From the NCBI GenBank assembly GCA_043228905.1, contig JBHGNT010000006.1, positions 6,386,001 to 6,450,000 of the forward strand: DNA of 64,000 bases. The letters are read 5' to 3'. Position numbers and translations under genes: made by a program. Below are positions 1 through 64,000 of the stretch, in pieces; within the stretch, counting starts at the first letter, position 1, and every line of letters starts with the position of its first letter. Under the pieces are notes generated by a model. That model did no database searches, was not told the origin of the DNA, and worked only from the letters and a program-made list of their open reading frames with translations. This DNA comes from Azolla caroliniana (Eukaryota; Plantae; Polypodiophyta).

Positions 1-787
1 TCAACCATTTCTTGTGAGTTTTTTTTACCTCACCTTGAAAATTTCCCACAAGTAGTAATGCATTATTGGGAAAAAAACAAATCAAATAGAATTTCGAACA
101 TAGAATGGTGTTCATTAATTGATACTGGTTTCATACTAGTGAATTAACTTGTAATAAGGAGATAGCAAAGGAACCATTTTGGAAAGAAAAAAAAAACTTG
201 TAATAAGGAGAATTTGTGTGTAAGTTTGCAATGCATTAATGGTTGGAGCTCCTAAAACATTACACAATGTGCTCAGTATTTCAATTCCACATGGCTGAAA
301 TTATATTTTCGTTGTTTCCCATTGTGAAAACTCTGAATGTCCAACTCTAGGCTTACAATCAATTTAATATCACCATCTTTTATAAGTACGAATCTGTAAA
401 TAGAGTTATGGGGCAACTATTCAGTAGCTCCAACTAAAATTTATGAAGGGTTTTCATGATAAAGAATGTGAAACCCACTAAACATCGAGGTCAATGCGGC
501 ATATATCTATGAAGTTAAGCAATTTGACACTAGGATCAATAATTGATTGGGGAGGGGAGTGTACCTAAATGATAAAGAAAGGCGATGCTTTCATGTTGTG
601 CTTCGGCATCTCATATCGTGGTTATCTTGCAAATAAAGTTAGGTATTTATTCCAGCCTTTTTGAAGAAGGTGGTGGGGAACCATGATTTGTGATGATAAT
701 CGAAAGAAACTCAAAAGTTCCCATCGCAATATGATTTGTTGACAAGTCTCAAGTTGCAACATATCACGATGGCAAGCAAGGGCCGAG

Positions 788-864
788 ACATATGTATGTA
801 CACATATATACATATGTATACGTATATATGTGTGTATACGTATACGTATACGTATACGTATATA
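788..864. repeat. 77-bp strictly alternating purine-pyrimidine tract containing (TACGTA)4
   Basis: Read directly; TACGTA tandem at 837-860 plus one copy at 819-824; ~260 bp upstream of ATG 1121. Confidence 0.85.
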
Positions 865-1120
865 GAGTAGAACAGCGTGTGGTAGTGGTTAGAAGTTAGC
901 ATGAAGACCACTTCATAGGCTAGCAGAGGCGGAAGAGACAGAACAGAGACTGTGTGTGCCCCCTGCAGTCTCTAAATAGTGACAGCAGGAACAGATAATA
1001 GCAGGGCAGAGGAAAACAGAGGAGGGGTGAAGGCTCCTGAGGATAGCTCCTCGATTTCATATTTTGTGCACAAGAGCTCTTCATCACCGCCATCACCATC
1101 GCCACCGCCATCGAAGCATT

Positions 1121-3934
1121 ATGCTCAACAAGCTCAGCGCCAAGATAGGTCGCCACAGAAGTCACGACCCCGATCAGGTTACAGAGCCGAGAGAAAGATT
1201 GATTTCCTCACATTCTATCTCAAATTCCTAAGCTGTTTCAGATTCTTCCATTTGTTTCTTTCTCTCGCGTGAATTTGGTTTAATCTGCAAAGAGAGAGAG
1301 AGAGAGAGAGAGAGGCACACACATTCACTCACAGAGATTGAGGTTTCTACACCGTCTCAGATTTGCCTTTCTTAGATATTGTTTTAATTTGCAGGATCCA
1401 TTAAGGGCTGGATTATCAGCATACTCTTTCGATCATCGCCGTTTCTCCTCAGAGAGTCCTAGATCTAATATAGCGGATGAATCAGTCCATGTGGATTCAT
1501 ACAGTGTCGGCCAAGCCTCATCCTCAGAGCATTGGGCTTCTTCATCTAGAGACTCGACATCCATCCCTGAAGAAGAAGAAGCCCTGCTTGACATTGGCAA
1601 CCCTGCCTTGCTCACTTATGAAGATGCAGAAGAACAGTTCTTAGATGAATTTGAGGACTATTTCGAGCACCTCCATGTAGATAATATTCGCAAGGAACAG
1701 TACCCAAAGCTTGACATGCAGAGGATAGCCTACTTAGACTATGCAAATTTCGCTCTTTTTTCCAAGTTTCAGGTAGGGTTGTGCGTTTTTATTGTTCATG
1801 TTATGTGAGGTCAGAGTTCAACTTTGTAGGCTTCTTAAGACTATGCAAAATCTGCTTTTTTATTTTTGCAATGTGTTGCTTATGGGAGCATGTGTGTGAT
1901 ATTTTCACAATGTTCTTTTATGAGAGAGTTCAACTCATAATATTTTATAGACCGGAATGTTGCGGAACATTAATCCAGTCAATCAAACAAGTGATTATTT
2001 TCCGGAACATGCCCATAAATCAACAAGATCTTGCCATATCAGTAGCTGGAATTTCCATCATTATAATTTTCATAACATTATCATCTTCCACAAGTCTTGG
2101 ACATTTTTTACATGATGATTCCCACGTTGCAGACTACGACCTAAATTTTAGGGATCAAGGTTTTAATCAGATATAAGCACATCACAGCTGGAAGTTTAAT
2201 GATCAGTCTTTTAATGACATGATCATCTTCTGGAATTAGTTTTGACATTTTCTCACAATAAATTCCACATCACTTTTTGGACATCATATTAGTCCAACCA
2301 CACTTAACTAGTATGCTCTACTCCTTCTGCAGAAGCTAACCATTTCGAATACTGTTAGGAAGCATGAGAGAAAGTGGGCTTTATACTCTAGTGAACTGTG
2401 GAACACACAAGTGATGCTTTATGACACCTATTTGATTACTTCAGGTAGAAGAGCATATGCGAGTACTTTTGGAAGAAGGACCAAACCTCGGCTCTGTCGC
2501 ACTCTCAAATGCTCCTTCTAGCCACCTCATGGCTTATGTCCTGGACACCCAGCATCGCCTCTTGCAAGTTCTGAATGCAGATGTTGACAAGTATTCTGTG
2601 ATATTTACAACTGGTTTTACTGCTGGTTATAGACTGTTTGGTGACATATACCCATTCCATAAGGGTAGTATTCTCTTAACATTGCTTGACAACCATGAAT
2701 CAATAAAGCATGTTATAACTTCGCTTGGTCTGCGTGGTGGGAGGTGCTATGTTGCTCCTGTGAAAGACTCTGATCTTGTAATTTCATCTAATGAGCTGAG
2801 AAGACTTCTTAAATGGAAGGAATCACGTGGTGATGAAGGTATTTTTGTTTACCCTGCACAATCCTGCTTATCAGGTATACGCCACTCTTTGAACTGGATT
2901 CAAGAGGCACAGACAAACAAATGGCAAGTCTTGCTTGATGTTTCTACGTACTTACCAACAGGTGTCTTGGATCTCTCTGTGTACAAGCCAGAGTTTGTGC
3001 TTGGTTCTTTGCATCACATGCTCGGTTATCCCTCAGGGATGGGCTTTTTACTTGTCAAGAAACAAGCCTTCACTATTGGAAAGGGTTTGCAGTCACTTAA
3101 ACTCTCAAAACCCATGAAAGATTTGGAGGAAGGAAATGATTGTCATGTTGTCAGCGAGGATGATAACATTAATCTTCTATCTTTTGCTGCACTTAGCTTC
3201 GGGTTGCTCCATCTTGAAAGCGTGGGCCTTGTACCCATACAGAAGAGAGTACTGAGTCTTGCCACTTGGCTGACACAGATGTTGAAATCGCTAAGACACA
3301 AGGATGAAGAAAAACATTTGTTACAGGTGAAATACACTCTGTCTGGATGCTTTGTCTCATCAAATTTGTATTTAGTTTCAAATTCTTGTGTTTGTTTCTT
3401 CTGGGAGGGTGGTAGAGATCAATGCAACTTAATATATATGGTACTTGTGTGTGTTCAATAACCTAATTACTTATTTGTTTGTGATGTGTTGTGTAAATTT
3501 CTATGAGAGGGTTGTGTCTTTGCGGATGGTTTAATAAATGACCTTATTTATCTAGAAATCTGATAATTCAGGTTTATGGCCTACATTCAGCCACTAACAG
3601 AGGAAATATAGTGTCTTTCAACGTGATTGACTCTACTGGGAACCTCTTTCCAGCAAGGCTAGTACAAAAATTGGCTGACAGGAGCAATATTATGGTTGGA
3701 GCTGGTTATTTTAGCAACCCTGGGTTAGTGACACTCTTGTATGAAGGGCCAAAGAAAACCCTAGATTCAAAAGTTTACAAGCGTGTATTGACCTTTTCTG
3801 TGGTAAGGGTCTCTCTTGGCCCCATGTCAACATTTGGGGATGTATATAGGCTCATACAGTTTCTCTTGCGATTTCGGGATGAAGAATATGTTTCAACTGA
3901 AGCAGTAGAATTTATAGAAGAAAATTTATTCTAG
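1121..3934 (+). CDS. NifS/molybdenum-cofactor-sulfurase-like PLP fold-type-I (aminotransferase class V) protein without MOSC domain; probable pseudoenzyme; ~559 aa, 4 exons
   Basis: Exons 1121-1177 (ATG..MLNKLSAKIGRHRSHDPDQ), 1395-1772, 2445-3326, 3572-3934; all introns GT..AG, phase 0; 1680 nt in total. Motifs: EQYPKL..AYLDYA, YSVIFTTGFTAG, DNHES, FVYPAQSCLSG, WQVLLDVS, PEFVLGSLHHMLGYPSGMGFLLV, GYFSNPG, VVRVSLG. Exon 1 is the least certain. Confidence 0.88.
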
Positions 3935-4870
3935 TGTTTATCCTTTATCTAAAGGTTTTTAATCCCTGGAAGTGTGAAGATCTTGTTTTTTCACTAAGAG
4001 TCTAAAGATCAGGGTCTCGGGTTGTGTGGATCCCGGCATCACGTTTTCATTCTCTGTGCAAGTGAGCTAAGATAATGAAAGCATTCTCAGCGTCATATTC
4101 CAAGTCGACCTTTCTGAAATGGGACGGAACATCAATCAACTCATTCTTAAAAAAGTTCTGTGGCATGAGCATGCAAACAATCCTCAACCCTTGGCAACTA
4201 GTAAAAACGACTGAGGAGCTCAAATGGCGATTTTCTTCGCATGCTTACACCTGTTATGTGCAGGCATGACGTCAAATTGAAGTTTGTAGTGTTTGTACCA
4301 CTTTCTGATGTTAATGCGATGACTGCAAGTAACACACAAAACCACCGAGCTGCAACAATATGGTTGAAGTCATGTTATGCAGATTGAAACAAAAATAAAA
4401 GCTCCACGTTTCCTAAAGCTTCATGGTCATAATCTTAATGCATGTGATGAATGATTTTGGAGATGGTTAACAAACATGAAGTTCGCAATGAATATGTATG
4501 GTTTGAGTAGTGGTGATTGGACATTGTGTTTGAGGTTGGTTGGTATGGTGGAATGAAGTTCAACTAGTTTGTTTTGTGTTCTCGTGTGGATTGGACATGG
4601 TGAGTCATCCATGATCTGGTGATGGTATGGCTTATGTGCCTCATGGCTTACTTTGTTGGCGGCAGTTGTCTACTCTCTCTATGGTGACTCATTGATATGT
4701 CAGTGGAGGTGTAGAGCCATGGAGTAAATCAGTCACTAGCAATTGCCGTTACATCCTGCGTGCTAATATAACAGTTTATTCTCTATGCTTTCAAAGCTTG
4801 AGCTGCCATAGGTCAAATCATCTTCATCATTGGTGGAATGATGAACTCCAATGTAGTGTTGGCATACTTC

Positions 4871-5026
4871 GGAATCTTTTGGCTCTAGGTATATGAAGCG
4901 CTTATCTTGTTTCAATCTTCATTTGGTAGCAGGTAACATGGAGTTGCCGGAATCTTTTGGCTCTAGGTATATGAAGCGCTTATCTTGCTTCAATCTTCAT
5001 TTGGTAGCAGGTAACATGGAGTTGCC
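4871..5026. repeat. 78-bp tandem duplication (2 copies)
   Basis: GGAATCTTTTGGCTCTAGG...GGAGTTGCC at 4871-4948 and 4949-5026, one mismatch. Confidence 0.9.
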
Positions 5027-7439
5027 CTGTTGATTTGTGTGCACGATGTCGAATATAGGAGGTTCATATACCTTGGTCTGTATAAATACATCCTGTAACT
5101 CTTAAAAGTTTATTAAATGGAATTTTGTAGTGATCCATCTTTGGGATTAGACTCCCTTGGTTTGGTCCAAGTATTCTGGGTATAAAATGGATCTTCCTCC
5201 AATACCTTGTTTCATTTGCCACTTTGGAGAGGTGTACTAGGTCGAAGAAAAGGTGGCAATTTCTTGATATCCATGATGTTAAGGCCATTGGCCACTGTTA
5301 TTGAACCAGTTCATCATTTGCAAATATAATGATATGCTTTTGGGGGTTATGTTGTCAACCATTTGCTTCAATGCTTCCAAACGTCTTACATGTAATTCAT
5401 TCAGGTGGCATGGTCTGAATATGGTTGATGTGGTTTGCCATATGAAATAATGCATCTACCATCAAAGGGGGGTGCTGCTGATTTACCACATAAGATTTCA
5501 TGTGGAGTGTATACTTTGCTATGCATCATCGGAGATAACAGACATGACTAGTGGATGCCCTATTTGTGTCGACATGTACATGGGGAGGTCTTGGCCTATA
5601 TAATTACATTGTGCATGAGAGGAAGCGTGACCATATTGTTGAATTAGCCATACTTTGGTAGCGGGATTCTAGATGTATTTGATGTGAGCAGATTAATGTA
5701 GACAAAGATAATCTCTAGGGGTGATAGTAGACATATAATGACCATAATATGTGAAGGAACCTTATATGAGTTCATGGAATTGGTCCAAGAGGGACATATA
5801 AGAATCAACATTGTAACATTATGAAACCAACAATCCAATCATTAATATAGAATCCAATCCTTTGCGTACCCCATTGGGGAGGAAAGAAATCGTCATGGCT
5901 CTGCGCCTCTCTATACAGCTTGAACATGCAGATATGGTCTTGTCTTGCCAGAGATTGAGAATTACCAACTCTCTAGTATTGTGGCTAACCTTATGTCTTG
6001 TTATTATAAAAAATGGGTAAAGGTTCTTTGGTAGTCAGGTGGACAAAAGACATCTACAATTTAGTATGGTCAAAACACATACTAGCCCATATATGTGAGA
6101 AGACACTCTCCTCTCCTTTCTCTACTCTTAACTGCCCATTATTAGCCTTATATGCTCTCTTTTTATCTCATAAGTGTCCCTACACGTTTCACCATACATA
6201 CAACATAATGTTACTGGAATTTATACATGGTTTTCACTATAGTTGATTTCAGGAAGGTCAATTGTCAACCATAATAGTGATACATATTGAACTTATCTTT
6301 AGTTTTTGCTACTATATATTATTAACCTTCTCTCACTAGTCCTCATCTATCTCACTTCCGCCTGGACATAGATGCTTCAATTCATGTTTATCCGATGAAA
6401 GTGAAGCTTAACATTATCTTGGAGAGGGCTTATTAAGGTGGTGGTTCAAACATTAGCCTAGTAATGACTCATGAAAACAGGATGTATCCTCAGCCTAACG
6501 AGGGCTTACAGAGGTCCAGACATGAAAGAGGCTCAGGAGAACAAGGTTGATGAAAGAGAGGTGAGACATGAGCCATGAGTGAGATGAGAGTCTGAGATAC
6601 AAGAGATGAAGAGGAGAGTCAAGAAACGAGGATGAGCATGTCAAGAGATTCTGAGTTGGAGTTGAGAGGATGGATTAACATGACCGAGACTGATGGATTA
6701 ATACATCATTTACATAATGAGACCATGATATGCTTCCCCCATAGCTAGCATTGATTTCTCTAAGATCAACTGAGAGGAAAGATCCCTTTCATGCATAATC
6801 TATTTATTGATGGATCATACAAATAAACTATTTATAATTGTAGAAATTTGAAAAACAAAACAGCAATTTGTATATATTAAGACACATTTGAAAAGACATT
6901 ACTTCTCTTCCAAGAAATAACAATGTCATTGGCAATGACTAGTTGCACTATTGTACACAATTTTGAATTAATTGATCATGCTAATTTTTGACACAAAATC
7001 TGTTTTATATTCAGTCCAAAATATCATGAATTTATCTATGTATATATATATATAATGGAGAGATAAACCATCTCTATATACAAGTGTAGATCATGTGCAT
7101 GGATTGCATTCTGTCTTTTAACTCAAACGTTCATTATGTTAGAACATAACAGAATGTTGTGGTATTCTAATGATGTATTACAAGAAATACATTTGAGGTA
7201 GGAGGTTCAAAACTTTGATATATTATTTCTATAAATATCTTAATCTTGTGCTTGATCATCAACGTATCACCTAATAAAGAGCCCTACACATGTTTAGTCT
7301 GTACACGGTAGCCTAATATGGCCTCATACTTTTGCATTTTAACATGGCAAGACTCAACACTCTTACTTCATACTTCATAATACACTAGAATCTTTCAAAT
7401 TTCACACCCATGCAACCTCCTTGCAATCGACCCCTTGAT

Positions 7440-7920
7440 GGGAGGTCTTTGTGATTGATTTTGGATCCCCAACTAATGCAAAATATCCCTAGGCATTCCC
7501 AAAATCTTCCAAGTCATTTGTTATTGTTGTTCAAGAGACCATTTGTGTCATCAACCCCAAGTGTTGATGGTAAAGTTTGGCAAAGTTTAGTGTTGATTCT
7601 ATCTTGAATTAGTGAATTGAGTCCATTTGCAACAATTCCAAGCAACAGAGGGGTAAAAGAGTAACCTTGCCAAATGGACATGTGAGAGAAAAGGGCTTGC
7701 ATATAGAGCCATCATGTATGTATGTTGAGAACGACAATCCATGTTGGTTTTGGAAGCATATTCTTGAACCTATTGATCACTATAATGGCATCTAACATGT
7801 ACCATAACTTTATGAAATCATTTTGTGACCTTATTATCCAATCTTTCATGTGGAGATCTTCTTAGACGGGCTATTTAATGACCTTGTCCCATGCATACCT
7901 GGGATCTAGCTAGACCCTCC
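7440..7920 (-). mobile_element. Highly decayed LINE (non-LTR) reverse-transcriptase fragment
   Basis: Minus-strand translation gives LDPRYAWDKV (cf. LDFEKAYDRV), SIWQGYSFTPLLLGIVANGL (cf. GVRQGCPLSPLLF) and GVDDT (cf. FADDT) in the expected order; frameshifted. Confidence 0.6.
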
Positions 7921-8334
7921 CACTTAAATGCCCTCGAGTATGAACATAGAGTTGGCCAGCTAATCCATAACAATGACAACCTGGCCCATTACCCCATCGA
8001 TGCATGGGGTAAGGAATACATATGTGGACCCTCCCACGACAATGCTCTTGAGCATTGACAGTGTGGGGCAGCCCAAATTATGCTGATGGGCGGTGCCCGT
8101 GGCCAATGCATGGGTCATGGGTTAGGGGCCATAAGTGATGAATGCTTGCTTCCTAAAGTAAGTAGAGTGTAAGATAGTAGTGATGGGTGGGGGGTGCATG
8201 GCCAACTAGAGTGCATGGGCATGGACGTCCATAAAAAAAAAGTGAGAGCTGCCTAATTTTGGGCACACATGGACGCTAATAGAGATAGATAGCTAGATAG
8301 ACACAGAGTACAGATTGCGCTCTCATACATATAT

Positions 8335-8343
8335 GTATATAAA
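8335..8343 (+). promoter_or_regulatory. Putative TATA box of the proline-rich gene
   Basis: TATATAAAGG about 80 bp upstream of ATG 8422. Confidence 0.45.
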
Positions 8344-8421
8344 GGACACCCAACTGCTCATTCATTCGTAAAACAAGAATCATCCGTCCGTCCATCAATC
8401 CATCCAGAAAGGAGGCGGGCG

Positions 8422-9495
8422 ATGATGGCCATGTTGTTGCATCTCCGGCTGGTTGCGTCGTCGTCCATGCTTCTCTTAGGCTTCCTCCTCCTCCTCCTCC
8501 TCCTGCTGGGCGGCGGCGGCGGCGGCGGACTCTTTGTGGAGGCTGGGCGGCGGCGTTCGCTCACGTGGTTTGCTGCTGGTGGAGCGCCGCCGGCTTTTTC
8601 AGCCCCCCCCACCATATGGACTCCTCCTCGTCCTCCTTCAATGCCAACGCCAACGCCAATCACCTATGGCGGCATTCCACCACCGCCACCGCCGGCCTTC
8701 GTAGCCCCTGCTCCTCCCCTTCCTCCCACTTTCGTAGCTCCCCCAACACGTCCACCCACGTACCCTCAGCCTCCTCCTCCTCCTCCTCCTCCTCCTCCTA
8801 GCCAGCCTACAGCGCCACCACCTACCTTCGTTGCTCCACCACCACCTCCTCCTCCTCCTCCTCCTCCTCCTAGCCAGCCTACAGCGCCACCACCTCCTCC
8901 TCCTACCTTCGTTGCTCCACCACCACCTCCTCCTCCTCCTCCTCCTCCTACCTTCGTTGCTCCACCACCGCCTCCTCCTCCTCCTCCTCCTACCTTCGTT
9001 GCTCCACCACCTCCTCCTATCTTCGTCGCCCCCCCCACACCACCCACAACATACGGTGGGCTTCCAACAACACCGCCACCCGCCACCTCTACCCCACCGC
9101 CCACCTTTGTAGCTCCTCCACCTCCACCACCACCCACCTTTGTAGCTCCTCCTCCTCCACCACCACCACCACCCACCTTTGTAGCTCCTCCTCCTCCTCC
9201 TCCTCCACCGCCACCCCCAACCTTTGTAGCTCCTCCTACTTTTGTGGCCCCACCGGCCCCACCCACATACAACACCGTGCCCACCAGCCCAGCTTCTCCA
9301 CCGCCACCGCCACCGCCACCGGCTTTCGTATCTCCACCGACTTTCGCAGCTCCCTCTCCACCTACCTCATCGACAACCCCTCCTCCTCCTCCTCCTCCTC
9401 CTCCTACTTTCGTAGCTCCTCCAGCAGGCAATGCTGGACCGCCCCCCACATATGGCGGCGGTAATCCTCCAACTCCCACTTGGAGAGCAACCTAG
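8422..9495 (+). CDS. Secreted proline-rich / extensin-like (HRGP) cell-wall protein, intronless, 357 aa
   Basis: ATG, hydrophobic Leu-rich signal peptide ending ..VEA-GRRRSL, then 13 FVAP units separated by poly-Pro runs and three TYGG motifs; GC-rich compared with its flanks. Confidence 0.85.
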   Translation: MMAMLLHLRLVASSSMLLLGFLLLLLLLLGGGGGGGLFVEAGRRRSLTWFAAGGAPPAFSAPPTIWTPPRPPSMPTPTPITYGGIPPPPPPAFVAPAPPLPPTFVAPPTRPPTYPQPPPPPPPPPPSQPTAPPPTFVAPPPPPPPPPPPPSQPTAPPPPPPTFVAPPPPPPPPPPPTFVAPPPPPPPPPPTFVAPPPPPIFVAPPTPPTTYGGLPTTPPPATSTPPPTFVAPPPPPPPTFVAPPPPPPPPPTFVAPPPPPPPPPPPTFVAPPTFVAPPAPPTYNTVPTSPASPPPPPPPPAFVSPPTFAAPSPPTSSTTPPPPPPPPPTFVAPPAGNAGPPPTYGGGNPPTPTWRAT

Positions 9496-11713
9496 TGATT
9501 TTGCGTTGCGACCATCTCCCCGCGACTGACAGGCGGGCGGGCGGGTGGGAGAAGATTCTCTCTTTCTGTTTTTTTAAGGATGGGTACACCAATCCCCGTA
9601 GTTGGGTTTTCCTCCACATAAAACCAACAAATCTACTATAGTTCACTTCAGTTTGATCATTATCTAGATGCTGCTCTTTTGGGGTCATTTAACTTTTTGT
9701 AGTGCATAAACCTCACTCCTCCCTACCCTACTCAGCCCCAATCCATAAATTTTGTTTTGTTTTTTCTGTGGATTCTCACATCATTTACCACAACTATCTA
9801 TCTATGTCAAACCCAGATTCTTGAATAAAACTTGTGATTTTTCCCTTTCAATAATGGTTACTGAAGCAAATGTTGTGTCACACATTGCAAGCACTAAATT
9901 CCATGACTCATGCGATTGCACGCTCACAGAACCATGGATCCATTGATCTCATAATATTACAGAGTGTAATTATGCGATGTGATACCTGACCATGGAACCC
10001 ATCGTTATGGCTCATGGAGGTTTATGGAGAAATTTATGGCAAAATCTAGCAATACCTTCCTTCCAAAGAGGCAAGAGGCAAGCTCTCCCAACATATGCAT
10101 CTACCAGTTTCCAAAATGGGAAGTGGTAGAGGTAGTGCATAAATAATTATTATAGAGGTTTTTAGGAATTAGGATTCGAATTATTATAGACAGATTTTAG
10201 ATGTACTTGGTGTATGGATTCAATTTAATAGGATAAATTTTTCCAATGATGCTCGAGTGGTTGCTTAATGTTGTCTTCAGGACGAGACACAATTAATTGT
10301 CTTTAGGTTCCATGCTATAATTCTATTATTTACGAAAAAAGAGATTTGTTGAATTTGATTGTCACAGTATAACGTGTATAACGTTGTAAGAATGGTGGCC
10401 AATACTTTGTGATTGTGATAAGGAAACTATAACATGGCGCCTAGATTGAAGATTAGAAAAAAATAACCTTGGATTCTCGTGTACATGTAGTAATGTAAGA
10501 TAGGGAGTTCGATGATGAGCTTGGTATGAAGTTTAGATGCATTATCTCAAAAACATATAGTACTAAGTTCATTCGTTTATTGGGAATAACCATTATTATT
10601 AAGTAGAGAAGGATGGTGCCAATGATACCAAACTCGAGGTGATTGACAATCTAGATTAGTTACCCACATTAGATTGGCAACGTAGAGTAGTTGTCAATAT
10701 ACATGTTTTGGAAATTGATTAGCATGCTCGAAACAAGATTGTTGGATGCGTGCCTCTTTGTCATATCAGCCATTTAGACATGTCCCATGAGTTCACGAAA
10801 CGATATAATCTTTGTGCAACAAGTCTAGTTTTGAATCATATATGCTTATCTAGTAAGTATCTTTTAATTCGAAATACCCCACTTACATGTGAAGAGCTTT
10901 TAATCTTCATTTCTTGTCTTTGATCCATGTCTCGTTCTTTTGGACAATATTCATTCCTTTCGTCAAAGCTTCGTTCCACTTTTATTGCATCCTAGCCATT
11001 TACAACATCGTAGACAATATAAAGAGGTTCATCACAATTTACCATATCTTCTTGTGTAATTTTAAGATGATTAAGTAAGGTCATGATTGATGAAATAGAC
11101 TTTCAGAGTTAGCTGTGAATGTTATTGAGAGTGAGGCCTTTGGATGGGGTAAAGGAGAGGTGAGATAGTTATTGTGTGAGGGGAAAGATGAAGATGGAGT
11201 AAAATAGTGATTTTTTAATGTAAATTTTAGTTGCAAGAATGTGCAAGATGGGAAAAACTAACTCATGGCTATGTTATCGTGTAAATGTATGTCCATGTGC
11301 TATTCAAGCACAACTACAAGGGGCTTGAACTAGGGAAGATGTGATGCTGATGAAAAGTTGCTTGCAATGGTCTTCTTTGACAAACTTTCCATTTTCGACT
11401 CAGGATTCGTTTTTCGTAGATTTGGCCCTCCTTGGATTTGGGTTATACATTCCCTTCATAGATTGAAAATGCAATTGTGGATTGAAGGGGCATTTGTCTC
11501 TCATGGATTGAATGAAATTCCTTTTGTGGTGTCCCTTTTGAAGGAGTTTGAGTGTTCGCTCTTGAAGAGGCCACAAATCAAACTCTTTCTCTTGATCATT
11601 TCATACAGCGACACGATGAGAACAATAAGGTTAAAGACTAACAATCTTTACAACAACGAAGAACGAAATGCTTAACCTTGGGTTACAATAAAGAACCCCT
11701 TTTACATAGGGTA

Positions 11714-12300
11714 TGTGAGAGATGATGGATTTACAATCAGAAATAAACAACAGATTATTCTAAGACACAAACACAAGTCAAGATACACACGATTTACGTG
11801 GAAAATCCCAAATCAAGGAAAAAACCACGGGCACTCTTGCCAACAAACTTTCACTATGAATGAAGAGTACATAACAAAACATATTACAGAGCTTTCAACT
11901 TTCTAGAAGAAAGGCTCTAGTCTCAGAGAGTATCACAGCAGTATGAATCTCACAACAATATATGGAATGACTAAACATGTTCAGTTGTAGATGCAACAGA
12001 TTCGTGTTTGGAACCACTTCTAGGGTTTGGGCAAGTTCCACAAAACTATGCCTACCCTTGTTGTCTTCACGTCTTCTCTCTATCTTGCTCACACGATCTA
12101 ACTCATCACTTCTCTTCTCTGTTCCATCCCTTGTACTCTCATGCTACATCAGTCTCTTCCCTTCTCTATTGCACTCACCCTACTCTCTCTTTCTGTTCTA
12201 TTCTTTTCTCGCGCTCACGCTACTCGCAACTCTCTCTCTCACTATTATTCTTTGTTTCTCACTCAGGCATAAAGGTAATCCTTACATGCCTAAAACCTAA

Positions 12301-12336
<36 letters not shown>

Positions 12337-12419
12337 GCCGACTCCCATTCGGCCTCTCAGCCGATTCATAGCTTTTCAGTTGTCTTCCCCATCAGAAAGG
12401 ACAACAAGCTTATATAACA
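11714..12419 (-). repeat. 3' LTR of the copia element (706 bp) with adjacent polypurine tract
   Basis: Bounded by TGT (11714) and ACA (12417-12419). On the minus strand it is directly preceded by the PPT GGAGTGAAGGGGGAGT (12421-12436). Confidence 0.75.
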
Positions 12420-15245
12420 AACTCCCCCTTCACTCCTGTATGGGGGGAGTCGACGAGACGAGTCTTTCGCCGTCGGCAAACAATGAGTTTTTCTATAGAT
12501 AAAGTCTTAGTAAGTAAGTCAGATCCATTCTCATCGGTATGTATCTTCGCTAAAACAAACTCATTTTCATTAACTTTCTCTCGTAACCAGTGGTAACTTC
12601 TTTGAATGTGCTTTGTACGAGAGTGATAAGTAGCATTCTACATGACACTCTAATTATCGCAATAAAGTAGGGATTTTTCTTACTTCATTCCTAGTTCACT
12701 TAGAAAATCCCTCATCAAAGTCAATTCCTTTCTGACCTCCATTGTAGCCATATACTCAGCCTTTGTGGTCGACCAAGCCACAACCTTTTGCAATCGTGAT
12801 TGCCATGGCACAACTCCCCCTATATAAGTCATCACATACCCTTATGTGGATTGGCTAGAATCTACATCACCCGACATATCAAAATCTGTGAAACCTTCGA
12901 GCATAGGTTTCCCGGAGCTATATCTAAGGCATATACTCGAAGTACCTTTTACGTATCTGAGTATCCATTTCATGGTCGTCCAATGTTCCTTTCCAAGATT
13001 GCTCATATATCGACCGACTATGCCAACAGCAAAAGCAATGTTCGGCCTAGTGCAAGCCATAGCACACATTAGGCTCCTAACAGCCAAGGCATACAACACC
13101 TTGTTCATCTCAGCCTTCTCCTTCTCACCTTTCAGACATTGACTAGCATTTAGCTTACAATTTGTCAGCAAGGCAGATACAACAGGTTTTGCATTATGCA
13201 TATTAAATCTTTGTAAAACGTTTGTCATATATCTCTCTTGTGACAGCCACAACATATTTTTGGTCCTGTCCCAAACTATATGCATTCCCAAAATCTATTT
13301 TGTCGGACCTAAATCCTTCATTGCAAAGTATTTGCTTAAAGCTTTCTTCAAGCTTGCAATCTTCATAGCATCTTGTCCAACAACTAACATATCATCCACA
13401 TAAAGTAAGAGTATCCTTCATTATACCTCTTGACAAAAACACATTGATCAGCTTGTGTTTTATGGAATCCGTGTTCCAGTATGAAGGATTCAAACTTCTT
13501 ATACCATTGTCGAGGAGCTTGCTTCAGACCATACAAGCTCTTCCTCAATTTACATACCAGCTTCTCTTTTCCTTTCACCTTAAACGCCTCCGGTTGCGGC
13601 ATATAGATTTCCTCTTCTAACTCACCATGCAGAAATGTTGTTTTTACATCCAACTATTCAATCTCCATATTCATACTGGCAGTTATGCTCAAAACAGTTC
13701 GGATGGATGTCATCTTCACAACTAGAGCAAATATCTCATCAAAATGGACACCCTTTCTCTGCTGAAAACCTTGAATCACCACAATGCGAGCCTTACATCT
13801 AGGTGTGTTGTTATCTTCTCCAGTTTTCAACTTGTAGACCCTTTTGTTTCTCAATGCCTTTTTTCCCTTAGGAATCTCCATTAGCTCATAAGTGTGGCTC
13901 TCATGCAAGGAATCCATCTCATCTTACATGGCACTATACCACTTCTCCTTCTGCATATCTGTCGTGGCTTCTTCATAACATTCTAGCTCACCATCATTAG
14001 TCAAGAGAACATATTGATTGGCTGGATACCGAGAGGAGGCCTTCCATTGCCTTAGTGGGTATCTTCTTCCTTCAGCAGCCGGATCAAATTCGGTTACCTC
14101 TATTGCCTCATCTTCCAACTCAGATTCATTTACATCAGCCTACTGTTGTGCTTCGGCCGACTTAGACTCGACCGCATCAGTTGGCTATTGTCGGTCAGTC
14201 GGTAGTGTAAGAGTGACGTCAGTTGATGTTGAATCCATAGTGGTAATAGTAGGCTGGGAAGACGACATAGGTTTCTGCTATTTCCAGTCTTCAATCGTCT
14301 TGTCTTCCACGAACACAAAGTCCCTACTCCTCACCATCTTCTTATCAAGAAGATACCACAACCTATAGTTGAACTCATCTTCCAAGTACCCCAGGAATAT
14401 GCATGGCTTGGACTTGTTGTCCAGCTTTGACCTCTGATCTTTTGCAACATGCATATAAGCTAAGCATCCGAACACCTTTAAGTGTTGGTAAGACACATTT
14501 CTTCGCGTCCACACCCTCTATGGAACATCACCCTTTAGAGGCAATGAGGGAGACCTGTTTATAAGATAAACATTCATGAACATTGCCTCGACCCAATACG
14601 ATTTCGGCAATTTTGCATGTGACAAAATGCTTCTTACTCCTTCCATTATGGACTCTGCTTCATTCTCTATGCCAAACCATTTAGCTCAGGTGTCTTCAGC
14701 ACTGTATACTCAAGTTTGATGGCTTCAGTCTTACAATACAACTCGAATTGGCTCTCTTGAAAAACCAAAGAACGTAGTTTATTGCTTTCAAATCCGAGAT
14801 GTATAAGTTGAAGAAGTATTGAATGGCTCATAATTATGACCTGAGAGGGTTTGTTTCTGAATAGAGCTACTTTCGTTGTTGCCTATGGATACCTTGCAAT
14901 GTATCTAGGGAATAAATTGCAATTGCCAAACTATTTTCTCTATGTTGGAGTACATAGATTTGTTTCCGCAACCGTTTTCTATATGTTACCACTATAGCCT
15001 TCATCATCCAGCCATCTAGCCAATATCAGATTCAATCTCACGTCCGGAACATAGCATACATCCTTCAACATTAACCTGCACCCAGTAGATGTTAACAAGC
15101 ACACATTTCCTATACCCACAATCTTGCATTCACCATCTTTTCCCATCCTTACATAGCCATACTCACCGATTGTGCAAGATGAGAAACTGTTACATTCTCT
15201 TTTGGGAGTTAGGTGAAACGATGCACCAAAATCAACTACCCAAGT
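11714..15245 (-). mobile_element. Degenerate, 5'-truncated Ty1/copia LTR retrotransposon (Tnt1-like pol)
   Basis: Minus-strand pol order PR (WVVDFGASFHLT, ~15245) - INT (KTPELNGLA; HLKVFGCLAY..KLDNKSKPCIFLGY) - RT (MDVKTTFLHGELEEEIYM, LRKSLYGLKQAPRQWY) - RNase H (IHTDENGSDLLTK, ~12500); many stops and frameshifts; no gag or 5' LTR visible. Confidence 0.93.
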
Positions 15246-16891
15246 AGGTATTTTTAAATTTCTCCTTACCACTCGCACCATCCTACTTTATATCAATTCC
15301 CCTATAACTATTGATGTTCAAGAATAAAAAATGGAATTGTTGATCAACATGTTGGTGTGGACAAGCTAGTCCAACTTTGATATCCAAACCTAGAAGGTGT
15401 AAAGTTAGTTCTAGGTTGAATCTTATCCAAACTTGTGTATGTGTTGCACAAAATATTTCTTTTTAATTAGGTCAGCCTAACATTGCATGGACCAAGACAT
15501 TGTTTATGCCAAAAGTTAGGAGTGAACAATTTATTGAGGTAGGCATCGGTCTCTTCCTAAACAACAAATGTCCATCTAACCAATTTGGCCAATGAGCTTT
15601 TCCAAAAGAGCTTTGGTTAGAAAAAACAAAAATGTAATATCATGTATTTTGTTATGAATCAATAATCATAGATTATTGCTTGGTAAAAATTACATTGGTA
15701 TCAGCATAAATTACATCCATTGATAGTTACTCAATTAAGTGGCACATTTGCCATACCAATAATATTTTGATACAAATAAGGCATTGACCTTGTTGAACCA
15801 TGAAACTTAATAAAATAACTTGCCTCACCTTGCAACTACAAGTTGAGATGAATTCGTTATGTATGAGTGTGTTCACTATACCCCCTACATTGAAATAACA
15901 ATTGCCCAAATAAACAAAACAGTGGTGAAAATTGGCCTAAGCGACAGATTGAAATTCTGAACTTATCTATGTACGCAAAGATTTTGTGAGTTCAATAATA
16001 AAACAAGGACTAGGCAATACAAACAACAATGTGACACAACTATTATTATAAGACATAATAAAGTTCAACGTTCGGTTTCTAGAATATCGTGACACACTAT
16101 CAAAAACACTCTCCTGAACTCAAGGAGTCCAATTGAGGTCCGTATATCCATGCGCACACAATTTCAGACTTCAGCTATTTCCCCAAGGGATAAGGAGGTC
16201 ATTCATAGAACACACACCAAAGTTTTCTCTTTCCCAAGAGAGACACTGATCCAGTTGCAAGAAGCTGCATTCTACCATACAAATTGCATCCCCTAAAAAC
16301 GTATAATAATTAAGGAATGGGCGAATCGTCGAGGCGAAAGAAACACAAGAATCCAAAGAGTGAGAATGAGTAGATGTTTTTAAACCCAAAGGCACTTATA
16401 GATGGTTTTAGTGGTTCTCACCATAGATGTGATGAGTGGATAAGTGGTACTCACCATAGATGAGAAAGCATAAATGGAAATAGATTGTTGAGACATACAT
16501 ACATGTCTGTGAGTCACAAAAACTTACTTTTGCAGTTAAGGAATTAAGCCATACATATACATGACATATGTATATGATGACTTCCAAAAATTTCGATCCA
16601 TAATTGCGTGAAGGCATGTATACACGATACATATATTTTGCTTCTAAGTTCAGCTTCACAGAATAAGAAATCTGCAAAAAAAGGGCAACTTTATAGAGAG
16701 AGAAGGGGGAGGGGGACACATCTAATGACACGTGTTTTCGTGCTCTCTCGTTCTCTCTCTCTCTCTCTCTTACACGTTGGACAAAGAAATGGGATTGATT
16801 GGATGATCATGTGGATGAGGTCAGCTCAGCTCAGCTGATGGCGATGGTGGTGGTGGTGGTGGTGGTGGTTGTGGCGTGGATGGCCAAGAGC

Positions 16892-18631
16892 TCAGCTGTC
16901 GTAGTGGAGCTGATAGTGATGTTGTTGGTTGTGATGGTGTAGATGCTCAGGATTCTTCTTGGCCAGCCCGAAGAGCCGGCGGCACGCTCGAATCATGCTA
17001 CCGGCCGCCGAAGAGGTCGTCGTGCCGAATTTCTTCTTGCTCCCTAGAGGCGGATGATTCGTAGCTGCAGGAGGAGGAGGAGGAGGGGCATGATTCCAGG
17101 CCGAGCAAGGGCAAGGGGCATGATGGGGGCAACAATGCGAGCGGCAGCATGAGGATTGGGGGCGATGGCGCAGGGGAGCTCCGCAGGTCCCGCATTCCAT
17201 GACCATGCCGATGGCTGGATCACGCAATGAGTTGGACCTTCCCAACACCATGCCGGCAGGAGGAGCTAGAGTGGCGGCAGAGTATCGAAATGCGTTCGCC
17301 CCAACTGATCTCCGAGCCGGCTCAGCCCCATACATGATCTGCCCGTCACCGCCGCCACCGCTCAGCCTGTATGGAACCCACTCATCATCACCTGCATCCT
17401 CCTCATCGATACCTCTGTAGAATGAAGAATTGCCGAAACCAGCCCCTGGGGCCTGCCTCTGTATGTTCCATGATTCATCACTGCTGTTCTGGACCCTCAT
17501 GGACTGTGACCGCATATCCACCCCTCCTGACATTGGAGGTGGGATCGGCCTGTGTTTGCTGCTTCGCTGCATCATCCTCTCGAACTCCTCCGCTTCCTCC
17601 CACCTCTGCTCACCTGGGCTCTTTACCTTCTTCGACGACCATGTGCTTCTCTTCGCACCCACAGAAACAGCTGATCCCTGCACTTTCGAGGGTAGCGCCC
17701 CTCGGGCAGGAAGCTTATTACTAATCTTCATGAATCGATCCACCTCCTCCACAGGCATCCCCTCCATATTCACTTTCTTCATCACCGTGGGAGGCAACAG
17801 CGCAGTCGCGATGGCATGGGAACTACCGTGCTCTCTCACCGTCGCCGATCGCTGAAGACCACCACCGATCACTGTCTTGGCAGAGTCTTTACGCCTGCCG
17901 CCATCGCCGCTGAGCGAGCTGTTCGTCAAAGCCTGACGAACTTCCTCCTCCCATGACGGGCGTCGGACGGGCGGCGCTGGCGCCTCCTGGTTATAGTTGC
18001 AATGCGGCTTGAAGACAGTTGAGGAAGGCTTCAACTCTACCACTGCGGCTGCGGCTGTGGCTGTGGCTGTAGCTGTGGCTATGGCTATGGCTGATTTTGT
18101 GCGATTCGAAGTCTTCTCCTCGTCGACCGCGTGATAATCTCGCATGGACAGGACTCTCTCTAGAGTGGCAGGTGCCTCACCATGTCTGGGCTTGGGGGCA
18201 GATGCAATCGCTGCAGAAGAGCTCATATCATAGCTATTACGAGCGGTGAGGCGCCGCGGATCTTCGACTTGATGCTCTCCCTTCTTAGCATGGCATAAAG
18301 CGCTAGGCATGGCGCCTCCGACCATCGACGGAAGGCTATGGTGATGGTTAGGACGATTATTAGCTTGGGTCTCAGATATTGAAATCGCTGCTACTCCGTG
18401 GCTTCCGGTTAATGGAGAATCTGGTGTACGGCCACAATCCTTGTGATGATCGCTCTGCAATTCTTCGTGATCGGCCTCTGACTCTGTACAACTACCACTG
18501 CTAGTGTTAGAGCTAGAGCTAGTGGTTGTACAGCTGGGGTGTAATCTATTATTAGCCGGCGTGCCGCTGCTGCTGCTGCTGCTCGTTGGCGCGCCGTTCA
18601 GCGCCATTCTTCCATGGCCCCAGGAAGACAT
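16892..18631 (-). CDS. Intronless 579-aa Ser/Ala/Pro-rich, largely disordered protein of unknown function
   Basis: 1740-nt ATG-initiated ORF, GC- and CpG-rich against AT-rich flanks, preceded by a GA/CT microsatellite. No recognisable folded domain; Cys/His cluster and basic-hydrophobic motif near the C-terminus. Confidence 0.8.
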   Translation of the reverse strand: MSSWGHGRMALNGAPTSSSSSSGTPANNRLHPSCTTTSSSSNTSSGSCTESEADHEELQSDHHKDCGRTPDSPLTGSHGVAAISISETQANNRPNHHHSLPSMVGGAMPSALCHAKKGEHQVEDPRRLTARNSYDMSSSAAIASAPKPRHGEAPATLERVLSMRDYHAVDEEKTSNRTKSAIAIATATATATAAAAVVELKPSSTVFKPHCNYNQEAPAPPVRRPSWEEEVRQALTNSSLSGDGGRRKDSAKTVIGGGLQRSATVREHGSSHAIATALLPPTVMKKVNMEGMPVEEVDRFMKISNKLPARGALPSKVQGSAVSVGAKRSTWSSKKVKSPGEQRWEEAEEFERMMQRSSKHRPIPPPMSGGVDMRSQSMRVQNSSDESWNIQRQAPGAGFGNSSFYRGIDEEDAGDDEWVPYRLSGGGGDGQIMYGAEPARRSVGANAFRYSAATLAPPAGMVLGRSNSLRDPAIGMVMECGTCGAPLRHRPQSSCCRSHCCPHHAPCPCSAWNHAPPPPPPAATNHPPLGSKKKFGTTTSSAAGSMIRACRRLFGLAKKNPEHLHHHNQQHHYQLHYDS

Positions 18632-18655
18632 GATTGGATCAGAGATAGATGCGAC

Positions 18656-18686
<31 letters not shown>

Positions 18687-21600
18687 TCCCCTCTCCTCTG
18701 AGCTGTTATTCTTTCTGCGGACAGAGACAGGGGACAGGGACAGGCCAGGGGAGGGGAGGGGAGGGGATTGTATGGAAGGCGATCTTCTCAAAAAACCACC
18801 ATCATTATCATCATTTGCATTATCAAGATTTTGGTTCTGGGGAGTTGCAGAAATCCCACACAAACAGGGAGGGGGGGGGGGGGGGGCTGGTAGAAGAAAC
18901 GGGAAATTTGAGAAATGATGAGTTTCCGGGAGGGAGGGTGGGGGTTTTTTTTTTTTTTTCCTGGGCCAAGTGGAATCCCAGGACAGATAGAGAAGGAGAG
19001 GGACAGTTTCTCAGGAGAATGGATGATTCTTTATTACCAAATGAGAGAAGCAGAAAATGATTGTGAGAGCTCAAGAATGCATAACATACACACATCTATT
19101 CTACTATTATCCACAGGATTCAATGGAAGGTTGTGCATGATGAGTGTCTACAGTCAAGAATAAGTAAGCGTAATGTAGAGAGATAATGGATGAAGAGAGG
19201 GGATTGGAGTATATATGTATCAGTATGTATAATGTATGTATGTATTAGAGAAGGAAGAAGGAGCAGTAGGAGTAGTAGTAGGAGTAGGTAATGCGGTAAT
19301 GGCTGCTGCTGCCCACCATGATATTTATCGATGATGATGATGATTTATGCTTTTTACTCACACAAAGGTGCGCACATATATTAAGGCACACACTCTGTCT
19401 CTCTCCTCTCTCTGTTTTGTGTGGACTGTGGAGCCAAGTCAGTGTCTGTACCAATCAATCTTAGGAACGCTATCTATATCTGTCTATTATGTTGTGTGTG
19501 CATATACATATGTATATAATATATGTATCATACATCATTATATATGTATGTATGTTGATGTGTCAACCGGGGGGGGGGGGGGGGAGGGGTAGGTACACCA
19601 CTAGATTTGAGGTCTGAACCTATTATTTCTTTTCCCCTTCTACGTTAATAACTTTATATTCTCTGTTCCTCCTGTCCCGGGATGGGGTAATTATTAAGCT
19701 TTTCGTTGGTTTGTTGGGGCCCAGGCCCCAGAAGGCGAAACGAGGAGTGTCCACTCTTGTCCACCCGCCCATCCATCGACTAATGCACACCCCCCCACCC
19801 AAAAAGTAATATATGTAGCTAATTGGTATGTTATATGTAGTAGCCATTAACTCTATTATTATTGCGGTTGTGTTGTTTTTGTTTTGCTGGGGTGTTTTAC
19901 TTCTTCTTCTTCTTTTTAAAACATGTCCCCAATTATTATCTCTTTCCATTTTTCTGAACGTTTGTTTTTTTCTCTCCTTTTTTTTTTGTTTTTTGAATTT
20001 CGAATTAAATTCTTGGTGTTGTTTCTGTTTTTCAAAAAACAAAAAACCAAATCTCTTTCGAATTTCAAAAATCTGTTGAGGGGAGAGGGAGGGGGGGGGG
20101 GGGGGATTAAAGAAGAAATAAAGTGAGAATTTATTGTTCATTTTTATTTTCTAGTTTTTTTGAAGGTAACGGAAGGGCTACCGGAACACAACGTGGAGGC
20201 AGGCAGCCACCGCCGCTAAACACGCACGCACAGACACACACACAAACAGAGGTGAGAAGAAAATGCAAAGCTAGAAAACGAAAAAAACAAAAGGAGATAG
20301 AGAGAGAGGGGGGGGGGGGGGGGGGAGGTGGAACATTGAAGACGAAGAAGACGAAGAAAGAACGTGCAAAGAAATGCCATCACGTTTATTTTTTGGCCAT
20401 TCATTTTACCCAAACGCCATCACTATTTTTTTAGACTATCCCCACTACAACTTACAAGGAAGGCCAATCTCTCGAAACCTAGCAGTGACCACGATTTTTC
20501 CTTTTTTTTATATAAATGCCCCATACATCATTCCTTTTTACTTGGGAGGACACCCTGTTCTTTTTCTCAAGTTTTCCTATGCTTTGTTTGTTTGTTTGTT
20601 TGTTCATACTCGTAGACACTTACTTATCTTTTTTCTAGAAGCCCTCGTAAGCTTAGGACCTCACCCATTCAATAGATTCGATTTCTTCAACTTTCATTAC
20701 AGCCCGAGTAGCCAGTTCATTATGTTTGCTTCTCCCGTATTGCCTTGATTAACCAACCCCCCCCCTCCCAACACCCCAATCATTCGATCCACGCACATAA
20801 CACCTATACTATAATCAATTTTGCAATTTACTCTTCCTTCTCGCTAATAACTCCTCGGCATTTCTGAAAAGCGGTTCGTTATCAAACTATAACCACAAGG
20901 AACAATGATAAAGATGGCATCCCATTCACACATCACAAAGCATTGAATACAATCTTCCCCTCTACCTATTGTACTAGGTATGGTTATGGTTATTCTGGAA
21001 AAAGATCATTTAAGCTCGTTGCCCCACCATAAAAAGAAGGCCTTCCTTTTACCCTGTACATACAACGTGCCCGTGCTTTTACTTTGCAAAAACTCTAACT
21101 CTGGATGAGTACAAAGCCTTGTACCTTGCAAAAACTCTAATTCTTAGATGGGTACATCACCTTTTCTTTGGACAATGCAGTTTGCTTCATCTTGGACCTC
21201 ATCTAAATAACCACAAACAATTACAAAACATTGGTTACCTTGTGTGCCACAAAGATGTGTGCAATAAGAATGCAATTGTCTTTGTGACATAAAATATATC
21301 ACAATCCCTTGTATGTCTTGAGAATTGAAAGTATGGTTAAATGTTAGTTCATGTACACAAGCCAAGGTTATGAACTCGTGGGTAATTGAATGTATGTTTG
21401 GCTGCCAAAAAACTGAATGATAATGCTTAAAACAATGGTTAAAAAGAAGGAACTTTGGTTCACAAAAGCACACTTGCAACTAACATTCAAGGGGAAACAA
21501 GGTATGTACTCTAATTAAAATAACTTATTCAAAATGACTAGATGAACTTGTGTGCCTATCTATAGAGTATTCGAGATCCTCCCTTTTTCCATCATACTTC

Positions 21601-22047
21601 CCAAAGATCGTACTTGGTTTCTAGTTAGGCACAAGTCTCCTTGTCTAAATGGGCATGTACCAAGGAATCGTTTTTTGTAACGTTATTGTGACTTCTTGCA
21701 TTCAAAGTGAGTTCACACAACTTCAAAGGAATTTGCTCTATTTAAAGCGTTCTTAGGGTATATATTTCTTGTTCAATATGATTAGCTTGAATTTCACATG
21801 GTAGGTGTAAACATCTTTAATAATGACCCATGCGTTGACAAACAATGATGTGGTAGTGTTGAATTTGCCTCTCTGTTTATGTCTTACGGATTTATGTTTT
21901 TTATGTAGGAGAACCTCTCGAAAAGAAACTTCTCTACATCCTCTAGTGTGCTATGCTTTCCCATTATTTTTTGTCAGATCTGAGAAATTCAATAACAACT
22001 ACATTAGAGAACCATAAATGCTAGGTTCAACCCCTAGTAGGATTGAG

Positions 22048-22646
22048 TGTTGAACACGGTTGTAGACCAATTAGAAATCCTAGGTTTCGTCCTTAATGTC
22101 ATCATGTGTGGAAACAACCAATCAAGAAAGATCACTTGGGTGTTAATATTTAGAATGGGGATAAACACTAAATGTGTTTGGAAAATTTGCTTAGCATTAT
22201 ATCTCTCTACAAAGAACCTTAGGGAATAAAGCTTATGATACCTTCTAAAGAGAAGGTTGCATTTTCAACTTTGATGACATTGAAATATTAAAATCGGTGG
22301 AAAACCCGAAATGTGGAATATTGAGAAAGGAATGGAATTTTGAGTCGAACTCGTGCGAACCTTCCAAGTCCGAATATATGGTAAAAAAATTAGAGCTTGA
22401 AAATGGTTCATTTTCAAGTGTGTGTGGGAGAAGTCTTGTACAAAATGCTACTATTGTGAATAGTATTTTAACCATCTTTGACCTCTTGCATTCATTCTTA
22501 TCTTCAAAATCAATAACTTTGAATCGCATGTTTAGGCTATCATTATTCTATCTCATTCTTTTTTGTAGTGTTTTTGAAGGATTCTTGAGATAGGTTGTGC
22601 ATCAAGTGGAGGTTCGTGATCACCTCCAAATAAATGGTATCAAAGC
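22048..22646 (+). mobile_element. Possible decayed LTR followed by a tRNA-iMet primer-binding site
   Basis: TGTTGAA at 22048; TGGTATCAAAGC at 22635-22646 (canonical PBS is TGGTATCAGAGC, 1 mismatch); no internal coding region follows. Confidence 0.4.
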
Positions 22647-22879
22647 AACGAGATAAGTTGTAAATGTTATAAAAGATGTTTATGTGAGTGTTTTAAGCTT
22701 CTTATTATTTGGGACACCTTTGGAGGATGCTCTCTCTTACTACTATTTGTGCTTTGTCTTTCCTAAAATTGGCTGCAGTAGCCGATTAAGACTAATGAAA
22801 CGAACCTAAGTTCATTCAATTGTATTTAGATATTAGGCTTAGAGTTTGCTATTCTCGTTGATCACTCGCAGGCTCGAGA

Positions 22880-23420
22880 TCTTTCTTTTTCTTTCTTTCT
22901 TTTTTCCCAAAAAAACTCCTTCCATTAGTTATAAAATTTTACAAATGAGACTATTATGTACAAATCCCCGTAGGGACACGATAATTCCATCTTATGTGGA
23001 TGCCCATTGACTCAAGAAAGGGAGAGGACGACCATTGTTGGATGAAGGTTATTCGTTGTCTTTCGACTCCATCGAAGCCGCCCTTGAGGCCATCATATTG
23101 GCTCTTTAGAGTGGCTACAATTCTACTCCATATCTCTTGCAGTAACCTTGTTGGATGCATGGTTTGTTTGGAGAAGACCCGTCTACACTGTTGTTTCCGT
23201 AGAATCCAAAGAGTTATTGGGTTGACCAATTCCAACACAACTTGAGATTTGTCATTAAGAGGAGTTGAGTGGACATTGCCGCTGGTGGAGAAAAAAACCT
23301 CTTGTGCGTTTATCACCAAAGTCATCCTCCTCCTGGTGCTCGTATCTGCCAACTGGGATCTTTCGTGTTTACTTGATGAAATATTGAGAAAATATTCCAA
23401 GAGATAGGTGTTGTGCAAAA
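22880..23420 (-). mobile_element. LINE 3'-end fragment (ORF2 C-terminus), same family as 49.6-53.3 kb
   Basis: ITLWILRKQQCRRVF..EIWSRIVATLKSQYDGLKG..IRWNYRVP aligns with IWVLWKARCKCVF..EVWLMLVHTLRGQYDAI at 52.9 kb; A-rich tail on the minus strand at ~22880-22905. Confidence 0.75.
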
Positions 23421-24435
23421 CTGCCAATTTTCTGAACAAGAACAACCTTGATAGTCAAGTTAGACATATATCTTTTTTATTTAAACAAATCGAAACCTAT
23501 ATTAAAGTAGAGAAATACAAGTGGTTGCATTGCAATAAGGTTTATGCGGTTAAAAGGTTATTGCTTGAATCTATAATATTCATTTCAGCTATCGTTTACT
23601 AATATTATGTTCTATTAAGAGAAAAAAGTTCAAGAGATATTACGAAAAAATTAGGTTGGCACCCAATCAAAGCAATGTTATATGTGTCTTCAAGTAAAGA
23701 AAACAAAAACTAGCGTTATTGTTAACTTGAGAATAATTCCTAATAATCACCTTGTTTTACTACCCATGGCCCTTTTTAGTTCTCAAATTCTTTTTTGAGA
23801 CATGCTCTTTCCTTGCTATCTTTTAAGCGTGACCTTGAAGGGTAGTTTAGGCCCTTGTCAAATTCCCTTAGCTTGGGAGACTACTTGGAATCTCATTTAT
23901 GATGGCATAAATTAAATTAAGTTCATACCTCTTTTATTTTTCTTTTCTAGGTCATTTGGGATCAAGTGTTACTGACTGGTCTTAAAATCGACTATAACGA
24001 TGAAGAAGTGGACGTGGTGCGTGAAGGAGGTGAAGAGTGGTTGCTAAACCCTAGTACCACACTTGCCACATGCCGGATGATGTGCAGGTTTGGTGGGGGT
24101 GGATGTCGTGATGTGGGAAGTGCGTAAGAGGGGAACATCTTGGGCAAGTAGCTTCTCATTGAAATCGCACGATCTACATTTGCGCTTGTTTGTTGGGTTT
24201 TTTCAATACTGGAGTGCATTTATATCACAATGGTGTATGTAGAGTTATGATCACAATAGCCATGTTTACTTTAGCACTCATTAACCATTTGTGATCCTTG
24301 TAAATACAGTTGGACTAAACTCTTGTTTTTCTCATCGCATCACATGAACTGGGATGAAGGTCATCATTTACTCATGTGTGGCTATAGAGCACTTCACCAT
24401 GTTGTTCTTAATCATAAACACCGTATGATTCTTCA

Positions 24436-24979
24436 TGTTGGTGGCTGGGTGAGTTGGTAATGCCAAGGTATGGGTCCAATTTGATTTAGTTTGGTTTCTT
24501 ATATACATAATAAAAATTCAAACCAAACTAAACCATTTATGCATAGCAAAAATCAAACCAAACTAAACCATTTATACATACCAAAACTCAAACCAAAATG
24601 TCGAAGAACTACCAAACTATTTCAACCAAACCATTTAAGAGAAAGTAAACCAAAACAAACCATTTAATCACAAATTTAAACCGTACCATTCAAGTCAAAT
24701 TAGTTAAACAAATAGAAAAAACTTTAAAGTTCAATTAATTAAAATACTAAATAAAAGAAACATGAATTAAATCATTAGGGAAATAGGAAAAACTTAAGCA
24801 AAATATTGATAAACCATTAAACAAGTCATTTTAACTGATATTTAAAACCAAACCAAACCATTTAATGATATTTGGAAACTAAACCAAACTCTTCAATTGT
24901 ATTCAAACCACTAAACCGTTGAACCATGACTTTAGGTTTGGTTTGGTTTGGGCTAAGCTACGGCCAATATGCATCCCTA
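24436..24979 (+). mobile_element. MITE-like element, copy A (AACCAAACC-rich)
   Basis: Many AAACCAAAC motifs with inverted GTTTGGTTT at the ends; 24882-24932 matches the reverse complement of ~32527-32577; ends in CCCTA. Boundaries approximate. Confidence 0.55.
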
Positions 24980-26833
24980 ACCCAAGCCTTAACTCTAGGG
25001 ACATACTTATGCCCAACTTGGCACACACCTCAAGCATTGTTGGTAATTTGACAGGAGTTGTAAATATAAGTACCACCTAGATAACTATAATTATACATGG
25101 GCCAAGTTCAACAAACATGTGTGTTTTTTATTTATTGTTAATAGTCATAGTATTATATTAGGAGTAAGGAACAAGTTGTATTTGGCCACTTAACGATCAT
25201 AAAGTAAAGTTATTATAAAGAGAATTGTAGGTTGTATGATTAAAATGGGGAGAGTAGGCTTGCTATTTCCTATAGTAATGCCCACCTTTTTAGTGTTTTT
25301 CTCCCTTTGCACGCGCCACATCATGACAAGAATTGTCTTCCCAACCATGCTTTCTCCACCAACACCGCCATAATTGACAAAGCGCTTACCAACCAACCAC
25401 ACCCTTGGTGAACCGTGGAACCATAATGACATTCCAAATCAACCATTTGGTTCTTTCCAACAATTATTCACTAGAGTGTGCACGATGAAACACTTGCATC
25501 ACTTGCAACATCATGGTCTTCGCTAGTTTACTTTTGAGTACATATTAATGGCCCATATAGTGTCCTTGACATGTTGGACATCGCATATTTTCCCTTGCAA
25601 CATAAATTATTGGTTCTTTTGTCCTCTTATTGTACTTTATTTTGCATTGTATATGGTACCATACTATTTGGTTTGTACATGTCAGTGGTTGGTGCTTGAA
25701 GTCTTGTTATTCAAATTTCAGTTATTATTACTCTTGCCTGCTTAAGAGAAAGACATATAGGCTTTGTGCAACCATGGAGTCCACTTGTAAATCTATTCAT
25801 GAGCTTTTCATTCAACATCTTACCTCCTACCTATGGTGTTGGTGTGAGCAAGTGCCAATAAACCTCACACTCGTGGTCAATGAAAATTTGATGTATTGAA
25901 TACAGTACATAGGTTATATTATGGTGTCAAAAAACCCATTACGTGAAAGGGAACTTTAGAATAGATTCTATTGTCACTTCACTTCTCAAGTTGAATTTAT
26001 ATTTGCTCACTTGAGAACATGTGAACTATTGCCCAGATTATGTCTAGCCCATTGTTGTTATCCCACTTCAATGCTTTGCATAATACAACTACATGCTTGA
26101 CTCTGATTCATGTTGTGCTTTGTCTTGCACCATCGTTTTTGCGAGTTAACAGAGAATGCACAAAGAGTTAATCAATACAAATAAACGTCAGAGAATGGAA
26201 ATACTATGTTATCACTAGAATAAGGGAGTGGAAGAACAATTGCAACCAAGAACTTGCTCAATGAATGTTGTAATTTATGTACTCCTCGAAAAGTAGATAC
26301 AAATGGAACTCATTAGCTTGCAACAAAGAACTAACACTAAAACTATTGGTAAGGTAATTGGTATGCATTGGGTTATTATCCTTGACGACTAATCATTCAC
26401 CACATTAATTCAACCAGGTGCAAGAGGGTAACAGGCACATGTTCATATCAACAAAAACAAACATGATCAATATTAAAATGGATTTTAGGGTTTCGAAGAT
26501 AGTGAGAATGCAAAGAGCTACACTATAGAGTTAGGTCGAGCATGATGTAATAAAAAAGATGGTGTCAATCCGGTAATAAACATTTGCGAAATGGCGAGGA
26601 TGTACGAGACATTGAGGATGTATGAGCCGAAGTTCCATGATGGTGCGTGGCCCTTGGCGACAAATGTTCGGTTTGATGTGGCACACGGGCGGGTCGGGAT
26701 CGAACTCGAGCCCTTCTAAGTTCTCATCCGTCACTCAAACTAGTCAGAATTCATTATGTAAATTTCCAAAACCCTGCCGAGAGAGAGAGAGAAGAAAGAA
26801 AGATATATTAACGTCTTCTAAGGCCAAATTTGG

Positions 26834-28978
26834 ATGGGATATTTGTTACCTGCAGGATCCATGGCTACAGGGTACATTTGCCATCAGCCCACATGCTTTG
26901 TTGCCGCCGCAGCGATCACTTCTGCTACCACTACTGCAGGAGGAGTGAATCCTAGATCACATGGTGCCTCCTCCTCCTCCTCCTCCTCCTCCTCACCAGC
27001 AGAACAATCACGTGCTCTCCTACAGTTGATAAAGTCATGTGGGAAGCAAAAGAACCTGCACAAAGCTCGAAGGATACATGCACAGGTTCTCCAGACGCAG
27101 GTATTGGATCCACATGATGCTTCCTGCAGTCTCATCCCCTTCTCTCTGCTTCGAATGTACTCTGAGTGTGGGGCTGTTACAGAAGCTCAGAAAGTATTTG
27201 ATCAGCTACTCCTTCCGATGAACAACTGCGACTCTGCTGCTGCTGCATGGAGCTTGCTCATTAAGATGTATGCCCAGCATGGCCATGGTGAGATAGCTTT
27301 GCAATGCTTCAAGAAGATGCAAAATGAGAATTTACGACCTGATGCATCCACGTTTGCATTTGCCCTCAAAGCTTGTCGTATCACAAGATCTCTCAATGTC
27401 GCTGAAGAGATTCACGTGGAGGTACACAAGCGTGGCTTATTGAAGAAAAATATTGTGCTTGGCACAGTGTTAATGGACATTTATGCCAAATGTGGTGTAA
27501 TTGGAAAAGCACGGGAAGTTTTTGAAGAGCTCCCTGTGAGAGACGTTGTATCTTGGAGTGTTCTGATTACGGGGTATGCTCAATGTGGTCTCAATGATGA
27601 AGCGCTGAAGTGCTTCCAGACAATGCAAGACGAGGGCATTTCTCCGGATGCGATAACATTTGCATGCATTCTTAAAGCGTGCAGTAGTATAGGGTATATT
27701 CACATAGGAGAGGAGATACATTGTGAGATCAGGAAGCAAGGTTTATTAAAGAAAAACACCATCCTCAGCACAACATTAGCAGACATGTACATGAAGTGTG
27801 GCATGCTGGGAAAAGCACAAGAAGTTTTTGATGAGCTTCTCATACGAGATGTGGTGTCTTGGAGTGCTATGATGGCTGGTTATAGCGAGCATGATCGTGC
27901 TGAGGAAGCTCTGGTATGTTTCCAACGTATGCAGAATGAGGGCATCCTACCTGATGCATTCAGCTTTGCATGCATTTTGCAAGCTTGCAGCAGGATAGGA
28001 TATATTGACGTAGGAAAACGGATACATGCTGAGGTAAGGATGGTGGGGTTGCTAAAGAAGAACTCAGTGCTTGGCACAACATTAGTGGATATGTATGCCA
28101 AGTGTGGTTGTCTAGGGAAAGCACAGGAAGCATTTGATGAGCTTCAGACACAGGATGTGGTATCTTGGAGTGCACTCATGAATGCTTATATTCAACATGG
28201 CTTTTCCGAGGAAGCTCTAAACTGCTTTCGGAAGATGCGAAAAGAGGGTATCGTCCCGAATGTCATCACATTCACTAGTGCTCTGAAAGCCTGCGGCAAT
28301 ATAGGATCCCTTGAAGTAGGAGAAGAGATACACAACAAGATAAGGGAGCAGAGTTTACTTGAAACAGAAGTAATGCTCGGCATCACATTGATGGACATGT
28401 ATGCGAAGTGTGGTGTGCTAACGAAAGCTCGACAAGTGTTCGAAAAGATTCCTGTACAGGATGTTGTGTCTTGGAATGCCCTCTTGGCTGGGCATACTCA
28501 ACTAGGACATGCAACACATGTATTGATGTTATTCAGTGAAATGGTATCAGAGGGTATTATGCCTGATTTGGTCACTTTTGTTTCCCTGCTAGCTGCATGC
28601 AGTCATGCTGGGCTACTCGAAGAAGGGACAAAGGTCTTTGCTTGTATGTCTAGCGTCTACAATATCCTTCCAACTTTAGAACACTACACATGCCTGGTTG
28701 ATCTTTTCAGTCGAGCAGGACACTTGGATAAATCTGTAGTTCTATGTGAAAGCTTGTCATCATCTGAGAGGCTTCCACTGTTGCTTTCAGTCTTGAGTGC
28801 TTGTCAGAAATGGATGAATGTGGATCTTGGGAGGTGGGCCTTTGAACAATGTTTGCAGCTGGACAGAACATGTGCTGCTGCATATGTGTTCATGGGAAAT
28901 ATATATATAGCTGCCGACATGCATGGGGAAGCTGACCGGATAAATTGTCTGAGGGTGTCAAATAAAGAAATCATATGA
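26834..28978 (+). CDS. PLS-class pentatricopeptide-repeat protein, E subgroup (no DYW); organellar RNA-editing specificity factor, 714 aa
   Basis: Ser/Thr/Ala-rich N-terminal targeting-like peptide, then L-S-(P-L-S)x4-P2-L2-S2-E1-E2 (e.g. VVSWSVLITGYAQCG, AITFACILKAC, LGTTLVDMYAKCG, TFVSLLAACSHAG, EHYTCLVDLFSRAG, AAYVFMGNIY). Stop right after E2; intronless CDS. Confidence 0.95.
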   Translation: MGYLLPAGSMATGYICHQPTCFVAAAAITSATTTAGGVNPRSHGASSSSSSSSSPAEQSRALLQLIKSCGKQKNLHKARRIHAQVLQTQVLDPHDASCSLIPFSLLRMYSECGAVTEAQKVFDQLLLPMNNCDSAAAAWSLLIKMYAQHGHGEIALQCFKKMQNENLRPDASTFAFALKACRITRSLNVAEEIHVEVHKRGLLKKNIVLGTVLMDIYAKCGVIGKAREVFEELPVRDVVSWSVLITGYAQCGLNDEALKCFQTMQDEGISPDAITFACILKACSSIGYIHIGEEIHCEIRKQGLLKKNTILSTTLADMYMKCGMLGKAQEVFDELLIRDVVSWSAMMAGYSEHDRAEEALVCFQRMQNEGILPDAFSFACILQACSRIGYIDVGKRIHAEVRMVGLLKKNSVLGTTLVDMYAKCGCLGKAQEAFDELQTQDVVSWSALMNAYIQHGFSEEALNCFRKMRKEGIVPNVITFTSALKACGNIGSLEVGEEIHNKIREQSLLETEVMLGITLMDMYAKCGVLTKARQVFEKIPVQDVVSWNALLAGHTQLGHATHVLMLFSEMVSEGIMPDLVTFVSLLAACSHAGLLEEGTKVFACMSSVYNILPTLEHYTCLVDLFSRAGHLDKSVVLCESLSSSERLPLLLSVLSACQKWMNVDLGRWAFEQCLQLDRTCAAAYVFMGNIYIAADMHGEADRINCLRVSNKEII

Positions 28979-29555
28979 GATTCTCTGTGAGATTGAGTTG
29001 TGAATCCATATAGAAGCTTCTTAGTTCATTGGGTTCTCATTTTGAACTTGCACCGCTAGATCTGTTTACAAAATACGGAGTTTGTTACACATAAGGTAAA
29101 GTAAAATATTTAACTAATTGTGATAACTTTATTTCCTAAAGATTTCTTTCTGGATTGGAAATGAAATATTGCATTTCTGTTTGTTTGGATGTGCATGGCA
29201 ATTTATTTTTATTTCAGTTTACTTTTCTTTGATTGTTCTTACTTTTTATTGTCCTTTTTCCAGGAATTGTATGGTTGACATATTTGTTCTGTCTTTAAAT
29301 GCTACCCTGAAGCTGAATGCGGAACCTATATAGTCCAAGCTTTACAACGAAACATTGCATCTGGACAAAATAGTTGAGGAAATTTGCTATGGACATGACT
29401 CTAAAAAGCACTCCTTGGGCGCCCATGTCAGGTACAAATTATGGTATCAATACAAGCTCTTTTCTTAATAATTTGTAAACCTATACAACTTCTCTTTACA
29501 CCCTACTTTGGTATAGTTTTTCTTTCTTTACTTTCATTAATTTCCCCTGTTGGTA

Positions 29556-29751
29556 GTCAAAGGACCAACTCTATCACAAAATTGTGATCTATCATTGTAC
29601 ACAGTGCCAATGAAGCTTCTTATTGCATTATAGTTTGTTCATCTATCTCCTGTCTTGATTTCAACTTTTAGTTGTCAAATGACCAACTCTACTTCACAAA
29701 GCTGTCATGTATCATTGTATACGGTGCCAGTGAAGCTTCTTATTACATTAT
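29556..29751. repeat. Degenerate direct repeat (~76 bp x2)
   Basis: GTCAAA.GACCAACTCTA...GTGCCA.TGAAGCTTCTTATT.CATTATA at ~29556-29631 and ~29674-29751. Confidence 0.75.
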
Positions 29752-29953
29752 ACTTTATGCATTCAGAAAACTCTTGAAACATTACAAGTATCATGTACCT
29801 TTCACCTTTCTCTTGAACATCTATAAATATTCTAAGACCTTGTCTGTATTTTCTTTGAGACAATTATAGAAGGCCCCTACACCAATTATGTATAAATTCT
29901 TGTGCGCCAAATATGCTTGGCTTCTTCAAGTTGGTGGAAAATGTTTCATGCAA

Positions 29954-30224
29954 CATCACCCTCAAAGTATAAACCTCATGATCGATGAGGTTGTCATATT
30001 TGATAACAATCCAGGGTTGCAGTTGCAATGTAAAATAAAAAATTGACATGAGTATCTCATGGATGTGTAAAACAGAATTCATGGTTATAAATCAAATATG
30101 GGAACAGTATACATATTCATGGTTATAAATTGTCATGGATGTATCATGATTGTGGCAAGGGTGAATCATAGATATTCATATATGGTAAATTCCTTGTCAT
30201 GAGGTTTATGCATTGAGGGTGATG
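29954..30224. repeat. Inverted repeat (28-bp arms, 26/28 identity), possible old MITE or fold-back
   Basis: CATCACCCTCAAAGTATAAACCTCATGA (29954-29981) versus TCATGAGGTTTATGCATTGAGGGTGATG (30197-30224). Confidence 0.7.
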
Positions 30225-31324
30225 ATGTTCATGAAGAAGGACCTATATATAATTAGATCAAACATCCTTACCAAGAATAGCCTTACTACCTTAAGTAGTC
30301 ATTTTGCCGTAAAGGTTCAATGGTTTAGAATGTACTTGGAATATGGATCCTAAATTTAAGGAGATAAGCAAATGCACGCCTCCCATGGTGTCCCTAGCTT
30401 TTTATATAGACTTCTTGATAAGGTCATGAAAGAGGGACGACATTCTTGAGCTATTCTGTTTATCTTAATTAAATGAGTTGGCCTCTTATCAACTAAGTAA
30501 TTAATTGGTTGTGTATTTATGAGCCATTTTGTTGCTTATAACACTTGCCTTATTTGAATCACGTCAGTCTCGGCTTTGTACTAATACTACAACTTGCTTT
30601 AGTTGTCTAGCCATCACGACTGGCAATGTACATCATAATCCATGGCAACTGCAATGAGCTGTTCATAGCCATCACAATCAGTCACCTATACCATTATACG
30701 TGGCAATCGCAATGAGTTGCTCAGTCCACAATATATGAATGTAATGCATGTCATATGATCATGGTAATTCAACATCAGCCTCTGGCAAGTATTGACTTTA
30801 TGCCAATTCATGAACACAAATGCAATATGAAGTAACCCAAAACCCAATCAATAGATGGAGCTTTAGTGCAACTTTATATGCCCACTATCAAGGGCCCAAG
30901 CACAAGACCAATTGAATTAGAAATGGAAACTAAAAAGAAGTAATTTTATTCTAAACAAGATGAACCAAATTATTGCAAAGATTTGAATTGAACCAAAATG
31001 GTTTGACAAACTTATCACCCTAGACCTATGCATGATTGCCATAAGCATCAATGCATACTTACCACATAGTGTCGATGTATGCTTGCCACTTGGTTATCTT
31101 GCATGTTCCAAACTTGGCTATCTTGTGTAATTATGTTTCCGTGTTTTTTCTCAAGGTCAACACCAGTTATTCAGTGTACTTGGTTCTTGCTTTATCTAAT
31201 TCTAGTCACATCTCTTCACTACTCATACGTCTCATTTTGTATCTTTTTGTGTCTTTTTTATCCTTTCCTGAATCCCTGATCTTGCTGTATGTTGTCTAAC
31301 AACCATAACAATTTGACCTTGAAT

Positions 31325-31555
31325 ATGGCGTACCTTAATCAAATTATGGCGGTTCTTCATCACTTACAATTGGAAAATGCTATGCTTCGTGAATCCTTGC
31401 ATGAGCTTCACTCTTCCTCCATAGCTTGGTGGAGCCTCTCTTTATGGAGCTAAGAGTTAGCTTACTCGAGAAATTCAATGGCAATTGGGATTGTCATATA
31501 TGGGGATTGATCAACCAAGTCCAACTCATCATCTGTCTCCAACTCCAACGATAAT
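31325..31555 (+). mobile_element. Ty3/gypsy (chromovirus-type) gag N-terminal relic
   Basis: MAYLNQIMAVLHHLQLENAMLRESL..ELRVSLLEKFNGN..GLINQVQLII resembles the coiled-coil plus 'EP.ISLPEKFDG..RGFLNQ..L' start of chromoviral gag. Confidence 0.55.
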
Positions 31556-32152
31556 AATTTCAAGCTGTGAGTGGGTCTTGTCAATGTAGTCTCACTAAGA
31601 GGGGCGATGCGGGTTTGGTTGAATTGAGTTTCCCCAAAGTGGCCAACATGACTCATGCTTTGATGTGTTGCACTATCAAGGGTCACTACCAAGTCCAAAG
31701 GGGTCGTCTTCCGTACTGTGGGTTAACTGAAGGATTAAAAACTTCACGTCTTAATGGCTGCAAAGACCACGTCATACTTCAACACATAAAAGTACTTACC
31801 CCTAGACTCCATGCAATGAATTGAGTTTCCCCAAAGTGACAACCACCGTACAAAAGGCATGTTTTTTGCACTTCTGAGGGTCAATCTCAAGTTTGGAGGG
31901 GTCTCCTTCCTGTCTCCTTCCTAACTACAGTAGCATGATTGAAGAACAATGGAGACGTTACTCCCCAATAACAAAGACTGCATTATTAAATCACTTACTC
32001 TCAACTCCATGCAATTGTGGAAGCCTCAAACTTTTCTTAAGTTAAAACTAACATTAACACACCTAATCACTATATCAATTAAGGGATATGTTGCCTTTAT
32101 TAAATGTATAGTAAAACATACAATGTTATTAATAAATCAGATAATGCTAAAT

Positions 32153-32248
32153 AAAAAACATGTATATCTTAATTAATTAGTTTGAAAAAACATGTATATC
32201 TTAATTAATTAGTTTGAAAAAACATGTATATCTTAATTAATTAGTTTC
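32153..32248. repeat. 32-bp tandem repeat x3
   Basis: AAAAAACATGTATATCTTAATTAATTAGTTTG repeated three times. Confidence 0.9.
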
Positions 32249-32473
32249 GAAAAGTGGTTCTTTGTGGGTGCAAAAGGTAGAGAATGAGGACAAGAAGGTA
32301 ATCCTAGAGTTTGGAAACTGTAGACCATTTTTACATGAGAGCTCTTGCCATTTTATACAAATTGGAAACCGTAAAGGGTTCCTTTCACATTATAAGCCCA
32401 TTGGGCATTGGCCATTGCCACATAGTAAAGGGTAGTTCTTCACAAATTATAATATGTCCATGTTTCTTGTATA

Positions 32474-32914
32474 TGTTGGGCTGGCTATGGGCCTTGGTTG
32501 GACTCAACCAAACTAAATTGTTACAAAGTCATGGTTGAACGGTTTACTGGTTCGAATATAATGAAGCAGTTTGGTTTGGTTCTAAAATTGGGGGTTATCA
32601 GTTTATTGATTTAAGTGGCTCAGTTTAATGATTTATTGGTTTTTTGTTTACCTTTTTTGTTTCTGTAATTGTTTAATGGTTTAGTTAGTGGTGTTTTTTG
32701 TTTAATTAATTTAATTTTTGAATTTAGTAGTTGTTTTATTTAATGGATTTTTTGGTTTAATTATTTAATTAATTTGACTTAAATTTCATCTTTTCTTTAA
32801 ATGGCTTGGTAGTTCTTAAACGGGCTGGTTTGGGTTTCTTTTTGCATGAATGGTTCAGTTGGGTTTCATTGGCTTTAAAGCTGAACTGAACTTAGCCCAG
32901 TATCTACTTGGCCT
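32474..32914 (-). mobile_element. MITE-like element, copy B (inverted relative to copy A at 24.4-25.0 kb)
   Basis: AAAGTCATGGTTGAACGGTTTACTGGTTCGAATA..AGTTTGGTT matches the reverse complement of copy A; T-rich GGTTT-motif interior. Boundaries approximate. Confidence 0.55.
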
Positions 32915-34038
32915 ATGACCAATATTCTAGATTGGAAATATTAAGCCTCATAGGGTGGTTAGGATGAAAGAATGTGACATTATTTCCCTTAACATCCCCC
33001 CACACCTATTTGGGTACTCTATCCACAAAGAACATCCACAAACTCTGGTAGTTGAATCTCAAAATTTTGCAAGATGCCACGTTAACATCTTTTTTCATGT
33101 TACATTTGTAGAGAGGTTGTTGAGATTCAATAATATTGACGAATTAGGAAACTTAGAAGTGCTTTTATCATGAGAATAAATATCTGTTTGAAAAATTTAC
33201 GGCTATGTCCTGGACCTCCTCCATACAAACATAAATGATTTAATTGACATCATAATTGCTTTTCGAGATTGTCAAGAATGCAAAGTGCATTTTACTTGGA
33301 AAAGGATTGAGCCTTCCACCCAAAGATAAAACACATACAAGATCAACATCACTTTGTTGATCATGAGAAGGTCCAAGAAGGATGTGTGACCATACTAAGC
33401 GCAACCATGGCTGATATGTAAAGAAAGTTGTTAAATAAATGCTAGTTTATATGATGTAGATCTAACCTAGCAAAAAATGAAAGCAATATGAAGATCACAA
33501 ATGTAGAAACATACAATGATCTGATGTCAAACGGGACCTATGTGGTGATGCCACTTGTGAACTTGCACAATACAATGAATTGGATTTGTGAATAGAGGAG
33601 TTGTACAAGAGAGAGGTATGTCGTGGGGAGTAATTTCTCATTGGCATAGTCGCAATTGGGATGGCCACATCATCATATATAATAGGCATCATTGTGTAGA
33701 TATGTATGTGTGTATGTTGTATGTATGTTGTATGTATGTATGGAGGCTGCCCACATTATCATAAAGATGCATGCGTGTATATTGAATGTATGTATGGAGG
33801 CTGCTCCATCAAATATCTGTACACTTTATTCTATGAATCGAACATTCTGAGAGCATTATAATTATATAATCTAGAATGATGTGCCAATCGTAGCCCAATG
33901 TGCTGACGTGAGTGGGAGTGGATTCAGTGGAAGTGGAATAATACCCTGCTGCTTTAACAGAGCATTACATCCATGAATGACCTAATTGCTTATAAACAGA
34001 GAAGACGAAAAGAAATGAGAATGAGAAGTTTCATTCAT

Positions 34039-34069
<31 letters not shown>

Positions 34070-34072
<3 letters not shown>

Positions 34073-34563
34073 TCTCATCATCACCACCACAACCACCATC
34101 ATCATGACCAATATATGGGATATGGAGGAGGTTATGAAATGCCGTATAATCAGTATCAGCAGGGCCATGGCCATTACCCCCCGCAACAACAATTATATGT
34201 GCCACCAATTGCCGTCCATAACCACGGTCATTCGCATGAATACGCGCTGCCACCGCCCCCCCCTTGCGTTGGTGTAAGTCCTACCCTAGTAGGAGTAGCA
34301 GCAGCAGCAGTATTTCATTTTAATTTTCTTTCTTCTCTGTCTATTTTTTTTGCATTCAAAACTGTCTTCATTTATATGCAAAAGCATGGCTGGCTGGCTG
34401 GCTAGCTCTTAACAAATCACTGAATCTTACTTGTTTTCCTTTGTAATGTAATGGATACATATAGGCGGAGCCCTTTGGCTATGTTCAGCATGGTGGTGGT
34501 TCTTACTACGGCCCGCCTCCGCCTCCTCCTCCTTGTTATAGTCCCTACCACCACCAATACTAA
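34070..34563 (+). CDS. Small 100-aa His/Tyr/Gly/Pro/Gln-rich protein, 2 exons
   Basis: Exon 1 34070-34273 (donor GTAAGT), exon 2 34465-34563 (acceptor TAG; AEPFGYVQHGGGSYYGPPPPPPPCYSPYHHQY*). The phase-0 join keeps the same composition; TATAAA at 33991 and a (GA)n leader precede it. Confidence 0.8.
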
Positions 34564-36010
34564 CTAATTATAATGGGCGAAGTTTATATCTACCACAATC
34601 CGGCATCTAGGCCTAAATAACACCTCTTATACACCGCTGCCTCCTTAGCGGTCACCGTCGGCCCTCACTCTGTAACACTATATATGTGTTTGTTTATGTA
34701 TCCATCTATGGGAGACCATATGTTATTTTATCGCAAGCATGCTTCTCCTTGTTAAATGGTGGCTATATTGTGAAATGCACATAAGAGATCAAAACCAACC
34801 TAGTTAGCTTCTTACTTCTTACTCAATTTATAGTTGATACAAAGGTACCCATTTGGGTTGGCTTAGCTAAAAAGGGTGTGCTAAAAGGGTGGCACAAAGG
34901 CACACATACACACCACAATATATTAGAGCAAAAAAACAAGTTTGTGTAGCCATATGTAGCATGTGATCTTGTACACCCCCCTGGGATAGCTCTTATGAAT
35001 ATATTCAGGGGAATTTATGGTTGCATGAGTTTGACATAGGATCCACTAGGAATTTATGGTTGCATGAGTTAGGGTGAAAATCGACGAGCATGCTTAATAA
35101 GCACATCGAAACAACATCAATCAGAGAGTTGGGTGCTTGCAAGAAGGATCTAATCTATGAAGAAGGTTGTACATTCATAGGTGAAAATGACAATTGAATT
35201 GGGTTTATACGTCTTGAGATGGTTCTATGATAAGAAAATAATCAATGGACGTTTACACCTTAACCTTTCTTGGGAAACAAATCACGATAGTATGATCATT
35301 AGTGTTGAGTTGACTAATGACTCACAGGGAAGGCAATACATAAACAAACAATCATTCATGTAATTAGACTCATGTATGAGAGCATTGAGGTCAAGAAATT
35401 GCGGTTTTGGGATATTTTATCATCTTCCTCGGGGGGAGATAATAAACTGCGCAGAGTTTTTTCTAGATATTGAAGAATTTTAATAATGAGCATTGTAATT
35501 GAGAGTGCATGTTTTGAGTCAAAGAGAAATGTGTGTAGGGGTAGGTCCTCGATGAAAATGTGGGGAAGGTAAACCTCGAATATGATCAAAAGTAGAATAT
35601 TCGTAAAGGCTATTTTGACTAGATTGCAAATAGCTTTAGACATTAAATCAATTGTGTTGTCATAGGTTGGACTTTTTTAGGATGTGTGAATACAAATTGT
35701 CATTTCAATGTCAAGTTTCTCTCCTCCATATTCTCTTAGTTTTTTACACACTAAAATTAATTCTTCGAGGTTATGAAAATTGTTGAACTATTGATTTGAT
35801 CATTCTCCATGATGTAATGCAAGAATTGAACAGTCCTCCCTCCCACCAATACTACACTGTGAACTTCGTATCAAAATTGGAAACTCCTCTACATATGCTA
35901 CTGACAATCAAAATTGCATGTCCAACAATTGAACTTTGTTATTGTGTTAGTTCAAATTCACATGTTGCTTTGTATTACCTTCCTAGACTACATATACAAC
36001 AATGTTAGCG

Positions 36011-36240
36011 TTGCCTCTCCTTATGAGAATGTATCCTCTTCAATCTTTCTACTAAGGAAAATGTTTTCTCTAATTCATTTACTGGCTACTTAGTGCTTAA
36101 CATATAAAGATGATATCATATAGTTGAATTATTTATTAGCTTCAATGAAATATTAAATTATGTGTGATTCCTAGTATACACTCTTAACATTGCCTCTCCT
36201 TATGAGAATGTATCCTTTTCAATCTTTCTACTAAGGAAAA
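36011..36240. repeat. 51-bp direct repeat, 2 copies 179 bp apart
   Basis: TTGCCTCTCCTTATGAGAATGTATCCT.TTCAATCTTTCTACTAAGGAAAA at 36011-36061 and 36190-36240. Confidence 0.85.
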
Positions 36241-38874
36241 TATTTTTGGTAATGATATTACCCTTATTATATCATGTACCTTTTATTTTACTTTTATCAA
36301 GAAACGTTTTCGTTTCAGTTTGCAAGTTAGTGAAATGATTTTGTGATCTATTATCTAAAGGTAAAGGCATTGCATATTATACAATAATAATGTTCCATTT
36401 TTTACGGGGGAATAGTTTGCAATACAATATTACATTACAATGCTTCACATGTGAAGTTTTCTTTATTACCGATGCAACGAATATAAGAATCATTGGCATG
36501 ACAAGCAATATGCTTGATGCAATCATTATGTGACGCAATTTGCAATAACTTTTTAAGGTTCATATGATCAACAATCTAGATACTTTAAATTGGAGTTCTT
36601 TGTTAGATTTAAATTCTTGTTTGGCTAGGCAAGAGGTGACCAAAATCTCAATTGTTGAGAATAGACACAATACATATACAAATGTAATAAATGTAATTAG
36701 CATTGCTTGGTAGAAGACATGACATTGTATGATGATAACATGAACAACAATAAATTGAAAGAAAAATATTCAAAGCATATATACAACTATTTACATTATG
36801 TGTGTGTGTGTGTGTGTGTGTGTGACTCACAAGAGAGAGAAAGACAGACTACGAGATACCTTAACTCGTCAAAGTTTTGTCAATGTTGAAATCCTAACAT
36901 GGTTACAATGAGGTCTCTATAAAGGAAGGGATTAAAATATTTGACTAATAGTATGGTATTAGTATACATGAATGGGATCTCCTTTGCAATAGGAAACATA
37001 GTATTGGTTCCATTTGCTATGTCAATATTCATCACCTATGAGTCAAATGATCAATTTAGTGGAAGAAAGTAGTCCACTACATTACAAACTAGTATAGAAG
37101 TATCCTAAATTCATAGCTAATGCGAAATGTGTTGTAATAATGGGTTTGGTAATTTCATTCATTCAAAAGGATGCGAATAAATCCTTAGTTGGCTTTGAGG
37201 AAGTTTAAAGCTCAAGATAGATAACAACTAAAGTAACTAGGTTTTAAAAGTTTATTGACTAAAAGTTGACAAGGTCGTTCTTTGTGATTGTTTTAAACCA
37301 ATAATTAAACACGACAGTATGTGCAGAGGAGCACAAGGTCATGCACCAATTCCTATTTGCAAACGTAACAATAAAGTAATATATAGAAGCTGAGAGAGAG
37401 GAAATTTTGGAAGAAAACAATGAAATAACAAATAGCTTGAATATTAGTGACAATATTACTAGGTTTTTTTTGTGGGGGGGAGGAGAGGGGAGGGTGGGCT
37501 CTACCCAACCACCAATAAACGGTGTAGTAAATTAAGTTGGTGAAAGTTCACATATATAGCAACATCATTATGGACAAACAAAATAGGAGAGAGCATTGGG
37601 CATTTGTTTTTTCTTTCTTTTCATGTATTCCAATCTCTATAATGATTTCTTGGATTTGGTTTCTAGTGACTTCCACCATTTGACTTTACTAATAGTTTGT
37701 CCTCAATTTCTATGTAATGATTTAATGTCATTCTTGAACTTCCTTCTCCCACATGAGCATGACATAAATACAATGTAGCATACTGCGAGTAGGAGGACTT
37801 TATGCTTTTTGCCTCATTTTTTCTTACCGCAATTAATTTACCCATATGGTAAGTTGTTGGAGGCTACCTTGGGTTCAAGATTCGAATTTCACACCTCGTA
37901 TTTACTACACTATACATAGATTTTATGAGATGCCCATGTGGAATGTTGGATTGAATGCCTGCCATTCTAGGCACGGGCCGAACAACCTTATGAATTTAGT
38001 CACAACCATCTCAACTCTTTTCTCTCTCTCTCTCTTTCTACATCTCTTAAAAGGGTCGTCCATCACGAAGAACAATCATCATCGATGGATCTAATCATGC
38101 AAGTCTTCATCATCTCCTTCGGTGTTACCAGTCATGAGTCATCCGAACTTTCCTAGCTTGTTCTCAACTTTAATGGCTCTCTCTCTCTCTCTCTCCATAC
38201 ATGACTTCAGAAAGAAGCATATGTATGACATAAGAATGAGGTGCTTTGGTCGAAGGATCGAATCCTACTTTTAGTACTAACAATCCACACATATGTATAT
38301 GTATTTAACCAAAATCAAGTGTTTGTGTGTAATATGTACCTGTATATAAATAAATAGTAAATACAATGGAAAACATAATGTTCTCATTCTTCATTTCGTT
38401 CGTATATGCTTCCTGTATTCGCTAAAATTTAGCAGAGTGGCGTGCTCTGTTCCCCTCCCCTGTGTATATACCCTGTCTCCGCGGATTCTGCCTCCTTCCC
38501 TTCTGTTTTCATCGAAAGATCTCTCCCAGGTATGCTTTTGAAACAACTCTGGATCTGCACACTTCCTTCCACATCTCTTGTTTTGTTGCCCCCCAAGGTG
38601 TGCATGCCATTCTCCAAGATCTGTGTCTCACTAATCACTCAGAATGTGTTCTTAGTCACATGATTCAAATTTCTCTTATCTAGGTGGACTATGTTAGGAC
38701 GGTGCTTGATGTTCTTCAACATTTATAGGTTATTGCAACTGATGAAGATTCGTTTTCTTTCTCAAGTTTTAGGTTTTTTTCCTGTACAAAAGATTTTTTT
38801 CAGTTCTCTAACGTTCTAGGATGGATTTTTCTGTGTATGTTTGAGGCGCAGGTTTTTCTATTTTCGTGCCATTC

Positions 38875-41715
38875 ATGGCATCCGGTCCAGGTCAAGTCGA
38901 GTTCGATCATTTGTTCAAGTTGCTCTTGATTGGTGATTCTGGTGTTGGCAAAAGTAGCCTTTTGTTGCGATTCACAGCAGATACATTCGATGATCTGTCT
39001 CCTACAATTGGTGAGTTTCATCTTTATTTTTTGATCCACATGGTTGTTCGTAATTCATTTGGTTCCTCCTGACTGGAAATATGTTCCTATACATTTCTGC
39101 CCATGTAGGCGTTGATTTTAAGTTGAAGCTCATGTCATTGAAAGGGAAAAAGTTGAAGTTGACGATTTGGGATACAGGTATGTACCATTTTATTTCTGTT
39201 ATTAGTTTTCTGGTCTGTATTTTATATTTAATGTTGTGTTTTGCGTTGATGGCAATGTTTTTATGTTTTCATCCTGCTATCAATTCAAAACTTATTGTTT
39301 TGTTGGTTTCTCCATTTGGTTTAAAAGACACTAATAGAAATAAATACACTTTTTCCTCATTACACGATATGACAGTGAAGATTGATTGTCTTCAATTGTG
39401 CACTTAAATGATTAATCAGACTCTTGATGTTTAGATGTGATTTTTGTATATTCAATTCCCAGTTTGACCTTAAGATTGACTGCTTGTTATTCAAAAGATT
39501 GATAACTTATGAAGATTTTCTTTTGCTGCTTGCAAGCTATAAATATCATTGAAATATATGATGCTGGTTTTTCTCTTTGCAAAAAAGACAAAATAAGAAA
39601 GCTCTGAGTAGATTCCATTTTCATCTATCATAATAGCTTAATATCCTTGTTTATAGTTTCGGTTTCTTTTTCTTATCATTAAAAAGAAATATTTGGGGAA
39701 ACATTTGAGCTTACGTTTTCCTCTATGATATTACTACAACCTCTCTATTCACAGTTTTGATTAATGACATATATCAATTTACAGATTGCAGCCTATGCGA
39801 TACATGATAGGAAATACAAATACCCACGTACACTAGCTATAATAGATGAGTTGTAATACATATGTGTCTGTCTTTGCATATTTTGACAATTATTTTCTAT
39901 GAGAATATTGCCCAATTTGTTGGAATGTCACACCCACAAGCACTGATCAGATGATTGATAGCTATCACGACTCACATTCTTCACTGTGTGGATGTGGTAA
40001 TAGTACTTGAATGCAGAGAATGCTACGTACCAATATAGGACAGACATAAACTAAATAAATATCTAAAAGTATAGAGTCTGGATGTACCTGAATGTACTTT
40101 TTTCTGTAATTAAAACATTAGTCATGAAAATGTGATACGTGGTATTACACAATATGCAGCAATGTACAACGGTAGTGCTCACATGTCTATTTAGATGTAG
40201 CGTATGAAACAGAAGATGGAGACATGCTACACAGAGGAATAGACTGGCAAAACAATGTATATCCGTAGGTGGAAAACCACAACAGCGTGCTTCCACCTGG
40301 TGGTGACAACTACGATGATTAATCTAAATGCTCGTACTTGATAAAAACTCATTGTTATAGAAATTCTGTTTCGTTTGGTTCAAGCAACTTGAAAACTAGG
40401 AAGGATGTACTGTGTGAGAAATACAAATTATTCACCTTCACTAAAATAAATAAAAAACCACTTGATGTGAAAATTTTCACTATTGCTGCTCATAATGTGA
40501 GAGAGGTTTTCTTTTGATGTGTAAATTTGTGCAAAAATTCAAATATGCAGAAGAAAAAAAAAAAAAAATACAAACCAAAAAATGCTAGAAATTTTCGTAG
40601 TGTTATTTTATTTGAAATGCGTGTTTTCTCATTGCAGCTGGACAAGAGCGGTTCCGTACACTAACCAGCTCATATTATAGAGGCGCCCAAGGCATTATCC
40701 TTGGTAACTCCCGTGCACATTTTTTATCTTAACTGCTGCGGTTTGAGATTTTGAATGCTGTGTTAAAACATTACAATATTATTGTTTTGTAGTATTAAAA
40801 CATAGTGACAATAATCTGTATTCTATACCATTAAACTTTACACAATCCTTGATGCAAAACAAGTAATTATTAATAATCAGATTAACTCTAAATCAATAGA
40901 AACTTTACCATGGACAAATCAGATTTTGCCTTTAAGTATAGCAAAAGAAATCAGTCCCTAAAAGGAAGAAAATATCCATTATACATACTAACTAAAACTT
41001 GAAGCAATTTTTTGTCCTTGGAGAGATTTCATTGAGCAGAATGATCACTTGCATACACCTTGAATATTTGATTGCTATTCCCCACTAAAATCTGTTTTGC
41101 ACATATTTTATTCTCATTAAGAAAAACATGGATGTTTTGTGTTTTCATTGCTTATTCCTTAATCTTATTGTTCTTGTGTTTCATGCCAGTGTATGATGTG
41201 ACACGGAGAGACACATTCTCAAATCTGTCAGATATTTGGTTGAAAGAAGTTGATCTTTACTCTACTAACCAAGATTGCATTAAAATGCTTGTTGGCAATA
41301 AAGTTGATAAGGTGAACATGATTAAGATTACATGAGGTATACTGATAAATACAGGACTTAAACTTTGTGTTTATTAAGAGAATGAGGTCTTATGCAGGAC
41401 TCGGAACGTGTTGTTTCTAAGCAGGAGGGTATTGCATTTGCAAGGCAGTATGGGTGTTTGTTCCTTGAATGTAGTGCTAAAACTCGGCTTAATGTTGAAC
41501 ATTGTTTCGAGGAGCTTGTTTTGAAGGTCAGTCAGTGAAACATAAATATTTGTGTATGTTCTAAACGGTGTCCCTTGACCCTAATGTCTAACTAACTGAC
41601 ATTTTAGATATTGGATACACCGAGTTTGTTGAAAGATGCTAGTGCAGCAAAGAAGAGCATTTTAACACCTGGACAGCCAGGTGGTGCTGGTGCAGCCAGT
41701 AGCACATGCTGCTAG
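38875..41715 (+). CDS. RABC1: Rab GTPase RABC (Rab18 homologue), 209 aa, 6 coding exons
   Basis: Exons 38875-39010, 39109-39177, 40638-40703, 41190-41311, 41398-41526, 41608-41715 (all GT-AG, 630 nt). [48 protein letters not shown]; C-terminal CC prenylation motif. Subfamily is clear; the paralogue number is tentative. Confidence 0.95.
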
Positions 41716-42290
41716 TTATAACTTATATTTTAAGCTGTTCTTTACTTATGAATCTGAATGTTCAGATAAAGTTCATCACTTTGTAATTCTTTTTGTCTAT
41801 GGGGAGTGGCAACATATCCTCCAAAAAGCTGACTTCATGATACAATTCATGATCATAACATAAAAAACATGCTGTAATTAAGAAGTCTGGAATCATTTGG
41901 TTACATGAGTGAAAGTTATAGCAATTTCCAATTTATAGTAACAATAGTTAGGATACACATTTGTGATAAAGAACTGCAATTGTAGTATGTTAAAACTATA
42001 ATATGCAAGTGCTGTGTCTTCGTGAACAATCAGGAACCAGTAATGTGTCACCATATGCAAGTGCTTATTTATCTTTAGCCTATGCTTCTTATGTCCTAAT
42101 GTTCATGATCGATAACTATATTTTATAATTGCCATGTTACCATGTACAGTGCAATTATAACATGTTACCATATGGGTACATGTTCTTTATCTGGAGGCTA
42201 TGATCCATGTACAGCTTCTTCTTTGGCCTAATGCTCATTCGTGATCAAACAACTTCAAGTGTAGAATGTTGAAACTATGTTATGCAATGT

Positions 42291-42787
42291 CTTCTTGAAC
42301 ATATCAGGAACCAGTAATGTATCAAACATGTGCAAGCACTTGTTTATCTTAAGGCTATATTCCTAATGTCAGGAACCAGTAATGTATGCATTTGCCATCT
42401 CTCTTGGGTGCTGCCTTCTTGAACATATCAGGAACCAGTAATGTATCAACATGTGCAAGCACTTGTTTATCTTAAGGCTATATTCCTAATGTCAGGAACC
42501 AGTAATGTATACATTTGCCATCTCTCTTGGGTGCTGCCTTCTTGAACATATCAGGAACCAGTAATGTATCAACATGTGCAAGCACTTGTTTATCTTAAGG
42601 TTATATTCCTAATGTCATAATGAATGTATGCATGCATTTGCCCATCTCTCTTGGGTGCTGCCTTCTTGAACATATCAGGAACCAGTAATGTATCAACATG
42701 TGCAAGTACTTGTTTGTGTCAAGGCTATATTCCTAATGTCGTAATGATTGTATGCATGCATTTGCCCATCTCTCTTGGGTGCTGCCT
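42291..42787. repeat. ~123-bp tandem array (4 units) plus a diverged unit at ~42017-42100
   Basis: Units start CTTCTTGAACATATCAGGAACCAGTAATGTATC at 42291, 42415, 42538, 42662. Confidence 0.92.
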
Positions 42788-44719
42788 ATAGTAGTGCTCT
42801 CTTAGAAGGGCAGCTATACCACTTAGCAGGATGAGGGTGTCAATCTCATTCTTTTTAATGGCAATAGTTTAAAAGCAAGGCCGCAGTTTATGTTTAGAAT
42901 CGGAAAATCAATGTCTCTACTAACATTTATATACATTACTGTTGTAGGTGGTTAATGGTATAAATATAGTATCAAAATATTCCAGGTCTATGAATTGCAT
43001 ATAGTTATGAGTCATGACGAGTGCTTGAATTTCAATGAAGGTATTTGCTAAATTATTATATTTATTAAATTCCCAGCGAGTTGAAAGATAGTACTTATTA
43101 ATCATGTACTATTGAGTGTTGTAATATATTCAAAGGGATGTATATATATATTGAGTGTCTCGCATATCTAGTTTCACTCAAAGTTGCACCTTGTCTTACA
43201 CAGACATGAAAAACAACTTATTAAACATAACGTAAATATGTTTTTATAATGTCATTAGGGTTGCAATGGATTTCAAAGGAATCTAACCCTGAACAATATC
43301 TTATTGTACTCCAAAATGCCATCAGCCTCCCATCAATTGTTCCAATCATTTTGCCCATCAGTCATGTATAATGGGTCCACATCAATATGCCATGAAAAGT
43401 GTAGAAAAGTGGGGTGAGTGTAGAAAGGATTGGTGAAATTGAGAATTTTGTCGGACTCATACTTCCATTGTTCATATTAAGAAACATTTGGAAAACAGAG
43501 AATGATGCAAGACGATCACAAGGTTGAAGTTGCATTGATAGAATTGCTCTAAAACTGTATTTCAAAAACGTACATTGTCATATATGGAACAGTTCCCAAC
43601 AGTTATGACATTTCTGTTTTTTTTCAGACATTTTCATTAGAAAAAATTTAGCGCCAACCAAACCCATTACAACTACTAAAGCAAACCACCTATGAGAAAC
43701 TCCATTGCTGTTAATGTTGAGAAAAGCCCAAACATTTCCAAACCACGCAAAATTCTAGGAAGCCTAACATAACAGACAATGTGTTTAGGATTGCAAACTA
43801 ACAATGGCACTTAAGTGGATATTCACATAGAGTACATTGGATTGAAAGGCACCAGCAGAATAATTTCATTTAACATACATTACAATACAGATGAGATGAG
43901 CACTTCAGCCTCTTTTACAAAATCATGATAAGCAGGTACAAATGCCAAGATCATAAAAACAATAAATTATTCATGGTCTTCACTAATAAGATCTATAAAT
44001 GAGTTGCACAAGAGATTTCTGCCAAGATCATAACAATTTAATACCATAAATTACCCATGGTCTTCCTTAATAAGGCCTATCAAATGAGTTACGCATAATA
44101 ACTTTTCCATTCACCACCTCACAAACAAAATAATCTAATGAAATCAATTACGGATCATTAACAAAACAACAATGAGCACAATTGCAGAAACACATGCAGA
44201 GGGCGTTGACTCCTTAAATCTGTAGTTGGACAAAGAAACAAACAATCTCATACTAGACAACATTATATAGCATACAATTGTTCACCATCCAATTGGATAA
44301 AATACACATAAATAAGTCTGACGTTCAAGATAAACAAAATTTCATGAAACATTTCAAGAGTGTCTATTAGCAACACAATCAAGATACTTAATGAAAAGCT
44401 GCAAATTAAACCCTCCAGTTATAAGTAGCAAATAACAAACATGAACTCAGGGCAAAAACATACGTTACACACCCCACCTGATCAAAAGAAAAAGTACTCA
44501 TTACCGTCTGTCAAAATTGGGACAATCATAAAATGCTTTCTCTGGAAAAAGCATGTACAAAGTCTTACAAAGTAACAAATTCCATAGAGTGTCTACGCAT
44601 CAAAGCTAATGGTAGACTCATATTCTTAATCCCCAAACGTCTGTTACTTTTTGTAAAATGGATCCAAAAGTCCAACAATGAAATTAATTCCATTGATTAC
44701 TAATGGTGAAGAAAGATTT

Positions 44720-45323
44720 CTACTCATCGCCACCAGACTCGGATCCTGCAGCACCAGTCTTATTGTGCTTCTTAGCGTACCTCTGATTTCTCAGAAACTT
44801 GGGATCCATCTGCCAAAAATTACACATTCATCAGAGACGAGATGTAGAAGCGATAAGAAACAAAATTACTATAAAAGACAGCAATTGCTCATAAACCAGA
44901 TGAAAACATTGGTCAAAGCAAATGAGACATGTAAAATACAGGAATTGACCAAAACAAAAGACATTTACAGCACAGAGTGCAAAACAAAGATGGAAATAAA
45001 GAAAGTTTCTCCAGAAACACACTAAAACAGGCCGAAAAGTAGAAAACAAAAACCCGAACACAAAAAAAAAACAATGGAAATCTAAAGAGAACAAACGAAA
45101 GCAAAAAACGAGACATAGAAACATATGGACGAATTCAGACAAAACCAGGATTAAGTAGCAGGAAATGGAAAGGCGCGGGAGAAAAACGAGGTGCAGAATC
45201 GAGTAAAGATGGTAATCTTACCCCCTTGGTGGAGGTATACTTGGTCTTCTTGACCTTCTTTATGCCGTTCCTGTGAGCTTTGTATGACTGGTTGTGGGCC
45301 GTGTGATTCTTCGACTTCGCCAT
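44720..45323 (-). CDS. RPL29: 60S ribosomal protein L29 (eL29), 63 aa, 2 exons
   Basis: Exon 1 45323-45222 [34 protein letters not shown]; exon 2 44809-44720 [29 protein letters not shown]; GT-AG intron. Confidence 0.97.
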
Positions 45324-45388
45324 GTCGCTGTGAAGGGGAGAAGATGGCAGAAGACTACAGACAGGAGGAGGAGGCTAAGGGAACGCTA

Positions 45389-45494
45389 AAACCCTAATTT
45401 CCTTTCTCTCACTGAGGTTGGGTTCACACTTGTCCAACTACTACACCATGACAGCCAACTCCAAGGAAATGGGGCCAAGGGTGGGCACTGGGCC
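45389..45494. promoter_or_regulatory. Telo-box plus site II (TCP) module of the RPL29 promoter
   Basis: AAACCCTAA at 45389-45397 and TGGGCC at 45489-45494 upstream of the RPL29 ATG; established combination for plant ribosomal-protein genes. Confidence 0.7.
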
Positions 45495-48288
45495 TCTCGC
45501 TTGCTATGTGCTTACTCTTAAGACTCAGATTTTCCGTAGGTTCAACTCCGATGGATGGATGGATGAATGGATGGGCATTGAGATGGAAAGTATGCTTCCA
45601 CATGCGAAAAGGCCGACTTGCTTGCGTGCAAAAACCCACAAACAAAATTAGGACCATCTACTAGCCCGCGATCTTTTGTATGTGCATCACCTTAACATTT
45701 GAGAGCTAGCCTATATGTATTAAGATTGAATGAGATCTCATGCATCGTTTTACGATTTGGCAACTCTCCTAAACCTTGGTTGAACTTCCAGAACACACAA
45801 AATTTTGGCTGTGTAGAACATGGTAATATTATAGCTTGATACAATGTTGTGACAATTGTATGAGTCGTAAGTGGGGAAGGTTGGTGGATCACACATATCC
45901 ATGCATACTAGAGCTAGTTAATGTTCAATGTATGCATGAAAAAAATCGTCCATCACATAACTAATGGTTGAATAGGAAGTCTATATATGGAGCTAGAAAG
46001 TTTGGCCAATGCATTACAATGGCGGTCTACTAAGGTCTTATGGTGACACATTAGTTGACAAGCCTTGTTGCCATATTAGTTGTTAGAATTATTGGTTATA
46101 TTTCACTTTGCATAGGAATTAACCCTCGTTGGGTAGCAATGGTCAATGGACTTGTAATGTGCAATGACCTTTTCAAGTTTCCAGCTTGTATAGTTGGACA
46201 TGAGAATCATTTCAAAAGGGAGCTTTTGATATTCAAACGAATAGCTATTTTATGCTCTCCCATTGGTCTCCCTTACCTCCACGTTCCATGTCCATTCTAA
46301 TAAATTGAGATATCTGTGTCCTTTGATTAATAATCTATCTAATGCAAACATCAATCTTTCCTGATTAATTTGGTGTTAGTTTGTAAAGAGAATTGAGTAT
46401 TATGTGCAATGGAATAGATTAAGTAAAGACATGTTCTGTATCATATGTTCGTTGTGTGACAAGAATGATCAGTTAGCCAAAATGAGAGAGAATTATATAC
46501 ACTAAAAGCATAAACAACGTTAAATCAAGATGGGAGAACAATCCAATTAAGTTGCACATAACACTTACACTAAAGCAATGAACACTCTATAGTATATATC
46601 AAAGAGGGGGCTTACTTTATATGGAACTTCTATAGATTTACACATATAAGTCAAGAGGAATCTAGTAATAAATAGAAGAGCAAATGGAATATCTAAGGTG
46701 TCTACTTCATTCAATGCAAAGGCATCTCCCATTGGCAAAGTCTATGGTGGCCTTTAATAGATGCACATTCGCAAGGAGTGTGTGGTTGAACTTAATATAT
46801 GAGCATGACCTTTCAAACTCAAATCTGTTGGATGACAAGCTTAGTTTTTCTTTTACTCCCCTTCAAACTTAGTGGATCTACAAAACATAGGCCAAGACCC
46901 TCGAAAAAATTATCCAAGCTTGTGTACTCCGAGCGCTTGGGTAAAATATTTATCATTTGCTGATTAGTTTGGATATATCAGAGATCTATGTCTTCGATCA
47001 TGATCTGCTCTCAAATGTAGAGGTAATCCACCTTAATGTGCCTTCATTTGCACATAGAACAAGTTTTTTGTGCCAATTGCATGCCATTAAGGTTGTCTAT
47101 CATATGCATCCAACAACCATGAGCTTTGCGTAATAAAAGAGGAAAAAATATATGAGCCTTGTGGCCATCGTAATGTGAAAAGGCCTTAATTGTTGTGTAT
47201 GACTAAAGTCATTTTTGTGCCTTTTGATATTTCTACTTTCTTCACTTTCTCATCACTTAAATTAGAGTCTTCATTCTCTTTCTCTGATTAATTTCTAATG
47301 CTACCCCAATGATATTGGCTTAGGGCTTAAGTATCTATATTAAGTTCTTAAGCACTTGTATTAGGATTGATTATAACTAAACAAAACACGATGTTTACCC
47401 CTTTGTGATTTTCATTGCAATTATTTTATTCAGTGTTAATAAGTTAAGCTTATTGGGTAACTAAATTTGATACTTAAATATGACTATTAAGAGTCTATTA
47501 CTAATCAATAGACTGAAATAAAGTAAAATAGGGTAAACAAATTGCATAGAAGGACTCGTTGCACCCGACTACCCCCGAGCTATGATCAAGACATAGCCAA
47601 CCTAACACCAATGTCCCATACCAATGGATATTAGGATGACTAATACCTTGGAAGAGATAACACGATTATCGCGACGAAAGCCTAGCCTACACCACCAATG
47701 TCTTAAGATGGCAACCTTCCGACAGAATGTGTCTTATGGGGGTAGTTGTGCCTCATATTGATACCTCTTCCTAGGTCCCTTGAATGGATGTGCCTTTTTA
47801 AAAGACTCTCCATTCATTGGTCATCAAGATCTGGATAATGTGTGGACATATCATTCCTTCTATCCAATCACATTAGTCCCTTTCTAACATTAGTTAACAT
47901 ACCCCTCACTTATGTAAATATTAGTGACCTACCCTCGTATACGTTATGTGTGCATAACCATAGATCAATGATTAGTTCATTGGTAGTAATTAACACCTCG
48001 CTACTGGCTAAGAAACGATAGACACCCATCCCAAACGAATGATGAGCATAAGGGAGTTCCAAATTTGAATAATCAAAATGCCCATTTTGCAAAGAGATTT
48101 AAAATGCGAAGGCAAGCCCTCAACGCTTGACGACAACTCATAATGCAAGCAAGAAAGAGACATTGATGACGATGACCTAGCTTTGAATTTAGAGCACCAA
48201 AATGTGCCTTTTACAGTGAGGGCCCTCGCACTTCTCCACAAGTTACAAATCTTAAAGGTTCCCTTTTTCATTGCAACACAATTGCCAT

Positions 48289-48553
48289 TAGGAATCGGCA
48301 ATGACTTGGCTCAAGCATGAACCGAACTGTTAAACCATTTTAAAACAATTTGGTTCGGTTCGGTTCGGTTTGGGATGACTCATGCCAAACCGGTTAAGGC
48401 TTAATCGACTTGGCTAAACCAATTCTGAAACCCATTTAGGCTTAACCGGTTTGGTTCAAGTTTGGAAACTCCCAAACCAGCTAAGGCTTAATCGGTTTTG
48501 GTTCGGACAAGGCCAAACCAGTCAAGCCGAAACCAAATCATTGTCGATTCCTA
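48289..48553. mobile_element. Non-autonomous hAT-type MITE, 265 bp
   Basis: TIRs TAGGAATCGGCAATGA / TCATTGTCGATTCCTA (15/16); 8-bp TSD ATTGCCAT (48281-48288) / ATTGCCAC (48554-48561); internal AACCG/CGGTT repeats. Confidence 0.9.
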
Positions 48554-49599
48554 ATTGCCACCTATTATAATTATTAATAAAGTGTAGTTCTCACAAAAGG
48601 TACAACATAAGCATGTTTCTTGTATAGAAGGGCAATTTAGAGTTTAGAGTAAGCAATATACCATAAAATGATGTTTCTATTATATTTTGAAATTAGGACT
48701 ATATCCCCATATTCTAGATTGAGAATAATGATGTTAATGGGGATAATATAACAAAAGTAGATATTTGCATTAAATATGTCATTGTTTGCAATCACACATA
48801 TTGGGGATACTTGCAATTTGATAAAGGACAATAATTTATTCTCGTTGTATATAATGTCATAGAGATTCACAAATAATGATAAACTTATTATGGATTTGCT
48901 AGCTCATTGACATGAACTTTTATTCATCAACTCCAGGGGCAATCTTAGACCTAGATTTTAAAATACAATTCAGAAAATCCTTTTGGTAAAAATATCGAAG
49001 GCAATTTAGTTGCAATGAGTTTTAATCACATTTATATGGCTTGATCAAAGAATGGCTAATTCTAGATAGCAAGATTACAAAACCCCAATAGATGCACACT
49101 CAAGTATTGATGTTGAGATAACACGAATCCATCTAAAAGTGATTGTTTTGTAATGTCATTAGCAAACGAGCTACGCATGTAAAAACTCCGGTGTCATACT
49201 TGGATCGAGCACTAGGGGAAAGTTATACTACATCATAATCGAAGAAAACATCACATGGTAAAATCTAACTCCACACTTCTTCTTCTTTTTCTAGAAAAAC
49301 TCCACACTTCTTCATGTCTCTCAAAATATAAGATATATAAATATACATCACACCCAATTCGATGGATGAATGGTTACATCAACCCTTGGTTTAGAATCCT
49401 TTATTTCTAGATGTTGAAGGATCTATGTTGGGGAGGAGAGTAAGACAAAATTGGGCTCAAGTGGATTCATCTTTTGCCTCATCACTTAGTAATTGGCAAT
49501 AGTTTGTTCACAAACCTACTCATATTATTCAACAAGAGTAAAGAGGAATTAAAGGAGGAAATGTGATAGTTAATGAGTTAAGGATTTACCCTTTTAAGA

Positions 49600-51135
49600 T
49601 AATATACTTTCTAATTGTCATAAGTGGGTGTGATTATTTCCAAATTTTCAGGTTTTATTTGGAGTCTGTGGCCTTAGAGATGATGGTACTTTCTTAAGTT
49701 ATGATGTTCTACAGGATGGATGATTAGGGATGATTCCCTGGGAACATGAATATTTGGCTAAGGCTATATTAAAACCTATTAGAATTCTAGCTAAGGTAGA
49801 TAAAGTTTGGGTCCTTGACCCTAATCCTAATGATGTTCATCCATGGTGGGATCTATGGGTAGTGGGGAAAAAACCATTATGTCAATTGGAATGGGACCCA
49901 TGAGAATGGAAGTGGCTACTTACATCATATTCTGGGGAGGATGTTAGGCCAATTCGGTTTTTTCATTATTCCCTTCGATTGGGAAGGGCAATGATAAGAC
50001 GTAGGGTAACCCCATTGGCTGACGTCAACTACAACATGCTTGACTTATAATACATGACAACATTTTGGAAATGGCTATGGGCTATGCAAAATCCAAAGAA
50101 GATTATTCTATTTAGATGGTTGATTGTTCATTATGCGGTTCTTGTTAGAGTTTGGATGTATTGTAAATAAGTGGATAAAATGTGTGATTTTTGGGTTAGA
50201 AGTGGGGTCACTTCATCACCTATTCTAGTCATGTATGGCTGCCAAATTGGTTTGGAAAAGATTTTTACATCTCTTGCATGAGGTTTATGGCTCTAGAGTA
50301 TATAAATGGGGGGCAATGATGTGGGTTGATATTAAGGGTGAGGTACAAGATTATTAAAAAGAAAAGGTTAACTTTGCATTATATACAAGAGGTTAATATG
50401 TTGAGGAAGTGTCACCATGTATGCCTATTAATTTAGTCCAGAATGGAGTGGTTTGGGTGACGATTAGTTCAATAACCATATGGGTTTTGTGGACTAGTAG
50501 ATGTCGAAGGATATTTTAGCAAATTCAATGGAATGTGGTGGATGTAATTAAGGAGATTTGGGTGACCTTGGTGCATACACTAAAAGGAGAATATGATGCT
50601 ATCAAAGGTGATTCAGATGTAGTCTTTCGAAAGCAAGAGGTTTTTAAGAAGAGATGGGAAAGGATGAAGGTATTCTGCATGGTTAATGGTGGTATACGTT
50701 GGAGGTATCAGCCACCACTCTAGGTATTTCCTCCACCGACATGAGGCATGTGCCCATGTATAACTGTTATTACTAATGCTTTGGGACATACATATGTTTA
50801 TAACAGTCCAAGAGCAATTGAAAGGGACCATGGCTTCCGATAGAGAGGTAACCTTTCATATCGAGTGCATCTACATAAACACGCATGGCAGGCCATGCAA
50901 GCATTGGGAATCGGTTTTTGGTTAACTGATGGAGAAGTTAGCTAGAGTGTAATACTTGTCTAAAAAGGATCCCAAGAATTGTGTAATGCTATAGCTTGCT
51001 TTACAGCACAAGAATGTTTTAATGAGTCTTTTTAAGCTGAACAGAGATGAGAAGGATAAAGTTTTGTATGTATTTCTAACTCGGGATTTTGAGGAGTAGA
51101 AAAAACAAGTTGCATTAAAATGCATATATATATTT
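49600..51135 (+). mobile_element. Decayed LINE 3' portion (ORF2 C-terminus with zf-RVT-like region)
   Basis: Collinear with the copy at 51.8-53.1 kb: WVLDPNPNDV, EWDP*EWKW, FWKWLWAMQNPKKIILFRWL, EIWVTLVHTLKGEYDAI, IRWRYQPPL*VFPPP; many stops; short (AT)n at ~51124-51135. Boundaries approximate. Confidence 0.8.
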
Positions 51136-51773
51136 TAATGGAAAACACTGTCGTGATCTTGCTATAGCATTCTTCCTTCTTGATGGTGATTTAAGATCAA
51201 ATCAGTTGACATGGTAATAGATGATTACTTTTGTTGGATAATAAGGGCAAGATTGAAGCTGAACCGGAGATGATAGTTCTCCTACACATCTTAAGCAGTA
51301 TTTGTTCTTGGCAACGGTGATGAACGTTGAGATTGATGCTAACACTTACCTTTGGTCCTTTCTCAGATGATCTATACTTGTTGAGATGGAAAATATTATA
51401 GACTATTTTGCATATTGGTTTTAGCCACTTTAATTTTAATACCAATGGAGGATATTTTTCTCAAAAAAAAAACATCACACACACATCTTTATATCACATC
51501 AATTGACACACTACGAGAAAATGAATGCTTTGAAGTGATCACCACATTTGAAAGGCAGGATATATTCATTATCAAACAACAACTAATAAATTGGGAACTG
51601 AGCAATATAGAAAATTAGTCAATAGATACTACATTAGGTATCAACTTTATATTAGTGTGTAAACGAACATGTAATGAACAGATAATCTGAATTCACATAA
51701 TAAGGGCACAAGTTGATTGCTAGGATATAACAATCATTAATCTCAATCAATCAAAATAATATTTTTAGGAAGA

Positions 51774-53281
51774 TGGGGTAATGTTAGGGAAGAGAACTAG
51801 GTTGAATTGGGTTGACTTTGATAAAGGTGAAGCTAAGTTTGTTGGGAATTGGCTGACTTTTTCTTCTTCAGTGATGGAAAAAACAAAACCCAAGTTTGTA
51901 GTGCAATTTGGGGAGGGAACATTATGTATTCAAAAATGGATAGAGTCTTTACAATATCTTCCTTTCAACCTTCTCAAACTAGTCTCTTTTGGTATGGTAT
52001 GTTTTCATCCCTACATGTCTTATTGGGGGTTAGGGGTTATAAAAACTCTCATGAATGCCTTTACTTTGATGTTTTGCCTTCTGGACGACTTCATTCTCTC
52101 TTTGTGGAAGACAAAATTATAACTCAAGGGAATAGGTTGCCTATTCGTATATTATGGAAGAAAGATAAAAAATGGATATTGAACCCACATCCAAATGATG
52201 TTAACAATCTCTTTGATTTATGGGTCTATGAGACTAAGCCCATTGCTTGCTTTTTGTGGGATCCTGGTGAGTGGAAATGGCAAATCAGATCAGCGCAAGG
52301 AATGTTAGGTAAGCAAATCCCATTTTTTCAGTATTCGGTAAAAATGGGTAGAGAAATGCTAAGGAGAGGTGTGACTGTTACACCAACAGCTTGTAATTTT
52401 TGGAGATTTGGTAATGTAACAGATTCTTGGTTAAATGCTTATAGGAAATGGTTATGGGCCATGCAAATTCCTAAAAAGGTTGTGTTATTTAGATGGTTGT
52501 GGACACATTATGGCATTCCTGTGAAGTCATGGATGGGGGGACATTGTCAGGATTTAAAATGTGACAGTTGTGGTTCTCCCATTGAATTGGTTTAGTACCA
52601 TGTTTTATGGATATGTCCTATTGCTAGAGCAGTTTGGAAAAGAATGTTGAGAATGTTATATCCTATTTATGGTAGGCAGGTGTACACATGGGGTTTTGTG
52701 AGATGGGGAAGATTGGCTAAAGAAATTCAAAACTATGAAAAGGAGTATGGTGATTTCCTTCTCCTCTCCGATAGAAGACATGTATTGGAGGTCTCTGATA
52801 TTACATCAGTTCGTTGTTTGGAAGAGGATATGGTCTGGTTTACGATATCTTCTCTAGTCATTTGGGTATTGTGGAAGGCTAGATGTAAATGTGTATTTCA
52901 GAAAGTTAAACAGAATGCAGTTGAGTTAGTCAAAGAGGTATGGTTAATGCTCGTACACACTTTAAGAGGTCAATATGATGCAATATAACTGGTGAGCCTA
53001 AGGTTGTGATTCGGAGACAACAACAGCTTAGAGAAATTTGGAAAAACGTTGAGGTCTTCGTCTCTTTTGGAGAAAGAATAAAGTGGAGATATGCTCTACC
53101 AAGATGGTTGTTTCCACCCCCCGTCTTGGAACAACCTTAATGAGGGCTTTTGATACTTGACATGTTGGTGATGTGGATATGAGGGTTGTAATATATTGTA
53201 TGAACTCCTTGTAGCCTTTCGGCATCTTTCCATTAATACCAAGGTGAACCTTCTTTTAATATATATATATATATATATATA
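51774..53281 (+). mobile_element. 5'-truncated LINE insertion with 10-bp TSD and (AT)n tail
   Basis: ORF2 C-terminus with WLWAMQIPKKVVLFRWL..CDSC..H..WIC (zf-RVT-like). TTTAGGAAGA at 51764-51773 and again at 53282-53291, directly after (AT)~11. Confidence 0.87.
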
Positions 53282-55076
53282 TTTAGGAAGAAAATCATAG
53301 CGTATGGTAATCATTCATGGGTTTGAATCTCAAGGCCATGTCTGCTAGTTGTTGGCTCTTAAAAAATGGATCACTACTAATCATACCTTGCTTGCTAAAA
53401 TGGTTTACCTTCCAAACCCAACGAGTGGAAGCACAATTTACATGTATACTTTGAGATCATGCACATCCCATGAGCCTAACAAAATGCACTTAAAACTTTC
53501 AGTTGTCAGAACCCAAAATTTCAAAATTGAGCTTCACATTCATTTTGATACCCCTTCAATCTTCAATCACCACATTTTCCTCTTTATATCTATGATTCTT
53601 TTTTGTCTCATTGCCTACTTGCTTAAAACCTAATATTTCAATCTCTAAATAATAATATGTAACAACTAGTGACTATTTGCAATTTCATCTCTCCACATCA
53701 CCTCCACTTTTATTTTCTTGTACGGGAAGCTCTCCACGCCACACATCATATTGGAAGTTCTCTGACAAATAGTGACACCTACATGATGACTATTGGGACC
53801 TTGCGGTTGATGAGAAGAAACAAAAACTACATAAAGCAAATGCACAAAATGCCTCCTCACAAAACAACTTTTGGTTGTATATCAGATCACAAGGGAAAAA
53901 GCAATAAAAGGAAAACAAAAACTATTCCAAGTGGAAGAATGTGTGGACACTAGTAAAAGGAACCTTGAGAGAGTAAATAAACACAAAATAATGACCAATA
54001 ACACACTTCGATGTTCGGAAGGCATGTGAAGAAAATGCAAGTACAATATAAGCACCATAGAATTGCAAAGTAAAACATGGGTAGGTTGTAGACAGACAAG
54101 TTGAAAATGGAACTACCTAACAAAGTTTATTTTCTCTTCTAAAAAGAAGGGTCCCCTGGGAGATCTGAATAATTGTTTTAAATCCACATAATAATTTGTA
54201 CAAGTCGTAGATTTAGATGATAAAGATATATCAAATTCAGTGCATCTGAACTCTCACATCGATCAATGGCATTGTACAATGTAATAATAAATACATGAAG
54301 AGATCTGTCTCCCTAAATGAAGTTTCCTACCCTTTCTGCAGCATAATACATGTGAAGAAACTTTATGTTTTCTTCGATGAAGTTCCCCATCCTTAACATG
54401 CCTTTGGTTCGCACAAGATCGAGATTCGAGACCAATAAATGGTAACACAAAGAGTCATGGCTCGAGGCATCTTTTCTCGGCATCACTATCTAAATTGCTC
54501 CCGTCAAGAGTGAACATGCTAGAATATTTGAAAAGAAATGAAAGTTTGCATATAAATGCTCACAATTGATCAGAAGCACACAATACATAGGGAACATTTT
54601 CTCAATACGCATACACATCTATGTTAAAAACATGTGACTTTTTATAATAGGTAGCTACATTCTTCTTGAGCTCAATCTCTGCAGTCTCCAACATAAAGAG
54701 TAAAAGGAAATTCAAATGATTACAGAAAGTTAGAACACAAATCTATTGAATGTGACACCAACATGAATAAATCCCCAAAACTGGCTGAAATAGTAGACCT
54801 AATAAGTTTTTGCATAGCACTAGTAGCAAACATTTTAGCATTTTTATTAATGGTTTGCACAAAGGGACACCAAAGAGCACAATGCCAAATATCATGAAGG
54901 TTGCACTGGATGGCAAACCAAGGGATAGTTTTAAAAAGCCAAGAAGTTATATAGCCTGATTATATTCAAATTAAACACATACCCTTGCACGTTACGTAAG
55001 GAGAGAGAAATAAAAGTCTTATGCTACTACTAGCTACTTGCACCAGTTCTATAACATTAATCCAGACGAGATACAT

Positions 55077-57507
<2,431 letters not shown>

Positions 57508-57597
57508 GGTTAGAAGGAACAGAGGGGGAGCAGGGGAGGAGCAGGGGGAAGGTGGAAGAAGCTGATGATTACAAAATACAAAAGCTTGAGCTTAAAG

Positions 57598-57645
57598 ATG
57601 AAGAAGAAGAAGAAGAAGAAGAAGAAGAAGAAGAAGAAGAAGAAG
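57598..57645. repeat. (GAA)n microsatellite in the DAHP synthase leader/promoter
   Basis: About 15 GAA units ~90 bp upstream of the ATG; reads (TTC)n on the sense strand. Confidence 0.9.
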
Positions 57646-58034
57646 ATGGTAAAGCTTCTGCTTCTGTCTCTCTGTCTCTCTCTGTCTCTCTCTGTCTCTT
57701 GTGTCTGTCTGAGCCTGTGGGTTTGAGGGGGTCTCCCCCTGTTAAGCAATACATATGTAGCTATTTACCGGCGGTAGCCGGTGGAACCGGTCACTCTGTA
57801 GGGGTTTGGACCGGTCAGCAGGAAACGTGCATCTTGCCTTGGGGCTTGGCCGTCCAACGCGCGTGATCTTTTCAGCATCAAAAATCAATTCATTATTTTC
57901 TATGCTCGATACATACATATGCATATGTACATATGTATGCATGTATGTATGCATGTACGTATGTATGTATGTATGCCACCAATGATCAGCACTTGGAAAT
58001 GGTCCAACTCCCCCTCCCACAGGTGTGAAACCAT

Positions 58035-58068
<34 letters not shown>

Positions 58069-58158
58069 GAAGAAGTTAATATACCTTTCTCCTCTCTCTC
58101 TCGTATTTGGTGTTATAGGCCATTTTGGCCTCTTAAAAGACGTTAATATATCTTTCTT

Positions 58159-58195
<37 letters not shown>

Positions 58196-58235
58196 CCATC
58201 TTCCGTAACCCGACCCGACGAGAGAGAGAGACACG

Positions 58236-58275
<40 letters not shown>

Positions 58276-61200
58276 CGAGAGCCGCACTTTTTTTGTTTTT
58301 CTCATCCCCACCTCACAAAGCTCAGATGCATTTGAGCCACGTGCTAGTGAATGAGGGTGAAATTTCTCTCGATCAATGCCACAAGCCTCTCAACTCTCGA
58401 TTTGGTTTTATTTTGTCTCTCGTCCCCTTCTTTTATAACCTAAATGGCCAAAGTTTCAGGGTTGGCGACTTCCCGTTTTGGAAGATATTTATGAACATGC
58501 CTAGAACCTAGCAAAAACTATTGGCTCTTGCCTTTTTGTTCGTCCACATCCTTGGTGACCACTTTAGTGAATGATTGATTTGCCAAAACCTAACTCCCAT
58601 TTATGAGACATGGAATCATGACATCAACCACACATTTGTGATATTGAAACTGTGGCACATCATGACTTTTGGGTACATGAATGTCCTTCCAAGAAACCAA
58701 GGATATGAATCAATGAGCTCCTTATCGACATGATTTAAGATCATCTCTAGTGTACATCATGGTTAAACTATCTTGAAACATATAGTCTTCATTATTTCAT
58801 TCACTTAATGCTCCTCTAGCTCTCTCCTACGTGATTTTTGGCTTCGACCATAGCCATGCATCTTAACTCAATCAAATTTGTTATAAGTTTGATGGATAAC
58901 TAGCGCTTACAAGTAAAGGAGGGCGTTGCCAATTACTTAGGACCAATATCGCTTCAACCAAACCCAAGTCAATTCAAACAATATATTGGCTCTCTCCCGC
59001 AAGATTTATGATGGCTCCCCTAATACCAATTAACTCATTTGAATTGTGAACATATTGGTGTTGTGCTGATGGGTATCATGCTTACAATCAAAAGAAATAC
59101 ATTATCATCTTTCAAAATAAATTAGTTTATACAAATTTACAATATTTTAACAATTGCTTCTAATAAATGCAAATTCACACCACCACGAGACAATTATGGA
59201 GCATTTACTTATCTCCAAGATACCAAGAAAGTAGGTTTTTATGGGTATACCTTGGTGTTTAGTTCATGTGCATACTAAATGATCAAGGTTGTTTGATTTC
59301 TGTAATGTCCAATCACTAGTAATAAAATGGAATTTTGAAAGTTCACGCTTCAATCTCTCAAAATCTACATGGATTACAAATTACAATAAGACAAATAGAA
59401 ATGGGAAGAAGAGAAATATTAGATAATTCATCATGCTCATGGTGGCAATAAACTATGGATATAACACCCCTCCCATTCACACTTGTTTCGTTAATAGTCT
59501 ACTGCTTCATTGACTCTATGGAGTTCAATACATTCTTCATCCATCCTTCCTAGAGTCAAATGGTCATTGATTAGATCTAGGGGAATACTGCCCATTTAAT
59601 CTCGATGATTAGGAAATTTGTGGAATGGTTTGGAATACACGAGTTGAGTGTAGTGAGCATTATGAATGTTGTTCAAATGTATTGGTAAATAATAAATATC
59701 TCCAAAACCTTTATCACGTGTTTTATAATTAATAATTGAGACCTATTCCAAGTGAGATCTAGTCATATTCATAATTTGAAATGCGATTTAGAATCTACAA
59801 CATGTGCGTAGATGGAAAATTGCTATTATATAGGTATTTTACAAACTTTGTTGGTTTGATATTTTAACTTTACAAAACCACCACCAAGAAGAACGATCAT
59901 GAACCTTATTTAATTTGAGGGAACTCTTTGTGGAGTTAGTGCATGAATGCCAAAAATGAAGGTTTTTTGTATTCACGAATTGTGAGGTTCTTCACAATGG
60001 ATCATTATTGCAAACACAATCGATGCATGTTTTTCTATGTTTTCTATTTCGGCAAGACAATCCCCTTGCTTTTTCATCATAATTCAAATGAGCAAGTTCT
60101 TGGTCAATTGTTTCAACGCATCCATAAATGGGTGAAAGATGATAAGTTCCCAAAATTGTGGTTGTATTCCTATGTTCCTAGAGAAGAAAGAAGGGATAGG
60201 AGAACATGAGTCTATGTTTTGCTCAACAACATTGGACTACCTCTACCCATTTGAAGAAAAACTCAACATAGATTTAAGTTTGAGTATTATTGTAGCCACA
60301 TTAATACCTACTACCGGGAAAAAATACTCTATGAAGTTGGCCAATGCGCAAGCTCACATCAACACATCCATGCAAAATCTAGCAAGATGTGTGGTCATGC
60401 TAAAACTAGAAGCTTGGGATTGCCAGAATATTTAGCAAAGACAGATAACTAATGACTTATGTTGTTGCAACATACCATAAACAAATTAGCATATCTCACT
60501 TTCGAATGCCTCACATATGAAAACATCAAGCATGATTTTCAAGAAAGTGTACAATATTGTGCTAACTTTCAAGAACTCTTAATGAAAGACCTAGTGATTA
60601 CTCTTTGTTTGTTTGCTTGTTCATATCCTCGATTGAGGATATTCTTCATTCATATCCTCAACTTGACTTTAGAATGTCCAAACTCAACAAATGGTCAGTC
60701 AAAGTTAAGATCTTGAGGTGTGGCGATGTGGAGAATGTAAGGCTAATGCCACTCTAGGCTCTAAAAAATCTGTGTGAGGTGGATATAAAAATGCAAGAAT
60801 TCAATGATCTTAGTTTAACTTAACGTTAGGTACCTATCAATATATGCTATCGTGGTTCTTTTACTCGTCTACCTTTACCTTATTCTACCATTTAAAATAC
60901 CCCAAAACCATGGATGGGGAAAAACTTTGTAATTGATCCCATCTTAACCTCTACACGCTAATATATCATCATTACCATCTTCTTTCTCGCTCTCTATATC
61001 TCTCTACATGAGCATCCAATCAAAACAAGTACGTAATACTTCCTCCACCCAATTTTTTTTTGTAATGGTAGTACCATGAAATGATGGGGCTACACATATA
61101 AAAAGGAAGAGGTTTTTGCATTTTCCTCCACATAATTTGAATGGTCTTTAAAGTGTGAGACGTTCAATTAGAAAAGTACATATTTGTGCAAAAAATTCAA

Positions 61201-62996
61201 TTACGCATGCATAATTTTTTGGACTTATTTGACTATTCGGTGTTAATTGAGCAATCATCTCAACTAAACAAAAACTTTGTCAACATTTTTTTTAGTAAAA
61301 AAGGAAGAAAAAGGAGACCATGTGTGTTTGTCATGTATGTACACTTGACACATGAATGCGTTAATTTATTACTTTACTACAAGTCATTGTAGAGTTGTGT
61401 AAATCTTGTCTTCTTGGTTCACACTGCAAAAAAAAACATTTGATCATGGATTCTTAATTACATTTTTTGATAGATATAAGCTAATAAATTGCATAGTGTG
61501 TTGTAATATAAGAAGATATATGCTTTAGATTTTTTTTTATGATGAGCACCATAATATATTCAAAGAACATATAAAGGGGAGAGATGTATGCCTACAATAT
61601 CCCTCATCATTCTTGAGGGCAAGTATTTTCTCGTGTGGAAGATTTACAATCTAGTATGGTATTTGAAAACCATGAACACAATGTTTTACGTAACTCAACA
61701 TAACACACAAACACACACACACACACACAACGATATGTTTCCATGGGCATTTTTTGGAAGTTAAACTACAATTGTCTTCCCATCGTTTAGAATCTCAATT
61801 ACATGCCATTACATCCAAGTTAAACTGAATTATATTTACAAGTTATTCCCACTTAATTTGCTTGTGTAGTTCATGTTTGTCTCAATTCATGAAAAGAAAT
61901 ACACAAAATGGTGCAAATGATTGTCCTCTTACTTTGACACAAGCAACCTGACATAAAGCTAACCCCTAGTCAAAGATTGAGAAAGTTTAACAAATAGTTT
62001 GGGATTCTCCTCCAAACATTAACGTTTCATACTAACACAAATGATAATTTATGAAGCAAGAACATGTCCTCATTGAAATGCCTACATATGCTTTTAACTA
62101 GGAAAGGATATATCCTCAATGATCCAATACAAAGGAAACTCCATACTACATTAAGAGTTAGAACTTAGCAATCAACATTGTGCCTAGGTAGGCAAGTCAT
62201 GTTGGAAGTCTTCTTTGTTTTGTATTGTATTTTGAAATCAAACATGCTATATGATTGGTCATGATAGAAGCATGAACACATAATATGTTGAGATGTGCGA
62301 AATCTTGGTTAGAGATGTTTGCATAGTGGTGTTAGAAACGTGAAAGCATAATAACTTAAGAGACCCACAAGACTTGGTTAGAGATGTTTGCATGTGCCAC
62401 AATTGTTGATTGATACTTTCTAAAACCCCCCCTCTTCTACCTTAATTAGTAGGAATGTTTTATGCTTAGATATTTAAATATATGGCTTTTATTTTTTGGG
62501 CTTTCCTAAAGGAAGTCACAATGTTTCCTTATTGTTTTCTATGATTAAGAAAATAATTCTCTTTTGTGTTTTGAATATACGTGTAATGATTCGAATATAT
62601 TCATGTACTTTTGTGCGACGTTGGAGATGTCCCTTTCAAACATTAAACGACCCTATTGTTCATGCAAAGCGAATAAGAGGAACAATTCTTTCACTTGGGT
62701 TATTTGAGATGGCCTTTAGTACACATTGAAATCAAGACTTTTTTAGAACCTTACTAGATTGTAATTTGTTATAGAAAGGAGCAAAGAAAAGAAAGTTGGA
62801 GACCCTTGGAGAGAAACCTTGAAAGGAAAGAAATGTTTTAAGTATTATGATACATTGATCCTTAGAAGAAAAGAAAAAACATATTATTTTAGAATGGTCC
62901 ATCCCCTAACATGAGTGTTCTAACCAAGACAATGAAAAGTATCTTGTTTATTCCCAACAGTGTTTGCTATGATTAGAAAATCATTGAAGTAATTGT

Positions 62997-63073
<77 letters not shown>
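62997..63073. repeat. Compound (TG)n(AG)n microsatellite
   Basis: Read directly. Confidence 0.92.
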
Positions 63074-63076
<3 letters not shown>

Positions 63077-63111
63077 CACCATGCACATATCCAAGGTTAA
63101 AATAGTTGATC

Positions 63112-63338
63112 AAATTTCAAGCTGACTTATAAGGAACCATGTGGTTTGAGCAAATCAAAGATGAATATGATAGTGAAATGATACGAACATAGAGATACAC
63201 CTCAAAACATAGTAAAATGATAATATGATAGTTAATCTAATTTCAAACTAACTTATAAGGAACCATGTGGTTTGAGCTAATCAAAGATGAATATGATAGT
63301 GAAAATGATACGAACATAGAGAGACACCTCAAAACATA
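63112..63338. repeat. ~100-bp direct repeat x2
   Basis: AATTTCAA.CT.ACTTATAAGGAACCATGTGGTTTGAGC...ACACCTCAAAACATA at ~63112-63211 and ~63239-63338. Confidence 0.88.
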
Positions 63339-63345
63339 CCCCACA

Positions 63346-63920
63346 TGTAGTGCAATTCTTGCCGAAAATGATAATAATTAGGTAAATGCACCTAAATGTT
63401 GATTGAACTCCAAAAATATACTCGAAAAAGAACAAAATTGCTATCTATGGGACAAAAGGAACAAGGTGTGAAAAGGATTGAGAAGAACAAATGCGAAAGG
63501 GATGCATAGGACAAGTGTGAAAACATGTAAAGAAGTCGATCACATGCAACCGAAGGTAGAAGCCGATTAATTAGGATGAAGTAGTTGGAACGCGCCGAAG
63601 CGGGAAAGGAAGCTATATAAGCACGAAGTGGCGAACACGGGAAAAGGGGGGAACCGCTAAAGATTGAATATACTAGTTAGGAGCCCAAAGTGATAGAGCC
63701 TAGCTCTAGATTTGTATTGAGTGAGTGAGCATCACCGATTCTACTCGGTCTTTTGTACTATCATTGTATTATGTGTTAACTTAATCGAATACTTATACTT
63801 GTGGGTCAATCTCTGTGTTTGTCTCATTCTAAGTCTATCGTTACTTCTTGCGGTTCGGTCTTTAAAACGTGATAGCGAATAGGTAGTAGTCGTTCTCGAA
63901 GTGTCCATTAGGGGTGTACA
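63346..63920 (+). mobile_element. Candidate LTR (probably the 5' end of an element running out of the window)
   Basis: TGTA at 63346 and TACA at 63917-63920, internal CTATATAAG at ~63613, visibly more CpG than the flanks; no TSD at 63921. Confidence 0.4.
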
Positions 63921-64000
63921 ATTTGACCCCTACTCGGGTCCTTAGTTTCTTACGCACCACGATTCTTTGACCTGATTACTCAAGATGAGTAATCGAAGGT

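Follow-up and report, generated by a model that had tools for sequence, protein, structure and literature searches.

Architecture of the PPR gene

The 64-kb window, by which we mean the whole stretch of DNA that was analysed, carries on its forward strand one intact open reading frame (ORF) at 26834-28978, which encodes 714 amino acids plus a stop codon in a single exon with no internal stops; an in-frame stop lies five codons 5′ of the ATG at 26834. Pfam matched the 714-aa protein to PPR families along its whole length, with E-values from 1e-30 to 1e-77 (PPR_2, 2e-77; PPR, 2e-70), and reported a weak E_motif match at aa 661-703 (1.8e-4; 22 bits, under the 27.3 cut-off). The exact protein has no record in public assemblies or contigs. 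Searches of the 64-kb window for other PPR-like sequence and for NUMTs or other organelle-derived DNA found none, and a search of the window against Rfam gave no match.

We set the motif borders by manual segmentation with sequence anchors, which resolved five P-L-S triplets with motifs of 35, 36 and 31 aa, the S2 motif being 32 aa long. An N-terminal extension of 60 aa (26834-27013, forward strand, as are all segments of the gene), which by its composition is a putative organellar presequence and includes a run of nine Ser, is followed at aa 61-135 (27014-27238) by a degenerate L-like and a degenerate S-like motif. These two motifs match the triplet HMM in part, have non-canonical specificity residues (fifth residues L and F/P) and were absent from the motif list of the initial annotation. 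Four P1-L1-S1 triplets then occupy aa 136-543, of which the first three (aa 136-441; 27239-28156) share one set of specificity residues and the fourth (28157-28462) carries another. P2-L2-S2 follows at aa 544-646 (28463-28771), and the protein is completed by E1 (aa 647-680; 28772-28873) and E2 (aa 681-714; 28874-28975). The region 28772-28975, in which the weak Pfam match lies, can be aligned to E1 and E2 of DYW-bearing relatives, and the stop codon that comes next stands at the point where a DYW domain would begin. With its alternation of P, L and S motifs, and with P2-L2-S2 followed by E1 and E2, the protein belongs to the PLS class.

The first 60 residues include 13 Ser, 6 Thr and 10 Ala, with 2 Arg, no Lys and 1 acidic residue. 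An N-terminus that is rich in Ser and Thr and poor in Arg is plastid-transit-like rather than typical of a mitochondrial presequence, and by this composition heuristic a plastid transit peptide is a better match for the N-terminus of the 714-aa protein than is a mitochondrial presequence.

Absence of a deaminase domain and relationship to other fern PPR proteins

The stop codon directly 3′ of E2 leaves the protein without the HxE and CxxCH deaminase signatures of a PPR-DYW enzyme and, having no DYW domain, the 714-aa protein cannot deaminate alone. When four canonical DYW tails were used in tblastn against 28700-33000, only the E1/E2 part inside the ORF was matched, and the 4 kb past the ORF end (28979-33000, forward strand) contained no DYW remnant detectable at E < 0.5. 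A frameshifted DYW start, suspected by eye in the bases 3′ of the stop, was rejected after receiving no tblastn support.

The top-ranking matches to the protein were Adiantum and Ceratopteris PPR proteins, whose identity reached just 42-48%. Nearly all of the relatives closest over S2-E1-E2 stop 0-20 aa past E2, and over this region the identity to the DYW-less fern relatives was 46-61%. These DYW-less PLS-E2 proteins (hypothetical proteins of Adiantum capillus-veneris and Ceratopteris richardii, with P0030, P0241 and P0289 as examples from ENA/JGI contigs) have the same P1-L1-S1, P2-L2-S2, E1 and E2 layout and the same stop point as the query, but they differ from it in their specificity residues, and among the relatives listed the G-n-G-G-n-G run described below was absent save in P0249. 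Similarly, no ortholog with the G-rich code was found in Adiantum or Ceratopteris among the matches listed, where the best C-terminal identities were 49-52% and the codes were different. The query is a further member of the known, large fern class of deaminase-less PLS-E2 PPR proteins; ferns have hundreds of PLS-PPR genes that lack a deaminase domain. The nearest DYW-bearing relatives by S2-E1-E2, P0093 (from Adiantum) and P0259, carry a QPG-type (PG-type) box, HxE and CxxCH, which argues for a derivation of the clade from the C-to-U type, and on the same sequences a KP (U-to-C) origin of the DYW-less clade appears unlikely.

Recognition residues and the predicted target

Our own segmentation gave fifth/last residues of S/D, A/N and T/D in each of the first three P1-L1-S1 triplets, S/N, T/E and I/D in the fourth, and N/D, V/T and T/R in P2-L2-S2, a list identical to that of the initial annotation, from which our segmentation was independent. 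The rules that had been applied to it (T/S+D for G, T/S+N for A, N+D for U, and S2 at -4) are those published: the PPR code, which concerns P and S motifs only, reads T/S+N as A, T/S+D as G, N+D as U, N+S as C and N+N as Y, and the terminal S2 is juxtaposed with position -4 of the edited base (PMC10482289). Under this code triplets 1-3 read G-n-G at -18 to -16, -15 to -13 and -12 to -10, the S/N of the fourth triplet reads A at -9, and the N/D of P2 reads U in preference to C at -6, so that the target string proposed earlier, G-n-G-G-n-G-G-n-G-A-n-n-Y, follows from the observed residues. That string had also been continued to an R at -4, opposite the T/R of S2, and here it is weak: S2 motifs seldom match their nucleotide canonically (PMC10482289), so the R is not dependable. 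The robust part of the prediction thus comprises G at -18, -16, -15, -13, -12 and -10, A at -9 and U>C at -6. The code is unusually clean, as six motifs read G, one reads A and one reads U.

The three-nucleotide spacing of the target is the P-L-S periodicity, and at a site in codon position 2 it places the non-specific L motifs on wobble bases. We read the same positions with the triplet HMM in 232 fern and land-plant relatives, taken from the matches listed in two protein searches. In these listed relatives S/D was found in 94 of 1700 P motifs and T/D in 187 of 1708 S motifs, and a G-n-G-G-n-G run that continues with G or A, P and S positions both fitting, was confined to the query and P0249. 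A recent internal duplication was considered as the source of the G run and rejected; the P1-L1-S1 triplets are 49-64% identical to each other as protein, and at third codon positions their identity is only 0.41-0.54.

Conservation of the code in a diverged ortholog

P0249 was found by a repeat of the protein search scored on aa 544-714 only. It is the 503-aa product of locus L121 on a 3-kb contig (Ga0494072_003334, JGI sample 3300047537), matches aa 208-698 of the query colinearly with 66% identity, and likewise ends inside E2 without a DYW domain. As the contig is truncated 5′, the comparison of residues starts at S1 of triplet 1, with the first P1-L1 pair outside it. Within this range the two proteins agree at all 18 specificity positions of the P and S motifs that they share (those of S1 in triplet 1, of triplets 2 and 3, and of the S/N, I/D, N/D and T/R motifs), including the non-canonical I/D of S1 and T/R of S2. 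By contrast, 4 of the 8 L-motif specificity residues have changed, among them the fifth residue of L1 in the fourth triplet (T to A) and the last residue of L2 (T to S). Retention of the P and S residues alongside change in the L motifs is the pattern expected if the P and S motifs read bases and the L motifs do not, and it argues that the G-rich specificity is under selection. Since the code is clean and is conserved in a diverged ortholog, the list of candidate targets in any fern organelle genome should be very short.

Over 491 aligned codons, the Nei-Gojobori method gave a dN of 0.21 and a dS of about 1.9 between the query and P0249 (dN/dS 0.11), which indicates an old split and strong purifying selection. 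This ratio rules out a pseudogene, and by this measure 26834-28978 is a functional gene under purifying selection. Because P0249 also ends within E2, the loss of the DYW domain is older than the split between the two proteins.

The two sequences differ upstream of the first shared S1, where the frame of P0249 holds a Pro/Ser repeat in place of a P1-L1 pair. The start of the contig (L121:1-100) is a CCATCG microsatellite, and the Pro/Ser repeat that it encodes in frame leads straight into the last part of an L motif. Such a Pro/Ser start might reflect a shorter array, a chimeric assembly or a presequence of an unusual kind.

Proposed mode of action

The intact ORF, the order of its motifs, the recognition residues with their retention in P0249 and the lack of a DYW domain are observed; import into an organelle, a function in editing and a partner in trans are what we infer. 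The 714-aa protein would enter the organelle, where its P and S motifs would contact a stretch of single-stranded RNA that reads G-n-G-G-n-G-G-n-G-A-n-n-(U/C); it would then mark a C-to-U site 4 nt downstream of the S2 contact, and a DYW deaminase would be supplied in trans by another protein. We consider it probable that this is a functional nuclear fern gene for a DYW-less PLS-E2 protein that binds G-rich organellar RNA, most likely as the site-recognition subunit for a C-to-U edit made with a DYW domain in trans.

In having a PLS array with E1/E2 and no deaminase, and in recognising a site without catalysis, such a protein would resemble the angiosperm E/E+ factors, some of which need a DYW protein in trans: CRR4 acts with DYW1, and CLB19 and SLO2 act with DYW2. 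The angiosperm complexes include MORF/RIP proteins, a family restricted to seed plants (PMC13386178), whereas the partner of the fern clade is a proposed one. Since ferns have none of the MORF proteins by which such complexes are assisted in seed plants (PMC13386178), the angiosperm trans model may not transfer. Physcomitrium PPR56 (PMC10482289) follows the same motif grammar, code rules and -4 register as the query; however, it has an active DYW domain of its own and edits alone in E. coli, whereas the query has no DYW domain.

Candidate targets of the G-rich code

The initial annotation had proposed that the target is most likely mitochondrial cox1, where a C-to-U edit of the second base in the Leu codon of DPAGGGDPIL would change Ser or Pro to Leu. 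The codon arithmetic behind this proposal is correct: in GGN GGN GGN GAY CCN ATH YTN, position 0 coincides with the second base of the Leu codon and the L motifs fall on wobble bases, and in cox1 GGGDPI-Leu the six Gs and the A of the pattern lie on codon positions 1 and 2. We obtained cox1 loci from metagenome contigs by means of a degenerate pattern, retained 17 land-plant mitochondrial loci (121 kb), and scanned both strands (242 kb) for the nine informative positions together with C or T at position 0. All nine positions were matched 17 times, once per locus and always at cox1 GGGDPI-Leu, and nowhere else in the 121 kb on either strand, while there were 40 matches at eight of nine positions, many of them one repeated sequence. 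The core G.GG.GG.GA occurred 34 times, 17 times at the cox1 site and 17 times elsewhere over the 242 kb. Extrapolated from these counts, organelle DNA would hold about 70 core matches per Mb, a handful of them with C at position 0, so that the code alone does not single out cox1 genome-wide.

The reading to which we give the most weight, at nearly an even chance, is that the protein is a recognition factor for another organellar editing site, which might be plastid or mitochondrial, in another frame (e.g. GnG GnG GnG) or non-coding, and would lie outside the scanned sequence. The 17 core matches away from cox1 indicate that G-rich stretches are not rare outside genes in plant mtDNA, the presequence is plastid-like, and editing sites in ferns number in the thousands, with 1618 in Haplopteris mitochondria as an example (PMC10027690). 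On the other hand, no concrete alternative was found in the 121 kb of land-plant mtDNA scanned, and plastid psbC (PGGGDVRK) would present a non-editable A at position 0, an objection that had been raised at the outset and with which we agree by codon logic. For the rpl2 motifs GGGEGR and GGGHKR, codon arithmetic gives a fit to at most about 7 of the 9 positions.

Of the candidates found, the cox1 GGGDPI-Leu codon has the best fit by sequence, although as the actual target it is doubtful and another organellar site is rated likelier. In its favour are the full match in 17 of 17 land-plant loci and the half of all core matches that fall on it. Further support comes from a protein search that started from the translated plant COX1 of one locus among the 17, in which the 120 best proteins were compared: two of the 120, from the liverworts Pellia epiphylla (P0239) and Cyathodium cavernarum (P0195), have DPIS for DPIL, and the other listed COX1 proteins with the motif have DPIL or DPVL. 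Both DPIS entries look like translations of genomic DNA before editing, which would mean that Ser-to-Leu editing of this codon does occur naturally, in these two liverworts. The base concerned is nt 701 in Pellia numbering.

The DPIS in the COX1 of Cyathodium implies an edit; Cyathodium is a complex thalloid liverwort, and this group is reported to lack RNA editing (PMC5295000).

Against cox1, position 0 is T in all 17 of the land-plant loci read, and the available fern sequences already have, or do not edit, the Leu codon. Among the database matches fern COX1 is represented only by Psilotum and Haplopteris ensiformis, the latter in edit-corrected form. The Psilotum entry is a genomic translation with many unedited residues nearby, and it has Leu at the DPI-Leu codon. 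In Haplopteris the Leu is residue 248 (nt 743), and none of the 145 cox1 edits of the editome lies at nt 743 or anywhere between nt 714 and 748, cox1eU714FF being followed by cox1eC748*Q (PMC10027690, Supplementary Data 2). The genomic cox1 ORFs of leptosporangiate ferns are probably broken by stops that need U-to-C editing, and the protein-database route is consequently blind to them. Haplopteris, Adiantum and Ceratopteris all belong to the Pteridaceae, and the cox1 reading would expect the edit and the factor to be missing together there, as they are (the edit in Haplopteris; the ortholog in Adiantum and Ceratopteris, among the matches listed); this co-absence is compatible with cox1 as the target but adds little support.

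Several properties of the protein and its code also count against cox1. The N/D at -6 prefers U, whereas cox1 has C; the Ser/Thr-rich N-terminus with its 2 Arg is unlike a typical mitochondrial presequence; the extrapolated density of about 70 core matches per Mb leads us to expect further candidates; and a protein without DYW could not carry out the deamination itself. Full-text literature searches gave no match for a fern edit at the cox1 GGGDPI-Leu codon, a monilophyte-wide editing survey did not include cox1, and the Blechnopsis mitogenome paper contains no site list. The pattern with the unedited YCN codon had no match in bacterial and viral contig collections, where plant mtDNA is not expected. 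Of the original proposal, then, the unique nine-position match in the scanned mtDNA and the existence of a Ser codon in two liverworts are borne out, whereas "most likely" is too strong in view of the T in 17 of 17 loci, the Leu of Psilotum and the unedited codon of Haplopteris.

One of the metagenome contigs (L118) carries a plant cox1 with an intact frame of 527 codons and 34 T-to-C differences from a Brassicaceae-like cox1, in which several residues look unedited (e.g. DRSFN). Its source is probably a plant with many edits but no stop codons that depend on reverse editing.

It is also possible, though we think it improbable, that the protein binds RNA outside editing, in the stabilisation, processing or translation of a G-tract transcript, or that it is an orphan factor kept after its site was lost by a genomic C-to-T change. 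Either would suit a protein with neither a deaminase nor a downstream remnant of one, whose array has stayed strongly constrained although the DYW loss predates the ortholog split, and whose best match, the cox1 site, is T in the ferns with data (Psilotum and Haplopteris). However, E1 and E2, which in known E-class factors are tied to editing, are retained and conserved, and the same truncation point is found across a whole fern clade, as would suit a common mode of action better than decay.

Implications for deaminase-less fern PPR proteins

What the present analysis adds is the conservation of the P and S code in P0249 and the end of the protein at the E2/DYW border with no deaminase remnant. 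We know of no factor-site pair for the deaminase-less PLS-PPR proteins of ferns. It seems unlikely that every element of the most specific scenario holds, namely that an ancient DYW-less PLS-E2 protein and a trans deaminase specify the Ser-to-Leu edit at cox1 DPAGGGDPI-Leu, in a fern lineage outside the Pteridaceae and with no MORF protein; if it were true, it would provide a defined factor-site pair for how this class of fern PPR proteins edits. The protein in any case lends itself well to tests of how fern PPR proteins without DYW act, and is otherwise an ordinary member of a very large family.

Other features of the window

Two long ORFs, one of 357 aa at 8422-9495 on the forward strand and one of 579 aa at 16892-18631 on the reverse strand, have no Pfam match; the stretches in which they lie, with a G+C content of 0.55 and 0.50, are the only ones in the window that are rich in G+C. 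A 334-aa ORF at 2457-3461 on the forward strand has a weak match to class-V aminotransferases (NifS-like). On the reverse strand, the last 100 residues of the ORF at 56968-57507 correspond to the start of class-II DAHP synthase (E 2e-36), and this ORF probably represents exon 1 of a gene in the shikimate pathway.
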